A stretch of 64,000 bases of DNA. Origin: a virus. Within the stretch, counting starts at the first letter, position 1; each line of letters starts with the position of its first letter. The stretch lies in IMG/VR virus record IMGVR_UViG_3300045988_141580. One strand, 5' to 3'. Below are positions 1 to 64,000 of this stretch, piece by piece. Under the pieces are notes generated by a model. It made no database searches and had not been told where the DNA came from. It was given only the letters and a program-made list of their open reading frames with translations. A program made the position numbers and the translations under genes.

Positions 1-954
1 AAGTGTCTCCGTGTTGGTTATAATACACGTTTCCTTCCTATTCTTGTTGTCCGGAATGTCAGGCTTCATAAAGTTTGGCCTACGATAGGAATACATTCTC
101 CAGAGAGGAAATGCCATACAGAACTCATAGGAGTTGTGAACAACCGTATTATCCTCCAGAAGAAACTTATGATCACCATCACAGGCAAAACCATAATATG
201 AACCATCACCGTAAAATTCAACCGTTATCGGTGTATATTCCAGTATCGGGTTATCACTCGAAAACACCCTATACCCTCTAAATCTATTCTGCTTCTCCTG
301 AGGGTACTTTAGAAAGTTCCCCATCGGAACTTCAACATAGTGCTTCCTTTTTGTATCCCATAGACATAGAATGTGAAATCTATTCACTGTGTATGACACA
401 CCATTCTCCTGATGCACCGTAAACATCTGCGACCGACCGATATGCCGTGTGAGAACCTTTCTTGGAGTAAAATCCATACCCATCACTTCCATTCCTGGAT
501 ATATGTCCTCCACATTCCTTATAGTCCAATCAGCCATCAAGATATGAGTTCCAGCCAGAAAGCACTTCCCATGAGAACGAGCCGCAAGATAAGCACTATT
601 CGGATACAGCTGAATCATATTACCCCACTCAAGATTTCTCCACCCCTGTCTAAAATTAGGAAGCATTGTAGTCTTGAAGTAATTGTATGACATTATCTTC
701 AAGGAATCATCCATGCTCTCAATGAGCTGATCGACATAGGAAAGACGTTCAGTTTCCAATGTGGTGCTCAACTTCAGGACATTCTCTGTCTGACGAAACA
801 TCTCTGACAACATAACATCCTGATCCCCCCTATACCCCTCCATAAGCTGATTTATGGCCTTTATAGGAAGATTCTGCACTATTCTCGTTGTAGTGTCTAT
901 GATACTATCCAGCTGCCGAAAAGAAAGACTGTTATTCTCATTAAACTCAATCAT
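1..954 (-). CDS. terL: Terminase large subunit, N-terminal 318 codons; ORF runs off the left edge and is interrupted by a mini-intein
   Basis: Absent from the supplied ORF track (no stop inside the window). My translation from ATG 954..952 stays open to base 1. The spliced product reads NSAYLAARSHGK-SYEFCMAFPLWRMY, a Walker-A P-loop (RxxGKS) in a TerL-like context. Confidence 0.7.
   Translation of the reverse strand, partial: MIEFNENNSLSFRQLDSIIDTTTRIVQNLPIKAINQLMEGYRGDQDVMLSEMFRQTENVLKLSTTLETERLSYVDQLIESMDDSLKIMSYNYFKTTMLPNFRQGWRNLEWGNMIQLYPNSAYLAARSHGKCFLAGTHILMADWTIRNVEDIYPGMEVMGMDFTPRKVLTRHIGRSQMFTVHQENGVSYTVNRFHILCLWDTKRKHYVEVPMGNFLKYPQEKQNRFRGYRVFSSDNPILEYTPITVEFYGDGSYYGFACDGDHKFLLEDNTVVHNSYEFCMAFPLWRMYSYRRPNFMKPDIPDNKNRKETCIITNTETL
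133..564 (-). mobile_element. Mini-intein (Hint domain, 144 aa, no homing-endonuclease insert) inside the terminase P-loop
   Basis: Starts CFLAGTHILMADW (block A, Cys1 codon at 564..562). Has a TxxH block B (LTRH). Ends DGDHKFLLEDNTVVHN (Asn codon at 135..133), followed by a +1 Ser. Confidence 0.8.
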
Positions 955-956
955 CA

Positions 957-1616
957 CTACACAAGTTGAAAGGTCTCTCTAAAGGAGGACGGCTTCATTC
1001 TTGGAATCGCAACGCTCGAACCCTCTCCAGAGCCACGCATATAGGAAATGTATTTCAAAAGCAACAGGGCATTCGCCTTTGTATCGGCAAGCGCACGATG
1101 AGCGTCAACCAAGTCAACGCCCTCCATACGACAGCACGTTCCGAGCTTGTAGTTTTCCTGCTCCTTGGCACGATACCAAGCCAGCTTCATGGTGTCCTCC
1201 ACGAACGTGACATAGTTCCAGATGCTATCACCGCAGAATTCAAACATATTAATGAGAAAAGGCATATCAAACGGCTGAAAATTATGTCCTGCAAGTACCG
1301 CTCCTATACGAGGATTCTTATACTTCTTAAACAACATGATCATCTCCTTATAGATGTTCTTCAGGTCATCACCGCTTTTCTGCAACTGTTCAACCGTAAG
1401 ACCATTGACCTCAAGTGCCTTGGAGCCATACTCAAGATTGTCCTTATAGGGTCTAAAGAGTGTACTCCATTCCTCCACCACTTTCATTTCCTGAATATCT
1501 ATAACGACAAAGGCAAATTCACATAGTGCAATGTCATAAAAAGCCTGTTTGTCCTTATTGGGAAGCCCTCCAGTCTCACTGTCACCAACAATTATGTACC
1601 TAATCGTGGAATTCAT
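957..1616 (-). CDS. DEDDh (DnaQ-like) 3'-5' exonuclease
   Basis: Motifs IIVGDSETGG, AGHNFQPFDMPFL and DAHRALADT (H-x4-D). Confidence 0.8.
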   Translation of the reverse strand: MNSTIRYIIVGDSETGGLPNKDKQAFYDIALCEFAFVVIDIQEMKVVEEWSTLFRPYKDNLEYGSKALEVNGLTVEQLQKSGDDLKNIYKEMIMLFKKYKNPRIGAVLAGHNFQPFDMPFLINMFEFCGDSIWNYVTFVEDTMKLAWYRAKEQENYKLGTCCRMEGVDLVDAHRALADTKANALLLLKYISYMRGSGEGSSVAIPRMKPSSFRETFQLV

Positions 1617-1630
1617 AACAAAATCATTTT

Positions 1631-2032
1631 TTAGTTTTTCATTAATAATAACGTGTCAAAGTCCTCATCACGCACGTCAACATCGTCATAAACAAGCTCC
1701 AGTTCTATAACAGGATTGTTCTCCGCCTTTAGTCCTGCACCAAAGTCATTTATGACAATGGTAGGCTCACCCTCAACAGTCTCACTCTTGCGAAACATAA
1801 TGATAAAGCCCTTGGAAAGAATCTGACCTGTCCTGTCCCTGAAGTGCATCATCCTTCTACTCATAGTGGACAGCACTGACAGCAACTCACCAAGCAGACG
1901 AAGAATCATCTCCGTGGACACCACCTGCTGCTGAAGAATAATCTTATCAACCTCCGCTGACACGGAACTTACACCCATCACGTCAGCCAATAATTTCAAC
2001 TTAATGAGAATCTCTTTCATAATTAAATCCAA
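1631..2032 (-). CDS. Hypothetical protein
   Basis: 133-aa ORF in the minus-strand operon; no motif recognised. Confidence 0.6.
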   Translation of the reverse strand: MDLIMKEILIKLKLLADVMGVSSVSAEVDKIILQQQVVSTEMILRLLGELLSVLSTMSRRMMHFRDRTGQILSKGFIIMFRKSETVEGEPTIVINDFGAGLKAENNPVIELELVYDDVDVRDEDFDTLLLMKN

Positions 2033-2396
2033 ATTCGTGCCGTGAATGACACTCCAGACATAACAATTCTATATTATCCTTGCAAAGTCGCAAGTCAGGT
2101 CTCGCCCCCTTGGAATGAATATGACTAAAATAACCTGCTCTCATAGGAGATGAGAGCGGTCTACCGCAATGTGAGCAGACGTGTGGCCGCTCCGCCCATA
2201 TCTCCTTGAAAATCTCCGCTTCTCCAGTACGCTTCTTTCGTGCTCTTTCCGGAAACTTCCCTGCCGTAAACTTGTATTCAAACCGTGACAGACCATTATG
2301 CAGACGTCTGTAATTACACGAATCACACAGGCAATACGTTCTATTGACTATCACTGTCTCACGTCCACACTCACGACATACCCCTTTCACACCCAT
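2001..2396 (-). CDS. HNH endonuclease-like zinc-finger protein
   Basis: CRECG and CDSCN Cys pairs, then FSHIHSKGARPDLRLCKDNIELLCLECHSRHE (H-N-H). Start trimmed to ATG 2396, which abuts the upstream stop at 2398. Confidence 0.7.
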   Translation of the reverse strand: MGVKGVCRECGRETVIVNRTYCLCDSCNYRRLHNGLSRFEYKFTAGKFPERARKKRTGEAEIFKEIWAERPHVCSHCGRPLSSPMRAGYFSHIHSKGARPDLRLCKDNIELLCLECHSRHEFGFNYERDSH

Positions 2397-2397
2397 A

Positions 2398-2925
2398 TCA
2401 CTTCCCTCCATAAAGAATGTCACAGTCCAGCACAAACGGACACGACATACATATTCGGCTGGAATCATCATAGGGGTTCTCATACTTTAAGCCGCAATAA
2501 TTCGGCCCAGATATACGAGACATTCTCAGCCTTTCCGCTTCCAACACACTCTGTGCAACATTTTTATAATTTACATTTCTCAATGGATTTTCTATATGAT
2601 GTTCACTTGCCCATTCAAAAGCGTGATATCTTGCACCACTATCATAAGATTTCCATCGTTCCCACGCTTCCTTACCCATAAACCAAACAGGAAGAGGTCG
2701 CAACTTTTGATCCTGAAAATTATAGATGTAGAACTGGAAAACCAGAAAATCCCAAATAAACTGTACCCCTGCTGTATCAGGAAGACTTTCTATAAAAGAA
2801 ATAACCGTCTTTCGATGAGACGGTTTTTCCCACTTTATGGAACGTGGCATCTTCTTCACACTTCGTTGAAGATAGTCATATAGTGTCAGAACAATGTTCT
2901 GATAGGTATCTGTGTCATACAGCAT
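2398..2925 (-). CDS. Hypothetical protein
   Basis: 175-aa ORF, tightly packed in the operon. Confidence 0.7.
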   Translation of the reverse strand: MLYDTDTYQNIVLTLYDYLQRSVKKMPRSIKWEKPSHRKTVISFIESLPDTAGVQFIWDFLVFQFYIYNFQDQKLRPLPVWFMGKEAWERWKSYDSGARYHAFEWASEHHIENPLRNVNYKNVAQSVLEAERLRMSRISGPNYCGLKYENPYDDSSRICMSCPFVLDCDILYGGK

Positions 2926-2956
2926 AACAAAATCATTTCTAACTTAATCAGACTGA

Positions 2957-3532
2957 CTAACCTTTCCAGTCAACCACTATATCAACGGCTTCCTCGATCA
3001 GTCGTTCCACCGCCACATAACGTCTTCCAGTAGGATCCGTCGGGTCAGGCTTGCAGACATTGTCATACTGCTCCTTTGCCTTGGCCTTATCAATCTCCCG
3101 ACATATCCAGATGCCGACTTCCTGACCTGAATTAAGGGTCTCAGCAAGATCAAGCGTCACACCGTCCGTCATATCCACAAACTGTGCAGCAAACGGTCTG
3201 CTCTGAGCCGACTGCACATTGCTCATCTTCTTCGTGCCGTACTTGTCAGCCGTGACAAGATACTCCACGGCCATCTTGTACCGACAGATTGAATCAGTTG
3301 AATTCTTCACCGAAACTTTCACCTTGCGAACCTGATTAGGAAGCTCATTCTTGAGGATGATTGCCCTATACTCGGGACGTGCATTACGCACTGTCATAAT
3401 GGACACATCATCAAAGAGATTGGAAAAATCATCATTGATGACAAGCGTTGATGACTTGAATCCTCCAAGTGACCTACTCGGATTTGTCTGAATGGCATTA
3501 TAGCCTGTTGTCGTAGTATAATAAAGCTGCAT
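2957..3532 (-). CDS. Hypothetical virion-module protein
   Basis: 191-aa ORF downstream of the fibre genes. Confidence 0.65.
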   Translation of the reverse strand: MQLYYTTTTGYNAIQTNPSRSLGGFKSSTLVINDDFSNLFDDVSIMTVRNARPEYRAIILKNELPNQVRKVKVSVKNSTDSICRYKMAVEYLVTADKYGTKKMSNVQSAQSRPFAAQFVDMTDGVTLDLAETLNSGQEVGIWICREIDKAKAKEQYDNVCKPDPTDPTGRRYVAVERLIEEAVDIVVDWKG

Positions 3533-3544
3533 AGTCCACCTCCT

Positions 3545-4435
3545 TTACTGTTCAACCACCTGCAAGATACCATCAGTAACCTCAAAGTCCTCATATAGGC
3601 CAGTTTCGGTAAGAACCTGATAATTTTCATATCCTGATGGAGTAGGTATATCACCACCACCGCCTGTTCCGAGACTCCAGAACTCTGAACGTTCATCGCC
3701 CCAGACAATATTACCACCATTATTCTTTATTCTGGCGATATAATATTCATCGTTATCCTTCTGTGGAGCCTGTCCAGTGGAAACCTCCTCAACAAGACTG
3801 ACTTCCACGTCAGTAAAGGTATAGAGCCCCTCAAGTTGCTCGTCAGTGAATCTCCTGCCCATAGGAATGGAGCCAAGCACCACAACCTTAAGATTAGATT
3901 CCTTCACAAACACCTGACCACCGGACAAAATGATATTGTTATCATCCACAATGTCCACCACCTGATAAACCTGACTGTTCCTTGGTGTGGAGCCATCACT
4001 CTTCACGAATCTAATACAGGTAGGCACACCTGAAGACTGACTGCGAACAACACCACTGAAGGACACACTTCCAGAAACATTCCCTGACACGTCCACCTGA
4101 ACCGTTCCATCCTCATAGTTGCGTTCCCTTGGACTAATCTTCAGCCAATAAAACTGATTGTCCGCTGGAATGGCAAACTCGGTCGTATAAGGCAGTCTAA
4201 AGGCCTTATTAGCCGATGTAATGATGTATCCTCCTGCAATGTCCACCGCATTGCCCTTTGACGAAACAGAGACGGAAAATGGTGTTCCAGCCTTTGCCCC
4301 AGGAGAAACAATACCGTATGTCAGGGAAGAGGAAAGAACCGCTGATATATCATCTCTGTCCTCCAGAAATGACAGCATTCTCACAAGTTCCTCCTTTTCA
4401 AGAAATGTTCCTCTGTGAATATTAATTCTGCTCAT
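3545..4435 (-). CDS. Putative tail fibre / baseplate-distal protein
   Basis: 296-aa ORF immediately after the 845-aa fibre; beta-rich, Gly/Ser-rich composition. Confidence 0.5.
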   Translation of the reverse strand: MSRINIHRGTFLEKEELVRMLSFLEDRDDISAVLSSSLTYGIVSPGAKAGTPFSVSVSSKGNAVDIAGGYIITSANKAFRLPYTTEFAIPADNQFYWLKISPRERNYEDGTVQVDVSGNVSGSVSFSGVVRSQSSGVPTCIRFVKSDGSTPRNSQVYQVVDIVDDNNIILSGGQVFVKESNLKVVVLGSIPMGRRFTDEQLEGLYTFTDVEVSLVEEVSTGQAPQKDNDEYYIARIKNNGGNIVWGDERSEFWSLGTGGGGDIPTPSGYENYQVLTETGLYEDFEVTDGILQVVEQ

Positions 4436-4447
4436 ATCACAATCTAT

Positions 4448-6985
4448 TTACTTTTTTACAAACAATTCATCTGCCACACTTGCTCCAGTCTCACAGGCAA
4501 AAGCCTCATAGTCATCTGAACCCTCAGACTTCACAGTAAATTTATCATAGATGGCATCAACCACCTCAATTCTTATCTCAGTTGTTCCTGCTCCACCCGA
4601 CTTCGGACTAACACCCACCCAATTAGCATCAATGGCATCCAAAGCCCACTTCTTGGATGATACAGCCTGAACAGTAGCAGTTCCACCGTCATAAGGAATC
4701 TCAACCCTATGAGGAATAAATACAAACTCACCGCTTCGCTCAAATATGGCAAGCACATCAATCGGATCCACAAATCCCGTGACAGGGTAACTTACAGGAT
4801 TGGCGGTAAATTCCTCATAGTTTACTTCCCAGGACTTAAATGTAAACCCACTTGCGGCCACAGCCGTCAATGTCATTGTGGATCCAGGAGTGAGTGAACC
4901 ACCAACCTCAACTGTACCCCAACCGTTCTGATAAATGGAAACATTCACATCAACAGGCAGATTCAAAACCACTTCAACGAGCTTGTCATCAGTCATCTGC
5001 ACCGTGCCAACCTCACGAATTCCCTTCATCACAACATCCCAGTTCACGGTAACACCTGTCTCAATTTCAAATCGTATGTAGCCCTCTTCATCCGTTGCAC
5101 CTGACAGACCATTACTCAATGTCACAATAGCACCCTGAAGAGGAACTCCATTGATAGCCTTTGTCACAGCAAATGTTAGGTAATAAGATGAACGACGAAT
5201 ATAATCAAGCCACGCACCCCAGAAGACCTCCTTATAGGAAAGAAGATAATTCCTAATAAATAACTCTACATCCTTCTTGATTCTGGCGGAATTAATCTGC
5301 GAATAAATGGCTACAACATCCTTTGAACCCAAAAAACCCTGCCCCACTGGAGATATGGTCGTGACCATATCATTTCCAGCACCGTTCTTCCATGAATGTT
5401 CCTGCACTGGATACCCACCCATCAGCATAGGAACTGAATCACCAATAGATACATTGTATGTCTGATGTCTTGGAAAAAGATACAACGGCTTCACCGTCAC
5501 ACCACCAATCTGCATCGTGACACTGGACTGACCATCTTGAATAATGTATGGAGCCAGATATGCCGTACCATTGGCAAACTTCAAAGGCCTCCCACCATTA
5601 AAATTCAATGTTAAATTTAAATCCCTGTCAGCAAGCACGTTATAAATAACACCTCGTAACCTATACCACACGTTAGAAACAAGGCAAGGGCTATGATCAG
5701 CATCCCTATCAAAAAAGCTATCCGAAATTCGAAGATCAGTAAGGCCGACCTGTTTCAAAACTCCACCATTGGCATCAAAACAGTTAACACCAAAGTCAAT
5801 GTTCTGCGCACCACTTGATAAAGCCTTAACCCACACAGTCACCTCATAGTCCATTCCGGAATAAACCTCAACAGCCTTGGACTTGTTAGTGGAATATAGA
5901 CCACATCGCCCGGAACCTGTCTGAAAAACATACCCATCAGTCGTGTTGATTCTGGAAATACTGCCAACAACAGGATAGTTCTGCATAGAACCAACACCTT
6001 TCATCTCACTGCCACGAAGCCAATCCAAACCATAGTCCCACCCTTTTGAAACGGCATTCACTGATTCCGTGCCGTACCACATAGGAGAGGAATAACCGAC
6101 ACACCACCCAACATTACAAGGTTCCAGAACGGCAAATAGAAACTCACTTGGCCTACCATATCCAAGCAATCTGCGAAGCTCTCTGTTGGGCACACCCTCG
6201 TCAGCAATCTGCGAAGTGCCTCTCTCGCTAAACACCCCTATCCAATCATTGAAAATATTGGTTCGTTCCTCCTGAGTGAATATTGTCTCATATACAATAC
6301 ACCACTGCTCCAGAAACGTCTTCATCAAAACCTCACTGTCCTCTATTCTGCGATACTTTCGTCCATAGACCACTATTATCGCAAATAAATGAGTAATGGC
6401 CAAAAAGAAAGAATTAAAGTCATCAGCATTAATTCTGGAAATATAAATGGGAACAACTCCATGTATATACATCTTTTCAAGGACGTTCCAAGCCCACCCA
6501 ACAACATCCAGATCATTTACATCAAAGAAGCTTTTAAAGCCTGTTCTGTCATACACCACTGAATCAACAGGCTGCATTCCGTCTTCAACAGGCTCGGTAG
6601 ATTCACTTTCAGCACCAATGGTTATCTCCCACTCATCACTGGAAGATATGCCATTCTGCACTGGAGCACCACTGGACGGCATATTCAAAATGTCCTTATC
6701 AAAAAGGATCCTCCCTGAAGGAACTGAACCCTTAACCTTGGTTACATAGTCAAGCACCACCTCAAACGTATCCTTCATATCAAGACACGCCTTTAGAGAT
6801 TCATCATTGACAGTGAACCATTCAGTGTATGTCAGCCCACCGTCAAGCGAATATCTAAATAGGCTTCCGGAGTTAGCTCTCGCCATACGCATAACACAGA
6901 CAAGTCCAGCCAATGGGATTGACTGTGTCTTTACCGTGAATCCTGTCCCGACCTGCGGAAACTCCGCCAATACAAATGAAGCCAT
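4448..6985 (-). CDS. Tail fibre / receptor-binding protein with carbohydrate-binding-type modules
   Basis: 845 aa. CarboxypepD_reg-like segment (GVPLQGAIVTLSNGLSGATDEEGYIRF). InlB-B-repeat-like segment (GSTMTLTAVAASGFTFKSWEV). Complete BACON-like domain (IPYDGGTATVQAVSSKKWALDAIDANWVGVSPKSGGAGTTEIRIEV). Confidence 0.65.
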   Translation of the reverse strand: MASFVLAEFPQVGTGFTVKTQSIPLAGLVCVMRMARANSGSLFRYSLDGGLTYTEWFTVNDESLKACLDMKDTFEVVLDYVTKVKGSVPSGRILFDKDILNMPSSGAPVQNGISSSDEWEITIGAESESTEPVEDGMQPVDSVVYDRTGFKSFFDVNDLDVVGWAWNVLEKMYIHGVVPIYISRINADDFNSFFLAITHLFAIIVVYGRKYRRIEDSEVLMKTFLEQWCIVYETIFTQEERTNIFNDWIGVFSERGTSQIADEGVPNRELRRLLGYGRPSEFLFAVLEPCNVGWCVGYSSPMWYGTESVNAVSKGWDYGLDWLRGSEMKGVGSMQNYPVVGSISRINTTDGYVFQTGSGRCGLYSTNKSKAVEVYSGMDYEVTVWVKALSSGAQNIDFGVNCFDANGGVLKQVGLTDLRISDSFFDRDADHSPCLVSNVWYRLRGVIYNVLADRDLNLTLNFNGGRPLKFANGTAYLAPYIIQDGQSSVTMQIGGVTVKPLYLFPRHQTYNVSIGDSVPMLMGGYPVQEHSWKNGAGNDMVTTISPVGQGFLGSKDVVAIYSQINSARIKKDVELFIRNYLLSYKEVFWGAWLDYIRRSSYYLTFAVTKAINGVPLQGAIVTLSNGLSGATDEEGYIRFEIETGVTVNWDVVMKGIREVGTVQMTDDKLVEVVLNLPVDVNVSIYQNGWGTVEVGGSLTPGSTMTLTAVAASGFTFKSWEVNYEEFTANPVSYPVTGFVDPIDVLAIFERSGEFVFIPHRVEIPYDGGTATVQAVSSKKWALDAIDANWVGVSPKSGGAGTTEIRIEVVDAIYDKFTVKSEGSDDYEAFACETGASVADELFVKK

Positions 6986-7630
6986 CTATTCTCTATACCT
7001 TTTTTGTTTATCCTTTGACACAGAAACCCACCTCGCATAGCTTATCGTAGAATTAGGATTGTGATTCACAACCTTTATCTCATACCCTTTAACACCAAAA
7101 TGTAGACCTAAAAACCGACATTTAGGGACACAATACAAGTAATGTGTCAAACTATCCCGAGTATGTAGATTAAATTCCGTAATAGGCGGATTTTTTGCCA
7201 AATCTATCGTCTGTTGCACTGACCACCATCTTGTATCACGATTCCAGTGTAGAATGGAATCAGGTCGCATCAAAATCACTGTATCTTTATACATAATCTT
7301 CGTCTCAACGACCGTCTTCACCACCTCACGCACCTCACTTGCACGAATCTTTAGTTCTTTTATGGTTGCAGCATCATCTGCCTGACGCTTCTTAAACTCA
7401 TCAACCGTATATTGCAACTCCTGAATGGTGATCACTGCTTCACCTCGCTTTGTCTCGGACAACCGATATTTCATGGTAAGTGCCTCCGTATTACCCTTTT
7501 CACGAAGCCACCGCAACCGTATGTTTCTGGAATAAGTCATAGAAGCAAGCAAAGCCACAACAAGCAACCCCATTATGACCCACTTCCAATTTCTACAGAC
7601 AAATCTCCAGACAACTTTCCACATAATCAC
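6986..7630 (-). CDS. N-terminally membrane-anchored coiled-coil protein
   Basis: Hydrophobic segment WKWVIMGLLVVALLASM followed by a charged helical region. Confidence 0.6.
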   Translation of the reverse strand: MIMWKVVWRFVCRNWKWVIMGLLVVALLASMTYSRNIRLRWLREKGNTEALTMKYRLSETKRGEAVITIQELQYTVDEFKKRQADDAATIKELKIRASEVREVVKTVVETKIMYKDTVILMRPDSILHWNRDTRWWSVQQTIDLAKNPPITEFNLHTRDSLTHYLYCVPKCRFLGLHFGVKGYEIKVVNHNPNSTISYARWVSVSKDKQKRYRE

Positions 7631-8133
7631 TTTACATTTTTAATAGTTATCCACACTTGCACCCCACTCTTCTCAGCGTCTTCCACAATGTTACAAACCT
7701 TATCACGAGCCTTAAATGTGTTCACAAGATGCTTCCCATCCTGAGCCAAAGTTCCTACAAGAATGCACCCCTTTGAATGTTCCTCGTTAGAACCTGCGTG
7801 AATAAGAATACCCAAAAAATGAGGAACATTCTGAACACATGGAAACTTCCGCTTAAACCGATTGGAATAAAGATATCTCACCCTATATCGTCCTGCTGGA
7901 ATACAAGTCTGGCCATAAACCTTTTCAGGACAGGCACAAGGCTTAAATTTAGGGGTGTATGGACACTTCTCAGGGAGTTCACGCAACGTGTCCTCAAGCG
8001 TGTCCGCCAGTTTTACGCCATCGACAAATAGTTCCCCAATAGTTCTCTTGTCATCAAACTTCGTTCTCAAGAGAATCAACTCCAGTGTCTTCATCATTAG
8101 TAAGCTCTCCTTCTTTATAAAGTTTCCAGTCAA
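7627..8133 (-). CDS. DUF5675-like protein
   Basis: TIGELFVDG...CIPAGRYRV...ILIHAGSNEEHSKGCILVG matches my memory of the Bacteroidota DUF5675 pattern. The true start is probably the internal MMKTLE. Confidence 0.5.
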   Translation of the reverse strand: MTGNFIKKESLLMMKTLELILLRTKFDDKRTIGELFVDGVKLADTLEDTLRELPEKCPYTPKFKPCACPEKVYGQTCIPAGRYRVRYLYSNRFKRKFPCVQNVPHFLGILIHAGSNEEHSKGCILVGTLAQDGKHLVNTFKARDKVCNIVEDAEKSGVQVWITIKNVK

Positions 8134-8266
8134 CGTCAGAGATCACCTCCTGATCCCCTTCCAGTGTATTATCATCAATCCACACAACACTCTTCCTGAA
8201 GAAAAACCGAAGAATAATCTTTAGGGCTTTCTTGCCGATAATGTGTATGTTTCCAATGATGTTCAT
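8054..8266 (-). CDS. Small acidic-tailed hypothetical protein
   Basis: 70-aa ORF overlapping the 5' end of the next gene; weak support. Confidence 0.35.
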   Translation of the reverse strand: MNIIGNIHIIGKKALKIILRFFFRKSVVWIDDNTLEGDQEVISDVDWKLYKEGELTNDEDTGVDSLENEV

Positions 8267-8586
8267 TACAGACGACCTCCCTGTATAATCCCGGCTGGAG
8301 CCGCCTTAACCTCACACACAAGTTCAATGTTCCATCCTGGATAGAACACAGTCTCGATGAATTCCGTCATACCATAAAGGCGCACACTCAAGGTAACATT
8401 GTCCTCAGATATATTCTTAACGGCAAATGGCTCTGTTGACATAAAGTCACCAGAAATATTCCAGAGTTCACCTATCTGCACAGTAAGATCGCGCAAACCG
8501 TCCTCAGACTTCAATTTAGTGCCTGTCGTCTGGGCATAATTGCCTAAATTATAATTCTGTCCCATAACAAAATATTTTATATACAA
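8266..8586 (-). CDS. Hypothetical baseplate-module protein
   Basis: 106-aa ORF directly after the baseplate J-like gene. Confidence 0.6.
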   Translation of the reverse strand: MYIKYFVMGQNYNLGNYAQTTGTKLKSEDGLRDLTVQIGELWNISGDFMSTEPFAVKNISEDNVTLSVRLYGMTEFIETVFYPGWNIELVCEVKAAPAGIIQGGRL

Positions 8587-8588
8587 AA

Positions 8589-9791
8589 TTAGTTATTCGC
8601 TGCATAATACGACGGGAACAGCTCGTTATATCGTTGTTCAATCACCATAGAAGTGGATGAATCCACCATCACAGTACCGTCCAGATTCCTCATTATAAAC
8701 CTCTTCACACGAGGAAGCATAAACTCAGACACATACTCGTCCTCATTTGGATAGAACCACTCTGAAGCCACATACTTCACACCCTCTGTGGCCTTAACTA
8801 TCTCCAGTATATTGTCCCACTCCACCTTTGACCCTGCCGTCCAGTACCTCCAGTCAAGATATTTGGTGATACCAATTTGAATTTTTCTGCGCACGTCAGC
8901 AACCTCATAACCTGCCTCCAGCTCACACCTGAAATCAAGCCCTGCTTCCCCTCCAACCTCATACCATTGAACATTGTCAAGTTTAATACCCATCAGCCGA
9001 CCGCTGACAATCAAGTCGCTCAAGCCAAAATATGGACGTGCCTGTTCCAACAAGGTGTATCGCTCATTCTCCGACAAATCCTGACCGTTCTGAGTAGCAA
9101 CCTCAATATGAAGAAAACCGTCCTCCATAACCCCAACCCACAGAATCCTAAGAATCCTATCATCGAAGTTCTGGAACACCTGTGTAATTTTTTCCAAAGT
9201 AGCCGTCGCAAACAGATTCTGATGATTAAGAATCCTACGCCTAAAGGTGTCATCGTCCTCCTCATCACGACCGCCCTGCGCATAATATTCATTCGTACAG
9301 GCTATATGTCCTGTGGGAACAGGCGCAACACGAAGAATGCTGTTTGCCGCCACATTGGTATAAACACCCTCACCAACACTTCTAACCTTTATGTAGGCAT
9401 AACCGTAATCACCGACAACAACTGTCTCTTCAGGTTGGAAACGAACCCCGTTGGTATTCGTAAATATCTGAACATCCTTGTCATACACTGTTCCAGGATT
9501 AGCAAACACACAGACATAGGTGGAAGAACCGTGTGTGGATTTCCTCGGAGTAACACCGAACAACAAGGCCGAACGATCCAGCCACTCACCTGATGCTGTC
9601 TCTGGAAATATCTGCGTCTCCACAATAGCTACATCCTTAATCGCCTTTTGAGCAATCTTAGCTGCACCATAGGCAACACCATTCAAGACGGAATTATCCG
9701 TAATGTCAGACACCTTATCCGTCTTGTTCAAAAGCACCTCCAAAAACAGGTTCTTCAGATTATTAATTGTATTATCTGTCTTCGTTATCAT
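8589..9791 (-). CDS. Baseplate J-like protein
   Basis: 400 aa. N-terminal AAKIAQKAIKDVAIVETQIFPETASGEWLDRSALLFGVTPRK resembles the Baseplate_J signature; position in the baseplate block fits. Confidence 0.65.
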   Translation of the reverse strand: MITKTDNTINNLKNLFLEVLLNKTDKVSDITDNSVLNGVAYGAAKIAQKAIKDVAIVETQIFPETASGEWLDRSALLFGVTPRKSTHGSSTYVCVFANPGTVYDKDVQIFTNTNGVRFQPEETVVVGDYGYAYIKVRSVGEGVYTNVAANSILRVAPVPTGHIACTNEYYAQGGRDEEDDDTFRRRILNHQNLFATATLEKITQVFQNFDDRILRILWVGVMEDGFLHIEVATQNGQDLSENERYTLLEQARPYFGLSDLIVSGRLMGIKLDNVQWYEVGGEAGLDFRCELEAGYEVADVRRKIQIGITKYLDWRYWTAGSKVEWDNILEIVKATEGVKYVASEWFYPNEDEYVSEFMLPRVKRFIMRNLDGTVMVDSSTSMVIEQRYNELFPSYYAANN

Positions 9792-10702
9792 ATCTGAACA
9801 TTAGTTACAATATAATTATTTACAACAGTTCGTGCACTAATCTTGCAGAACACATTATCATCCTTAACATAAAGATCAAGAATATTCACCTCATCCCACC
9901 GACCATCTCTGCTAAACATATCCATCATATTCTTTATAATGGTAGGATAGGAAAGGGCTTTCATTGACACACCTATCGCTCTGTCAGCAAAACCATATTC
10001 CGGAAACTCCGGAATTGAACCCTGTATGCTGTTAAGAATTGTATCAAGTGCCTGACGAACTGCTTCATCATATTCAACCGTCACCAAGTCATTTCCGCCA
10101 AACGCAAACTTCTTGTCAATATCCTTGCCAAGTATGCTCTTATCACTCAATGAATCAACAATGTTATCAATCGGTGACACACCGCCTGTCTTAATGTTAA
10201 TCTTAAACATAGGAGAACCGTCATCAGGCGTATAGTCTTCCTCCTCAATCTGATTCGGTCTCGCTATATCAACCCACGAATCATCTGATTCAGAAACACC
10301 AAGTGACTCCGTAACATTTTCAAACGTCTCTCTGGACTTCAGTGTACGCTGAACCACAGTATTGTCCCCATACCGTCCTATAATTGCACTTCTAAACCAC
10401 TTGGAAGAATTATTTATAGTCCAGAGTTTTGTCTGACTATTTGTAAACACATCCAGCAATTCCCAGTAGTCTATAGTGTCCATCTGATTAGCCTTCAAGC
10501 TAAAAAGAGATTCAATTGTCTCAGACTGAAGTATAAGATAATCCAGTTCACTAAACACTTTTTTAGTATCAACAGTCTTACCGTTATAATACTGAACAAT
10601 CGTAGGAAAGGAATTCCGACAGAACAATACAAAGTTCTCAAGATATGACTTGATATCATACCCTGTAATAGTCTGAAATCTTTCAAAAACCCTCGTGTTC
10701 AT
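9788..10702 (-). CDS. Baseplate protein with gp25/GPW-like C-terminal domain
   Basis: C-terminus GSIPEFPEYGFADRAIG...DGRWDEVNILDLYVKDDNVFCKISARTVV resembles the gp25/W fold signature. Confidence 0.55.
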   Translation of the reverse strand: MNTRVFERFQTITGYDIKSYLENFVLFCRNSFPTIVQYYNGKTVDTKKVFSELDYLILQSETIESLFSLKANQMDTIDYWELLDVFTNSQTKLWTINNSSKWFRSAIIGRYGDNTVVQRTLKSRETFENVTESLGVSESDDSWVDIARPNQIEEEDYTPDDGSPMFKINIKTGGVSPIDNIVDSLSDKSILGKDIDKKFAFGGNDLVTVEYDEAVRQALDTILNSIQGSIPEFPEYGFADRAIGVSMKALSYPTIIKNMMDMFSRDGRWDEVNILDLYVKDDNVFCKISARTVVNNYIVTNVQI

Positions 10703-11544
10703 CAGTTCCCTATATTAGTCCAGTCATCAATTTTCATACTTGCCTTTTCACCGAGATCACCAACAACGTTCTTAACTTCCGTGCTGACAATATCCACACT
10801 CCCCTTAATGGCTGAAGCCGCAAGCTGCTTCCATTTCCTGGAATCCTTAACAACTGCATCAAGCGGAGCCACAACAGTCAATCGCAAGTCGTAGTTCCAT
10901 ATCATATTGTTAGAAAGATCCTGATAGAATCGCATTCCGTTGGAAGGAACCACAACCTGATAACTCTCTCCAAATGCCATATTGTAGAAAAATAGACGAA
11001 ACGGTCTCCCCTGATTATCGTGCCCGACACTCTTACTCAACATAGCCTGAAGCATCTTTACGACACCATAGCCCGTCTTTACAGCCGCATTAAATGTCCT
11101 AACCTTTGGAATCTTTCTGCCACTTCCTTCCTGAAGGGAATAAAGATCGTACTTCCCTGCTTTCATACTATAAGCCTGAGCACCACCAAAGACATCATTG
11201 CTGATACCTACAAGATTCTTAAACCCACGCCCAAAATTACCTTGGAGAACAATCTCTCCGAGTGGAAGTGCTGAATTTTGCAAAACAGTTACACCACTCA
11301 ATGACTTCTTAATGGACGTACGATTTTGCTCCACCTTGGACAATGAATTGGGCATTATAGGAAAGGTGAGATAATCTATCGTCTTATTGTCAGCCGTGGC
11401 CAGCTCCAAGGCAACCATATACCACTCAAACTCGTGTGGCATCATTGTCGCAATAGCCTGAAGGCCGATGTTCTTGGCAAGCCGCATCGCCTCATTTATC
11501 ACGGTGTTTCCACGATTCTGCAAGTATTCCGTCACATCTGACAT
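10702..11544 (-). CDS. Hypothetical baseplate/tail protein
   Basis: 280-aa ORF in the baseplate block. Confidence 0.7.
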   Translation of the reverse strand: MSDVTEYLQNRGNTVINEAMRLAKNIGLQAIATMMPHEFEWYMVALELATADNKTIDYLTFPIMPNSLSKVEQNRTSIKKSLSGVTVLQNSALPLGEIVLQGNFGRGFKNLVGISNDVFGGAQAYSMKAGKYDLYSLQEGSGRKIPKVRTFNAAVKTGYGVVKMLQAMLSKSVGHDNQGRPFRLFFYNMAFGESYQVVVPSNGMRFYQDLSNNMIWNYDLRLTVVAPLDAVVKDSRKWKQLAASAIKGSVDIVSTEVKNVVGDLGEKASMKIDDWTNIGN

Positions 11545-11563
11545 AATTCACCCATTCTTTTAT

Positions 11564-11572
11564 GCAAAGATA
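11564..11572 (-). promoter_or_regulatory. Isolated Bacteroidota-type -7 box (TATCTTTGC)
   Basis: Matches TAnnTTTG 20 nt upstream of ATG 11544; no -33 element seen. Confidence 0.3.
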
Positions 11573-11577
11573 CAAAA

Positions 11578-11811
11578 TTATATCAAAGTTCCAGGTGCAG
11601 TGGTCGCCCCAGTTTGAGCTGCTGCTGTTCCTGCGGTGGCCACTGGAATTCCTGGAGCAACCTGTGCTGTTTTAATATATCCATCTATGATATTAGCGAA
11701 CTTCTGAGCCATAGCCATATCATCAATCTCCGTGACGTTACGCATCTCCTGAAAGAACCCATATAACTGTGTAGCCAGATTCTGAGGTACAAGTGCCATA
11801 ATTCTATTCAT
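11578..11811 (-). CDS. Small hypothetical protein
   Basis: 77-aa ORF with an Ala/Gly/Thr-rich C-terminus. Confidence 0.55.
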   Translation of the reverse strand: MNRIMALVPQNLATQLYGFFQEMRNVTEIDDMAMAQKFANIIDGYIKTAQVAPGIPVATAGTAAAQTGATTAPGTLI

Positions 11812-12955
11812 TAAAAAATTGATTCAACTTCTGCTTCAACTGTGTGGTGGCCTGAATAGTAGGAGGAAGTGGTGTGCCACTCGGACCCATAGAGGTCGCC
11901 ACCGTCAACTTTTCTATCGTATCAACAAGCAAGGAAAGAATATCATTCATTCCAGTACCAGAATTAATTATTGCCACTTTACCCTCCCTTAGCTCTATCT
12001 TGGTGTCTTCACCCTGTTGAAGAACCGCAAGCTTTTCCTTTAGGGTGAAAATAATGTCCTTAAATTCGATTTTGTACTCTTCATCAGTGATTGTGTGAGT
12101 AAACTGCACTTTATCATCCTTAATCGCCGATTTTGCGATAAACCCCTCCTTGTTGATGTCAACATTATACTTCGTTACATCATCATCCTCACAAAAGTAC
12201 TCCTCACAGGACACACCATCCTTGGTGATATGAGCCTTGGTATAGTTCACCTTTTCAACATCTTCCTCACCCACGGAATAATTGGCCGCAATATCAACAC
12301 TATCCTTTGTGACAACAACACCTGTCTGATCCAGATTATCAGGGTTCTCCAGCTGTATATCTATCTTCTCATAGGAACGCACTCGAAGTTCCTTTCCAGA
12401 TTCAACGGACACAAGACCGTCAGACTTCACCTCAAGAACGGACTTCTCATCACCAAGCACGGACACTCTAACAGTGCCACCACTCTTTTCTTGACCGTGA
12501 ACAACAACATTCAGTGAGCCGTCCTTGGCATCAGCCGTAACATCAACATATCCCTTGTCCCATTCCTTATGAATCTCAATTGTCTGATCCGTGCCAAGCC
12601 GCATTCTATCACCGCTCGGAAACGTACCCACAACCATAGGTCTATTGAATATAGTAGGCTGTGCCACCCACACAACAGGGTCTCCAATGTCACCAACACC
12701 CCTCGGAAACTTTAGATTAGCAAGAACCTCATTAGTGGCATAACACTGCTTCAGATATGTCCCCTGACTTTCATCATAGAGATCGATTCGTCCTGTACGA
12801 TAACAGTCCGCAACATACTGATCTCTATCAACCCCTGATGGAACAATCACACGAGCAAGCCCCACATTCTGACTACCCAAGTCAGCTGTGACAGGCGTGA
12901 CCCCCTCCTTGTATCCTGAAAGGTCAACATATATTTTCTGATCAAACATACCCAT
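11804..12955 (-). CDS. Putative baseplate hub/spike protein
   Basis: 383 aa, beta-rich, directly downstream of the hub-lysin gene. The call rests on position only. Confidence 0.4.
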   Translation of the reverse strand: MGMFDQKIYVDLSGYKEGVTPVTADLGSQNVGLARVIVPSGVDRDQYVADCYRTGRIDLYDESQGTYLKQCYATNEVLANLKFPRGVGDIGDPVVWVAQPTIFNRPMVVGTFPSGDRMRLGTDQTIEIHKEWDKGYVDVTADAKDGSLNVVVHGQEKSGGTVRVSVLGDEKSVLEVKSDGLVSVESGKELRVRSYEKIDIQLENPDNLDQTGVVVTKDSVDIAANYSVGEEDVEKVNYTKAHITKDGVSCEEYFCEDDDVTKYNVDINKEGFIAKSAIKDDKVQFTHTITDEEYKIEFKDIIFTLKEKLAVLQQGEDTKIELREGKVAIINSGTGMNDILSLLVDTIEKLTVATSMGPSGTPLPPTIQATTQLKQKLNQFFNE

Positions 12956-12956
12956 A

Positions 12957-15674
12957 TTAAACCTCCTTAGAACTTACAATCTTATCTGATGAAAATACAG
13001 CAAGATTTCCTTCTCCTTCAAACAATTCTCCAGTTGATATGGTGGCACTCCACACATTTTTCACAAACTGCCTACGCCCCAAGAAAAAGTTAAAAACATC
13101 ACCCTCACGAGTAAGCGTGGTATTAAACTCCGTGTTGGCCACACCAGAGGTCAAGGCTTTTTTAAGTGCATCCTTAAGACCGTCTATATTCACGATATTA
13201 AAATAGTTATACTTCTCATTCGTGATATAGTCAACCACCATTCCTCGTTCAACGGTAAGCACTGTCTGTCTTTCCAAGCTGGATTCACTAAATGAAACAC
13301 TCTGCTGCACTCCCGTGACGTAAAATATCTCATTAGTGGCCTCAAGATGAACGAATGTTCCAACCTTAATACGTCTATCACCGTTAACGATTATCGTCCC
13401 CTTGCGAGTGAATGGGAGGTACGCTGTGCTCTCTATCGCATAAATATAATCAGCCGCCAAAGTGGTGAATAATGAATTCGTCTTCTCCTCTGACTTATTG
13501 CCACCAAGATAAGCGGAAAGCACATACGGATCCTGCACAATACATCGCTTATTTCCAAAGACCTTAACATAGGCATCCAAATAAAACACTGGAATAATAA
13601 TGGACACTGTATTGGCATCCAATCCAGGAATAAGCCCATCAGCCGGAACTATTTTATACCACGAATAAACCCTGTTATCAAATGACAGATTAAAGTTAAA
13701 CAAGTCCTCATCAGCAATGTCAATATAGGATTCAGCGGAAGCTCCTTGACTGTTCTTGGCATAATACATCGTCTGAATGGACGACTTGTCAAACGGTGGC
13801 TTGCGAATTATCAGGTCATACCCTGCACCCCAAGTGTCACCAAGTATCTCCACAAACGGCTCCTTGCACGTCGACCGAATGAAATCCGCTACACTGCCAT
13901 CAGGATTCACAAGAGCATTATTATAGAAGATTCTGCTGTCAAGTTGATTATCACACCATATCTTAAATAGCCGCCAGACACCCTTTGGATCAAAAGCTTC
14001 CTCGGCAGTCGCATCCAGATATCTATCACAAGCCTGAAATAAACCATTCGGAACCATCTCTATCTGGGAACACTTCTCAAAAATAAACCCAAGACTGGAC
14101 TTAATGGACTGAAAATACATTCCAAAGGCAATCATTCCGTCACCATTTCTACGAAGCCAAGGACTTTCATCACTTGTCATCAGCATCATATTATGGGCAG
14201 AACCAAATATGGAATTAAATGGAATAAAACTTATACCGTCATCTTCAAATAATTTCGAAAAATCTCTGCCCTCTATGGATACTGCATAGGAATCGCCATC
14301 ATAATTGATACTGCTTGTAACATTGTCCACAAAGCCAATCATATCCCAGATAAGCGAATCCGTCAAATCAGTGTTGGCCTTAACAAGTGAATCGTTACCA
14401 TCAACCTGATACTTCTTCTCCATCTGAAGTTCCTCAAACCGAAGCCAAACCATATCGTTCTGCTGCATAAAGACACTAAACCAATCCAATGTCTTAGAAT
14501 AGCCCAATGCCTTGTCCGCATCTGAATCATTATTCTTTCCTTTAAGTTCAACATCGGCATTAAACCTGTTCACTTCATTGTAATTGAATCCAGCAACATT
14601 CTTGGCTATCTTAACTGGATTAACCTGAATGGAAAATGAACCGTTAAAACCACTCTTGCTTGTGGAGGCAGAAAGAACATAGGGTGAAATATCCACAAGC
14701 CGCCCAAATGCCCTGCTCCAAACCCAAATCTTGGCATTAAGATTCTTCTGCTGCACCACAACATTCCCAAGTGGATTCTTCCACACAGACTGATATAGTG
14801 GGTCACTCGTTATCTTCTTTATGTTATCAGCCCAATACATCACAGCGGTCTTGTCTGGAACTGCAAACACATCAGAATTCTCAAATTTCACTCTTTGTGC
14901 CTCCAAATCCACAGACTTAACCAATAATCGTGTTCCCACCTTGACATAAGGCACTTTGCCGTTCTCAATATCAGCCTTGTACTTAATCTTTTCCGTAGGA
15001 GAGAACATCTCCACAATGCGTTCCAGATTTGTCTGATTACCGTCAGTGAACTCCAGCCAGTCCTCATTCGGCTTGCCGTCATCACCAAAGGTAAATCCAA
15101 GCTTCTTCAAGGCCTCATTAAGTTTCTCAATAGTAATGTTACCCTGCTCATCAGCACCGTCCGTCTTCTGCGTCGTATAAAGACAATATTGGCCTATCAC
15201 TTCGTTCACAGGAAATTCAACCTGAACATCAGCACCGTCAGATGAATCCTCCATCTTCTTCTGATGCTTTGCAACCCCAATATAGGAAATATGGACAAAC
15301 CCCTGCTTACTATAAGGAATTATCTGCGTATAGGGAACCCCAAGCTCGTCAACTTTCTTCATCACGGTCTCACAGTCAACCCGTTCCTTCTTACCATTCG
15401 TAACCTTATAAAAATTACAGTCAGCCGCACAACCTATCAAATGATGAGATGAATCCACTCCACCAACCTCCTTGTTCAACTGCTTTGACCTATATCCCGA
15501 GCTAATTATATTAATCCACCCTGTCGCATCATTTATGGGTTGCAAGGTAGATACACAGAGCCTTCGAATATTTGACTTATATTGCTCCGGAATGGAATTG
15601 TCCCACCCCTTTTTTGCCGCTGTTCCAGAACGTGAAAACTCGGCATAGGAATAATTCTTGCTTATATCACCCAT
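12957..15674 (-). CDS. Tail/baseplate hub protein with N-terminal peptidase M15 (VanY/L-Ala-D-Glu peptidase-like) domain
   Basis: 905 aa following the tape measure. SGYRSKQLNKEVGGVDSSHHLIGCAADC matches the SxxR...GG..S.H..G.A.D zinc-peptidase motif. Confidence 0.7.
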   Translation of the reverse strand: MGDISKNYSYAEFSRSGTAAKKGWDNSIPEQYKSNIRRLCVSTLQPINDATGWINIISSGYRSKQLNKEVGGVDSSHHLIGCAADCNFYKVTNGKKERVDCETVMKKVDELGVPYTQIIPYSKQGFVHISYIGVAKHQKKMEDSSDGADVQVEFPVNEVIGQYCLYTTQKTDGADEQGNITIEKLNEALKKLGFTFGDDGKPNEDWLEFTDGNQTNLERIVEMFSPTEKIKYKADIENGKVPYVKVGTRLLVKSVDLEAQRVKFENSDVFAVPDKTAVMYWADNIKKITSDPLYQSVWKNPLGNVVVQQKNLNAKIWVWSRAFGRLVDISPYVLSASTSKSGFNGSFSIQVNPVKIAKNVAGFNYNEVNRFNADVELKGKNNDSDADKALGYSKTLDWFSVFMQQNDMVWLRFEELQMEKKYQVDGNDSLVKANTDLTDSLIWDMIGFVDNVTSSINYDGDSYAVSIEGRDFSKLFEDDGISFIPFNSIFGSAHNMMLMTSDESPWLRRNGDGMIAFGMYFQSIKSSLGFIFEKCSQIEMVPNGLFQACDRYLDATAEEAFDPKGVWRLFKIWCDNQLDSRIFYNNALVNPDGSVADFIRSTCKEPFVEILGDTWGAGYDLIIRKPPFDKSSIQTMYYAKNSQGASAESYIDIADEDLFNFNLSFDNRVYSWYKIVPADGLIPGLDANTVSIIIPVFYLDAYVKVFGNKRCIVQDPYVLSAYLGGNKSEEKTNSLFTTLAADYIYAIESTAYLPFTRKGTIIVNGDRRIKVGTFVHLEATNEIFYVTGVQQSVSFSESSLERQTVLTVERGMVVDYITNEKYNYFNIVNIDGLKDALKKALTSGVANTEFNTTLTREGDVFNFFLGRRQFVKNVWSATISTGELFEGEGNLAVFSSDKIVSSKEV

Positions 15675-15684
15675 AATCTTTCAA

Positions 15685-17853
15685 TTACCTACCACCACCT
15701 CCGGCAGAATAGCCTGAGGCTCCTCTACCGCTAACATAACTTGACGTTGACCCTTGACCTGCTGCTCTTGCAGACACACTCTTTATATTAACGTCAATAC
15801 CACTATTCACCATTTGAAGCAATGTATCCAGATTCTTTTCTATCTGCTTAAAGGACTTAAACCAATCTTTATCACCACGTTGATAGGCATCCTGCTGCAT
15901 CTTACCTGCAACGATATTTCTATTGGCCGTTCCTGCTTCACTTCTCTCCTGATCCGTCACCATCGCAGCCGCTTCATCCTCAGAAAACTCCTTTCCTAAA
16001 ATACCACTGCTGTAAATGGAATCTATATCAAGATTTCCATTCCTGTCATATAAGAAATTGGTTCCATTTCTGGCTGCATTACGTTTGGCTGTTCGCAACT
16101 GTGATGCACTTATTCCAAGTGTAGAAGAAAGTGTTGTCTCAAAGAAGTCCTTATTACCCCCAGACATATTCCAGAGATTATTTATCAGGGTTTTCATCGT
16201 TGCCCCCTCAGGATGCTCCAGTTCAGCCTGTAAATCAAGCAATGAACCACCCTTTCCTGACATGGTGGCTGCTTGCATAATCAAGGCTCGAGACATCTGA
16301 GAACCTGACATCGTATTACCTGCAAAGGACTGTGCCATAGAAGACAGATTCTGCCCCTGAACTCCTCTGGCAGTCAACCCTTGAATGATGTTACGCAATT
16401 CCTCCGAATCAAACGCACCTGTCTGTCCGATAATGGAATTCGCCACCTGTGTATATGAACTAAGATCCTCCTGAAGACGAACTGACCTTTCAAAAGGATC
16501 ACTCGTCTGTCTTTGTAGTGACGCAAGCAACCCTCCAGCAATCTTATCAGCACTCAATGAACCATTCTGATATCTATTAGCCGCATACATAGCTGATAAA
16601 GTGCCCTTATCCAACCCATAGGTCTTTTCAGCAAGCATCGTCTGCCAGATAGATTCATTATCAGCATTCCTCAATGATACGGCTGCTCGCCTATAATCAT
16701 AGAGATCAGAAGCCATCTCAGAAATATTCTTTCCAAGAACGATGGAACCTCTATTATGAACCTCCATTTCTGGAACCTTATGGCTCATATACTCATTCCA
16801 AGCCCCAAGTCCATACCCACCTAAAAATCCAGCAAAAGCACCAATTCCACCACCAATCGCACTACCTATTCCTGGGGTCACTGCTGTACCTATTGCGGCT
16901 CCTCCTGCACCCAGAGATCCAGCCAATTGAATAGCCTTTGAAAGAGCACGAGAATATTCAGGATTATCATCATCCTTACCAAGAACCTTGGAACCTCTGA
17001 TCTGATAATTAAAAGCTTCATCAATGCCTGTGCCATTCATCAAGGCCGTCTGGTATTGAGCACCACGATTATTCCAATAGGCAGTAAGATTTTCACGAGT
17101 GGTCTCTACATTTCGCCCTCTGCTACTAAATGGAAGCCAACTCCAGACATCCAAGCGTTCAAGTTCTCGTTCAATAGAAGAACCTGCTCTATAAACATTT
17201 GTCTGTGCACGATATGTATCCTGAAAAGCCTTAATCAATCCAGCTCCGGCAACACCAAGCCCAGCCAGACCCATCAACTTTCCAAAACCACCAACAAAAT
17301 CTCCGGAAGCAATAGACTGAAGACCACCCTGAACATCAGGTCTTAAAAAGGAACCACCCTCTTCATCACCCTCTTCACGTTGTTCACCTCCTCTCGGCTG
17401 CAAAGGTCTTCCACCAACAGTCTGATTCTTATTAAATATCTTATTCAGCGTGTCACGAATCTGCTCAAGAATGGACTTTCGTGAGTTAGAATCATTGTCA
17501 ACAACATTCGGATTATCAGACACCCCACGCTGATTATCAAGTTGTTGACTTCTCTGTTGTGTAAGATACTGATTACGCTGATTCTCAACCACTCGATTAT
17601 AATTATTCTGATAATACAACCGAGTAAGATTAAAGTAATCATCATTGGCCTGTTGATTATTACCTGCACCAACTTCATTATAGGAGCGTGTCAGATCGTT
17701 AAACTGCCGATATATCCTATCGGCATCCTGACCTGTAATTCGCTCCTGGCTTTGTTGAATCTTCTCAAGATCTCTGTACAGATTGTTTACCTCCGCCCTG
17801 AATCGCTCAATTCCGGAAGTATCCGTGGTCACTCTAATCTGCTTATCAGCCAT
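15685..17853 (-). CDS. Tape measure protein
   Basis: 722 aa, Gln/Asn-rich helical ends and Gly-rich hydrophobic central segments. Lies between the chaperones and the hub. Confidence 0.75.
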   Translation of the reverse strand: MADKQIRVTTDTSGIERFRAEVNNLYRDLEKIQQSQERITGQDADRIYRQFNDLTRSYNEVGAGNNQQANDDYFNLTRLYYQNNYNRVVENQRNQYLTQQRSQQLDNQRGVSDNPNVVDNDSNSRKSILEQIRDTLNKIFNKNQTVGGRPLQPRGGEQREEGDEEGGSFLRPDVQGGLQSIASGDFVGGFGKLMGLAGLGVAGAGLIKAFQDTYRAQTNVYRAGSSIERELERLDVWSWLPFSSRGRNVETTRENLTAYWNNRGAQYQTALMNGTGIDEAFNYQIRGSKVLGKDDDNPEYSRALSKAIQLAGSLGAGGAAIGTAVTPGIGSAIGGGIGAFAGFLGGYGLGAWNEYMSHKVPEMEVHNRGSIVLGKNISEMASDLYDYRRAAVSLRNADNESIWQTMLAEKTYGLDKGTLSAMYAANRYQNGSLSADKIAGGLLASLQRQTSDPFERSVRLQEDLSSYTQVANSIIGQTGAFDSEELRNIIQGLTARGVQGQNLSSMAQSFAGNTMSGSQMSRALIMQAATMSGKGGSLLDLQAELEHPEGATMKTLINNLWNMSGGNKDFFETTLSSTLGISASQLRTAKRNAARNGTNFLYDRNGNLDIDSIYSSGILGKEFSEDEAAAMVTDQERSEAGTANRNIVAGKMQQDAYQRGDKDWFKSFKQIEKNLDTLLQMVNSGIDVNIKSVSARAAGQGSTSSYVSGRGASGYSAGGGGR

Positions 17854-18163
17854 TTTCTTCCACCTTTAACATTTCATCAATTTCCCTCTGCGCCTCCTTT
17901 GTAAAATCCTCCAGAGTGGCTGAAGTTCTAAATATGTCACCACTTCCAGGAATATAAACTTCGTTGTCCTTTATAGTGGCCGCTTCAGTAACCGCCTTGG
18001 AAAATAGTTTGTCCTCCTCAAACTCAAATAGTTGATATAAGAAGGAAGATTCCCTGTGAACAGGAGACATAAATGCGACTTCGTGCTTGTTGCGCCACCA
18101 CCTGTCCAAAGGGAATCGATTATTCCAACTGACGATTGCCTGTTCCAATTCGGAACGTTCCAT
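17846..18163 (-). CDS. Tail assembly chaperone-position protein (distal)
   Basis: 105-aa ORF between the tube and the tape measure. Confidence 0.5.
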   Translation of the reverse strand: MERSELEQAIVSWNNRFPLDRWWRNKHEVAFMSPVHRESSFLYQLFEFEEDKLFSKAVTEAATIKDNEVYIPGSGDIFRTSATLEDFTKEAQREIDEMLKVEENG

Positions 18164-18164
18164 A

Positions 18165-18524
18165 TTACTTCACATTTTCAGCGTCCGTTATGCCGTGCAA
18201 GGCGTCATTCACCGACTTAAAGAACGGTGCAACCTGCTTCAAATAGGCAGTCTTAACATCAAGATAATCTCGAATGTCAAGCTCCGTAATAGGAACTTTC
18301 AGATCCTTAATAAGGTCTGGACACATTATCGTAAGGGTAGCTTCGATATCAATCATATCCAACGCATCCTGCACACTGCGAAGCGGACTCTGAACCATCA
18401 TATTGTAGTTACCACGACCCAAAGACTGCTTCAAAGCTTCAATGCCGTAATACTGACCCACTGTCGGAAACTTAATCGTATATTCGTGCCCCTTAACGAC
18501 AAATTTTACTTCCTCTTGTAACAT
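18165..18524 (-). CDS. Tail assembly chaperone-position protein (proximal)
   Basis: 119-aa ORF directly after the tube gene. Confidence 0.5.
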   Translation of the reverse strand: MLQEEVKFVVKGHEYTIKFPTVGQYYGIEALKQSLGRGNYNMMVQSPLRSVQDALDMIDIEATLTIMCPDLIKDLKVPITELDIRDYLDVKTAYLKQVAPFFKSVNDALHGITDAENVK

Positions 18525-18547
18525 AATCCTCTTTTCTTTTTATAACG

Positions 18548-19036
18548 TTACTTCGCCATGGAAATCGGCTCCAGATAGATACCCTGAATGTTCACACCTG
18601 CAAGCCCTGCTTCGGAGAGCTGGAAGGACTGTGAATTCAGCAAGCACCCCTGAAGACGAGCTATCGTCTGACCTGTGTTGTCAACCTCTGTCACAAGTTT
18701 GGTCTGTTGATCCTCTGACTGAACGGTCTTGGAATAGACGGTAATGTCAAAGGCAATGTCACCAAGAACAAGACTGTTCTTGATTTCAGCGATAGTTCCA
18801 AACTTCTTCAGCATCTTCTTCATCACTGGAGTGTCAAAGGAGATGAAGTACTGATCAACCTGCCATTGACAGGTATAAACAACAGGCGGAGCCTCCTGAT
18901 AAGTAAGGCTGCCAAGACCCTGCACGTTGGCTCTCTGCACATTCTCAGAGAATGTCAGGTTGCGGACATATCCCGCAACCTGATTATCTATCTTGATGAA
19001 TGCCTTTGGAGCTGTAAAAACTTTTCCTCTGCTCAT
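18548..19036 (-). CDS. Tail tube protein
   Basis: 162-aa ORF immediately downstream of the sheath gene. Confidence 0.7.
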   Translation of the reverse strand: MSRGKVFTAPKAFIKIDNQVAGYVRNLTFSENVQRANVQGLGSLTYQEAPPVVYTCQWQVDQYFISFDTPVMKKMLKKFGTIAEIKNSLVLGDIAFDITVYSKTVQSEDQQTKLVTEVDNTGQTIARLQGCLLNSQSFQLSEAGLAGVNIQGIYLEPISMAK

Positions 19037-19053
19037 AATATTCTCTCATTTAA

Positions 19054-20688
19054 TTAGTTTCTGAGAAGGAATCCCGTAAAGAATATCTTCGTCACCTCGT
19101 TATTGAGAACAACCTCATAGGAAACATGATAACAGTCATCCACCCTCTTGGCAACAACATTCTGGAACCTCTGAATCAGGTTGTCCTGCTGATCCGTGGC
19201 CACCCTCGTCTGGAGGAAATTGGCTGTCCAGGTCTCAAGAGCGCCCTTTGACAGTGTGTTGATATTCACACCGTTCTCATCCCCAAGGAGATCAATGGAA
19301 GCATTCACGACACACTCCTTATTCAGTTGTGCGATGATACGCATAAACTGAATGCTGAATGACGCACCCTTTTTGTTGAAGAGCAACCTATTGTCCTGAA
19401 GAGTAGTAACACCCTGAAGAACCACGAACCTTTGAAGATATGGATTAGGATACACAACCACAAGACCGAACTTAAGAGCCTTCTCCATTTCCTTCTCGGT
19501 AGGAATGTGCTGAAGCTTGTCACCACCGATAGTCTTATTTGTCACTGGGATATAAGGTGGTTTTCCAGACACCCTGCCGACAATCTGACACAAATTATAG
19601 AACACCGTCCACCATCTAAATCCTGATGCCGTAGAGTCAGAAGCCGTGGCCACACCACCGTGAACAGCAACTATCCATTGATTGTTCATGGCCTTGGCCA
19701 CATTCAAAGAATCATTGAATTTTGCCTTTGTGCTGTACGCACCAACATAGACAAACTTGTCAAACTTCGCCTGTGTGTTACGATGAGCAATCACTTTCTT
19801 CTGTTGAGCGGAATTAGCATTAGCCTCAATCTGATCCGTGAACACAATGTTGTAGTCCACATCCGGAATGGCGTTAAGAAGATCATCAAGATCAGTCGGC
19901 TTGTAGTCTTCCGTGCCACCATCCGCAAGAACATAGGTGTCCAGTGTTGGATTAGTGATGGAATCACCGTCCGTGTAACGAGATTCAGCATCAAGAATAA
20001 ATCTTGCACCAAAGTTCTCGTCAACATTAGCCCACGCAATCAAATCCTGAATTGTCTTAACCTCAGGAGACTGACAGATAAGCAACGGCTCCGCCTGTGC
20101 AACAGTGAGCTCGTCATAGGATAGCGTCACTCCTGTCACAGGATCAGTGTAGTCGCCTGTGTAGGTTCCTCTCCAGAACTTCACCACAAAGGCTGATTCA
20201 TCATCAGTTCCTTGCTCTATCGTGTAGGCATAGCCATACTTCAGATATTCACCGTCAAGAACACCGTTGGCATTCAAGCCCTCGTCAATCGTCCTAACGA
20301 TAAACTTGCTGTTTCCGGAAGCAAACTGCATCTTCGCAGGAGTTGTCGTACAGGCACGAGCAAACAAAAGTCTGCTAATGCCAGCCGCATCCTGATTATA
20401 AGGGTCTGGAGTGAAAAGGGCTTCGGCAGCCTTCCAATACATACCGCCCTTAACAAAGTCTCTGAATGTCTGCAAGTCATCAAACTCGTAGACGGCATCC
20501 TTCCCCTGCTTGTCAACACCGTTCACGCCGGAGCCACCGCCCCAACCACCACCAAAAACTCCAGTGTCTATGAGGAGCACCGTGCCATAGTCAAGAGTTC
20601 TGGTCTGGGTGTTATCTCCGGAAGTGATGGTTGAGTACACCCCAGGGAGTGTCCTCATCTTACCGTTGAAATAAACACTTGTCGCCAT
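19054..20688 (-). CDS. Contractile tail sheath protein
   Basis: 544 aa; the N-terminal RTLPGVYSTI resembles the sheath PGVY motif; followed by the tube gene. Confidence 0.8.
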   Translation of the reverse strand: MATSVYFNGKMRTLPGVYSTITSGDNTQTRTLDYGTVLLIDTGVFGGGWGGGSGVNGVDKQGKDAVYEFDDLQTFRDFVKGGMYWKAAEALFTPDPYNQDAAGISRLLFARACTTTPAKMQFASGNSKFIVRTIDEGLNANGVLDGEYLKYGYAYTIEQGTDDESAFVVKFWRGTYTGDYTDPVTGVTLSYDELTVAQAEPLLICQSPEVKTIQDLIAWANVDENFGARFILDAESRYTDGDSITNPTLDTYVLADGGTEDYKPTDLDDLLNAIPDVDYNIVFTDQIEANANSAQQKKVIAHRNTQAKFDKFVYVGAYSTKAKFNDSLNVAKAMNNQWIVAVHGGVATASDSTASGFRWWTVFYNLCQIVGRVSGKPPYIPVTNKTIGGDKLQHIPTEKEMEKALKFGLVVVYPNPYLQRFVVLQGVTTLQDNRLLFNKKGASFSIQFMRIIAQLNKECVVNASIDLLGDENGVNINTLSKGALETWTANFLQTRVATDQQDNLIQRFQNVVAKRVDDCYHVSYEVVLNNEVTKIFFTGFLLRN

Positions 20689-20778
20689 ACTGCAATTATA
20701 ATTATGAAAATTTTACATTCATACTATTACGATGTAAAGGTAGTGTATTCCTGCGAAACAAGCTCACTATAAATCAAA

Positions 20779-20802
20779 CTGGAGTGAGAACACCCACTCC
20801 AG
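20779..20802 (-). terminator. Rho-independent terminator after the 748-aa gene
   Basis: 8-bp stem ctggagtg/cactccag with an 8-nt loop; on the minus strand it is followed by TTTGATTTAT. Confidence 0.6.
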
Positions 20803-20826
20803 CTCAACATAAATTTATAACAAGAA

Positions 20827-23073
20827 TCAGGATATTGTCCAATCTGCATTGGAAGTAATGGTAATTGCCTTACCCTCTCCATTGGCCACAAAGGACAATT
20901 CTGTCGGAGTGACATCCAATGATGCACTTACTCCAGCCTGATTGAACGTAACATCAGTGGTGGCCAACTTTGACCCCTCTCCAGTGGCCGTAACCATAAC
21001 CACAAAACCATTTCGAGGAGAGGTTGACGTATTCTGTGTCACAGTCACCGTCGCACCGCTAAGACTGAATCCAGTCTTGCTTGTCTTGACCTCATAAGCA
21101 AATGACACACTTCCTGCACGAGTGCTGCCTGATGTATAGCTTACAGTCTGACTTGCATTAGGTAATATCGTGCTTGAACCACCAGACGCTGGAATGGAGA
21201 CTGGAGTTGTGGCCGTAACAGAAACATCCCCATAGATGGCCTCATTGGCCCCCTGATAAACGGTGACTGAATCAGAACCAGACTTGCCGTTCAGCGTCAC
21301 GGTGGCTGTTAATGTTCCAACGCTTGACCTTAATTTTACTGTTGTGCCAAGACTGTCAGCACTCACAGGCGCTCCATAGGAAACCACCCCTCCAGATGTA
21401 ATTGTTGACAGTACTTCAGACGCTCCAGAAGTATAATACTGATTCTGACCTTGAGAATAGGTAACCGTACCACTGGAAATCATACCACCACTTGCTGGAA
21501 TATCATCATTAACAGTAAGTGAAACAGACGGAATGTCATACTCAATGGAAGTCTTCTGGTTCGCCTGTTGATAGACAGAAATGACAAAGGTCTCGTAAAC
21601 GCCAACTTCGATGGTAAACCTCACCCTAACATCAATTACATTCCTCCTGGATTTCATATTTGTACCCAGACTATCCGCTGTCACATAACCGTTGGACGTG
21701 TCAACTACGGCATTACTATACGAACTACCACCACCCCAGTACTTGCTATATGATATACTCATAGATTCACGAGAAATGGCCTCATAGGATCCAGATGTAT
21801 AACTCCAGTAACAAGGATAGTCCTTAATTGTAGGTATAGCCGCACCTCCATCAGCACCAATATCACTATAGGTAACAGGCTGTGAATTAAGTTTCAAAGT
21901 CTTATCGTTCGCTTCCTGATAGACATACATCATTCCTGAAGCTGACTCCCCACCATTTCCAGTCCAGGTAACAGCCTGAGACTTCACCAAGGTAATTTCA
22001 GAGACAGTCGTCCCCTTGGAAGAAACCGTGCCAGAAATAAAAGAAACTGATGGATCTATGGATTCATCTGTCGTCACAGCCTCTGACGTCTGTACTGTAT
22101 TGGTGGCTTCTGACGTATAGGTGTCAGTGCGATATGTGGCCGCAACAGTCTTGTTCTGAGAACCTTTTCCAGCCGTGGCCGTTCCAGTACCACCGCTTGC
22201 CGCAATGGTGGCGTTCGTGATGGTTCCAATGGACACACTACCATAGGTGACCTCCCCGCCTGAATCAACGGAACTCTCAACCTTGTTGGCTTCCTGTGAC
22301 ACTATTACGGTGGCAATGGTTCCTTGATATGAACCTGTCACGGTCGTTGACCGTGCGTCACCCACGGTGGTTCCACGAGTGCCGACTGACACAACATTTC
22401 CGGATGATACACTAAACACAGCACCTAACACAGTACATGTCGGAATAACGCTATCCGTTAAAATAAGCGAACCATTTCTGTACGTCCGTAACGTGCCTAA
22501 AATAGTGGACGAACCACCCTTTGCGGCAATCGTGGACACGGACGGTGAAAGCGTAAGTGTATAGGTGACAACAGAAGCGGCCTGATTCAATGTCCACGTC
22601 GCCTTTGCACCACTTGCTGTCGTAGCCGTAATCGTGAAACTAAGAGCTGATGTTCCAGTGTTTACAGGAACTGTCACTGATATGCTGAACTCATATTGAG
22701 AGGACGCTCCTGGGTCGCCTGTGATGACCACCCCATTGGTAGCTGTCGAGCCATTGACCGTATAGGATAACGAAACAATAACATCCGTAGAGCTTGAAGC
22801 AAATGTTAGTTTGGAAGAATTCGATAACCCACTCAGGGTAAGCGTCTGCCCCTCCCTGTCAACAGAGACAGACGCATCACCTGTAATGGATACAAACTCT
22901 TCAAGTGCTTTCTGCACCACTGTATATGAACGACTAACGGAAAGCCCCTTAACGGTGGCCGTCACACTCGTGGAACGTGTATTACGTCCTGTGTGATTCG
23001 TTCCAGTATTCGTCAAGGTGGCGTTCCCTGAGCCGGACATAGGATATACAGTAAGCCAAGATGATTTTGCCAT
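20827..23073 (-). CDS. Ser/Thr-rich multi-repeat BACON/Ig-like fibre or decoration protein
   Basis: 748 aa with about 6 repeats ending in V/Y-x-Q-x-A-N. The N-terminus is the second half of a BACON-like domain and the C-terminus is the first half. Confidence 0.65.
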   Translation of the reverse strand: MAKSSWLTVYPMSGSGNATLTNTGTNHTGRNTRSTSVTATVKGLSVSRSYTVVQKALEEFVSITGDASVSVDREGQTLTLSGLSNSSKLTFASSSTDVIVSLSYTVNGSTATNGVVITGDPGASSQYEFSISVTVPVNTGTSALSFTITATTASGAKATWTLNQAASVVTYTLTLSPSVSTIAAKGGSSTILGTLRTYRNGSLILTDSVIPTCTVLGAVFSVSSGNVVSVGTRGTTVGDARSTTVTGSYQGTIATVIVSQEANKVESSVDSGGEVTYGSVSIGTITNATIAASGGTGTATAGKGSQNKTVAATYRTDTYTSEATNTVQTSEAVTTDESIDPSVSFISGTVSSKGTTVSEITLVKSQAVTWTGNGGESASGMMYVYQEANDKTLKLNSQPVTYSDIGADGGAAIPTIKDYPCYWSYTSGSYEAISRESMSISYSKYWGGGSSYSNAVVDTSNGYVTADSLGTNMKSRRNVIDVRVRFTIEVGVYETFVISVYQQANQKTSIEYDIPSVSLTVNDDIPASGGMISSGTVTYSQGQNQYYTSGASEVLSTITSGGVVSYGAPVSADSLGTTVKLRSSVGTLTATVTLNGKSGSDSVTVYQGANEAIYGDVSVTATTPVSIPASGGSSTILPNASQTVSYTSGSTRAGSVSFAYEVKTSKTGFSLSGATVTVTQNTSTSPRNGFVVMVTATGEGSKLATTDVTFNQAGVSASLDVTPTELSFVANGEGKAITITSNADWTIS
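22705..22731. repeat. 27-nt exact direct repeat, copy 1 (cgctcctgggtcgcctgtgatgaccac)
   Basis: Identical to 24166..24192; encodes VVITGDPGA in both paralogues. Confidence 0.9.
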
Positions 23074-23083
23074 AATACACCCC

Positions 23084-23395
23084 TTATTCTATTGTCCAAT
23101 TGCCAGTAGTCGTGATTTGAATGGTCTTTCCAGAAGTTGGATCATCTGTAAAACTCAATGAAGTAGGACTGACTTCCAAAGTATCAACGGATCCTCCAGA
23201 AGCCTTTTTAACAGCATCCAGATTCACAAACCAAGCCCCTTGATAGGAAGCAAGGCTCGTCTCGTCGAACTTGCCTGTTCTGACAAGCTCGCTCTTGCGA
23301 ACAAAGGCCGTCGCAGAAATGCCGATGTCAGTCGGAGTGATACCCCCGATATCAGCCGCTTGCTTGGCCGTCGCGAAAGGTCTAAGTTCCGCCAT
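23084..23395 (-). CDS. Small protein ending in a first-half BACON-like segment
   Basis: 103 aa, C-terminus TLEVSPTSLSFTDDPTSGKTIQITTTGNWTIE. Its stop lies 10 nt before the ATG of the 748-aa gene. Confidence 0.7.
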   Translation of the reverse strand: MAELRPFATAKQAADIGGITPTDIGISATAFVRKSELVRTGKFDETSLASYQGAWFVNLDAVKKASGGSVDTLEVSPTSLSFTDDPTSGKTIQITTTGNWTIE

Positions 23396-23398
23396 ACG

Positions 23399-23614
23399 CT
23401 ACTTCGTGTTTCCAGCCCCACCCTGTGCATCGACAAACTTGGTAAAAACAATGTTCCCGGACACAGAGTTGATCTTATCAATAATCTGTTGACCTGTAAG
23501 ATTCGCCAGAATCTGCTCGGAGGTCATAATGCTGGAAGGATTATTCTTCCAACTGCGAACCTGCTCAATTGCAGCATCCACTTCAGCTCCAGTAAATTTT
23601 GATTTGTATGCCAT
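23399..23614 (-). CDS. Small fibre-associated hypothetical protein
   Basis: 71 aa. The N-terminal KFTGAEVDAAIEQV resembles fibre N-terminal motifs. Confidence 0.55.
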   Translation of the reverse strand: MAYKSKFTGAEVDAAIEQVRSWKNNPSSIMTSEQILANLTGQQIIDKINSVSGNIVFTKFVDAQGGAGNTK

Positions 23615-23656
23615 AATCTAAGATATTAAAACAATTTTTCATTAAAAATTATAGTG

Positions 23657-23842
23657 TTACTGCTCCTTCAGCACCCCATAGGGGGAATCATCAGCCACAA
23701 GCATCGAATCTTCATCACCCATAGGTATAAACGGCTCACGCAGACCAAGATGAACAACAACAAAAGAATCCTCCGCTGGAAGAGTTCCTTCAGTCAATCT
23801 GCCTGTGATTTTCACCTCTCTGTCAAATTCCTCATTTATCAT
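23657..23842 (-). CDS. Small acidic hypothetical protein
   Basis: 61-aa ORF downstream of the terminator hairpin. Confidence 0.45.
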   Translation of the reverse strand: MINEEFDREVKITGRLTEGTLPAEDSFVVVHLGLREPFIPMGDEDSMLVADDSPYGVLKEQ

Positions 23843-23863
23843 GGTCCCCCTCCTTAATTAAAA

Positions 23864-23892
23864 GAGGGGTGGGGTAATATGCCCCACCCCTC
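23864..23892 (-). terminator. Strong rho-independent terminator after the 210-aa BACON-like gene
   Basis: Perfect 11-bp GC-rich stem gaggggtgggg/ccccacccctc with a 7-nt loop; on the minus strand it is followed by TTTTAATTAA. Confidence 0.8.
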
Positions 23893-23925
23893 ATTTTGTC
23901 GAATAAACACCTATTCCCAAAGGCA

Positions 23926-24558
23926 CTACGAGAGTGTCCAGGCGGTGTTGGACTTGATGCCCTGAGATACAGCCTCACCGCTTGCCTCGATAGTGATGCT
24001 TTCCTTGTCGAAGCTGAAGGTAGGATCTCCGGCTGTCTGCTTAATGGTGATCTGAGCGGTGGCTGCATTGTCACCTGCCGTAACAGCAAGAGCACACTGA
24101 AGCTCATTGATAGTAAGGTTCTCAGCGATACCTGTAAAGGTAATGCTAAACTCATACTCTGCTGCCGCTCCTGGGTCGCCTGTGATGACCACATTGTTGG
24201 TGGTGGCTGCACCTGCTGCTGTGTAGGATTCAGGAAGAGTAAGGGAAAGATCGTTGACCGTACCCTCTGCGTTGTCAACAAGACTGAACGCAAGTTTAGC
24301 GGAATTGGACTTACCCTTAATGGTGAGAGAACCACCATCCTTGCCGACAGTAATCTCCGTGCCATTGTCAAAGGACACGAACTCAGGCTTCGGCTTCTGA
24401 ATTACGGAATAAGTTTTGTTAGGAGATACTCCAGTGGCTACACCTGTAACAGTTGTAGTTCTCTGCACACGTCCAGTGTGGACGGTGGCTGTGTTCTGTA
24501 CGGTTGCATTACCCTGTCCTGATGTAGGACTTAGAGTCAACCAAGCTGCTTTTGCCAT
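23926..24558 (-). CDS. BACON/Ig-like decoration or fibre protein (paralogue of the 748-aa protein)
   Basis: 210 aa. N-terminus MAKAAWLTLSPTSGQGNATVQNTATVHTGRVQRTTTV. C-terminus SITIEASGEAVSQGIKSNTAWTLS. Has its own -7 box and a strong terminator, which suggests high expression. Confidence 0.7.
   Translation of the reverse strand: MAKAAWLTLSPTSGQGNATVQNTATVHTGRVQRTTTVTGVATGVSPNKTYSVIQKPKPEFVSFDNGTEITVGKDGGSLTIKGKSNSAKLAFSLVDNAEGTVNDLSLTLPESYTAAGAATTNNVVITGDPGAAAEYEFSITFTGIAENLTINELQCALAVTAGDNAATAQITIKQTAGDPTFSFDKESITIEASGEAVSQGIKSNTAWTLS
24166..24192. repeat. 27-nt exact direct repeat, copy 2
   Basis: Identical to 22705..22731. Confidence 0.9.
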
Positions 24559-24622
24559 AGAACAAAAAGATTTAATTAAACACTATAATAAAACTTGTAA
24601 AAAGTTCCTTCCTTTATATAAC

Positions 24623-24631
24623 GCAAATATA
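24623..24631 (-). promoter_or_regulatory. -7 box TATATTTGC upstream of the 210-aa gene
   Basis: ACTATATTTGC on the minus strand, 65 nt before ATG 24558. The same extended word occurs at 38153, 42463 and 45973. Confidence 0.4.
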
Positions 24632-24651
24632 GTTATAAAACATATTCCTCA

Positions 24652-25530
24652 CTACTCAAGCGTCCATGTTGTCTGCGCCATCACTGTCTGCTCACCATAA
24701 TTCTCATTATTCAAATAAAGAATGTCCACACCAAAGTTGAATAATTCGCCACCGTACTCCAAAACCCAGTCCGTATTCGACAGAATACCCATATCACCCT
24801 CTGCCACCAGAGCATCCAGCCACAGATACGGATTGGTGAAGAAAAAATACTTCCCAATCGGCTCCGGCTCCGGCATTTCAAAATCACTGACAGGAATAGG
24901 TGACTCAAACTTCACACACGACATCAAGTCCTGACGTATAAGTGAAGCACAATCCTCACTCTCGGTAACATCTATGGAAACCGTCTTTATAATAACAGGC
25001 AGAGGAAACAAACTATTCTCAGCCACAAGCTCAGACGTGGAGAACGAAAAGTTTAGAAACTCCTCCTCAAAGATGTTCCTCGCCCCCTGCAACAAGGCAT
25101 AAAGCACCTCCCCCATCAACAGTGATTCCATAGGATTATCACTAAAGCACATCAGGTTCACCTTTGAATTGCTTGTCACACTAAATGCTTCCCTCTGATA
25201 TCCAGGGGCACCAAACGAACTCTCCGGATCACCGATTCCTCCCAGTGGATTGGGCTGTGTCTGCTGACGTGACGGCTCTCGAACCACAATACACGGAAGA
25301 GCCACCTTATCCTTCGGATATTCCAGTGTGACAGCCACCTTACGAGAACTCTCATTGGTTCGCAGAAACATCTTTCTGGCCTGTTCATAGAAGTCAAAGC
25401 TCCCGTCCCGAGCACCCCAAAACATCTGATATAGAAATGTCTGTGTCTCAGGAATTCCACTGTTATAATCTCGCTGAATATAGTCAATCAGCCCTAAGAC
25501 AAGTCTCTTAATTCTCGCTACAAGTATCAT
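24652..25530 (-). CDS. Hypothetical neck/head-proximal structural protein
   Basis: 292 aa. The C-terminus carries ILSNTDWVLE and a terminal TTWTLE, resembling the first-half BACON ending. Confidence 0.65.
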   Translation of the reverse strand: MILVARIKRLVLGLIDYIQRDYNSGIPETQTFLYQMFWGARDGSFDFYEQARKMFLRTNESSRKVAVTLEYPKDKVALPCIVVREPSRQQTQPNPLGGIGDPESSFGAPGYQREAFSVTSNSKVNLMCFSDNPMESLLMGEVLYALLQGARNIFEEEFLNFSFSTSELVAENSLFPLPVIIKTVSIDVTESEDCASLIRQDLMSCVKFESPIPVSDFEMPEPEPIGKYFFFTNPYLWLDALVAEGDMGILSNTDWVLEYGGELFNFGVDILYLNNENYGEQTVMAQTTWTLE

Positions 25531-26300
25531 AATTGCGCCAAAAAATTATCAATCGCCATATCCGCCACAATATAGATGTCAGCCTGATCCAATGCCTTAT
25601 CCATAAACTTATGAGCATCAAACCCCGGATGAATCCACGAGTTAGGATCACTTCTATCACTCACACGCCTGAATGTCATATAGCTGCCTCGGTTCTCCTT
25701 GTCGGTGGATGAAACATTCACACGCACCAAACCGAGATACTTCGGAGCCTTATGAGTGTACTCTGGTATAACACCCCTCGCTGTAACAATCTCCTTTCTG
25801 CTACCAAGCTGCCTATACTGCTCCGGAAGCTGTGCCATAGACACTCCACGACCACCATTATTCTTCGCTATATCGTATATCTCCTTCGGTAGAACGCTCT
25901 GAAATATGCCTGATTCAGCGACCGCTTCAGGAGTGGCATGTCTAAACGGAACTGTCAAATACCAGCCGCCACCCATAGCCTTAAGACGCTTCCGTGGAGA
26001 GGCCTCGAAGAACGGCTTCTCATCCCAAGCCTCCTTGCCCTCCTCCAAGGCCATAGCAAGACCATTCTCACCCTCACGCAACCCAAATATAACCTCCGTG
26101 GGACTCTTTTTGTCGACATACATCGCATTCTTATAAACATTGCGAAGCCCCTTTAGATTATTATCAACAAGATTCTCCCATTTGGAAGTGTACTCCACGA
26201 CTATTCTGTCAATGATAACATCACTCAGTTCCATTGACTGTGTAGCCGTAAGAGCAAACTCCTCAACCACCTCACTAATATCTATATTCAAAGGCATCAT
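25527..26300 (-). CDS. Hypothetical head-tail joining module protein
   Basis: 257-aa ORF with 4-nt overlap coupling to its neighbours. Confidence 0.65.
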   Translation of the reverse strand: MMPLNIDISEVVEEFALTATQSMELSDVIIDRIVVEYTSKWENLVDNNLKGLRNVYKNAMYVDKKSPTEVIFGLREGENGLAMALEEGKEAWDEKPFFEASPRKRLKAMGGGWYLTVPFRHATPEAVAESGIFQSVLPKEIYDIAKNNGGRGVSMAQLPEQYRQLGSRKEIVTARGVIPEYTHKAPKYLGLVRVNVSSTDKENRGSYMTFRRVSDRSDPNSWIHPGFDAHKFMDKALDQADIYIVADMAIDNFLAQL

Positions 26301-27091
26301 CTCTCTATATCGTCATTAATCAACAGACCGCCACCACCATAGTTAGGCTTCCCCACGAGTAAATGAGTTCTCCTGCCAATACTTTGAACAGGCATCTTCA
26401 ATATCTGAAACTGTCCAGACATCTTACCCCTGCCAAGTGAAGCCCTTATCTCGTGCGGCATATCTATTATATGATATTCAACTCTATGTGTATAGACTAT
26501 GGAAATAGCCGTGTCAGGCGCAACGTTTCCCTTCGTGAATCTAAGACAATAAGGATTATCCTCCATAATCTCATAACAAGAATCATCCAGCCGATACAAC
26601 TTCTGATCGGAACCATAGAACTTATACACCCTTTCAATCGTTACAGGCGCATAGGAAAGGAAACATATCACGCTCTCATCAACGGTCTCGGTAACAAGCC
26701 GTGACTCCGTAAAGGTCGCAATTTCATCCTCAACAGTCACTCTGTTGAGAAAGGATACAAGCCGTTTATCCTCATCACGAACCGTAATGGCCGCTGTTCC
26801 CATCAACTCTGGATTCCATTGAACATAGTTGGTGGAACGATTCAAGCCTGTTATAAGAGCCTTGGTACGCACTGGATTGATGAAGAAGTAGCCAAATCCG
26901 TGACAGTTCTCACAGTCCGGAAGTGCTGCATCAGAACTTCCACAGCAAGGACATCTAACAGCCTGTTCACAGACAACATCATATCCATGTGACCAGATGG
27001 CCGCATCAAAGTCATTGGGTCTGAACTGAACAGCGGGTTGTCCATACAATGACGCTTCAGGCGCATCAATTATGTTTCTATCCTTTAGCAT
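26297..27091 (-). CDS. Hypothetical structural protein with DnaJ-type CxxCxGxG zinc knuckle
   Basis: CPCCGSS...CENCHGFG motif; 264 aa. Confidence 0.65.
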   Translation of the reverse strand: MLKDRNIIDAPEASLYGQPAVQFRPNDFDAAIWSHGYDVVCEQAVRCPCCGSSDAALPDCENCHGFGYFFINPVRTKALITGLNRSTNYVQWNPELMGTAAITVRDEDKRLVSFLNRVTVEDEIATFTESRLVTETVDESVICFLSYAPVTIERVYKFYGSDQKLYRLDDSCYEIMEDNPYCLRFTKGNVAPDTAISIVYTHRVEYHIIDMPHEIRASLGRGKMSGQFQILKMPVQSIGRRTHLLVGKPNYGGGGLLINDDIER

Positions 27092-27140
27092 ATTCTGGAT
27101 ATTTTATAATAATTTTCACGAATTTTCTATTTTGTTCATT

Positions 27141-27169
27141 GTGATTCCAAGAAATCACGTTATATTTGC
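27141..27169 (+). promoter_or_regulatory. Plus-strand copy of the phage promoter cassette
   Basis: TGTGATTCCAAGAA-N7-TATATTTGC. Spacing is identical to the 43401 copy (CCAAGAA-N7-TAnnTTTGC). Confidence 0.5.
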
Positions 27170-27174
27170 AGCGT

Positions 27175-27298
27175 AACAAGGTTGTAATGAGTAAGTACAG
27201 GTTCATTACGTAAATTTAGAGAGCATGACGCTTTAAGCAAATTCCTAAATTCCTTAATATAAGCCAGACAAAAATCAATAGTTTGTCTGGTTTATTTG
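27175..27298 (+). ncRNA. Candidate ~120-nt small RNA (promoter to terminator, no ORF above 8 codons)
   Basis: Bounded by the 27141 promoter and the 27264 hairpin plus T-run. Internal hairpin gtaatga/tcattac. Confidence 0.3.
27264..27290. terminator. Bidirectional hairpin overlapping the stop of the 470-aa gene
   Basis: 9-bp stem ccagacaaa/tttgtctgg with a 9-nt loop; followed by TTTATTTGTT on the plus strand. Confidence 0.6.
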
Positions 27299-28687
27299 TT
27301 CATAATGACTACGTCGCACATTTTCGTCTTCAATAATTTTGGAATTCCTACCCCTCGAAGAATCATAAGAAGTCAAAATAAAATGCCGCACAACTTGATT
27401 CCCATATAAATCCTTAGACACTTCCACACTAATAACAAAAGATTCACCTTTTTGATTAAGCAATTCATACGCTCCATTCCTTTCATTAAATTTTACCTCA
27501 AATGAAGAAGAATCTTTTTGAAACCTAATCAAATTATAAGTAAGTACGTCTTCCGCATTTTTAATGGATGAAAAATCATTCTGTTGAACAAAATGTCGCA
27601 AAAGGATATGTTTTAGACCTTTATCTGCATCACCCCAAACCATATCTATTGAGGTCTCAACCATTAACGGTTCCCCTCCAACTTGATAAACTTGATAAGG
27701 CCTACCATTTTCATCAATATCTATTGCTGGAAGATTTATTTTTACAACATCGTATGCTTGACCAGTTTTTCTTCTAAAAAGTGCCTTAAAAGCTTGTCGA
27801 GGATCACCAACAAAATCCCTAAAAATCTGTCCATATCTTCCTCTAACAAATTTATCTTTTACATCATCATACCAATACCTCCATCGCCCATTACGCCATT
27901 CACGACGAATGTACTTATAGGACTTCATTAGGTATCGCTCCGTAAGATTTAGGAACACGGACTTCTTCACTTCATGCTCCTTACGATGCCATTCCAGCCA
28001 AGCGTAGGACGGCTTCGTTCTGCCATAACCATTCTTCTTCTGCGCCCATTCATAAGCATAGGCTCCACCGCCTAAATCAACTGCATAGATATCAGTCCAT
28101 TCAGGGTGCTTTGCTGCAAATTCCTCAGATTTGGCATAGGTGCGCTCATTTCTTCCAAATTCCTTACCCTTAAAATCACCTGAAATTGATTCCCAGTAGT
28201 TATCCAGTTCCTGCTCCTTCTGACGACGCCTATCCATTTCTTCCTCACGCTTTCGAGCTCGCTCCTGAATAGCATCATAATGTTCCTTCGCATAATCAGC
28301 AAGTTTCTTCACATCTGAATCATAGGTAAAGAAATCCTCATTCATAACACGATGTATATTCGTAACAGAATGATCGCTGATTCTAAACTTTAGACCATAG
28401 CCCTGAACATAGGTGCTAACACCAAAGTCTGTAATTGAACGACTGATATAGAATTCACCAAGACCACGCTTCTTCAACGCTGAAAGCAATTCCTGAGCCT
28501 TGACGTACTGCTGATCAGAGACACGTTCCTGTGCTCTACGTCGTGCCAGACGTTCATCCTGCTCCTGCCGCATTCTCTGCTCAGACACACCATAACGCTG
28601 ACCAACACGCCCAAGCCTACGATTCTCAGGTGTATTGGCATATATACCAGAACGTGCCTTGAGGAATATTTCAGTCAATGTTAGCAT
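27275..28687 (-). CDS. NRRLGRVG-motif protein with C-terminal putative nuclease/toxin-like domain
   Basis: 470 aa. N-terminus SGIYANTPENRRLGRVGQRYG. Contains YKYIRREWRNGRWRYWY. C-terminal GLKHILLRH segment (possibly PBECR-like; unverified). Confidence 0.6.
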   Translation of the reverse strand: MLTLTEIFLKARSGIYANTPENRRLGRVGQRYGVSEQRMRQEQDERLARRRAQERVSDQQYVKAQELLSALKKRGLGEFYISRSITDFGVSTYVQGYGLKFRISDHSVTNIHRVMNEDFFTYDSDVKKLADYAKEHYDAIQERARKREEEMDRRRQKEQELDNYWESISGDFKGKEFGRNERTYAKSEEFAAKHPEWTDIYAVDLGGGAYAYEWAQKKNGYGRTKPSYAWLEWHRKEHEVKKSVFLNLTERYLMKSYKYIRREWRNGRWRYWYDDVKDKFVRGRYGQIFRDFVGDPRQAFKALFRRKTGQAYDVVKINLPAIDIDENGRPYQVYQVGGEPLMVETSIDMVWGDADKGLKHILLRHFVQQNDFSSIKNAEDVLTYNLIRFQKDSSSFEVKFNERNGAYELLNQKGESFVISVEVSKDLYGNQVVRHFILTSYDSSRGRNSKIIEDENVRRSHYEQINQTNY

Positions 28688-29487
28688 ACAACCATCTTTA
28701 TCTCATCATACACCAACTTCAAACGCTTAACAGAATCAGCAATTTCCTTCTGATAAGCAATAATACGAGCTCCGTACCCACTATTCGTGGCCGAGGAAGT
28801 TGACGATATACCCTGACTCAAACCATCCACACCTAAACTCTGACTTGCAATACCTGCACCCAGAATCAGGTCTCCTGCAATATTAAGCGGTCCAAAGCAC
28901 GCCAATTTTCCTATCAGGTTAATCAAGTCCAGGGGCATCGTGTCAAGATCAAAACCTGTAATATATTGAAACGACCAATAATCCGGAATCATCCTAAATC
29001 GCTGACTTCCAAGCTGTGTAGTAATACCCGAAAGAATAACTTCAGCATTAGCCTGACAGGTGGCGCTTCCGGTAGGAACAAGAGATACCCTCCTCTTATA
29101 AAGGCCATAACTATTCTGGTGTGTGGTAAGCCACTCCGTAGGATAGGAAATCTGCTCTATGTTATTGAATCGCCCTGTCAACGATATAGGCTTGTTGACA
29201 GGGTAATTCGTGAATAGAATAGGAAACTGCTGCCAATAGTCAGCACGATAGAACGTGAGCTTCTCTTGACTGATGAACTGCTTCAGAAGCTTGAGGTTGA
29301 AGAAGCTCTCCACCTCCTGCTGCGCTGACTGTATGTAGAAGCGCATACTCTCATTGCTGAATGACGTTCCATCACCACCCTGAATGGTTATACCATACAG
29401 ATACAGCGCAAATATCTCTGACGGATTAAACATCATACCGTCATTCTTTCTGGTTTTCAATGTCAAGACAAGCTGTCCCATCTCCAA
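28681..29487 (-). CDS. Hypothetical head-completion/adaptor-position protein
   Basis: 268-aa ORF two genes downstream of the capsid gene. Confidence 0.6.
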   Translation of the reverse strand: MEMGQLVLTLKTRKNDGMMFNPSEIFALYLYGITIQGGDGTSFSNESMRFYIQSAQQEVESFFNLKLLKQFISQEKLTFYRADYWQQFPILFTNYPVNKPISLTGRFNNIEQISYPTEWLTTHQNSYGLYKRRVSLVPTGSATCQANAEVILSGITTQLGSQRFRMIPDYWSFQYITGFDLDTMPLDLINLIGKLACFGPLNIAGDLILGAGIASQSLGVDGLSQGISSTSSATNSGYGARIIAYQKEIADSVKRLKLVYDEIKMVVC

Positions 29488-30108
29488 CTATTTTGTAGAT
29501 TCCACAATAAACTCTATGATGTCGGCCTTTGTTCTCTTCTCAAGACCGTCAATTTCCAGACCGTTATCCCTTACAAAGGCAAGAAGCTCATCCTTCTTCA
29601 GAGAGACAAGCTCTTCACGCAAGGCCTCATCAGATGTTTCCTCCGGAGTGACTTCACCTGCGACTTCCTCCTCACCACCCTGCTCGTCGTTTTTAGGCTG
29701 CTCTGGCTCAATTTCATCAGGAACCTCAGGTGCTGATTCGGTGGCTCTCGAAAGATTCTCAACAAGAGCCAAGCGTGCCGCCTTTTCCTTCTCGTACTCC
29801 TCCTTCCAGAGTTTCACCTCCGATTCCAGATCCTCAACCTGCTTCTTGCGAGAATCCGCTATATTGCGAAGTCGAGAACACTCACCCTTATACCACTCCT
29901 CCTTCTCAGAAAAATCAGTCTTCATCTGAATTTCCTTCGGGGTCTCATACACAGGCTGCTTACCAAGCTCATAGAGGTCAGCAAAACCCATCTTCAATAT
30001 CTCAGCACCAAAGGCGTCATCCACCTCAGCCACTGAATTGACAAACGTAACCTTTCTTCCGTTGAAATTTACTGTCTGATTGCCTATTTTCTTATCAAAA
30101 AGTTTCAT
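29488..30108 (-). CDS. Acidic protein with C-terminal HeH/SAP-like motif
   Basis: 206 aa with a Glu-rich centre. C-terminus LKKDELLAFVRDNGLEIDGLEKRTKADIIEFI. Confidence 0.6.
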   Translation of the reverse strand: MKLFDKKIGNQTVNFNGRKVTFVNSVAEVDDAFGAEILKMGFADLYELGKQPVYETPKEIQMKTDFSEKEEWYKGECSRLRNIADSRKKQVEDLESEVKLWKEEYEKEKAARLALVENLSRATESAPEVPDEIEPEQPKNDEQGGEEEVAGEVTPEETSDEALREELVSLKKDELLAFVRDNGLEIDGLEKRTKADIIEFIVESTK

Positions 30109-30133
30109 AACTAAATCTATTTTAATTAAAAAT

Positions 30134-30159
30134 GGGGAGGGAGTTGTTCACCCCTCCCC
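30134..30159 (-). terminator. Rho-independent terminator after the major capsid gene
   Basis: ggggaggg/ccctcccc stem; on the minus strand it is followed by ATTTTTAATTAAAAT. Confidence 0.7.
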
Positions 30160-30183
30160 GATGATTCTACGGTCATTACCCGA

Positions 30184-31701
30184 TTAAAGGGTAGGAAGAC
30201 CAATCTTACCGATATTGATGATACGAGCGATCTTTCCTGGCTGATAGAGCACTGGAGTACCGTAATTCAGCACGGAGAATGATCTTCTCGGGCCGACAAT
30301 GGCATAATCCAGCTTCATCGTGCCGCCGAGCTCAAGATATTCAAGCATCTCGGATCCGTTGAAGTAAACGAGAGCGGACTTTGTTCCAGCGATCCACCTG
30401 TTGCGGTCGTGAACTGAACCTGCCTCCGCACCATCCCATCCTGCCACAAGCTCAGTCTTGGACACCTTAAAGATAGGATAGAAGTCAGCAACGTTCTTGT
30501 CGGCTGGATTGGCTTCTGTACGATAGATAACATAACAGGTCTCAGGATATGCGGATGATACAGCCCCTGTAAACTTTAAGGCCACGGACTGTGTTGCGCC
30601 TACCGCCTGTGCGTCATCGTTGAGAAGCACGAGCTCTGACTCACCATATCTATTGACGGCTGCAACTGCATAGAAATAGTTTCCAGCGTGCATTGTACCA
30701 AACTGACCCTTTGCATCAACGGCCACTGACACGGCTGCTGCACCATCCTTAACTGGAGCGTTTGGAGCCTTGTCAGAGGTCTTGCCACGACCGAGCTTAA
30801 CTGGAGCGTTCCAATCAAAGTACTTGTCGGCCTTGATGGCAACCTTACCGAACTGTGTCGTGATATCATTAACGGACTGACCCATAGTAGCACCTACGAC
30901 GCCACCCTGCATTCCGACAATGACACGCTTTGATTCGTGGAAGAGCTTAACATAATTGTTGAATACGACTGGGGAGGAAACAATGCGATCGATGATACCG
31001 TTTCGGTCGTTGACGACAGCCTGTGCAGCATCCTCAACAAGAGCGTCAGTAAGAACCGAGCCATTCGCATTGATAACAGCCACGTCACCGAAGTATGCGT
31101 CAAGCACCTGCTCTGAAGTCTTGCCAAGCAGACCACCTGTGATATCATTGATACCTGCAACGTGCTGTGCGAACACACCGTCAAACTCCTCCGGAACCTT
31201 GTTGGAATCAGCGTCGATGACTTTCTTGTCCAGAATCGTCTGAAGAAGAATGGTCTTGTTCTCGACTTCCTTCGTGTAGAGCGAGCCCACAACGGTCTTC
31301 ACAATCATTCCCGGATGAGTTACCTGTCCAGTAACGCCTGTGAACTTCACAACTACTGACTTACGCCTGTAGATGGAATCGGTCTCGGTAGGGGTCTCGC
31401 CCTCAACGTTGAAGATACCGACCTCCTGGCCGTACTTGTAGAGCTGATTGTACTGATGTACGGTGTTTTCGATCCTCTGTCTTCCGAGTTCATTCCAGAA
31501 AACAAGCTGATCAAGCCTGTTCTCGAGGTTCTTGAGAACTCCATCCAGAGATTCCGGCTTCAAGCCGCCACCGTTGTTGAGCTGATTGTCGTACTGCATT
31601 CCAGTCAGCAGACCAGCTTCCATCGCTTTGAGAATCTCCTCTGAGGACATTGACTCAAGCGGATTGGCATTTTCGTTGCCTGTGTAGTTGAACAAATCCA
31701 T
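30184..31701 (-). CDS. Major capsid protein
   Basis: 505 aa. Position after protease and scaffold, strong terminator downstream. ESLDGVLKNLENRLDQLVFWNELGRQRIENTVHQYNQL resembles capsid-family N-terminal regions. Confidence 0.75.
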   Translation of the reverse strand: MDLFNYTGNENANPLESMSSEEILKAMEAGLLTGMQYDNQLNNGGGLKPESLDGVLKNLENRLDQLVFWNELGRQRIENTVHQYNQLYKYGQEVGIFNVEGETPTETDSIYRRKSVVVKFTGVTGQVTHPGMIVKTVVGSLYTKEVENKTILLQTILDKKVIDADSNKVPEEFDGVFAQHVAGINDITGGLLGKTSEQVLDAYFGDVAVINANGSVLTDALVEDAAQAVVNDRNGIIDRIVSSPVVFNNYVKLFHESKRVIVGMQGGVVGATMGQSVNDITTQFGKVAIKADKYFDWNAPVKLGRGKTSDKAPNAPVKDGAAAVSVAVDAKGQFGTMHAGNYFYAVAAVNRYGESELVLLNDDAQAVGATQSVALKFTGAVSSAYPETCYVIYRTEANPADKNVADFYPIFKVSKTELVAGWDGAEAGSVHDRNRWIAGTKSALVYFNGSEMLEYLELGGTMKLDYAIVGPRRSFSVLNYGTPVLYQPGKIARIINIGKIGLPTL

Positions 31702-31738
31702 AATGAACTATAAAATTAAGTAGTTTATAACTGCGAAA

Positions 31739-32491
31739 TTATTTCACCAGACGCACGTTCTTGTTGTTATACATATAGCGTGCGGCTGTCTCACCGATAG
31801 CACCACCAATAGGATCAATGAGGTAGTTCAGGGTCTCGTCACGAAGTGACTTCTGAATAGCCTCATCCTTTTCCTCCTCAATGGCCTTCTCAATCAGCGC
31901 TCTAACGACCATACGGTCACGGCTGACACTGAGAATGGTCTTGTCATTGTCGTCCTTTGCACCACCGCCAATGGACTTTTCAAGCACCGCACGATTCAGT
32001 CCGGCTGACTTGAACGCTGGAGCCTGATCACCGATTGCATCAATCTTGGCGGCAAGACCATCAACGGACTTCATAAGGGTGTCAACCTTTGCGAGAACAT
32101 CCTTAACGGAATCAGCCACCATAGACTTCAACACGTCATCACGCTCATCCAGCACGGAAGAAAGGCTCTTCATCAGTTCGTCCTTGTCAAGGCTCTTTGC
32201 GATAGGCGGCTCGGGGTCAGCACCCTCACCCTCCTTGCCGTCACCGTCACACCCCTCGGACTTCTTCTTCTCGTCCCTATCAGGCTCCTGCTCACCACCG
32301 TCGCCCTCAGAACCGTTGTCAGGATCATTCTGTGACTCATCGCCCTCACCACCGTCGCCCTCGGCTTCCTCAGACTTCAGGGTAATGTCACCAGAGTTGA
32401 TCCAACCTGCGATGGTCTCCTCAGAAAAGCCACTGTCCAACAGAGACTTCACGAGCTCATCTTTCTTCTGATTTTCTGTCAATTCTAACAT
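31739..32491 (-). CDS. Scaffolding protein
   Basis: 250 aa, extremely acidic and helical, between protease and capsid. Confidence 0.7.
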   Translation of the reverse strand: MLELTENQKKDELVKSLLDSGFSEETIAGWINSGDITLKSEEAEGDGGEGDESQNDPDNGSEGDGGEQEPDRDEKKKSEGCDGDGKEGEGADPEPPIAKSLDKDELMKSLSSVLDERDDVLKSMVADSVKDVLAKVDTLMKSVDGLAAKIDAIGDQAPAFKSAGLNRAVLEKSIGGGAKDDNDKTILSVSRDRMVVRALIEKAIEEEKDEAIQKSLRDETLNYLIDPIGGAIGETAARYMYNNKNVRLVK

Positions 32492-32535
32492 AACTCTAAA
32501 AATTTATTGTTTACATTCTACTGGAATCGTGCCGC

Positions 32536-33198
32536 TTAGATGCTTTCTTCCACCGTTGTAAAATCTGATTTAATAATAAACTTCCTGCCACCACGCATAA
32601 CCTCCAGCATCACATCATCACTGATCGCTATTGAACCATCAGTAGGATAAAAATCCTGGGACTGAATTCCCTTGGCAATCTCAATATAGGAGTTAAAGTT
32701 CACAGGAGTGAACGTCATCGCTATATTATTGATTATGGCCTTAAGAATGTGCTTCGGGTTCTTAGGGTCACGTTCCAAAGCACGCCCCTCAATGGACATT
32801 CCTGGCTTGCGTGTTGAGCCGCTCTCAGCCATCTCAATGCACTTGTCCCAGAACGCCCTTGCCTCAGGACTATCCTTCCAGAGCTTACCTTTCACCCACA
32901 ACTTGTTATCAACAATCTTGGCTTCCAGTGGCTCACCTATCCAAAATCTGGATTTGAGTTCCTTCGCCCTTATGGTAAGATGGTCAAGATTCAACAGTCC
33001 GTGCTTCAGGAAGTGGCTCAAGTCAAAACCCTTCGGCTCCATACTCTCTCCCTCATAGTCCTTGCTATTGTCGCTCGCGATGCCCTCAAACACCATATTC
33101 TCGTAGCGTCTTTCGTCACCACGAGGATACCGAGTTGAATCCTCCGCCTTTACAAGATCAGCTGGAAGAAAGAAATTGAAGTCATTCATCCCACTCAT
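32536..33198 (-). CDS. Prohead (maturation) protease
   Basis: 220 aa. FEGIASDNSKDYEGESMEPKGFDL resembles the caudoviral prohead protease N-terminal motif; position fits. Confidence 0.65.
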   Translation of the reverse strand: MSGMNDFNFFLPADLVKAEDSTRYPRGDERRYENMVFEGIASDNSKDYEGESMEPKGFDLSHFLKHGLLNLDHLTIRAKELKSRFWIGEPLEAKIVDNKLWVKGKLWKDSPEARAFWDKCIEMAESGSTRKPGMSIEGRALERDPKNPKHILKAIINNIAMTFTPVNFNSYIEIAKGIQSQDFYPTDGSIAISDDVMLEVMRGGRKFIIKSDFTTVEESI

Positions 33199-33234
33199 TC
33201 ACGTCAATAATTATGGACAAAAATAATCAGAAAC

Positions 33235-34563
33235 TTACATAACAACAAAGATGGGGTCACCAACATAGTCCGTGCCATTCTCATTAACGGAAGTAAACTC
33301 CTCTTCCTTAATTCTGAAATTCACCGAACCATTCCGCAGACCATTCCGCAAGACATCAATTAACTTGCTCATATCAGAATCTTCACCAACATAGCTCACT
33401 GCACACTGAACAAGCCTATTTGTCTCTGGATTTTCCTCGTAGGAAACACTATGAATAAACAATGGCTTGACAAACTTAATTGTCTCCGTGCCATTCACAA
33501 CCACCTCATCAACACCGTTGATTCCCTTCAAAAGCGTCTCAACGCCACACATCGGGTCACGAACAGGCATAGTAAGTTTCCTAACGTCACCCTCCATGCT
33601 CTCCGGAATGACAGCTGCTGCATTCTCCGTGGACAGTGCCTTTTTCACAATGTCAGAGCAGATTTCCTTAAAGCACTGAACAGACATACGACCGTCCTGA
33701 ACAGCCTTGACAACAGTGTCAAGCGGCTCAAGGGAATCCATACGCCACACTCTGTTCATCATATTCAGCACGTTCTTCCCTTGGTCAAAGATGAAGTTCT
33801 TCAACGGAATCTCACTTAAATCAATCCACTCATAAAAGCACTCCTCCGTGGCGTCAACCGTAATCGGCTGCCCTGCATCCACATAAACCTGAAAATACTG
33901 AATATGGGCATCAGAGTTCTTATACTCACCAAGATAACGAATACCTCTGGCCGCAATAGGGTCAAGGTTCGTCTCCTCCTTAAACTCACGCAAGGCGGCT
34001 GTCTTAAAGTCCTCGTTAGGCTCAACGTGCCCTCCAGGAATGCACACTTCACCTGTCGGACACATCTCGTCGTCAACACGATGCAGAATAAGGATCTTAC
34101 CGTCCGATTCACGCATAACAACCATGTCAGCGTATCGAACAGGCTTGCCGTCCACTGACTTAACAAGATTGAAATACTCACCCTCATTCAACTTGCCAGC
34201 CTTGCGAAGCTCCATCAAGCCTTTCAACTTGCGGCTCTTGGCAACCTCATCACGCACCTCCTGACACTCCTCAACAAGTACGTCAATTCCCTTCAGAATC
34301 TTCTCACGCTCATTGACACAGGCTGTGACACGCTTTGTGTGACCTTTCATGAAGTCAGCGTGCTTCGCAAGCACATCAGCTCTTCTGGAATCAGGCACAC
34401 CCTCACCGATGCTGTCAACAATGGACTTCTGAATAGAGAACTGATGAGCAAGTTCCTTACCCTCATCCTCTATCTGAGCAAGCCTCTTCCTAAGATCGTG
34501 ATACTCCTCCAGCTTTTCCTGTGGAGTCATTATCCCAAGCCATTTCTTGAATCTCATAATCAT
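33235..34563 (-). CDS. Nudix-domain protein in the head module
   Basis: Nudix box GHVEPNEDFKTAALREFKEETNL (G-x5-E-x7-REUxEExxU). Start trimmed to ATG 34563, just after the MuF-like stop at 34571. Confidence 0.75.
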   Translation of the reverse strand: MIMRFKKWLGIMTPQEKLEEYHDLRKRLAQIEDEGKELAHQFSIQKSIVDSIGEGVPDSRRADVLAKHADFMKGHTKRVTACVNEREKILKGIDVLVEECQEVRDEVAKSRKLKGLMELRKAGKLNEGEYFNLVKSVDGKPVRYADMVVMRESDGKILILHRVDDEMCPTGEVCIPGGHVEPNEDFKTAALREFKEETNLDPIAARGIRYLGEYKNSDAHIQYFQVYVDAGQPITVDATEECFYEWIDLSEIPLKNFIFDQGKNVLNMMNRVWRMDSLEPLDTVVKAVQDGRMSVQCFKEICSDIVKKALSTENAAAVIPESMEGDVRKLTMPVRDPMCGVETLLKGINGVDEVVVNGTETIKFVKPLFIHSVSYEENPETNRLVQCAVSYVGEDSDMSKLIDVLRNGLRNGSVNFRIKEEEFTSVNENGTDYVGDPIFVVM

Positions 34564-34570
34564 ATAATTT

Positions 34571-35518
34571 TTATACGTCATAATGTTTGTCACCGATATC
34601 AATATGAACCTTGCTTCTGCGCTGCACCTTACGAACATAGTTCTTAGGAGGCTCAAACCTATGATTCTCTTCATTCCACACATAACCCTCTGGAAGCCTG
34701 TTTATTAAACAGCGGCAATATGGATGCACTGGATGTACTGTCGGCTTCCACTCCTTTGACTTCACACCATAGTTCGTGCCGTTGGCCAACAACTCCGATA
34801 ACCTGAATATCCTCGGCTGCGACCCCACACCGTGTGTCAAGTAGAGGCGAATACAGTGCTTGCACGCTCCAGGGTACACCTGAAAGAACACCTTGGGATC
34901 ATCTTCATCCTGCATAAACGTCTGCGCTCTGCCGAGATTAAACACGTCCTGACACTCCGTCTCCACAATACGACCCCAGTCCCTGTTCCAGTCATCCATC
35001 TGATGCGCTATGTTAGAGGCTATCTTCTGCACCGTTCTCTTCTGAACAGTGCCGTTCAGTATCTCGTCATGAATGACCTTGTTCGCTTTTGCGGCCTGTT
35101 CAGTCTGAATATAGGACATCTCCTCCGCTGAGATAGCATTCCTCACGTCATTCTTCAGTCTATCACCAAAACCCTTTATATGAGTGTATGTCTTATTCGC
35201 TGCCACGTCATAGAAGGACAGTTCCATCGCAGTCGGGACAAAATCACCCATTTTAGGAAGAAACTGCAACAGGTCAGAATAACCCATCGTCCTGGTGATA
35301 GAATCGCCCAGTGCAGCCGAAACACGACCAAACAGAAACGACTGATAATGTACTGGAAACTTCGGAATCAACTTTAATAGATCAACACCACGCTTTCTCA
35401 GAATATCCAGATCATACTTCGTAAGATAGTTTCTACCGAGAACACGAGCTATCAGCTTGGCCGTGGACAAGTCCACTTCCTTCAGAATACGCTGTATGTC
35501 CTTGTCAGTAAAAAGCAT
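34571..35518 (-). CDS. MuF/SPP1-gp7-like minor head protein
   Basis: CKHC...VHPVHPYCRCL signature, immediately downstream of the portal. Confidence 0.75.
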   Translation of the reverse strand: MLFTDKDIQRILKEVDLSTAKLIARVLGRNYLTKYDLDILRKRGVDLLKLIPKFPVHYQSFLFGRVSAALGDSITRTMGYSDLLQFLPKMGDFVPTAMELSFYDVAANKTYTHIKGFGDRLKNDVRNAISAEEMSYIQTEQAAKANKVIHDEILNGTVQKRTVQKIASNIAHQMDDWNRDWGRIVETECQDVFNLGRAQTFMQDEDDPKVFFQVYPGACKHCIRLYLTHGVGSQPRIFRLSELLANGTNYGVKSKEWKPTVHPVHPYCRCLINRLPEGYVWNEENHRFEPPKNYVRKVQRRSKVHIDIGDKHYDV

Positions 35519-35519
35519 A

Positions 35520-35690
35520 TCAACCTCGCTTCTCCTTAACTATTCTCGTCATCGTCTCAACAATGTTACCAAACAGCTCCACAGGCGCAAAGCTCTTCAT
35601 CGCTTCACGCTCATATCGCCCCTGCACGGCTGGATATCGCATAGGATCAACGTGCCTCTGCACCCTTGGAACTCTTTCTCTATAAGCCAT
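35520..35690 (-). CDS. Small 56-aa protein between portal and MuF (not in the ORF track)
   Basis: Manual translation MAYRERVPRVQRHVDPMRYPAVQGRYEREAMKSF... The ATG overlaps the portal stop (TAATG) and its stop abuts the MuF-like ATG. Confidence 0.5.
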   Translation of the reverse strand: MAYRERVPRVQRHVDPMRYPAVQGRYEREAMKSFAPVELFGNIVETMTRIVKEKRG

Positions 35691-37411
35691 TATTTAGCCG
35701 ATAACTGATTGTCAATAAATTCCAGTGCCTTGCCAAGAATAGGGTTGCCCTGCGACTTCTGCATAAGCATATCTGCAATATCAAAGTCATCACCATTGCC
35801 ACCCTCACCGTTCATCTCGTCAACAGCTCCATTCATATCCTCCCCACCCATCATCTTGTTGCTCTGTGCGGTCTGATAGATGGAATTGAGAATGGTATCC
35901 TTCTCAGGATCAAGATCACGCCCCGAATACTTACGGAACATATCCTCCAGAGAAACAACACCTGCATCCAGCTTCTTCTTGTCAATATCTATCTGAGCGG
36001 ACTCATCCTTGATGTCCACACCTGTGAACACAAACTCAAAGCGGTCGTCTATCTCAGATATAATATAACGATTCACAATATTCTGGAAGAACACAAGTAA
36101 AGGAAACAGACCTTTCTTCTGTGAATGGTCAAGACGCTCCTTCTGGCCGTCCTGCCCGAACACCCTTGCCGCATCCTGGAACTGAAAACCCAACTCTGAT
36201 GGATCAATACGATATACCGCACAGGTCACAACAAAGAGGAACTTGATCCACTCTGTAAACTCCATGTCCTTATTGGACTGCTGCAAGTCTATCCACTCAA
36301 GATCAATACCCTGTATCACAGGAATCTTGTGAGCGTTATAGACGGTGGACATCGTCTGCTTCCAGTCCTGACGGAACTCATTCAACGTGCCTTGATCAAT
36401 ATTGGAGTTCTTGACGTTAATGAATCCCTTTGGCTGCGACCCCTGCTTAAAGAAGTTGCCGTTGTACTGCATACCCCACAGAATCCACGTCACAACCTCT
36501 ATAAGGGTCTCAAGCTCTGAACAGCCATAGCCGTTCCTGAGCACGTTGGTCGTCTTGTTACGTATGCCATAACCAAGCTCCCACGGATAGTAGATGACAA
36601 GCTCGTCAGTGGCCGGATTACGTATAATCTGACTATCCCACACCATCGCATAACGAGGAAGATAACCGTGCCACCTGTATGATTCGAACATACTTGCATA
36701 GCGAGGGTCATCCGTGTCAAGCTGTCGTATAAGGGAGGCATCAACTGCCCTAAACTTGTTCACTTTCATGCTCCTACTGCGAACCACCTCAAAGCAGAGT
36801 TGATCCAGACAGAGTGAATCTTTTATGGTCTTGCGAGTGAAGTCCTGAAAGTTATCCTCTGAAGACCACTTGTCATTCTCACCGCCATCCTCAAGAAAGC
36901 GCACAAGCCCCTCAACGACTTTCATATCCTTCTTGGATATCTCCTTGATGTCACCGCCAAGCAACCTCTTGTATCGCAGCTGAAATCCAGGTTTCTGATC
37001 ATCATCACTGTATCTCAGAAAGTTCTGAATCTGCTCAATGCGAGTGTTGATTATTGCCTTGATGATATAGATGTCACCCATCCTCTGAAGCGTGGTGAAC
37101 GGTATGCCATTGTTCGGGTCACGATAACCACGACCATTAAAACCGATGTCAGACGGATTCCATAGGATGGACTTGATGTCAGGTTTGACGGCTCTACCAC
37201 TCTTCTCCTGCTGTGCGATGAACGCCTGTGCTTTTAGCACGTCCTCAACGTTCTCTGAACGGAGAGCCTTTTCCAGCCGATTCTGAAGAGCAAGCGGAGC
37301 GGCCTGTGACATCAAGCTCAACTCCTGAATGGACATACTGTCTAAACGGTCTATGGGGGCTGCTTTATCAACCCCCATCTGACCCTTTATGGAATGCTTC
37401 TTCCTACCCAT
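35690..37411 (-). CDS. Portal protein
   Basis: 573 aa, directly upstream of the MuF-like gene at the head of the morphogenesis block. Confidence 0.7.
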   Translation of the reverse strand: MGRKKHSIKGQMGVDKAAPIDRLDSMSIQELSLMSQAAPLALQNRLEKALRSENVEDVLKAQAFIAQQEKSGRAVKPDIKSILWNPSDIGFNGRGYRDPNNGIPFTTLQRMGDIYIIKAIINTRIEQIQNFLRYSDDDQKPGFQLRYKRLLGGDIKEISKKDMKVVEGLVRFLEDGGENDKWSSEDNFQDFTRKTIKDSLCLDQLCFEVVRSRSMKVNKFRAVDASLIRQLDTDDPRYASMFESYRWHGYLPRYAMVWDSQIIRNPATDELVIYYPWELGYGIRNKTTNVLRNGYGCSELETLIEVVTWILWGMQYNGNFFKQGSQPKGFINVKNSNIDQGTLNEFRQDWKQTMSTVYNAHKIPVIQGIDLEWIDLQQSNKDMEFTEWIKFLFVVTCAVYRIDPSELGFQFQDAARVFGQDGQKERLDHSQKKGLFPLLVFFQNIVNRYIISEIDDRFEFVFTGVDIKDESAQIDIDKKKLDAGVVSLEDMFRKYSGRDLDPEKDTILNSIYQTAQSNKMMGGEDMNGAVDEMNGEGGNGDDFDIADMLMQKSQGNPILGKALEFIDNQLSAK

Positions 37412-37425
37412 AAACGGAAGAATTT

Positions 37426-38115
37426 TTAGATTGTGTCCGGATTCACATTAAGCTTCGCTTCGTAGAGAACACCGCTGTATGTTATACGAATCGTGAACCA
37501 AGTCACATTCTTAGGTTCAACAATGCCAAGGTCTGCAACAACCTCCCATGACAGGCCGTTCTTGGCCTTACAGGTGAGGGTCTTCATGTCCTCGGAAATC
37601 TCACCAAGATTGGCGCTCGTTCCAACAAAGTCAAGAACCCTGTCATCAGCCAGAACCTGAACCTGATAGGTACTGTCAGGCTTCTCGGTCTGCTTCTTAA
37701 ATCTGGCTACAAGCCAAGGAAAGTTGTTGTTGGTAAGACCCTCCTCATAAGGATGAGCCTCCACATACTCCGGAAACATATTGGCCTCGTATGTGGCCTT
37801 GTCCTTAACAATGGCAAGACTGAGACCCTCTATTGTGCCATCAAGCTCCGGCTCATTCTCAACATAGTCAGCACTCTCGTCCTGAACAAGAACGTCACCC
37901 TCGAAACACTCAACCTTGGCCTTGCAGAGCTTTGCCATATTCAACATGGAAGCGATGGACACCGCATCACCCATCTTGAAGCAAAATCCGGACTGCACAA
38001 GACCGCTGTAGTTCTTTCCGATGACACCTATCACCATAAAGTTATCGATTCTGCCAAGACCATCAGTCTCCACGATAACTGATTCACTCCCCTTAGTGTA
38101 AATGTACTTTTTCAT
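37426..38115 (-). CDS. Hypothetical protein
   Basis: 229-aa ORF upstream of the portal. Confidence 0.7.
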   Translation of the reverse strand: MKKYIYTKGSESVIVETDGLGRIDNFMVIGVIGKNYSGLVQSGFCFKMGDAVSIASMLNMAKLCKAKVECFEGDVLVQDESADYVENEPELDGTIEGLSLAIVKDKATYEANMFPEYVEAHPYEEGLTNNNFPWLVARFKKQTEKPDSTYQVQVLADDRVLDFVGTSANLGEISEDMKTLTCKAKNGLSWEVVADLGIVEPKNVTWFTIRITYSGVLYEAKLNVNPDTI

Positions 38116-38152
38116 CTCTTATGTAATTTTTTAATCATTCATTGACCACACG

Positions 38153-38161
38153 GCAAATATA
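38153..38161 (-). promoter_or_regulatory. -7 box TATATTTGC upstream of gene 37426..38115
   Basis: ACTATATTTGC on the minus strand, 38 nt before the ATG. Confidence 0.4.
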
Positions 38162-38242
38162 GTCATATTAAAACTAAGACAGCCATTTAATATCAAGCAA
38201 GTACCCCATTACTTTCTATCCACAGTAAAATTTTATGAACCA

Positions 38243-39562
38243 TTAAAATTTTAATAATATACGAAGAACATCAATCTTACAAAAATTCTTAGCACCTACA
38301 GAAGTACTAAAAAGACCGCTTGATGTACGGCTGGCAATTGTTTTTCCACTACCATTTTTAACAAAATAATGGTTGATTTTATTTCCTCTAAGACTTGGAT
38401 TTCGAAACGTTGTGTCTATGGTATAATAAGCACCAAAGGTAAAATTCTGTCCGTCAATATCTATTTTATTAGTATTAGGATGCGATGAACTTCCTGATGA
38501 TGCTGAAGGGAATTTAGCTCGCATCACATTACGAACAATTTTTTCATTTTCTTCAAGCAATTCTTTAATACTTTGAACTTTTTCATCACCCAAATGTCCG
38601 TAACCAACAAAATGTTTAATTTTCTGTAACGTGTCTGCTATCAATGCTGAAGGCTTTTTATTTACTTCAATTTCATCCTTAGATACAACATTCTTTTCAT
38701 CTAAAGATTTCACCTTATTCAACAAATCCTTATATTTCATAATAACATAGAGGGCTGACGCACGTTCAGATTTCTTCAAGCTGTCAAAGTTGTCATTAAA
38801 CTTCTTAACGGCTGCATCATGCATCTGTTTTACAGTGCTTTTCGGCATAACTTCGGCAGCCTTCATCAAATAATCAACTTGCTTACGCCTTGAATCAGTA
38901 AGATACTTCTTCAGGTTCACTTCCTTGGAACGTGGAACATCCGCAAATGTAACACGTGAAGTCGGCTTATCCTGCTTCTCAACACTCTCCTTAACAGGCT
39001 GTTTTTCAACCTTTGAAGGAACTTCCTCCACACCTGCCTCTAAAACAGCCTTTTTCTCAAACTTCTGAGCATTAAACCACTTGTTCACAGCCATAAACAT
39101 TTTAGTGGCAGCCGAAGTGCTCACACCCTCATTATGAACCTTTTGCTGAACATTCTGTATCTTAGCCAGAAACTCCTTATAACAGTCATCAGCAAACGCA
39201 ACAGCCTCATCATGAGTAGCACCGTTATTGACGGCTTCCACATACTTCTTTGCTGGAATATCCTTAGATGGAGAACCACTGCCTGATTCCTTCAACATAA
39301 GATCCACGGACTTACTCTTACCACTCCTCCTAAGAGCCTTATGAACTTCAGCCACGGCTCTGTAATAGTCATCACCAACCCTTCCGGACAGAAACGTCTT
39401 TATGCCAGCCTTAGAAGTAACAATTTCAACGTCTTTGACATTGTCACCACCTTTCTTTTCCTCTGGCTTCTTTGCTTCGCCATAGTGTTGACCAACACGA
39501 TTAAGACGCCTATTTTCCGATGTGTTCTGATAAACACCGCTTCTTGATTTTTCTATTAACAC
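38243..39562 (-). CDS. NRRLNRVG-motif protein, paralogue B
   Basis: 439 aa with a GVYQNTSENRRLNRVGQHYG motif. I read the start codon as GTG (rc of cac at 39560..39562). Shares an ~80-aa module with the next gene. Confidence 0.7.
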   Translation of the reverse strand: MLIEKSRSGVYQNTSENRRLNRVGQHYGEAKKPEEKKGGDNVKDVEIVTSKAGIKTFLSGRVGDDYYRAVAEVHKALRRSGKSKSVDLMLKESGSGSPSKDIPAKKYVEAVNNGATHDEAVAFADDCYKEFLAKIQNVQQKVHNEGVSTSAATKMFMAVNKWFNAQKFEKKAVLEAGVEEVPSKVEKQPVKESVEKQDKPTSRVTFADVPRSKEVNLKKYLTDSRRKQVDYLMKAAEVMPKSTVKQMHDAAVKKFNDNFDSLKKSERASALYVIMKYKDLLNKVKSLDEKNVVSKDEIEVNKKPSALIADTLQKIKHFVGYGHLGDEKVQSIKELLEENEKIVRNVMRAKFPSASSGSSSHPNTNKIDIDGQNFTFGAYYTIDTTFRNPSLRGNKINHYFVKNGSGKTIASRTSSGLFSTSVGAKNFCKIDVLRILLKF

Positions 39563-39582
39563 ATCATTTCATTTTTATGAAT

Positions 39583-39615
39583 GCAAATATAACAATCCCT
39601 CAGAAAATTCCAAGG
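39583..39615 (-). promoter_or_regulatory. Phage promoter cassette copy
   Basis: CCTTGGAATTTTCTGAG-N7-TATATTTGC on the minus strand. Confidence 0.55.
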
Positions 39616-39658
39616 AGTTGTTTATGAAATTTCATACTACAATTTAATTGTCTATGAC

Positions 39659-41440
39659 TCATTCTTTTGTAAACTTCGCTTTATCAAAAGTATCATAAGC
39701 CTTTCTCAACAAATAATCCGTCATATCTTGAGGGTGTCCATTCCTGGCTGCTTCTTGAGCCACCTCAACATCGTGATTAAAAGCTTCAAACTTCTTCTGA
39801 GCAAATTCCTTGGCCTCATCATGAGTAGCACCGTTATTGACGGCTTCCACATATTTTCTGGCTGGCATATCCTTAGACGGATTACCACTACCTACTTCCT
39901 TTAATATAGTTGTAACTTTCTTATTTTTGCCAACCTGTCTAAAAGCATCATAAACCTCAGCCACGGCTCTGTAATAGTCACCACCGACTTTCCCAGACAA
40001 AAACTGCTTTGCACCAGCCTTTGATACGAGAAGTTTAACTTTTTTCCGAGCATTTTCATCTGCTACAAACTTTGCATCACTAAAAGCAACCAGTGCATCC
40101 TTATCCCCTTTACCTGCACGACCTATAGTGTCAGCATAAACTTTATTAGCAAAATCTTCAGCTTCCTTGGCAGTTGCACCATCTCTCAGGGCTTCCAATC
40201 TTTTGAATTCCTTATATTTTGCTTCGAGTCTTTTAGCCTTGAGTTCATCACTATCATCAGGTCTATCCTTTATAAAGGCACGAACTAGCCCCTTAATGTC
40301 CGCTTCAGAAGATTCCTGTTTCTGCTTCTCCTCGACTTCTGCCTTTGCCTTTGTTTCAGCTGCCTCCCTCTTGGCTGCATGACGAGCTCTACGCCTTTCC
40401 TGTCGCTTGGCTCTCTTTTCAGCCTTTCTACGCTCCTCCTCCTCGGCATCCTGCTTGTCAGCGCGATCCTTGAGCTGCTTCACGGTCTCCTTCTGCTCAA
40501 AGTCCTCACCCTCCTTCTTCAGGGCTTCAATCTTCTTGTCATAGGCATCCTGACCGTATTTTTCAACAATCTTGTCCTTATTTTCCTCAAGAATAGAAAT
40601 GTCACGTTTCACGGAGTCACCGTTGCGGGACTGCTTTTCACCTGATTCACCGTCTGGAGCACCCTGTTTCTTTTCACCCTTGTCCTTCTCCTGAGCCGCC
40701 TTGCCGTACTCCTGGCCAACACGATGCAGACGCCTGTTCTTGGCATTGTCAGCATAGCGACCGTGAGCGGCCTTTACAATATCGACGAATGCCGCCCTTG
40801 CATCAGCCAAGTCCTCACGCACGTCAGACAAGTCCTCAGACTTCACAACGTCACAGCACTCATTAAGTGTGTCGCCCCACGATGTCAGATACATACCAAC
40901 CTCTGTCTTCACGGACTTACAGAGCTCTTCATCAATCTCACCAAGCGCAAGTCTTCTCTCCGCATCAGCGGCCACAACGGCACAGGACTTTCTGATGGAA
41001 GAAGCCTGTTCAGCTATCCCAACGTCAACAGTGTTCTCCTCAATGTCATCCTTACCGCCATAGATGGACTTGATGACGTCAGGGCTTGGAACATAGGCAC
41101 GACCCACACGATTCAACTTTCTGTTCTCAAAAGTGTCAGTGTACGTTCCGGCGATTCCCTTCATCATAACACCATCGTTGTCAACTTTCCAGTCAACAAG
41201 CGGCTTGCGATAGTAGAGGGTGCACTGACTACCGTCCTCGTTCGCACAGATTGCTTTCTGCAGACCTGCCATCTCCACTGCAAACTCCTCTCTGTCAGCC
41301 TGTGAAATCTCACCTGCCTGTGACTTCATCATGGTATCCTTGGCGTAGGCGGCAACCTGTGCTTCATCAAACACTTCATAACCATTGAGTAGGGCAACCT
41401 CCCTAAACTTCTCAATCGGAACTAATTTTTTAGTTGTCAT
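39659..41440 (-). CDS. Double NR(K/R)LxRVG-motif protein, paralogue C, with Lys/Glu/Arg-rich centre
   Basis: 593 aa. Motifs GTYTDTFENRKLNRVGRAYV and GRYADNAKNRRLHRVGQEYG. The C-terminal module is paralogous to 38243..39562. Confidence 0.7.
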   Translation of the reverse strand: MTTKKLVPIEKFREVALLNGYEVFDEAQVAAYAKDTMMKSQAGEISQADREEFAVEMAGLQKAICANEDGSQCTLYYRKPLVDWKVDNDGVMMKGIAGTYTDTFENRKLNRVGRAYVPSPDVIKSIYGGKDDIEENTVDVGIAEQASSIRKSCAVVAADAERRLALGEIDEELCKSVKTEVGMYLTSWGDTLNECCDVVKSEDLSDVREDLADARAAFVDIVKAAHGRYADNAKNRRLHRVGQEYGKAAQEKDKGEKKQGAPDGESGEKQSRNGDSVKRDISILEENKDKIVEKYGQDAYDKKIEALKKEGEDFEQKETVKQLKDRADKQDAEEEERRKAEKRAKRQERRRARHAAKREAAETKAKAEVEEKQKQESSEADIKGLVRAFIKDRPDDSDELKAKRLEAKYKEFKRLEALRDGATAKEAEDFANKVYADTIGRAGKGDKDALVAFSDAKFVADENARKKVKLLVSKAGAKQFLSGKVGGDYYRAVAEVYDAFRQVGKNKKVTTILKEVGSGNPSKDMPARKYVEAVNNGATHDEAKEFAQKKFEAFNHDVEVAQEAARNGHPQDMTDYLLRKAYDTFDKAKFTKE

Positions 41441-41524
41441 ATCGTAAAAATTAAAAAGTTTTCATGATACAAATATAGGCAAGTAAAAATTTACCAAAGA
41501 GTCATCGCTCTACCTTTTTATACT

Positions 41525-41557
41525 GCAAATATAATGGACTTTCTATAATTTCCAATG
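41525..41557 (-). promoter_or_regulatory. Phage promoter cassette copy
   Basis: CATTGGAAATTATAGAA-N7-TATATTTGC on the minus strand, 85 nt before ATG 41440. Confidence 0.5.
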
Positions 41558-41853
41558 AACTTTTCACGACTTTTCATAAAAATGTCCACCGTAGAGAACC
41601 TTACTTCCCAGACGGTGGGCTAACTACAAAACGAAAAAGAAGAAACTCTACAAACCTTGAAATCACTGATAAATCTCAATTTTTCGTAAATATGATATGC
41701 AAGCTAAAATTCTACGCAATTTAGGAATGAACCAATCACAAACCTGACCACACTAAAGAAACACTAAACATCGCTTAAATCGTCTAAAAACCGACAAATT
41801 CACCCAATTACAACTTAAAACATAAAATCGTTATAGGCACAAGGCTGAAATTA

Positions 41854-41965
41854 GAGACATAGATGGACTCGAACCACCGTCTACACACTCATTGCGTCTG
41901 CTTTCGTATCTACTTCACGAAACAGCTACATAGAGGGTTGCACTTGCCAGCTATGCTATATGTCT
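41854..41965 (-). tRNA. tRNA-like gene with canonical acceptor, D and T arms but ~38 extra nt in the anticodon/variable region
   Basis: AGACATA/TATGTCT acceptor stem, U8, D-arm GCAT-AGCTGGCAA-GTGC (A14, G18G19, A21), T-arm GGTGG-TTCGAGT-CCATC. 60 nt lie where about 22 are expected; no anticodon could be assigned. Confidence 0.4.
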
Positions 41966-42051
41966 TGTGTCAAGGGAAGAATGTTATATTCTTTGCGGCC
42001 TTAACACACCTACTTAACGCATTTCATCATAGGAATCTCCTATAAGAAAAT

Positions 42052-42071
42052 AGGGTCGCTCCGTCGACCCT
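42052..42071 (-). terminator. Hairpin plus T-run, sequence-related to the 53142 terminator
   Basis: agggtcg/cgaccct stem; on the minus strand it is followed by ATTTTCTTAT. Confidence 0.45.
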
Positions 42072-42333
42072 CTACTGGGCGATAGAAAGGGAGAAGACAA
42101 GACCTCCGACCATAGGGAGGAGTCTCCCTTTCGAAGCCCTCTATTTCAGATGTAGCGTTTCAGTTCCCTTTTCTATATTTCCCTTCAAACTATAACCAAA
42201 AGAATGGTTATGATATGTATTACGACTTTAGGAGTAATACTATCAAATATAACCATTCAAAGCTATAACCCTATACTATAACCCCATCCGCGAAACCCCG
42301 ATAATGTCCTGTGGCACAGTGAATTATGTGAAT

Positions 42334-42417
42334 AATAAAAACCCATCCTTGGACGAATAAAAACCCATCCTTGGACGAATAAAAACCCATCCTTGGACGA
42401 ATAAAAACCCATCCTTG
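42334..42417. repeat. Iteron array: 3.8 tandem copies of the 22-bp unit aataaaaacccatccttggacg
   Basis: Three exact copies at 42334, 42356 and 42378 plus an 18-nt partial at 42400, immediately upstream of the Rep-like gene promoter. Confidence 0.9.
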
Positions 42418-42438
42418 AAAAAATGCCATCAAAATAAA

Positions 42439-42471
42439 TTTGGTATTTTATTAGTCTTAAACTATATTTGC
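42439..42471 (+). promoter_or_regulatory. Bacteroidota-type promoter (-33 TTTG, -7 TATATTTGC) for the Rep-like gene
   Basis: TTTG at 42439..42442 and TATATTTGC at 42463..42471, a 20-nt spacer. Confidence 0.55.
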
Positions 42472-42489
42472 CGTAAAATAAATGAAGTT

Positions 42490-43293
42490 ATGATAGAAAC
42501 AGTAAGATTCCCTATGGAAGTGGATTTTTCAGAATGGAACGTTGCTCAACGAAAATGCTTGTATCTTGTTGCCCAACAGTTACAGCCGTTTTGGGGTAAA
42601 ATAGACTTTGCCAAACTTGATGAAGACTGGGAAACCTATATCAAGTTCTTGAAAAAGGAGCTTAATTTGGATTCCTATTGTTATTTTCACTGTAAAGTGA
42701 ATATTCGTCTATTAAGTGTGCGTAATAAAATTCGTTCTTCTTTTAAGAATGCTCTTATGTCTTTAACTAAAGACTTCTATCTCATAGAAAAGGGGAGTTC
42801 TAAAACTCGTGGCCGCATATTCTTTCCATTTATTAAAATTATATGGGATGAAGTAGATGGAACTAAAAATGAAATAGTTATGGGTCTGGAATCTGTTAGA
42901 TTCTTTTTGGAAGTGCTAAATAATAATTATCGTAATGTTCATATTCCATCTGTTTGCAAGTTGAACTCTACAACATCTATGGATGTTTATGAATTTATTA
43001 GCAAGTACCATTCTTTAGCCCAAGAACAGGGTTCAATAACAATTTCTCTTGAGAAATTTAGAACATTACTTCATATTACTGAAGATACTCCTTGGGCAAG
43101 AATTCAGGAACGCTGGCTAATTCCATCCAGAATGAATTTTATAGATGAACAAACTCTATTGAATTTTAATTTCCAACCTGTTTATAAAGAAGTACCTGAT
43201 CGTCCTATAATTCGAGGTAGAAAGCCTGTTACACACATTCAATTTGAGATTTTCAAACAGGTGCAGGATAAAATTCCAAGTCAGAAACGATAA
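42490..43293 (+). CDS. Putative iteron-binding replication initiator (Rep_3-like)
   Basis: Adjacent to the iterons. The N-terminal WNVAQRKCLYLVAQQL resembles the Rep_3 N-terminal motif. Start moved to ATG 42490 because the promoter lies inside the longer track ORF. Confidence 0.5.
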   Translation: MIETVRFPMEVDFSEWNVAQRKCLYLVAQQLQPFWGKIDFAKLDEDWETYIKFLKKELNLDSYCYFHCKVNIRLLSVRNKIRSSFKNALMSLTKDFYLIEKGSSKTRGRIFFPFIKIIWDEVDGTKNEIVMGLESVRFFLEVLNNNYRNVHIPSVCKLNSTTSMDVYEFISKYHSLAQEQGSITISLEKFRTLLHITEDTPWARIQERWLIPSRMNFIDEQTLLNFNFQPVYKEVPDRPIIRGRKPVTHIQFEIFKQVQDKIPSQKR

Positions 43294-43325
43294 AACCCCA
43301 TTTAATATAAAGTAGTGGTTTATTC

Positions 43326-43366
43326 CAATGAACTATAACTTTCTGCACAATGAACTATAACTTTCT
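43326..43366. repeat. Two 19-nt direct repeats (caatgaactataactttct) with 22-bp periodicity
   Basis: Copies at 43326..43344 and 43348..43366. They contain the CTATAAC word that is also repeated at 42190..42283. Confidence 0.85.
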
Positions 43367-43400
43367 TCAGAAGAAATTTTGAAGAATTCCTGATAAACTC

Positions 43401-43432
43401 CTTGGATATCCAAGAAAGATGACTACCTTTGC
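43401..43432 (+). promoter_or_regulatory. Phage promoter cassette copy (plus strand)
   Basis: CTTGGATATCCAAGAA-N7-TACCTTTGC, 53 nt before ATG 43485. Confidence 0.6.
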
Positions 43433-43484
43433 ACCTGCAATCAGGTTGGTTGCCTTTGTTTGTTACATAAAATAATTTCGTATT

Positions 43485-44054
43485 ATGAAAAGATTCATTA
43501 CAATCATCGCTGCTATTGCAGCATTCTGTTTATCAATCTCGGCTTATGCCGCTGACTTCTTCTCCATCGCAGAAATGCACGTTGGCGGTAATCTTACAGT
43601 TCTGCTCTCAGAACTTCGCAAGGGAAATGTATCCTATGAAGTGGTAGGCTACAATCATGTCTATATCAACTTCGGTAGGTGTAGTGATGTCGGCCTAAAG
43701 TCCATAGGAGAGGTCATGCTTGCGGCCAACAGTAGAAACATTATCTGGAGTGACACCCGAATGCTAAAGACAATACCCCTGTTTAAGGAAGACGGTGTAA
43801 GTTCCAACAGGCAACAGGCTATAGAGGAATACTGTAAGATACTGGAAAAGAATTGTGAAATATATAACTACCACAGTGACGGCAACCCTCGAGAGGAGAT
43901 TATGTATCTTACGGAGCGTCAGCACACATTTAGATATAACTATCAGTTCTGGGACAAGCCCTATGCCTCAAGAACCTACACTGTCTTCATCGGTCGTGAC
44001 TACAAGGAATTTGGTATCGGTGAAATAAATCAGGACACTGCATTGAAGGACTAA
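43485..44054 (+). CDS. Secreted hypothetical protein
   Basis: Signal peptide MKRFITIIAAIAAFCLSISAYA/AD. Confidence 0.7.
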   Translation: MKRFITIIAAIAAFCLSISAYAADFFSIAEMHVGGNLTVLLSELRKGNVSYEVVGYNHVYINFGRCSDVGLKSIGEVMLAANSRNIIWSDTRMLKTIPLFKEDGVSSNRQQAIEEYCKILEKNCEIYNYHSDGNPREEIMYLTERQHTFRYNYQFWDKPYASRTYTVFIGRDYKEFGIGEINQDTALKD

Positions 44055-44572
44055 TGATGTCAATGATGGAACAGAATATGCAGTCTCTCAAGGCGGAGAA
44101 TGACCGCCTTGAGAGAAAACTCTACTTCAAGGAGTGTGAGGTTAAGGATCTACAGAAAGAGCTTGAAAATGCCAGTACCCTGATAGATGAACTTACGGCC
44201 AAGAATGCCGAATTACAACGACTTTTACAAAGCCAACAGTCCAATACCCTACAATCACCTGCAAGACGTCTTACAGAGAGCGAATTTCGGTCAATAATGT
44301 CCGTTCAGCCCAATATTAACAGGCAGCACGGTCTGGAATCAGAATGGAGTGATGTCATGGTGGCGTTTTCAGATCCGATATTCTGGGAGCAGAACTATCC
44401 GGACGTGGTGCTGTTTCGTGATGATGAACATAGGTGTTATCGTACTCTGGATGGTAACACTGAAATAAAGTATCCCATTTCTCAGGGGTTGCTGGAAATG
44501 CTTGGATGGGAGCATATTCGTCCGATAACGAAGGAAGAATCTGTTAAGATAACTAATGAATACGATTTATGA
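44054..44572 (+). CDS. Hypothetical protein with N-terminal coiled coil
   Basis: 172 aa; its ATG overlaps the upstream stop. Confidence 0.7.
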   Translation: MMSMMEQNMQSLKAENDRLERKLYFKECEVKDLQKELENASTLIDELTAKNAELQRLLQSQQSNTLQSPARRLTESEFRSIMSVQPNINRQHGLESEWSDVMVAFSDPIFWEQNYPDVVLFRDDEHRCYRTLDGNTEIKYPISQGLLEMLGWEHIRPITKEESVKITNEYDL

Positions 44573-44826
44573 AATACGAGATAGAGGTACAATTTGAAGT
44601 TGGTGATGTGGTGTGGCATAAAAATCTTGTCACCAATGAGGCGATTCAGACAAAAATCAAGTCATATCAGGCCATAATCAATAGTGATGGCAGTTCCTGT
44701 GTCATATATCACACAGAGGACCAGAATCATATTGTAAATATCATAGGAAAACCAAGTAATACTAATGTGTTTGCAACAAAGGAGGAATGTGATTCATACC
44801 CTCCTTATGTGCCAGATAATAATTAA
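44569..44826 (+). CDS. Hypothetical protein
   Basis: 85 aa with a 4-nt overlap to the upstream gene. Confidence 0.65.
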   Translation: MKYEIEVQFEVGDVVWHKNLVTNEAIQTKIKSYQAIINSDGSSCVIYHTEDQNHIVNIIGKPSNTNVFATKEECDSYPPYVPDNN

Positions 44827-44964
44827 TGATTATGATGGTTAAGGTAGGGTAGAGCTTCCTTCTGATGCTGATTTTAGGCTTTTAGGAAGATCTATCACCT
44901 ATGCTGACGGTGCAATAGAACTAAAGTGATATGACTGATGGCTTTATTATAAGATAGCGAAATC

Positions 44965-45420
44965 ATGGGTGATGCTAAAACAGAAGAGCGGCTGTTGAAT
45001 CTGCTTCGTATGGACTTTGATGATATGCAGAGGGAGGACACAAACTACTTCCGCAATAGGGTGCGTGAAGAATTTCACGTGTCCGCTGACTACATCACGC
45101 TGAACAGAGATGTGTGTAGAACTGCTTTCTGTCTGCTGAAGCGCAAGTATATCAGATCTCTGGAAACGATTCTGATTCAGCCCAGAATGATCCTCAAGGA
45201 TGGCGGCACATTCGGTGTACGGACACAGAATAGAAGACCGCCTGTTGTACCTGTGTGGGATAACCTGCATAGGGAGAAAGTCGGTTCGTTTACTGTCGTG
45301 ACCAATTTTTATCCAGTCATTGACGTGCGATTCATACGCAATCGCACGATTGTCACCCTGCTCGTGGAACAGGGGTTCATTGACGTGGATGATGTTCATC
45401 TTGACTTCACGATAGTGTAG
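44965..45420 (+). CDS. Hypothetical protein (strand ambiguous)
   Basis: The 151-aa plus ORF has a more protein-like composition than the antisense 166-aa ORF. It is followed by the convergent hairpin at 45455. Confidence 0.4.
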   Translation: MGDAKTEERLLNLLRMDFDDMQREDTNYFRNRVREEFHVSADYITLNRDVCRTAFCLLKRKYIRSLETILIQPRMILKDGGTFGVRTQNRRPPVVPVWDNLHREKVGSFTVVTNFYPVIDVRFIRNRTIVTLLVEQGFIDVDDVHLDFTIV

Positions 45421-45454
45421 GGATTGTTTTCGGGGGCACATATACAAAAGGATT

Positions 45455-45492
45455 GCCGAGGAAGTAGAAGCGTCACGCCCGTACTCCTCGGC
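45455..45492. terminator. Convergent-transcription hairpin
   Basis: gccgagga/tcctcggc stem. A T-run (CCTTTTG) follows on the minus strand. Confidence 0.5.
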
Positions 45493-45666
45493 TGCTCATT
45501 GAAATAAGCAAATACATAACAACCAATCAAACAACAGGAAAAAGAAGTTCGTAAGTCGTAATGTCAATCCCAATTTAACCTAAAAACACTAACAAAACTA
45601 AACTAATTTATCCTTATGAAACGTTTTCACTGGACAAATATACATTTAGCCTATCTTAAAAGCAAC

Positions 45667-45945
45667 CTATCGTTCATTTCTGAATACTGTGATGTAACGG
45701 TCATTGATGGCGTCAAAGTGATCCCTGAAGAACTGCACCAGAACGGCTACGTCATTGACCTTGGGGGAGCCTATCGGCCTGAGAATGCCCTCCGGACACT
45801 TGGGGTCATACATACGAAGGAAGATGCCCTCCGGAGCGATGAAGCCCACCTCTCTGTCCTTGAACCATATTTGAACATAGTCCGTCTTGACATACCCTGA
45901 GCCGTTCTGATACTTGAATGACTTTAGTGTGATGTTGCTGTTCAT
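45667..45945 (-). CDS. Hypothetical protein
   Basis: 92 aa. Preferred over the antisense plus ORF because it carries the conserved promoter plus leader (TAATCATTAAATCACGTTACATC-ATG). Confidence 0.6.
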   Translation of the reverse strand: MNSNITLKSFKYQNGSGYVKTDYVQIWFKDREVGFIAPEGIFLRMYDPKCPEGILRPIGSPKVNDVAVLVQFFRDHFDAINDRYITVFRNER

Positions 45946-45972
45946 GATGTAACGTGATTTAATGATTATGCA

Positions 45973-46006
45973 GCAAATATAGTGGAATGTCTGAAATTAT
46001 CCAAGG
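45973..46006 (-). promoter_or_regulatory. Phage promoter cassette copy
   Basis: CCTTGGATAATTTCAGAC-N7-TATATTTGC. Confidence 0.6.
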
Positions 46007-46023
46007 AATGTATGAAAGAAAAA

Positions 46024-46050
46024 CCCGATGACCTATCACAGGCGATCGGG
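46024..46050 (-). terminator. Rho-independent terminator
   Basis: cccgat/atcggg stem; on the minus strand it is followed by TTTTTCTTTC. Confidence 0.5.
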
Positions 46051-46093
46051 AAGCAACCTAAACTATGGAATATATATATGACACGATGCACTG

Positions 46094-46777
46094 CTACATC
46101 GTTGTTGTTATAACGTATCCAGGGACTGGACAGTCCGTGAACGAGCGAGTGTCCTCCTCCGGAGTGTCCGTGAACATAAGTCCCACGAAGGACACGACCT
46201 CACCGTTGACCGTTCTACGAGCCGGAATCCAGTTGATGCCGTTGTTGTCATCACCGTCCTTGACCTTAACCCATACGTATTCGTCCCTTTTAGGCGATTT
46301 GCGAGAGTTTTCCACCACCGTATCACTAACAGGCTCGGTGTAGAAGTTTTCCTCCCCCAGATAGGCGATTCCAAGTATCTCGTAGCCCCTGCGGATGTCA
46401 TCCTGCACATATTCCTCGGAAACGACCTTAATGCGCTTTTCGTTGAGAAGATATGGAGCGGTACTGCATTCATAGATAGTGTTTCTAATTATGTTGTCAC
46501 TATGAATATCTCCCATAATGACCTCATATTTATAGAGATGTTCATTTTTGGTGTGGCGTGACAGCTTCGGCAGATTCTGTGCCACGTTCTCCGTGACTGG
46601 AAAGGCTTCCAGCAAAGTCAGATTCATTTCGGCTTCTCTGGAGTTGTCAATGATGTCCTTGACCTTTCTTTTCAGGCTGTTCTTGCTTGGATTCTCCATA
46701 GGAAAGACCATAACCTTGACATGACCACAGGAGCTATCCATATCCTTGAACACAAAATAATAGTTGACTGAATTCAT
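46094..46777 (-). CDS. Hypothetical protein
   Basis: ORF trimmed to the internal ATG (MNSVNYYF). Confidence 0.6.
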   Translation of the reverse strand: MNSVNYYFVFKDMDSSCGHVKVMVFPMENPSKNSLKRKVKDIIDNSREAEMNLTLLEAFPVTENVAQNLPKLSRHTKNEHLYKYEVIMGDIHSDNIIRNTIYECSTAPYLLNEKRIKVVSEEYVQDDIRRGYEILGIAYLGEENFYTEPVSDTVVENSRKSPKRDEYVWVKVKDGDDNNGINWIPARRTVNGEVVSFVGLMFTDTPEEDTRSFTDCPVPGYVITTTM

Positions 46778-46822
46778 AATTCTAAATATTATATTGATGA
46801 TATAACTGATATTCATAAGAAA

Positions 46823-46842
46823 TTCGGGGATTACTCCCCGAA
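46823..46842 (-). terminator. Rho-independent terminator after the HAD phosphatase gene
   Basis: ttcgggga/tccccgaa 8-bp stem with a 4-nt loop; on the minus strand it is followed by TTTCTTAT. Confidence 0.65.
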
Positions 46843-46846
46843 AATC

Positions 46847-47617
46847 TTAGTTTTTCAGTTTTTCTTTCTCAGCCGCCTTTTTCGCGAATGGAGGAACGAC
46901 CACCTTGGCTTCCTTCTTCAGTTTTGGTATGTTCTCAGGTTCCGGAGCCGCATCAAGTTTTGGAGGCAGAAACTTGCTCGGCACGATGTCCCACTCGGTC
47001 TCACCGTTCTCGTCAGTGTGTTCACGCACTATCTGCACGGCCTCCGCCTTGGTGAGAATGCGACCGTCATAGTCAGAACAGTCCTTCTTGCTGACAATGC
47101 GATATGTCGGAGGGTCAATGTGCATACGAAGAAAGTCCTCCACAGGCACAAAGTCACAGCCGAAGTTCTCTGCCGTTCTACGTTCCGTGTCAATAAGCGT
47201 GTCACCGATGTAGACACATTCCTCCTTGGTGAACTTATAGTCCTTGACTATCTGCTCGAACTCGTCCAGCATAGTGGTCAGCATCGCTGTGTTTGGCTTG
47301 CGTCCCTCGAACTTCGGGTTCTGGGTCGGGCAGAATCTTCCTGTTACAAAAGTGTGCAGTCCAAGAAATTCCTGCAGAGCCGCCAGAATATACATAAACT
47401 TGTGCTGAAAGAGTGTCGGATTGACATGCCCTGCCTCAATGCCGCCCTGATTGGACACGATGAACACCGCATTAGGTGCAAGCATCTTTATCTTGGCAAA
47501 CACGTCCAGTCGAAGTGTCATGTCATATATGCCCAGAGGAAATGCCCCACCTGACACTGTCTTGATTAGAGTGTCGTCCATGTCGACGAACACGATTCTT
47601 TTTTCGGATAGTTTCAT
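46847..47617 (-). CDS. HAD-superfamily phosphatase (GmhB / polynucleotide 3'-phosphatase-like)
   Basis: FVDMDDTLIKT (DxDxT) and FIVSNQGGI motifs. Confidence 0.7.
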   Translation of the reverse strand: MKLSEKRIVFVDMDDTLIKTVSGGAFPLGIYDMTLRLDVFAKIKMLAPNAVFIVSNQGGIEAGHVNPTLFQHKFMYILAALQEFLGLHTFVTGRFCPTQNPKFEGRKPNTAMLTTMLDEFEQIVKDYKFTKEECVYIGDTLIDTERRTAENFGCDFVPVEDFLRMHIDPPTYRIVSKKDCSDYDGRILTKAEAVQIVREHTDENGETEWDIVPSKFLPPKLDAAPEPENIPKLKKEAKVVVPPFAKKAAEKEKLKN

Positions 47618-47622
47618 TCTTA

Positions 47623-48042
47623 TTACTGTTTATTGTTCTTGATTTCGATTATCTTACCGTTTATAAGGTCATAGTTCGCTGGACTTGTCTCCAGTGCGTG
47701 ACTTTGAAACTGTGCAAGGAACCTGCTGATGGCAATCATGTCATTCTTAGGTAGAGAGATGAACTTCACATAGTCTATCTGCTCACCCTGAATGGAGATT
47801 ACAGCCCAGTTCTCCGCCTTTTTAGGCAGATTGGCCGACACTGAAATGCCTCCCAGTAGGGATTTCAACTTCTTCTCATAGACGTTGAGTTGGTTCTGAA
47901 GGATGCGTAGATCCTCAATCTCCTTCTGCATCTGTGTGGTCGTTCGTTGCTGCTGCTCACAGGTGGTTCTCATGTTGTCGAACTCCTCACTGAAAGCCCA
48001 TTCAAGGAACCCCTTAAATCTTTTCTTTATCCACTTCTTCAT
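47623..48042 (-). CDS. Hypothetical coiled-coil protein
   Basis: 139-aa ORF. Confidence 0.7.
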   Translation of the reverse strand: MKKWIKKRFKGFLEWAFSEEFDNMRTTCEQQQRTTTQMQKEIEDLRILQNQLNVYEKKLKSLLGGISVSANLPKKAENWAVISIQGEQIDYVKFISLPKNDMIAISRFLAQFQSHALETSPANYDLINGKIIEIKNNKQ

Positions 48043-48050
48043 GATATACG

Positions 48051-48536
48051 TTACTGTTTGATTTGATTTTCCACGATGGTGATGTGACCCTCTGCCCGAA
48101 GCCTGTCCCAGTCCTCACGGCTATACGTCACAAGGGAGAATTCCATCAGATAGTGGAGGTAGGACGGCCACATACGCTCCCCCTTGCGTCTCTCGGCGAG
48201 AACTTTCTTGCCGTAACTCCAGAAGGAGGAATATGAACAGACCGTGACAGTATTTGGCGTCTCTATGAGGTAGAGCTGCTCCGTTGGAAATGGCGTTTCC
48301 ATATTCGTGGAGCGAGCTGACGCCTGACGGAACGTGTATGTCTGCCCTGTGACGTCCACGACAATGTTGCTGTGGTGTTTTGGCCACACACCGTCCATCC
48401 AGATGACATCCGGCCACCATCTATGATAAAAGTCAATGTGATTGAACAGATCAAATTCCACAGGCTGAATCTCAAAACGTGCATTCCATTTGGGAACGGC
48501 TGCTGTCGCTGCTGATTTCTTTCTTGATGCTGCCAT
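48051..48536 (-). CDS. Hypothetical protein
   Basis: 161-aa ORF. Confidence 0.7.
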   Translation of the reverse strand: MAASRKKSAATAAVPKWNARFEIQPVEFDLFNHIDFYHRWWPDVIWMDGVWPKHHSNIVVDVTGQTYTFRQASARSTNMETPFPTEQLYLIETPNTVTVCSYSSFWSYGKKVLAERRKGERMWPSYLHYLMEFSLVTYSREDWDRLRAEGHITIVENQIKQ

Positions 48537-48541
48537 GACTG

Positions 48542-48880
48542 TTATTTCTTAGATTCTGTTGGTGCTGCCTTACGCTTGCGTGGTGGAATGGCCTCGTAGG
48601 AGCCGTCCTCCATCAGGTGGAGCTTCAGTTTTTTTCTGGTGCTGAACGCCAGAGAGCGTGTTTCCGTTGTCATCGTAACCTTGCCTGTTTTAGGGTTGCG
48701 ACACTTTCTTGCCGCAAACGTCTTACGACTGAACTTTCCAAACGGTGTTATCACCTCCACTCCCTCACCCAGAGTTTTCTCCTTCAGGACATCTGAAAGT
48801 GACTCCAGACAGGATCTTACTTCCTTGGGCTTCACGGACGCTCTGTCCGCTATCTCCCTACATAATTCTGACTGTCTCAT
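48542..48880 (-). CDS. HU/IHF-family DNA-binding protein
   Basis: ELCREIADRASVKPKEVRSCLESLSDVL...FGKFSRKTFAARKCRNPKTGKVTMTTETRSLAF matches the HU fold pattern. Start set at MRQSEL. Confidence 0.7.
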   Translation of the reverse strand: MRQSELCREIADRASVKPKEVRSCLESLSDVLKEKTLGEGVEVITPFGKFSRKTFAARKCRNPKTGKVTMTTETRSLAFSTRKKLKLHLMEDGSYEAIPPRKRKAAPTESKK

Positions 48881-48946
48881 ATCGTAAAAATGTTTATAAC
48901 TGAGACTTAACGTGCATTCCATGGAATATTCCCTGGACAAATCCGT

Positions 48947-49339
48947 TTAATTTGCAAGTAGAGGCCTAAATTCGGTGCTGTCGTGCTGCCTGTATGAGCG
49001 ATGTGTGCACTGTTCACGCCATCCAGCAATCCACTGTTCACAGGTTAGAGCGCTGTCATCAGCAAGATTTATGTTCGTCGTCTCCACGTCAGCGTTCTCT
49101 ATCTTCAGCCCATAGTTCTCCTCCAGAGTGCCGTCCATAAGATTCGCTATTGATGGAGGGAGATTGTTCTCCTTGATCCACCGCCACCACAGAGGAGTGC
49201 GAAAGATGGAGAGCTGTGTTCTGACGAACACGGGCTTCCCGACAACACGTGTAATGTAATACAGGACGAGTGTGACGTTGTCCGGAACCACGAGACAGTG
49301 CGGATGAAATCGCTCCGCTCTACCTTTGTTGCTCATCAT
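48947..49339 (-). CDS. Hypothetical protein
   Basis: 130-aa ORF. Confidence 0.65.
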   Translation of the reverse strand: MMSNKGRAERFHPHCLVVPDNVTLVLYYITRVVGKPVFVRTQLSIFRTPLWWRWIKENNLPPSIANLMDGTLEENYGLKIENADVETTNINLADDSALTCEQWIAGWREQCTHRSYRQHDSTEFRPLLAN

Positions 49340-49475
49340 TCCCCCTCCTGAATATATAGTGATACATTCCGTCCATACACGAGTAGAGGGCTGACTTCAG
49401 TTCCCACCCCTGATCCTCCATCTGCTGAAAGAAGTCTTCGCTCCGATCGGTTCTTGACTTGATTATTCTCCACAT
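49320..49475 (-). CDS. Small 51-aa ORF between the endolysin and the next gene (not in the track)
   Basis: Manual translation MWRIIKSRTDRSEDFFQQMEDQGWELKSALYSCMDGMYHYIFRRGNDEQQR. Confidence 0.35.
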   Translation of the reverse strand: MWRIIKSRTDRSEDFFQQMEDQGWELKSALYSCMDGMYHYIFRRGNDEQQR

Positions 49476-49480
49476 AACGC

Positions 49481-49996
49481 CTAAAGATTGTACTTGCGAA
49501 TGATCGATTTCAGCTTGGCCGTGTAGGAGCCGTCCTCAGCGTATATTCTATCCAGCAAGGCGAGATAGGCCTCATCAGAGAGGTTACGTCCATAGGCGCT
49601 CTGCCACAGAGCATAGTCGGCGATGCAGTCATGCCATGATTTAAATCTGGCGTGTCCTCTGCACACACCTACTGCAAATGTCGGTCGCTGCCCTGGAACT
49701 TTCATCCCGAGGCAATTGTTGCCCTCCTTGAACAGGTCGGAGGTGAATTCACCGCTCTCCAGTATGCACTGAGCCATAACGATGTCAGGATGATCCAGAC
49801 GGAGCTGGAAGATTCTGTCATAGACGGACTCCATGATCTCAGCGTTCTGAACGCTGTTGCTGAAGTGAGTTTCCTTCTCACGCTCATCAGTCACCTCGTC
49901 AGTCTTGTGCGTGCATCGTGACACACCTACCATAGTGCCCACAAGTGCCGCTATTCCAAGCACGACAGGCCATAGAGTTCCTTTCTTCATAATCAT
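49481..49996 (-). CDS. Endolysin, glucosaminidase family, with N-terminal signal-anchor
   Basis: DIVMAQCILESGEFTSDLFKEGNNCLGMK motif; N-terminal hydrophobic LWPVVLGIAALVGTMVGV. Confidence 0.7.
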   Translation of the reverse strand: MIMKKGTLWPVVLGIAALVGTMVGVSRCTHKTDEVTDEREKETHFSNSVQNAEIMESVYDRIFQLRLDHPDIVMAQCILESGEFTSDLFKEGNNCLGMKVPGQRPTFAVGVCRGHARFKSWHDCIADYALWQSAYGRNLSDEAYLALLDRIYAEDGSYTAKLKSIIRKYNL

Positions 49997-50012
49997 TTCT
50001 ATTTTAGTTTAA

Positions 50013-50174
50013 CTAATTGGCTATTAAGCATAGAACTCCCACCATAGCAAAGGCCAGAAATGCCCCCACGATGACCGCTCCAAGCATTATGGCGACCACG
50101 GCCATCATCCTGCTGACGATGTTCAGGCCACCAAGCCACAGAAGTGTTCTATCCACTATTTCCTCCATTCTCAT
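50013..50174 (-). CDS. Holin candidate
   Basis: 53 aa from MRMEE. The hydrophobic C-terminal stretch MMAVVAIMLGAVIVGAFLAFAMVGVLCLI sits directly upstream of the endolysin. Confidence 0.5.
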   Translation of the reverse strand: MRMEEIVDRTLLWLGGLNIVSRMMAVVAIMLGAVIVGAFLAFAMVGVLCLIAN

Positions 50175-50196
50175 AATATGTGGTTTATAAACGGAA

Positions 50197-50667
50197 TCAA
50201 AGATAGGTATTTGGCGTGAATTCTCTGTCATATAACTCCTCTGCGTTAAACAGGACGGGATACTCCGCCATAGAATCATTGATTTTCGTGGTGAAGTCCG
50301 GCCAGTAGTCTATGTCCACCACACAGAGCATTCCAGCGACCTCTGACCACCGAAGCACATTCTTCGGCATCCAGGCCACACCGAGATCCAGATTTAATAT
50401 ACGCACGGCCTTGTCGGTGCAGTGCGTGACAGCCGCCGTGACCATTCTGCCGTTCACAAGCAAACGGACAAGACCTGAACAGTGCATATAGGAGCGGATG
50501 CGTGGTCGTGCCACGGCTCCCGAGTTTTCCGCCCTTTGGGCGACTTCCGCTCCTCGTTCCTGAGGTGTGCATCGGAGCGTTACCGTTCCGTCCTCATTGG
50601 CCGTTATTTCGGTCACGCTGTAGTTCCTTGCCCATCCGTCAAGGGTGATTGTAAGCTCCTTCGTCAT
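50197..50667 (-). CDS. Hypothetical protein
   Basis: Start set at MTKELTI (ATG 50667), behind the promoter cassette. Confidence 0.65.
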   Translation of the reverse strand: MTKELTITLDGWARNYSVTEITANEDGTVTLRCTPQERGAEVAQRAENSGAVARPRIRSYMHCSGLVRLLVNGRMVTAAVTHCTDKAVRILNLDLGVAWMPKNVLRWSEVAGMLCVVDIDYWPDFTTKINDSMAEYPVLFNAEELYDREFTPNTYL

Positions 50668-50689
50668 ATCGTATGTGTTTAATTCGTGT

Positions 50690-50722
50690 GCAAATATAAG
50701 GCTGCTCCTTGGATATCCAAGG
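50690..50722 (-). promoter_or_regulatory. Phage promoter cassette copy with a perfect 16-bp palindrome
   Basis: CCTTGGATATCCAAGG then TATATTTGC. Confidence 0.6.
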
Positions 50723-50736
50723 AGCAATCCAGGAAA

Positions 50737-52227
50737 CTATATCTTGAAGTCCGTTACGAAGCCAAGATAGTGCTTCGCTCTTGTGTAGGCCACGTAGATG
50801 AGATTGTGCTCCTGTTCGGCCATCCACGAAATCTTCATTGACCGCTTAAGCAAGAACTTGTCCGGACACAGAATGAACACCCTGTCAGCCTCCAGCCCCT
50901 TGGACTTGTGAACGGTTGACAGGCAGATGCCCTGCTTGCTCTCGTCACTGAAGATGGCGTTGATGCGATCACAGACCTCCTCAACCTTGGTGAGACCCTC
51001 ACTGATGACCTCAATGGCCTTAATCTTGTCAGCATAGAGAACGTAGGACGTGTGCTGGACGGCCTCGTCAGCGGTCAGACCAGTGGTCTTTACAATTTCG
51101 GCCTGAACACGAGCCAGCTCCTTCTCCAGAACCTTGAGTGCGTCCTTGATGCGGACACGTTTGGTCTTCTGAAGCATATTGACAAGGTTGGTTCCAATGT
51201 CACGACCCTTGATGTAGGCCTTGACCCCCTCACCTATCCACTTGATGCAGAGAGCGACCAGAGGTGCTGACAGACGACACAGCACCATATCACCGTCCTT
51301 GATGTCGGCCACCTTGGCCTCATCGTTCACGATGCCGTCAGGCGCTCCCTCACGCCATTCTATCTGTGGAACCTCGGCCTGTGCCCTTTTGATAATCCCT
51401 CTGTCACAGCGATAGCACACGGACAGCGGAAGCTCCACCGTGTCAGGAAGAGACTTCAGGAGATTGAATGACTCCACGTCCGCTCCAGCGAAGCCGTATA
51501 TCGCCTGACGAGGATCTCCTACCGCCACGAAGCGACCGTTGCGCTTGATGGTCTTTAGAAAGAGGGTTCTCTGTGCCGCATTCAAGTCCTGGCACTCGTC
51601 AATGAGAACGAGGTCATACTTGAAGAATCGCACCTCACTGAAGTAGCACGGGAGGTAGATCATGTCCGTGAAGTCAATGGTGGACAGACCGCTCTCACTG
51701 CGACCCCAGACGATAGCGTTCAGGGCGAGCTGAATCTCATTGTCGTGCAGGAACAGACCGTGCTTCTGAGCCACGGCAGCGACCTCCTGAGCGGACTGAC
51801 ACAGGTTGACACGTGCAAGGTCGATGAGATCCAGCACATTGCTTCTGTACTCGGACCTCTCCTCCAGTGACAGTTCACGTGTCGGTGCGTATGCTCCGGA
51901 CTTCAACTGCTCCGTGACATACTGACGATACTTGCTGCTGTTGATGTCACCTATGGAGAGCTGCTTACGAAGAGCCGAGCACCCAAGTGAATGCAGTGTT
52001 CTGACGTCCACGTTGCTGAATCGGGAGGTCTTTATCTTGAGTTCCTCCACGATTGACTTGTTGAACGCCAGAAAGAGAACCCTGCTTGTGGCTGGAACAC
52101 GTTCCAGAAGACTGATTAGGGTCGTTGTCTTGCCGCTTCCAGCGACAGCGTTGATAACCACATTGCCTGACCCCTTTTCGATGAAGTCGTAGATGCGCTG
52201 CTGATACTTGCTTGGTGTGAATCCCAT
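50737..52227 (-). CDS. UvrD/PcrA-like superfamily 1 DNA helicase
   Basis: Walker A AVAGSGKTT, DExx LIDECQD, and C-terminal VHKSKGLEADRVFIL. Confidence 0.8.
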   Translation of the reverse strand: MGFTPSKYQQRIYDFIEKGSGNVVINAVAGSGKTTTLISLLERVPATSRVLFLAFNKSIVEELKIKTSRFSNVDVRTLHSLGCSALRKQLSIGDINSSKYRQYVTEQLKSGAYAPTRELSLEERSEYRSNVLDLIDLARVNLCQSAQEVAAVAQKHGLFLHDNEIQLALNAIVWGRSESGLSTIDFTDMIYLPCYFSEVRFFKYDLVLIDECQDLNAAQRTLFLKTIKRNGRFVAVGDPRQAIYGFAGADVESFNLLKSLPDTVELPLSVCYRCDRGIIKRAQAEVPQIEWREGAPDGIVNDEAKVADIKDGDMVLCRLSAPLVALCIKWIGEGVKAYIKGRDIGTNLVNMLQKTKRVRIKDALKVLEKELARVQAEIVKTTGLTADEAVQHTSYVLYADKIKAIEVISEGLTKVEEVCDRINAIFSDESKQGICLSTVHKSKGLEADRVFILCPDKFLLKRSMKISWMAEQEHNLIYVAYTRAKHYLGFVTDFKI

Positions 52228-52255
52228 GATGTAAGTGATTTAATGATTAACTGCC

Positions 52256-52288
52256 GCAAAGGTAGTCATTATTCTGGAATATCCAAGG
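52256..52288 (-). promoter_or_regulatory. Phage promoter cassette copy
   Basis: CCTTGGATATTCCAGAA-N7-TACCTTTGC with leader GGCAGTTAATCATTAAATCACTTACATC-ATG. Confidence 0.65.
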
Positions 52289-52289
52289 A

Positions 52290-52652
52290 CTAATCCGTAG
52301 TTTCTATGAAATAATTTAATTCCTCGTCCTTGAGGTTGTCCAGTGCGTACTCTCTTGCCTGATAAAAGAGGTTCTGATACAGCATTGATGTGTCATCGTC
52401 ACCCTGATTGTACCAATCCCAGCACTTCCAGTTCAGCACGAGGACAAGCTCCGTGAGATACCTGTACTTGTCTGACCACTCCTTGAATACCCTGTCAAAC
52501 GTCTCCTGGATGCCCTTTAGGCCACCCATCTTTTCAGCGATGGAGAAGTCCTGCCAGAACGTTGTCTCAGGCTTGTAGCCTGTCTGCTGTTCAATAGTCC
52601 ACACAGGGACTCTGATGTTGATTCCGAAAATATTTACCGTCGTGTTGTTCAT
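52290..52652 (-). CDS. Hypothetical protein
   Basis: 120-aa ORF. Confidence 0.7.
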   Translation of the reverse strand: MNNTTVNIFGINIRVPVWTIEQQTGYKPETTFWQDFSIAEKMGGLKGIQETFDRVFKEWSDKYRYLTELVLVLNWKCWDWYNQGDDDTSMLYQNLFYQAREYALDNLKDEELNYFIETTD

Positions 52653-52665
52653 AATGTGCTCCTCC

Positions 52666-53022
52666 TTATCTTACTTCAATTCTATCGTGGAACATAGGAT
52701 CAACGGCCGCCTTTGCGGTAAGAATTCCTCTATCAAAGTCACTGCCATAAGCCTGAAGGAACTCCTGAAAGTTGCTTTCCTCCACATAGTCGGAGTACCT
52801 GTTAAGAACGTCATAGGAGTTGTTCACAGCTCTTACGAGCGACTTGAGGCTCTTTGGTTCCCTGGAAATGGAGGGCTTCCAGGAATGACCGCATTCAAGC
52901 GTATAGCCGAACACCTCACTGACGAGACCTGCGAGTGTGCCGTAATAGATGCAAGTGGAATCCCTGTGATGCTTCTTGATGAAGATGATGCCCTTCGGGC
53001 TTTGCTTTGAACTGTTTGCCAT
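52666..53022 (-). CDS. Hypothetical protein
   Basis: 118-aa ORF behind a promoter cassette. Confidence 0.7.
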   Translation of the reverse strand: MANSSKQSPKGIIFIKKHHRDSTCIYYGTLAGLVSEVFGYTLECGHSWKPSISREPKSLKSLVRAVNNSYDVLNRYSDYVEESNFQEFLQAYGSDFDRGILTAKAAVDPMFHDRIEVR

Positions 53023-53048
53023 AATGTGTGATGTTTAATGATTACACG

Positions 53049-53081
53049 GCAAAGTTGGGGTGAATTCTTGAAATATCCAAG
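53049..53081 (-). promoter_or_regulatory. Phage promoter cassette copy
   Basis: CTTGGATATTTCAAGAA-N7-CAACTTTGC. Confidence 0.6.
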
Positions 53082-53141
53082 ATGGATTCTAAGAATTATT
53101 CTGAAATTTCATAATATAGGATTCGTGATTCCACTAAAGAA

Positions 53142-53171
53142 AAATAGGAGCGCATCCCTGCGACCCTATTT
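53142..53171 (-). terminator. Rho-independent terminator
   Basis: aaatagg...cctattt stem with an inner cgca/tgcg pairing; on the minus strand it is followed by TTTTTCTTTAG. Confidence 0.55.
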
Positions 53172-53252
53172 CTGATAATCATTAATTCACCTAAGACAAT
53201 TGATTTGTCATTTAGCTATGACTGAACTTATTCAGATATATAACGTTTTTCG

Positions 53253-53483
53253 TTACATTTTTCTCTCGTAGTATGCTATCTTCTTGGATATCCTCACGTA
53301 TCTGTCTCTGTACCATTGAAATAATCCAGGATCCATATTGGCGTCACCGTCTATTTCATTCGTGTAGGTGGTGTAGTCCAGTTGAAGATCCCTTAGATCC
53401 ATCCTCATCTGAAGCCATCGTGATTTCCAGTACCCCTTTCGGGCTATGAGCCGTCTGGCTCGTCGTGTTTGTCGTGTGGTCAT
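53253..53483 (-). CDS. Small basic hypothetical protein
   Basis: 76-aa ORF. Confidence 0.6.
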   Translation of the reverse strand: MTTRQTRRARRLIARKGYWKSRWLQMRMDLRDLQLDYTTYTNEIDGDANMDPGLFQWYRDRYVRISKKIAYYERKM

Positions 53484-53737
53484 AATTTGTCAAAATACTC
53501 GTTTAGAATAAAACTGAATGTCCCGTCCGGCATCTTGACTGCCGTTCTGTCACCAAGGCGAAGTCTCACGTGAGACTTTATCCACCTCTTAAGTCGCTTT
53601 TTGCAATACACCGTGTTTACGGCACGCTCTACTGTTCTTCCATTATAGGAGTGGAAAAGTTCAGGCCCTTCCTGAATACGCCTAACAATCTTCAGTGCTA
53701 TTCTTGCTTTCATAGTCGTAGTGCTCAAAATTGTCAT
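53480..53737 (-). CDS. Small basic hypothetical protein
   Basis: 85-aa ORF. Confidence 0.6.
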   Translation of the reverse strand: MTILSTTTMKARIALKIVRRIQEGPELFHSYNGRTVERAVNTVYCKKRLKRWIKSHVRLRLGDRTAVKMPDGTFSFILNEYFDKL

Positions 53738-54116
53738 TTATCATCCTGTTTCTGAGGGAACCTCTTAGGCTATAAACTGTGTGGCATCGAATGTGATTCA
53801 CCTCGTTCACACGTGGGTTTGACGTGGACTGTTTCCACTGTAGAAGCAATCTGTATCGATTTAAAAGCTTCTCATCCATCGTGCTCTGACACTGTATCCA
53901 CCCGTTGCGGAACCATCTTCGACGTGTGACTGAAAGCATCCGCTTCACCGCCCAGTCATACAGGGCAAGCGTAAAGAACACTATGGAGGTCGTGAATTCG
54001 CAGCACGCCACCTCCCACTTACCTATACACCCATCATAGATGCAGCACGCCAGATTCATCACTCCCATCAGAATGCTGAACCATCTAATCCATCTGTTTA
54101 GCATTGTCTTCTTCAT
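53682..54116 (-). CDS. Hypothetical membrane protein
   Basis: 144 aa with two hydrophobic segments (WFSILMGVMNLACCI, SIVFFTLALYDW). Confidence 0.55.
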   Translation of the reverse strand: MKKTMLNRWIRWFSILMGVMNLACCIYDGCIGKWEVACCEFTTSIVFFTLALYDWAVKRMLSVTRRRWFRNGWIQCQSTMDEKLLNRYRLLLQWKQSTSNPRVNEVNHIRCHTVYSLRGSLRNRMINDNFEHYDYESKNSTEDC

Positions 54117-54438
54117 TTAGTTGTTTAATCATCTCATCAAGCAAGTCCAGCACGTCCCGCACACCCTGACGATATCCAGACCCATAGGACACGCCTATCA
54201 CGTCTTCCACGTTGTATTTCTTCATATTCTCCTCGATGGTGCTCTTTATGTGCGTGAGCGTGACTTTGGTCGTAAACGATGCACATTCTGTCCATCCATC
54301 CAGACGATAGTCGTCAGGTGTTATACCGAACAGGCCTTCCACAAACGTTCTGGCATAGGGGTATCTTCTGCAACCCTCCATCAGCACGTCATCAACGGCC
54401 TTGTGGATTCCTTCTCTACTGTTCCTCTTCCTAACCAT
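54085..54438 (-). CDS. Hypothetical protein
   Basis: 117-aa ORF. Confidence 0.6.
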   Translation of the reverse strand: MVRKRNSREGIHKAVDDVLMEGCRRYPYARTFVEGLFGITPDDYRLDGWTECASFTTKVTLTHIKSTIEENMKKYNVEDVIGVSYGSGYRQGVRDVLDLLDEMIKQLNEEDNAKQMD

Positions 54439-54811
54439 TGCTCACCTCCTTGTCATCGGTGTTAAACATTTCCCACCTGAGAATTCTCCATAGACCAGTT
54501 CTTACCTTTGCATGACCACGATACAGTCCCCACACCCACTTCCTGAACATATCGGCTGAATAGAAGAGTGATTCCGGATGCAGTGACACGAACTTCTCCC
54601 ATACCATATTGCAGTTCAGCAGACGAGTTGGGAACTCCATAAGATCGTTTTGGGTAGGATTCCGTGGAAATGCCTTTTGCGTTAGCACGGCCATCATGGC
54701 GGCTGTCAGCTTCATGACGTCTCCAGGCTCACATCCGTGAGCCATCCACTCACTGTGCATCTCCATAAGCCTGTTCAGCAGAATCTCGGCTTCATTCGTT
54801 CGCTTGTTCAT
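54431..54811 (-). CDS. Hypothetical protein
   Basis: 126-aa ORF. Confidence 0.65.
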   Translation of the reverse strand: MNKRTNEAEILLNRLMEMHSEWMAHGCEPGDVMKLTAAMMAVLTQKAFPRNPTQNDLMEFPTRLLNCNMVWEKFVSLHPESLFYSADMFRKWVWGLYRGHAKVRTGLWRILRWEMFNTDDKEVSNG

Positions 54812-54874
54812 AAATTTAGAATTTTTTATAATAACTATTTTCCTTTTTAGAATGCTGCTTCATATTATTCATTT

Positions 54875-55252
54875 TTAATTTTTCAAATTTACGACCGCTC
54901 TACTGGCATAATAATAATCCATATATGTGTAGTTGCAAAGGCCCGAGCCAAGATGAACGATCAATTCCATATCTGAATCAGACTTCGATGAAGAGCCAAA
55001 CCAAGCAAATGCAAGAGTGTCTCCATTATGCTCTTTGAGTATCTTATTTATTTGATCTCTCTGAAGATACATTTGCAGGAGTTCGTCTTTTGTGGCGATT
55101 TTAACCCCGTTTTTTGCGTATTTCATAAAATCGTGATATGGCATTGCAGGAATATTATCCTTGAGCAACACCTTGTCAATCAATGGGATATATACACCTT
55201 GTTGCCCCTCAACCCAGTAAGGTTGAATTAGCTTCTTTAGTTCATTGTTCAT
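54875..55252 (-). CDS. Hypothetical protein, possibly DUF1566-like
   Basis: ATKDELLQMY...FAWFGSSS...ASRAVVNL loosely resembles the DUF1566 pattern. Confidence 0.5.
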   Translation of the reverse strand: MNNELKKLIQPYWVEGQQGVYIPLIDKVLLKDNIPAMPYHDFMKYAKNGVKIATKDELLQMYLQRDQINKILKEHNGDTLAFAWFGSSSKSDSDMELIVHLGSGLCNYTYMDYYYASRAVVNLKN

Positions 55253-55262
55253 AACCCCTCCG

Positions 55263-56174
55263 TTATCTTAATTTACGAAAATTGTTTGTAATTATAAACT
55301 CACTCCTCGTCCTTCTTCCTGCGTTGGTGGCTGCAAACGTACAGGGAATCTCTGACATACTGTCAGGCTGTCCGTATATCTCACGCACGATGTCCTCATC
55401 ACCGCCTATCGTCAGCACATAGGTGGCTTCACTCAGTCTCAACTTCTCGGCCAGTGCAAGATGATCCGCATCGGTGAAGCCGTCCTTGGTGTATGCCGTG
55501 AATCCACGACCGTTATTCTCACGTATATACGGTGGATCCACGAAGACGACCGTTCCTGGAGCCATAACGAACTCATCAAAGCCTCCCTGCTGGATATCAG
55601 CGTTTCTCAGCAGAACGGACGCCTGTTCTATCGCCTCATAGTTCACACGACTTTTCCTTGTGATAGACTGCCTTGGCGGAACGTTGAACTCACCCCTGGA
55701 GTTCACACGCCACATTCCCTGGAAACAGTTGCGATTCAGCCACAGGAACATTCCGGCTCTGCCAGCCTCGCCACCGCTGTCCTCATCATCCATACTCTCG
55801 TCACACCGCTCAAGCACGGCCATATAGATGTTCCATCTTTCACGCACGGCCATATAAAAGGACTTCTGCTCGTCGGCGAACTTTAGACGCAGATAGCGGT
55901 CATCCAGTGCGTGAACGGAACGTATGACATCCTGTGGATTCTCCTTGACCTGTCGCCAACAGTTGATGAGGTGTGGATTTAAATCCGAGAGCAAAGCCTT
56001 GCAGTCAGGGTTTCTCCGGAGAACCTCCAGTGCCACCGCACCACCTCCCAGGAACGACTCCATATAGTAGTCAATCTGTTCAGGCATAAGGTCAAGTATC
56101 TCATTCACCCTGCGAGCCTTTCCACCGACCCATTTCAGAAACGGCTCGGCCTGTGTTTCTTTTCTTCTATTCAT
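55263..56174 (-). CDS. dam: DNA adenine N6-methyltransferase (Dam / D12 class)
   Basis: FLKWVGGKARR, FLGGGAV and VFVDPPY motifs. Confidence 0.85.
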   Translation of the reverse strand: MNRRKETQAEPFLKWVGGKARRVNEILDLMPEQIDYYMESFLGGGAVALEVLRRNPDCKALLSDLNPHLINCWRQVKENPQDVIRSVHALDDRYLRLKFADEQKSFYMAVRERWNIYMAVLERCDESMDDEDSGGEAGRAGMFLWLNRNCFQGMWRVNSRGEFNVPPRQSITRKSRVNYEAIEQASVLLRNADIQQGGFDEFVMAPGTVVFVDPPYIRENNGRGFTAYTKDGFTDADHLALAEKLRLSEATYVLTIGGDEDIVREIYGQPDSMSEIPCTFAATNAGRRTRSEFIITNNFRKLR

Positions 56175-56508
56175 CGTAGTATAGATTTACAAGTGTTGTG
56201 ATGTTTCCTGTCTCGGTTATGGTTATCATACTCTCCATGTCAGGTCTGTCGGCATAGTGGCTCATCAGGGCTTCAGTGGTCGCGACGAATGCGTCCAGAA
56301 GATCTACCCATTTCCAGCCTGTGGAATGGAGGTTGAGCGTCTCGTGTCGCATCCTCAGGGATAGGAAGCCGCTGCGCTCGTCCAGAACGCACGCTCTTAA
56401 TTCCGTCACTGGAATGCGGAAGAAGCCCTTGATTGAATTAGACACGGCCTTGCCGCCCTCCGTCACGTCAACTTTTCTCGTGCCTATGTTGATTTGTAGA
56501 AATGTCAT
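56167..56508 (-). CDS. Hypothetical protein
   Basis: 113-aa ORF overlapping the dam start by 8 nt. Confidence 0.65.
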   Translation of the reverse strand: MTFLQINIGTRKVDVTEGGKAVSNSIKGFFRIPVTELRACVLDERSGFLSLRMRHETLNLHSTGWKWVDLLDAFVATTEALMSHYADRPDMESMITITETGNITTLVNLYYDE

Positions 56509-56601
56509 ATTCGGTCATTATTTACGATTGTGGAGGTGTGTCCTGCCGAATGTATCAGATGGAGAACAACACCTCCTAATTTTCGTGATTTTAACGCAAA
56601 T

Positions 56602-57501
56602 TCAAGCGAATATCGCCTGTCTCAGGGTGTCAACCGTGTAGCTCCTTGCGCTGAACACCCATCCAGCCCTCCTAACACCCTCCACTGTTAGGCCTGGATT
56701 GAAGCGACCCTTGAGCTCCTTCAGGCGTGCTCTCAACGGCTTGGTGTCCCCCACCACGGCCAGAGCCTTGTCAGAGTAGGTAATGATGTCCACACCCTCC
56801 CCAAGGCTTGGGGCTGAAGCCTGTTCCTCACTCGGTGTAGGCTGTGGGGCTGTGATACGAGCCTGTCTCTGGACGTGCTTCCATTCCCTGCTGCCAGCGA
56901 TGCGCTCAGATATGTAGAAGTTCGTGTCGAAGTAGTCAATCATGCCGTCACTGTCGTCGTAGTTGAAGGACATGAGGTAGGCGATGACGTCCTGCATCAC
57001 AATCTCCGCTTCGGGTGCTACTCTGTTGTCACGCTCACTTCGGTACTGGTATCTCGTCTGATGGCCGAACTCCTGACAGCATTCATCCTGCTCCCCAACC
57101 AGACCTGAAGCAATCGGACCTCCCTTGAGATAGACGCTGATCTCACTGCACATAGAAGCGAAGTGACATCTGATGTTGAACCTCCACTGATTCCAGTTCT
57201 GCTTGCAGTATTCACGAACCAGAGCGGCGATGTCCTTGGTGCTGAGACTGGAGTCATAGTTGGAACCCTCCCATCCGTTCTGCGTGTAGAAGTGGTGGAT
57301 GGACTGCTCGGCCGTCATCGTGGGGCGAACGTTTGCGTCCTCTATCCTGTTCACCCAGATGGCGTACAGGCTGCTGTATTCGGCATTGATCTCCTGCATA
57401 GTGGCTGTGTCACCGCCTCTGTCAGGGTGGTTGGCCATAGCGAGGGTTCTGTACTGATCCTTGAGATTCTGAAACGATGTGATGTTGTTGAAGTGTGACA
57501 T
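56602..57501 (-). CDS. J-domain (DnaJ-like) protein
   Basis: LKDQYRTLAMANHPDRGGDTATMQEINAEYSSLY with the HPD tripeptide; the ~230-aa C-terminal region is unrecognised. Confidence 0.8.
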   Translation of the reverse strand: MSHFNNITSFQNLKDQYRTLAMANHPDRGGDTATMQEINAEYSSLYAIWVNRIEDANVRPTMTAEQSIHHFYTQNGWEGSNYDSSLSTKDIAALVREYCKQNWNQWRFNIRCHFASMCSEISVYLKGGPIASGLVGEQDECCQEFGHQTRYQYRSERDNRVAPEAEIVMQDVIAYLMSFNYDDSDGMIDYFDTNFYISERIAGSREWKHVQRQARITAPQPTPSEEQASAPSLGEGVDIITYSDKALAVVGDTKPLRARLKELKGRFNPGLTVEGVRRAGWVFSARSYTVDTLRQAIFA

Positions 57502-57527
57502 AACGTGTGTGAATTAATGATTACGAT

Positions 57528-57560
57528 GCAAATATAAGGGGAAGTCCTGGATTTCCCAGG
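57528..57560 (-). promoter_or_regulatory. Phage promoter cassette copy
   Basis: CCTGGGAAATCCAGGAC-N7-TATATTTGC. Confidence 0.55.
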
Positions 57561-57567
57561 AACTTCT

Positions 57568-58188
57568 CTACTTTTCTTCAGGTGTCTTGAACAGGCCGTT
57601 GATGGAGCGAAGAGTTTCCAGACGTGCGTTGGCTCTGGCTATCTTGCGCTTCAGGGATGCGATGCGCTTCCTGTCCTGACAGTCCTTAAGCTCGGCCACG
57701 TAGTTTTCGCGCCTGTCTTCAACGGCCTTGATGCGTTCATCGTGTTCATTCTTGGCTGTATTGTTAGCCTGACAAGGCTTATCTTCAACAGGGTTCATGG
57801 CTGCATGGATTTCTTCGGCAGTTGTCTGTGCCCAATCACTAAGTTCATTATAGGAAGCGAAGTCCGTGGAAAATGCCAGAACGTCACCCGTACCATCACC
57901 CCACCAATCAGACATAGATACCATAAACGAACATTGATGCGTCTTAGCCGCTTTTGCAACACCGCTCATGATGCCGCTTATCTGTTTACCTGAAAAATGA
58001 CCTCCTCTCTTGGCATCATTGGTGATATAGCCATTCCCCATTTTTGTTTCACCATTAAAGGTAAAGTCAGAATCACCCCAGTAACCATAACGGATGACGT
58101 CCTTAATGAGCTGAATGGCATTGGCTGTAAGATCAAGTGATTCGAATGCCTTCTGAATTTCGATTGATTTTTGTGATATTGCTTTCAT
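57568..58188 (-). CDS. Hypothetical protein
   Basis: 206-aa ORF with a basic coiled-coil C-terminus. Confidence 0.7.
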   Translation of the reverse strand: MKAISQKSIEIQKAFESLDLTANAIQLIKDVIRYGYWGDSDFTFNGETKMGNGYITNDAKRGGHFSGKQISGIMSGVAKAAKTHQCSFMVSMSDWWGDGTGDVLAFSTDFASYNELSDWAQTTAEEIHAAMNPVEDKPCQANNTAKNEHDERIKAVEDRRENYVAELKDCQDRKRIASLKRKIARANARLETLRSINGLFKTPEEK

Positions 58189-58218
58189 AATTCAAACTGT
58201 GATTTAATGATTACGCCT

Positions 58219-58251
58219 GCAAAGTTGGGGCTATTTCTTGAATCTTCCAAG
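58219..58251 (-). promoter_or_regulatory. Phage promoter cassette copy
   Basis: CTTGGAAGATTCAAGAA-N7-CAACTTTGC. Confidence 0.6.
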
Positions 58252-58252
58252 A

Positions 58253-58486
58253 CTACTTCTGAAAATTTCGTGAAATTAATCCTGGATTTTCATATATTCC
58301 TCGTTCAAACCTCTTACAGGGCTTCATATAGTTCATTCGTCCATAGGGTCTATCCGTGACATGACACATTCCCTGTGCCATAATAGCCGTTGGAATCCTA
58401 CGTTCCATACCTATGGGAGTGGTTCTCCAGAAGTCTCCTGGCTCCCAGTGTCTGCAACCTGCACAGCAATATTTCCTATCGTTCAT
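58253..58486 (-). CDS. Small Cys-rich hypothetical protein
   Basis: 77 aa with CCAGCRHW...MCHV...CKRF. Confidence 0.6.
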   Translation of the reverse strand: MNDRKYCCAGCRHWEPGDFWRTTPIGMERRIPTAIMAQGMCHVTDRPYGRMNYMKPCKRFERGIYENPGLISRNFQK

Positions 58487-58492
58487 TTTTCA

Positions 58493-58510
58493 TTTATCAT
58501 ATATGATAAA
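58493..58510. promoter_or_regulatory. Perfect 18-bp palindrome TTTATCATATATGATAAA
   Basis: Lies 7 nt upstream of ATG 58486. Confidence 0.5.
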
Positions 58511-58553
58511 TGGAGGAACAGAGTCCCCCACTCATCAGCTTTACTTTATACCC

Positions 58554-58730
58554 TCAAGAATGACCTCGCACCACACGATGTCCGGCCTTATTTTCTTTAT
58601 GTACTTCTCTGCTTCGATGCGGCTGCACTTTCTTGTGAGACGTGTCGTATGGACGACCTCTGACCCTTTCTCCAGCCAGGAGATTCTCCACGTAGGCGTG
58701 TTCATATAGATTCTGATTATAGGTTGTCAT
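58554..58730 (-). CDS. Small basic 58-aa protein
   Basis: MTTYNQNLYEHAYVENLLAG... Its ATG overlaps the upstream stop (ATGA). Replaces the implausible 127-aa track ORF. Confidence 0.45.
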   Translation of the reverse strand: MTTYNQNLYEHAYVENLLAGERVRGRPYDTSHKKVQPHRSREVHKENKAGHRVVRGHS

Positions 58731-58909
58731 GCCAATAGATATTGTTCCACTATTCTGCCGAGCTCCTCCCTGAACTGCCGTGCAGCCAAGGCTTGGCTGC
58801 GATAGAAGCAGAGCTCGGTTCCGTCCTCGAGACGTATTGTGACGGTGTCCGACGTGGCCACCGCATTCCGCACGATGTGTGCGTTTCGTTCCTTTTGTGT
58901 CATATCCAT
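58727..58909 (-). CDS. Small hypothetical protein
   Basis: 60-aa ORF. Confidence 0.5.
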   Translation of the reverse strand: MDMTQKERNAHIVRNAVATSDTVTIRLEDGTELCFYRSQALAARQFREELGRIVEQYLLA

Positions 58910-58933
58910 AAGTTTTTATTATAAGCAAAATTA

Positions 58934-59224
58934 TCACCCCTCTATAACCCTGAATTCACCCTCATACCCCTCTGACAACATAAGCCCTTTCTCTATTTCC
59001 CACTGTGTGTCGTATGCAGAATTGTCCTCCCTGTGATGCCGATACCACTTATCGTAGATGCCACCCCTTGCGTCCCTGATGGCAGCAAGCCTATCCCTAT
59101 CCCTTACCATACGGCTCTGCAGATTATGAAGTTCGTTGATTTTTTGACTAATCTGCAAATCCAGCCCCTTAATCAAAGCTTCGGAACATTTGATACGCTC
59201 CTGAAGTTGTTTCTGTGCATCCAT
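58934..59224 (-). CDS. Small coiled-coil protein
   Basis: 96-aa ORF behind a promoter cassette. Confidence 0.65.
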   Translation of the reverse strand: MDAQKQLQERIKCSEALIKGLDLQISQKINELHNLQSRMVRDRDRLAAIRDARGGIYDKWYRHHREDNSAYDTQWEIEKGLMLSEGYEGEFRVIEG

Positions 59225-59251
59225 AATTTTGATGATTTTAACGATTACGGT

Positions 59252-59283
59252 GCAAAGTTGGTGTATTTTCTTGAATATCCAAT
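59252..59283 (-). promoter_or_regulatory. Phage promoter cassette copy
   Basis: ATTGGATATTCAAGAA-N7-CAACTTTGC. Confidence 0.6.
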
Positions 59284-59489
59284 GAAGTTTTCACGAAAAT
59301 TCTATTACTTACAATTTTAATCATCATAACTCGGGATACCTGAGTGGAGTTATAGGAGTGGTATCCATGAACAGCTTTACATTTTACGTAATTTCGGGAT
59401 TTTTGCTTAATTTCGTTTTATACCCCTCCGGGATTTTGTTATCACACACTTAACATTTGAAATCAGTCACTCATTATCAGTGAATTATA

Positions 59490-59523
59490 TTTTTCACGTC
59501 ATTTTCACACCCAATTTTTCACA
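59490..59523 (+). repeat. Three direct DnaA-box-like 9-mers
   Basis: TTTTTCACG (59490), ATTTTCACA (59501) and TTTTTCACA (59515), compared with the relaxed DnaA box TTWTNCACA. Confidence 0.45.
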
Positions 59524-60009
59524 AAATATCGGCATCCGCCTGTCCCGATGAGCTTCCGTTAAGTACCGAAAATCCCGGAGTTTAGGGAACTGGCCGCTCA
59601 TAGGTGGTGTATCTATGTCGGAAATGCCCTGTCATCGGCTAATTTCGCCCGAAAACAGGCGTGACGTGAGCGAAAGGGATTCTGTGGCGGAGGACTCCGC
59701 ACGGCTCTAAATACCCAGAACCTCTCCACCTAAACCGACCTCTCAAAACCACCACACTATGACCTCAAAACCCACCCAAACCGACCTCAAGATATCCCTA
59801 CTGAACCTGAATCAATACACCCAACCGACCCCTCCTGAACCCTCATACCTCTAAACTGACCCTCCTGACTGAACCCCTCCCCTTGATGTCATTCACCTCA
59901 ATACCCTCAATGCCTGTATTCAAGTGCTCCATATAAGGAAGGATTATCATCCATTATAAGAAATGCTTATCATAGGAATAGGAGGGTATCCTGAATATCA
60001 GGGAGTTGG

Positions 60010-60154
60010 GGAACGTTCTGTTCGAACGTTCCAGGTGTGAACTTCCTACGGAGTTCACACGAAAAGACACACAGGGTCTGGACCAATCTCCATATTCTCT
60101 GTGTGTCTATCAATTATGATCAACTATAAGTTCTGCTTATCGAGGGTGATAAGC
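60010..60154. other. Train of four perfect hairpins
   Basis: 9-bp stem at 60010/60024, 9-bp at 60035/60052, 10-bp at 60065/60099, 7-bp at 60135/60148. Confidence 0.7.
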
Positions 60155-60178
60155 TCTAATTATGCACCTGCCCCCACT

Positions 60179-60466
60179 TTATAGCTTCATCCCCACAGGT
60201 GTTCCATCATCATACCACACATAGTGCTCCACCAGAATATTATACAGAATGCGACGCTCTCCGCACTGCACAAAATCGTCAGTGATGATGGACGGCACAA
60301 GAATGTGACCTTTTATCGGCTCCCTGATAAGCATACACTTGTGATCACAGGCTTCCCTCGTGAACTCCTTCACTCCAGTGTATGCTCTGTAATCGTTTTC
60401 CATCACTCTATACCTCTCACTGTTGAAGTCCAGGCACAGATGTCCAAGACCATCCACTGGATTCAT
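60179..60466 (-). CDS. Hypothetical protein; possible N-terminal extension interrupted by an in-frame TAG
   Basis: 95-aa ORF. In frame upstream: ATG 60562, 18 further codons, TAG at 60505..60503, 12 codons, then ATG 60466. Confidence 0.6.
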   Translation of the reverse strand: MNPVDGLGHLCLDFNSERYRVMENDYRAYTGVKEFTREACDHKCMLIREPIKGHILVPSIITDDFVQCGERRILYNILVEHYVWYDDGTPVGMKL

Positions 60467-60574
60467 CTTGTTCAGCCAAATGTTGGAGCCATCTACACTA
60501 TACTAAATTCTCTTGCCCTGCTTCAAAGCGTTTAGAATCTTAATACATTCATCAATGTTCATAACTTCTTTTCT

Positions 60575-61120
60575 TTATATTGGTTGTTCATCTCTCTTCC
60601 TTATGACGTTCAGCATATAAACCAACGGCAGCGGTCTGCCAATTCTGTCCCTCACTTTTACCACATGGAATCCACCGTCACCGTTCTCACACACCACACA
60701 CGGCTCTCCCGTGACGGCCGTGGACAGCTCCTCCAGTCTATGTCTCGCATTCTCAACGGCTGATAGTAGATCCTGATAGTTTCTCCATTCAGCCCTGTAC
60801 TCCTTCACACCCACGTGACACCCATTCATTCGATCCTCCACAAGAATGCTGTTGAATAGGCGCTTCATCACACGCCACCTTTCCTCATGAAGCGGATAGA
60901 TGCCTATGGCCTCACGCATCTCTCTTCTGTGGTGCAGAACGGTGGCGTGATCACGATTGATGTATCTGCCTGACCTTTCCAGAGGTCGTGGCGTCGTGAG
61001 TAGGCAGTACCACTTTCGTGCCTCAACTATTCGCTCATCTCTGCGATCACCCCTCAACACCTCCGGTGTTATGTCATAGGCCGTACAGACAGCCTTTATT
61101 GCAGCTTCATAGAAATTCAT
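60575..61120 (-). CDS. DnaA domain IV-like (DnaA-box-binding HTH) protein
   Basis: RRDERIVEARKWYCLLTTPRPLERSGRYINRDHATVLHHRREM matches the DnaA C-terminal signature (R..aR..amyL...s...IG....rdHsTV.h). Confidence 0.65.
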   Translation of the reverse strand: MNFYEAAIKAVCTAYDITPEVLRGDRRDERIVEARKWYCLLTTPRPLERSGRYINRDHATVLHHRREMREAIGIYPLHEERWRVMKRLFNSILVEDRMNGCHVGVKEYRAEWRNYQDLLSAVENARHRLEELSTAVTGEPCVVCENGDGGFHVVKVRDRIGRPLPLVYMLNVIRKRDEQPI

Positions 61121-61139
61121 AATTTGGTATTATTAGCCA

Positions 61140-61613
61140 TTAATCCGTCCTTAGATGCAGTCTTGTCCAGTCCTCAAGGGTAACTCCTCGGTCACGAGCG
61201 GCCTCTCTCGCTGTGTCTCTAATTTTCTCCATTGCGGAGGGATCCTTGCTTGCCTGCACTATCATGGACACCAGCTCGGCCACCTCACCGCACCTTGCAC
61301 GAAAGCCGTCATAGGAAGAGGCCGTTCCGTATGTTCCAAAGGTACACTCAACGTTCCTCGGCTCAACCTCTCTGTCAAACCAGTATCCAGCCGTCTTCAC
61401 CGCCTGACAGTAGCTCTTCAGTCCCTTTAGCACGTTATTGCCCTTGGCGTCCAGCCCCACGGCCTTGTATCTCATCTTGATTCTGGCCATAACGTCATTC
61501 ATTATCGTCTCCATAGCTGTGGCAAGAACCATACAGGAGGCCATCTCCTCAGGAATGGTGCTCTCGTCAATGGACTGACGAACGGCTTCCACACGTGGAT
61601 CCGTACTATTCAT
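61140..61613 (-). CDS. Hypothetical protein
   Basis: Start set at MNSTDP, overlapping the upstream stop. Confidence 0.65.
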   Translation of the reverse strand: MNSTDPRVEAVRQSIDESTIPEEMASCMVLATAMETIMNDVMARIKMRYKAVGLDAKGNNVLKGLKSYCQAVKTAGYWFDREVEPRNVECTFGTYGTASSYDGFRARCGEVAELVSMIVQASKDPSAMEKIRDTAREAARDRGVTLEDWTRLHLRTD

Positions 61614-61908
61614 TTTCCTCGTCATAACCTGTTTCCTCCATATCATCAGTGGTCGGCTCATCACCCTCGTCCGTCTCCCAGTGATCCTTCACCCAGTGCT
61701 CTGTTTGCAGCGTTCGTAGATTTATACGCCCAAATTTCTTCATCTGCTTCTCATTAAAGGCCTCCAGCTCCTCAGCTGTCATGAAGAACGTCTGAATGCC
61801 GTTGCTGCCCCCCTCAATCCAGTCGCATCTTAGCGTGCTGCGATCTATCGTAATACCTGCCCCCTGCCTCACCCCCGTGCGGAGGGTGTCCATTCCATTT
61901 TCTGCCAT
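61606..61908 (-). CDS. Small protein with acidic tail, immediately downstream of the sigma factor gene
   Basis: 100-aa ORF. Confidence 0.65.
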   Translation of the reverse strand: MAENGMDTLRTGVRQGAGITIDRSTLRCDWIEGGSNGIQTFFMTAEELEAFNEKQMKKFGRINLRTLQTEHWVKDHWETDEGDEPTTDDMEETGYDEENE

Positions 61909-61916
61909 ATAATATG

Positions 61917-62531
61917 CTATTTACTTCTCAATTCAACATCCGTCTCATTAACCATATCCTTCAGGTGACGTATGCCGTCACGCACGGAGTGACGCACCGT
62001 GCGTCTGGTGGTTCCCATCTGCTCGGCGCACTCATCACTTGAAAGACCGTCCAGACACTTCATGCGAAGTGCGTCACGCTCATTGTCTGAAAGTTCCTCC
62101 ATAAGACCGTTTAGATAGGAGATATCCTGTCTGCGCTCCACCTGCTCCGTGGGAAGAGGTGCGTCATCCATCAGCTGCAACTCCAGAACAGGGCTGTCAT
62201 CATCAACGGTGGCGTCCACGGATGTGACGTCCAGTCTGCCGCTTCTTCGTAGACAGTCCAGCGCTCTGTTGGACGCTATCCTTACAAGCCAGGCCGACAG
62301 CTGATAGTCAGGCTGAAATCTGTGCAGCAGAGAGAACGCCCTCTCGAACGTCTCCATGCACACGTCCTCCACGTCCATCGGTCTTTTGTACAGAATTCTG
62401 GCCACGGCATATCGAACGGACTTCTGATAGTCCTCATATATCTTGGTGTAGGCGGACTGATCACCGCAGATTGCCCTCTGCACAAGAAAGAAGTCCGCTT
62501 CCCTTCTTGTTCTCTTCATAACGTATGCCAT
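61917..62531 (-). CDS. ECF-type sigma-70 family RNA polymerase sigma factor
   Basis: Region 2: FERAFSLLHRFQPDYQLSAWLVRIASNRALDCLRR. Region 4 HTH: LSDNERDALRMKCLDGLSSDECAEQMGTTRRTVRHSVRDGIRHLK. Confidence 0.8.
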   Translation of the reverse strand: MAYVMKRTRREADFFLVQRAICGDQSAYTKIYEDYQKSVRYAVARILYKRPMDVEDVCMETFERAFSLLHRFQPDYQLSAWLVRIASNRALDCLRRSGRLDVTSVDATVDDDSPVLELQLMDDAPLPTEQVERRQDISYLNGLMEELSDNERDALRMKCLDGLSSDECAEQMGTTRRTVRHSVRDGIRHLKDMVNETDVELRSK

Positions 62532-62533
62532 AT

Positions 62534-62848
62534 CTATGCAGTTCTGGTGAACAGCTCCACGACACGTGACACCACACTGCCGTCAGAGTTCAGATAGGAG
62601 AAGTTGACGGTGATTCTGGCCGTGAACGGTGTAATGTCGGAATAGGTCTGAAGCACGGTGAATTCAGCGGCCTCAAACCATCCACGCACAGTATCCTCAT
62701 AATTTATAAGATTGACCCTGCTGAAGTGAATTGTGTGCGCTCTGGCTATCAACTCCAGTCTTTCCTGAACGGACTTGCCGTCCATATAGATGTGCCTGGA
62801 TACAGGCTTGGTGAAGAAATTCCTCAATGCTTTCTTTAGTGACTTCAT
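62534..62848 (-). CDS. Hypothetical protein
   Basis: Start set at MKSLKKAL, behind the promoter cassette. Confidence 0.65.
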   Translation of the reverse strand: MKSLKKALRNFFTKPVSRHIYMDGKSVQERLELIARAHTIHFSRVNLINYEDTVRGWFEAAEFTVLQTYSDITPFTARITVNFSYLNSDGSVVSRVVELFTRTA

Positions 62849-62873
62849 TGTTCCGTGTGTTTTAATTACAGAT

Positions 62874-62906
62874 GCAAAGTTGCATAATCGTCCTGGAATA
62901 TCCAAG
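62874..62906 (-). promoter_or_regulatory. Phage promoter cassette copy
   Basis: CTTGGATATTCCAGGAC-N7-CAACTTTGC. Confidence 0.6.
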
Positions 62907-63007
62907 AGTGATTCTGGAATTTTCCATAAAAATTATAGCGGCCTGAACTCACGCCCAGACCGCTGCCAACATTGGTAAAACTTTTAATATATGACAAATT
63001 TATAAAG

Positions 63008-63439
63008 CTATCTGTCCTTCTCAGGATTGTATGCATTAAGGCGCACATTGGCGACCTTAACACTCCTGTCCATAGGGTCAGTGGAGAGCACTATCTGACC
63101 ATAGCCGTGCTCCAGAATGTACGCACCGAGCGCCTTGGTGGCTTCGTCCCAGAACTCCTGCATAACAGCTGGACTAAAGTCCATTGCCTGCCCTCCGGAT
63201 CTCTGCTGGAACATGACATCACTTCTACCCCACTTCTTACCGTTGCACCAGATTCCGGCCTTGGTCACGTGCAGTGACACGAACGGTGTCACGTCAGGAT
63301 CAAGAGGTCTGTCAGTGTAGGTGGAGTTCAACACCTTATGCCACCCCAGATTCACTCTCTGCACCTCCTCGTCAATGGCCTGTTCCAGTCGCCTTGGACT
63401 GAACACCATCACTATTCTTTTCCAGATGCTGTATTTCAT
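63008..63439 (-). CDS. Hypothetical protein
   Basis: 143-aa ORF. Confidence 0.7.
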   Translation of the reverse strand: MKYSIWKRIVMVFSPRRLEQAIDEEVQRVNLGWHKVLNSTYTDRPLDPDVTPFVSLHVTKAGIWCNGKKWGRSDVMFQQRSGGQAMDFSPAVMQEFWDEATKALGAYILEHGYGQIVLSTDPMDRSVKVANVRLNAYNPEKDR

Positions 63440-63441
63440 AG

Positions 63442-63891
63442 CTATTCGAGATTTGCCTTAATCATCCACAGTTCCTTCTGCATCTCCTCGGTCATGTTCT
63501 CCAGAAATGATCGTGTGGCAATGTCGTCCTCAGGGGTTGCCCTGTGAACGTCCACTATAATGTTAATTGTGTTGCTCCACAGACGAGCAAGATTGTTCCA
63601 CACAGATTTCATATCATGGTTGTTAGCCGAGCTGCCAATGGTGGATATGAGTGTTCTACGTTCCATCTCCTCTATGGAATCTGGAGCAACTCCACCCAGA
63701 GCACGAACCCTCTCAGCCGTGGCGTCCACACGTTCCTGCTCGGCCTCATAAAGATCCTTCAGAAAGTCGTGAGCCGCCTTGAACCCCATTCCTGTCACGT
63801 TCCAGTGACAGCCCCAAGCGTGAGTCATCACGGTGAAGTGTGAACCCAGAAGCTCGTTCAGCCTCTTAATGGTAATGTTTTCTTCTGCCAT
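63442..63891 (-). CDS. Dps-like ferritin-fold protein
   Basis: LNELLGSHFTVMTHAWGCHWNVTGMGFKAAHDFLKDLYEAEQERVDATAERVRALGGVAP matches the Dps pattern (HWnV.G..F...H..f...y......D..AERi..lGg.p). Confidence 0.8.
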   Translation of the reverse strand: MAEENITIKRLNELLGSHFTVMTHAWGCHWNVTGMGFKAAHDFLKDLYEAEQERVDATAERVRALGGVAPDSIEEMERRTLISTIGSSANNHDMKSVWNNLARLWSNTINIIVDVHRATPEDDIATRSFLENMTEEMQKELWMIKANLE

Positions 63892-64000
63892 AATTCTATC
63901 GTTTTAATGTATGTATGCAAATAACGTTCCGTCAGATGTCCAGTCCTTCAGTCAGGCTCTCTATCAAAGGTGGTGACGATAAGTCAGGAGGGGCAGACCC

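Follow-up and report, generated by a model that had tools for sequence, protein, structure and literature searches.

A conserved non-coding island with a GAACA-loop hairpin, a candidate control module between operons in an uncultured phage of gut Bacteroidota

What is the role of a 954-nt stretch without genes in the genome of an uncultured phage of gut Bacteroidota, about 100 kb in size? The question is raised by 64,000 nucleotides of phage DNA (the window), for which a sequence-only reading had pointed to 59290-60178 as devoid of any internal ORF of at least 60 aa. It had proposed a complex, functional non-coding element, and had conceded that sequence alone is insufficient to choose between an origin, a packaging region and an RNA. 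All of this was borne out by our analysis, with the correction that the true gene-free gap already begins at 59225 and extends to 60178, with the genes all on the minus strand.

A conserved island without coding signal

The limits of the island were defined as follows.

59225..60178, minus strand: gene-free interval, from the stop of ORF 60179-60466 to the ATG of ORF 58934-59224, without codon periodicity
59238..60169, minus strand: conserved module; homology stops at these limits even in relatives with other flanking genes (alignments, identity table)

The island is non-coding. A hidden protein-coding gene, in the form of small ORFs or a recoded gene, could be read into several seemingly conserved ORFs of 20-47 aa, for example a 35-aa ORF at 59494-59601. 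However, these small ORFs occupy several overlapping frames of both strands, with equal "conservation" among the overlapping frames, as DNA conservation alone predicts. There is no excess of third-position substitutions, the variable alignment columns lack a 3-base periodicity (core 62/56/51, hairpin part 22/28/21), relatives show 1- and 2-nt indels, and the 35-aa ORF is missing from 3 of 16 relatives. Given the absent periodicity, the overlapping frames and the indels, a coding or recoded gene was rejected, and we give it next to no weight.

Poor conservation or absence in close relatives had been named as one part of what would speak against the element. The island is strongly conserved: it is 80-94% identical in at least 16 distinct relatives, compared to 70-79% for the flanking genes where these are not replaced. 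Among distant relatives, identity is 84-94% in the hairpin and core segments and 70-79% in the neighbouring genes, where these are not replaced or alignable only in part. The module borders coincide with mosaic junctions in relatives. The order of parts found in the window recurs in L044, and also in L035, L036 and L039, in which the island lies 0.5-2 kb downstream of a sigma-factor gene; between lineages only short anchors persist. The island has no blastn match in INPHARED, IMG/VR queried with three conserved blocks returned the identical five contigs each time, and the capsid protein matches only uncultured fecal phages, apart from a remote link to Bacteroides DAC phages. No host-genome copy that would indicate an attP site, a CRISPR-repeat mimic or a prophage was found when 185,579 species genomes were scanned with two exact patterns. 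Nor is the island repeated within the window, where only a promoter family (see below) recurs.

The hairpin cluster and the G-rich tract

Read along the minus strand, the island begins with a cluster of hairpins, followed by a tract of unusual composition.

60135..60154, minus strand: H1, GCTTATC-ACCCTC-GATAAGC; its sole stem change gives U:G on the minus strand
60061..60108, minus strand: H2, 10-bp outer stem AGACACACAG/CTGTGTGTCT, inner stem, then TTTT; terminator-like
60035..60060, minus strand: H3, GTGTGAAC..GTTCACAC, with variation confined to loop and bulge bases
60010..60032, minus strand: H4, 9-bp stem with pentaloop GAACA and C:G closing pair; the deepest-conserved feature
59933..60002, minus strand: TA-rich segment holding H5, H6a and H6b, with TATAAT/TATATG-like strings directly before the G tract
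59990-60002, minus strand: H5, short hairpin, weak
59956-59970, minus strand: H6a, short hairpin with invariant stem and variable loop
59933-59947, minus strand: H6b, short hairpin
59723..59930, minus strand: hypervariable G-rich, C-poor tract of TTGAGGTCGGTTTRG-type units, C-rich on the plus strand

The four perfect hairpins that had been noticed at 60010-60154 proved genuine: the segment folds far better than its shuffled versions (z -6.08, 0/200), and no indel occurs in the cluster across 16 sequences. Only 10 of 108 stem columns are variable, against 54 of 121 unpaired ones (Fisher 1e-9). All six one-sided changes at internal stem positions yield G:U on the minus strand, and H2 carries two compensatory pairs (AU to GC and CG to UA), whose G:U intermediates are compatible with the minus strand only. 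In the H3-equivalent hairpin of L036/L044 there is one swap between G:C and A:U, and one G:U pair. These substitution patterns show that the predicted stems are under selection as single-strand structure of the minus, gene-sense strand. We infer that they act as RNA and not as single-stranded DNA. The hairpins could equally work in single-stranded DNA, and this was counted against a role in transcription control. H2, with its 10-bp covarying stem followed by UUUU(C), was not called by a simple terminator scan; that scan accepts loops of 3-8 nt, and H2 has 24 nt between its outer arms.

H4 is conserved in a different manner. The C-GAACA-G loop is identical on wholly different stems in L035, L036, L039 and L044, with a U:G pair adjoining the closing pair in L036 and L039. 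The hairpin occurs once in the 64-kb window, where 0.18 occurrences of a particular pentaloop hairpin with a stem of 7 bp or more would be expected. In LPD29-linked phage loci totalling 1.03 Mb it was found five times, each time on the sense strand and within this phage group. The comparison of lineages thus shows a GAACA loop that is deeply conserved on covarying stems. A different reading of the same letters, as an ECF-sigma promoter of the GAAC...TCAW type, was rejected: by eye it fits four lineages and not the window's own clade, and it leaves the covarying arms unexplained.

The C-rich, G-poor plus-strand tract of the sequence-only reading was also recovered, with a GC skew of -0.72 and a greater length than reported (about 59723-59930). 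In 16 relatives the tract measures 92-238 nt, with 38-48% G, 4-10% C and a skew of +0.61 to +0.82, and the core motif GGTCGGT is found in 16/16. A G-rich tract is also present in L035, L036, L039 and L044. What this comparison shows to be conserved is the composition of the tract. Three short contigs (L016, L022 and L027) break inside it, pointing to an assembly problem. Other LPD29 phages also have G-rich windows, which were considered as counterparts of the tract and rejected, since they proved to be coding and the detector was unspecific. A G/U-rich motif of the Bacteroides RNA-binding protein RbpB was considered and dropped, since the main text of the respective paper gives none.

Structured RNA, replication origin or packaging signal

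The remaining part of the island comprises the core and an AT-rich stretch, with the following features.

59703-59722, minus strand: core 5' hairpin, GGTTCTGG..TTAGAGCC
59687-59700, minus strand: core 5' hairpin, GCGGA-loop-TCCGC
59604-59662, minus strand: longer core stem-loop, alignment-based prediction
59490..59522, minus strand: three direct GTGAAAA(A/T) repeats, 11-14 nt apart, the first being a DnaA-box-compatible TTTTTCACA on the plus strand
59393-59403 (minus), 59427-59437 (minus) and 59569-59579 (plus): AAAATCCCGRA sites
59389-59396, 59408-59415 and 59640-59647: CGAAATTA sites

Could most of the island be a stand-alone large structured RNA, of the GOLLD or ROOL kind? The size range of the island and its location in a phage genome would suit these families, its nucleotide conservation is high, the sense-strand hairpins are real, and some covariation is seen in local helices of the 5' core. 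In these helices (59604..59722) the loops vary and stem changes are mainly G:U or compensated; the support is modest, the alignment being the one from which the structure had been predicted. However, the many long-range complementarities that had been claimed for 59530-59710 are not above chance, and the core folds like shuffled sequence on both strands (z -0.63 and -0.22). The G tract and the sequence downstream of it do no better, with z between -0.3 and -1.0 in four lineages. The covariation term of RNAalifold is about 0, and in the covariation check across relatives that the sequence-only reading had called for, an all-against-all search found 71 antiparallel covarying stacks, the same number as in the parallel-orientation control (71). 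Two specific pairings, CTCCGGGATTTT/AAAATCCCGGAG and the stem ATAACTC/GAGTTAT, were rejected, as changes in L012, L014 and L006 and in L019 and L020, respectively, are uncompensated; the broken helices in L012, L019 and L020 argue against a large RNA as such. An Infernal/Rfam check had also been proposed. A gathering-score scan of the whole window with Rfam 15, which includes GOLLD, ROOL, HEARO, OLE, group I/II introns, tmRNA and 6S, detected only a tRNA at 41854-41965, and at E <= 10 the interval 58900-60500 gave only four chance-level snoRNA/lncRNA matches of 13-21 bits. The island thus matches no known RNA family, tRNA and tmRNA included, and it has no tRNA neighbourhood either, the window's only tRNA-like match being about 17 kb away. 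In view of the negative Rfam result, a large ornate RNA is unsupported. Between lineages no more than short anchors remain, and neither a promoter nor a terminator of such an RNA was found. A fold more stable than shuffled sequence and covariation above controls, to be expected of a large RNA over most of its length, are limited here to the hairpin cluster. For that cluster the claim of a structured RNA stands, while for most of the island we find it very unlikely.

Short motifs are enriched in the island. Twenty 7-mers are present in at least three copies, against a null mean of 4.9, as are five 8-mers, against 0.29 by chance. AATCC[CG]G[AG] reaches 3.1 per kb in the island and 0.06 outside, and in L035 the corresponding densities are 7.2 and 0.31 per kb. 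The AT-rich part with TTTTCAC repeats was described correctly: it has 31-36% GC and holds three of the window's ten copies of GTGAAAA (= TTTTCAC), at 59490-59522. TGAAAA is kept in 16/16 relatives and the "CAC" not strictly so, and a similar motif lies upstream of a promoter near 41.55 kb.

Such a region could serve as a second or lytic replication origin primed by transcription. An R-loop origin of this type would work with a transcript that folds into hairpins, while its G-rich part stays hybridised to the C-rich template; DNA synthesis would begin close to the tract end marked by the conserved TATTTAGA/AATCCGGA, initiator binding and unwinding would rely on the AT-rich stretch and the repeated motifs, and the iteron/Rep_3 locus described below would be a plasmid-type replicon. 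Transcribed, non-coding phage origins have a precedent in the ori of lactococcal phage c2, a non-coding region located between early-region promoters and giving rise to the PE1-T transcript (PMC7150918). The island resembles the c2 ori in being non-coding. In ColE1 RNA II and at mitochondrial CSBII, G-rich RNA forms a persistent hybrid with the C-rich template, and the series of hairpins, a G-rich RNA/C-rich template segment and an AT-rich stretch is common to the island and to the ColE1, mitochondrial and c2 systems. The extreme strand asymmetry of the G tract, conserved in composition and not in sequence and always along the direction of transcription, is what this origin would predict. Further points in its favour are the TA-rich, -10-like strings directly upstream of the G tract in all lineages, motifs repeated in both orientations next to a stretch of 31-36% GC, and three DnaA-box-like repeats. 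A gene for a protein resembling DnaA domain IV, which had been placed about 400 bp away, is indeed found at 60575-61120 on the minus strand (Pfam Bac_DnaA_C, 3.3e-10), with its stop 397 nt upstream of the island, and is present in most relatives. In L035 a Rep3_C gene that has iterons of its own lies directly next to the island. This recalls Rep_3 iteron origins, as do the direct repeats of the island (GGTCGGTTT units and three GTGAAAA) and its AT-rich segment.

By contrast, the phage already has a canonical origin candidate, which sets it apart from the ColE1, mitochondrial and c2 cases. Four 22-bp iterons in phase are found at 42334-42421 together with a DnaA box and a Rep_3-like gene (ORF 42415-43293; phrog_4402 at 1e-9, Rep3_N at 21.8 bits with a cut-off of 22.4), and the window's only origin-like change of GC skew falls at 42-46 kb. 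No skew switch is seen at 59-60 kb, although in this DNA skew tracks the strand of the genes, which makes the test a weak one. At least three near-identical repeats of 17-22 bp, in phase and beside a rep gene, are present at 42334-42421 and not in the island. Unlike Rep_3 iterons, the island repeats are short, irregularly spaced and imperfect, Tandem Repeats Finder detecting only 22-23 nt units with 68-83% matching and 2-2.9 copies, and in the window no rep gene is adjacent. DnaA boxes (TTWTNCACA) are not enriched: the window has five, against 6.8 expected, including an exact box in the island (59515-59523), and the two GTGAAAA repeats beside the exact box are each one base off the consensus. 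The "CAC" of the GTGAAAA repeats is not strictly kept. In L007, L023 and L039 there is no DnaA_C gene next to the island, and the promoter upstream of the G tract consists of candidate -10-like strings only. On balance, we regard a transcription-primed origin as a serious but doubtful possibility.

The island might alternatively act at the DNA level, as a signal for genome entry, a terminal-repeat boundary or a packaging site comparable to the injection stop signal (iss) of phage T5. The T5 iss is a large untranslated region whose order is kept in relatives that lack conserved adjacent coding DNA (10.1101/866236), a description that fits the island. The two also share a gene-free stretch of about 1-1.7 kb after a very early gene block. 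The capsid protein of our phage is distantly related to those of SPO1-like myoviruses, which have long terminal repeats. On the other hand, the island lacks the paired DnaA boxes of the T5 signal and a distant, inverted partner copy, no such copy being found in the window, and the G:U-type stem changes favour hairpins at the RNA level over duplex DNA. Nor did we find evidence for the packaging region suggested earlier. Termini, whose mapping had been recommended, were examined via contig ends: the long contigs are permuted, none of them ends in the island, and several end near iteron arrays. Because of this clustering, and since one contig begins inside an array, the ends were attributed to an assembly effect and rejected as termini. 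Of the head and packaging genes, those for portal and major head protein were identified, at about 30-37 kb, and no ORF matched a terminase family. A T5-like signal is therefore, in our view, quite unlikely.

A candidate control module between operons

The reading that we prefer is that the island is a cis-acting, non-coding module between operons, of which at least the first third is transcribed on the minus strand, with a hairpin recognised by a protein. We put the probability of this reading at roughly 0.35. Conservation above that of the flanks, selection on the stems, the GAACA loop, the order of parts, the promoter family and the motif enrichment were counted in its favour. The promoter concerned is located at the far end of the island.

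59240..59290, minus strand: promoter of the downstream operon, TTGGATATTCAAGAA-N8-CCAACTTTGC-N4-GTAATCG, with Bacteroides-type -33/-7 geometry

Members of the same promoter family were detected in the window at 62874, 58219, 57536, 53049 and near 41.55 kb, and at the island ends of L036 and L039, showing that this predicted promoter type recurs across the genome.

How could such a module operate? RNA polymerase exiting the early sigma-factor operon would transcribe the hairpin cluster. H2 with its U-run may halt or pause some of the polymerases, and the hairpins may shield the 3' end. H4, with its C-GAACA-G loop of the GNRA-like G-A-A-N-A type known from lambda boxB, could be the binding site of a phage or host protein, and the bound protein would set the fate of the transcript by termination/antitermination or by processing. 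The G-rich, C-poor tract would be selected for composition rather than sequence and would yield RNA that Rho may be unable to load onto, possibly prone to RNA:DNA hybrids or G-quadruplexes. Finally, the AT-rich, motif-dense DNA (AAAATCCCGRA, GTGAAAA and CGAAATTA, in both orientations) may form a protein-binding array before the promoter at which transcription of the next operon restarts. All the protein partners and the termination/antitermination logic of this scheme are presumed.

The closest parallel is the lambda nut site, in which boxB, a 5-bp stem with a GNRA-like G-A-A-N-A pentaloop, is bound by N. H4 corresponds to a boxB-type hairpin with a GNRA-like pentaloop in shape only. The likeness consists of a sense-strand RNA hairpin just past an early operon, at the border to the next transcription unit, with a five-base G-A-A-N-A loop and a stem free to vary in sequence. 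Unlike the 5-bp boxB stem, the GAACA stems have 9-10 bp, a difference that counts against a control module. No boxA, which to our knowledge is not defined for Bacteroidota, was identified, and in its composition, rich in G and poor in C, the flanking tract is opposite to the rut sites that surround lambda boxB. Further points against a control module are that the 5' end of the island yielded no promoter, that a simple scan of the window found no canonical terminator downstream of H4, and that no protein in the vicinity was recognised as arginine-rich and N-like or as NusG-like, the neighbouring small proteins being without family matches. Simple scans detected no hairpin with a U-run in the L036 and L039 islands, and none on the sense strand upstream of the GAACA hairpin in L035. 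The sole downstream terminator-like site on the sense strand is at 5124-5144 in the core of L035, with none in the window, L036 or L039. The G tract is weakly explained by a control module, the repeated GGTCGGTTT unit is unexplained, and 700 nt is unusually long for a "regulatory" spacer.

It is tempting to speculate, at odds that we consider rather long, that the island represents a new phage cis-element, combining a protein-recognised GAACA hairpin with a tract selected for composition and prone to R-loops or G-quadruplexes. It would then be either a transcription-primed lytic origin, in phages with an additional plasmid-type Rep_3 replicon, or a new antitermination switch of Bacteroidota phages. 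To the best of our knowledge, the timing of gene expression and the start of replication in gut Bacteroidota phages are hardly understood. The module is the best-conserved DNA of its neighbourhood and is common to a whole group of gut phages of about 100 kb, and its GAACA hairpin and compositionally selected G tract offer direct experimental handles. Should the module prove to be a new antitermination site or an origin primed by transcription, a regulatory principle would be gained for a phage group that is abundant but uncultured, and related genomes could be annotated with the module as a marker.

The gene-free island and its neighbourhood

Every gene around the island lies on the minus strand, and the parts of the island are read here on that strand:

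59225-60178: gene-free island
59933-60154, minus: hairpin cluster, including hairpins H2 (60061..60108) and H4 (60010..60032)
59723..59930, minus: G-rich tract
after the G-rich tract, minus: motif-rich core
59240..59290, minus: promoter

The ORF-free interval proposed in the sequence-only reading is real, the actual gap between genes being 954 nt; its AT-rich part with TTTTCAC repeats (found as three GTGAAAA repeats), its C-rich plus-strand tract and its four perfect hairpins were all recovered. The many long-range complementarities claimed for 59530-59710 did not hold up, as neither strand of the 456-nt core is more stably folded than dinucleotide shuffles (z -0.63 and -0.22). The island is non-coding. 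The variable alignment columns lack 3-base periodicity, the small ORFs surviving in relatives occupy several overlapping frames on both strands, and indels of one and two nt occur among the relatives' islands, leaving a coding function with a negligible probability.

Exact-pattern and protein-anchored searches recovered copies in 5 IMG/VR and 7 metagenome contigs. Extra assemblies were added via homologues of the 174-aa protein encoded nearby, and the set comprises 16 distinct full-length islands. In distant copies the hairpin segment is 88-94% and the core 84-90% identical to the window, while the genes for the sigma factor, the 174-aa protein and DnaA_C (a DnaA domain IV protein) are 70-79% identical, often part-length, or missing. 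Homology is bounded at about 60169 and 59238 even in relatives with other flanking genes: the DnaA_C gene is missing from L007/L011 and L023, L004/L006 and L015/L016 have a different downstream gene, and L025 has the DnaA_C gene directly before the island. Since identity exceeds that of the flanking genes and the borders stay fixed despite different neighbours, the island is an independent module under strong purifying selection.

The window is from a myovirus, as its tail sheath, baseplate, portal and major head protein genes indicate, and relatives' contigs assemble to 96-107 kb. Upstream of the island are genes for a ferritin/Dps-like protein, an ECF-type sigma factor, the 174-aa protein and the DnaA domain IV protein; downstream are small ORFs and genes for an LPD29/DnaJ protein, a Dam methylase and a UvrD-type helicase. 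The phage very probably infects Bacteroidota, because BACON-domain genes lie just upstream in relatives, promoters show the Bacteroides -33/-7 (TAnnTTTG-like) geometry, a consensus widely cited in the Bacteroides literature, and the closest cultured capsid homologues are those of Bacteroides DAC phages (35% identity). Upstream of the ferritin-like gene, in the region bearing the BACON-domain genes, relatives have a segment of about 1.9 kb between the arms of a 45-nt inverted repeat (98% complementary; L003 1219-1263 and 3150-3194); the window has one arm only, at its very end (63947-63991). The bracketed region may be an invertible segment, a feature common in Bacteroides.

The hairpin cluster and its GAACA loop

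The 229-nt hairpin segment shows no indel across the 16 sequences and folds with a z of -6.08. Of the 54 pairs in the local hairpins, taken together as a structure, 46 are invariant, and in H2 two pairs have changed on both sides (AU to GC and CG to UA). Internal stem positions also carry six one-sided changes, each producing G:U or U:G on the minus strand; read on the plus strand, the same six are A.C mismatches. Variable columns are concentrated in unpaired positions (54/121, vs 10/108 in stems; Fisher 1e-9), and loops and bulges alone have 16 of 48 columns variable (p 4e-4). H2, with UUUU after it, resembles a terminator; a simple terminator scanner did not call it.

Deeper relatives, no more than 41-61% identical in the LPD29 protein, were reached through homologues of that protein. 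In three of them (L035, L036, L039) the sigma-factor module is followed by a gene-free island of 0.8-1.2 kb; L044 offers a comparable stretch, poor in ORFs. Only short anchors of sequence are still shared with the window, and the parts keep their order: first hairpins, then a TA-rich stretch, next a G-rich C-poor tract with TATTTAGA/AATCCGGA at its end, and a motif-rich core, closed in L036, L039 and L044 by a promoter of the window's family. The key anchor is H4, whose loop C-GAACA-G is kept on stems unrelated between lineages.

Stem arms of H4
Window: GGAACGTTC/GAACGTTCC
L036/L044: AGACGTCTC/GGGACGTCT
L039: GGACTCTTC/GGAGAGTCC
L035: GGGCGTCC/GGTCGCCC; second copy, CACTCTCC/GGAGAGTG

A U:G pair lies beside the H4 closing pair in L036, L039 and L044, and the preceding hairpin in L036/L044 shows a G:C to A:U swap and a G:U pair. 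Against an expectation of 0.18 for any given pentaloop, the 64-kb window has one GAACA-loop hairpin. LPD29-linked phage loci totalling 1.03 Mb have five, each of them on the sense strand and in a member of this ~100-kb phage group. The kept loop on unrelated stems, the U:G and G:U pairs and the restriction to the sense strand mark out a single-stranded structure on the gene-sense strand, one whose loop is sequence-specific. It most likely acts as RNA; action as single-stranded DNA is less likely. The demonstrably structural part of the island is this sense-strand hairpin cluster with its GAACA-loop hairpin.

In the four deeper relatives, TCA(A/T) follows the G of the GAACA loop at a constant 21 nt (the 23rd base of the GAACAG... 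string), a distance resembling the -35/-10 spacing of ECF-sigma promoters; it is absent from the window's own clade.

The G-rich tract, the core and the promoter family

In the 16 close relatives the G-rich tract measures 92-238 nt, with 38-48% G, 4-10% C and a skew of +0.61 to +0.82. All 16 contain the core motif GGTCGGT, mostly in several copies, and the arrangement is otherwise unalignable. Three short contigs break inside the tract, as expected of a variable repeat. Deep relatives carry the same kind of tract, L039 having two 60-nt windows with zero C. Selection here keeps composition and strand, not sequence. No lineage gives a fold signal for the tract plus the sequence downstream of it (z -0.3 to -1.0), and as plus-strand RNA the tract is less structured than shuffles (z +1.5); that the island is a stand-alone large RNA is very improbable.

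Short motifs in the core are repeated well above chance and concentrated in the island:

AAATCCCG: three inside the island, one outside
CGAAATTA: three inside, three outside
GAACGTTC: two inside, two outside

AATCC[CG]G[AG] is enriched 50-fold in the window's island and 23-fold in that of L035. Because the motifs occur in both orientations, and inverted copies that could pair change without compensation, protein sites on duplex DNA are favoured over RNA helices. RNAalifold predicts local hairpins within the core's first 140 nt; their loops vary, and most of the stem changes are of the G:U type. The 5' core has six double-change pairs, vs 1.9 and 0-4 in shuffled and slid controls, which lends modest support to these predicted hairpins, the structure coming from the same alignment.

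The island's last 50 nt form the promoter TTGGATATTCAAGAA-N8-CCAACTTTGC-N4-GTAATCG. Its family, TTGGA(T/A)ATTC-AAGAA ... [C/T]A-N2-TTTG ... GTAATC(A/G)TTAA, stands ~25-40 nt before start codons:

62874, 59252, 58219, 57536, 53049 and about 41530-41570 (near 41.55 kb), minus: family copies before genes

Module borders of mosaic relatives coincide with these copies, suggesting that they serve as recombination joints. Separately, CCAACATTTGGC at 60467-60500 (minus), ~15 nt 5' of the ATG of ORF 60179-60466, resembles a variant -7 box, and this small gene before the island may have its own promoter.

Candidate replication origins and the possible role of the island

41440-42415: second ORF-poor region
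42334-42421: four in-phase tandem 22-bp iterons AATAAAAACCCATCCTTGGACG, three perfect, one 93%
42327-42335: exact DnaA box TTATTCACA
42415-43293, plus: Rep_3-like initiator gene
41854-41965, minus: Rfam tRNA match

The iterons and DnaA box directly precede the initiator gene, which matches phrog_4402 'replication initiation protein' (1e-9) and scores 21.8 bits against Pfam Rep3_N, just below the cut-off of 22.4. Plus-strand GC skew switches there from about -0.25 to about 0 or +0.1, as at an origin, with no comparable switch at 59-60 kb. The canonical candidate for an origin is the locus 42327-42421, which probably serves as the main or plasmid-type origin of the phage. Relatives have the same or different iterons: L033 has two exact copies, and L034 starts inside a AAAACCCCCCAAATAGAGGTGT array. 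The tRNA match (112 nt, 38 bits, E 2e-4), which lies within the ORF-poor region, was not called by ARAGORN; it could be a tRNA-like element or a tRNA interrupted by an insertion or intron.

In L035 (5490-7090) an opposite-strand Rep3_C gene immediately adjoins the island homologue, with iterons AGCGTGATTCAGGGGGTTTTT beside it (6515-6600; more copies near 6838 and 6942); the replication module is thus mobile between genome positions. This neighbourhood, the G-rich tract, the TA-rich strings before it and the AT-rich stretch would fit a second, transcription-primed origin in the island, for which the non-coding transcribed origin between early promoters of lactococcal c2-type phages is a precedent (PMC7150918). 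We consider such an origin possible, if rather unlikely. The T5 'iss' untranslated region, over 1 kb with repeats and palindromes and conserved better than its neighbours (10.1101/866236), is phenomenologically very similar, but it has paired DnaA boxes and a distant inverted partner, both missing from the island. No long contig ends at the island, and a DNA signal of the iss type is improbable.

The island is a real, conserved, unannotated non-coding module. Outside the hairpin cluster it behaves like composition-selected DNA in the G-rich tract and motif-selected DNA in the core, ending in a promoter. Our tentative reading, at a probability of roughly 35%, is that it may be an inter-operon transcription-control module with a protein-recognised RNA hairpin.
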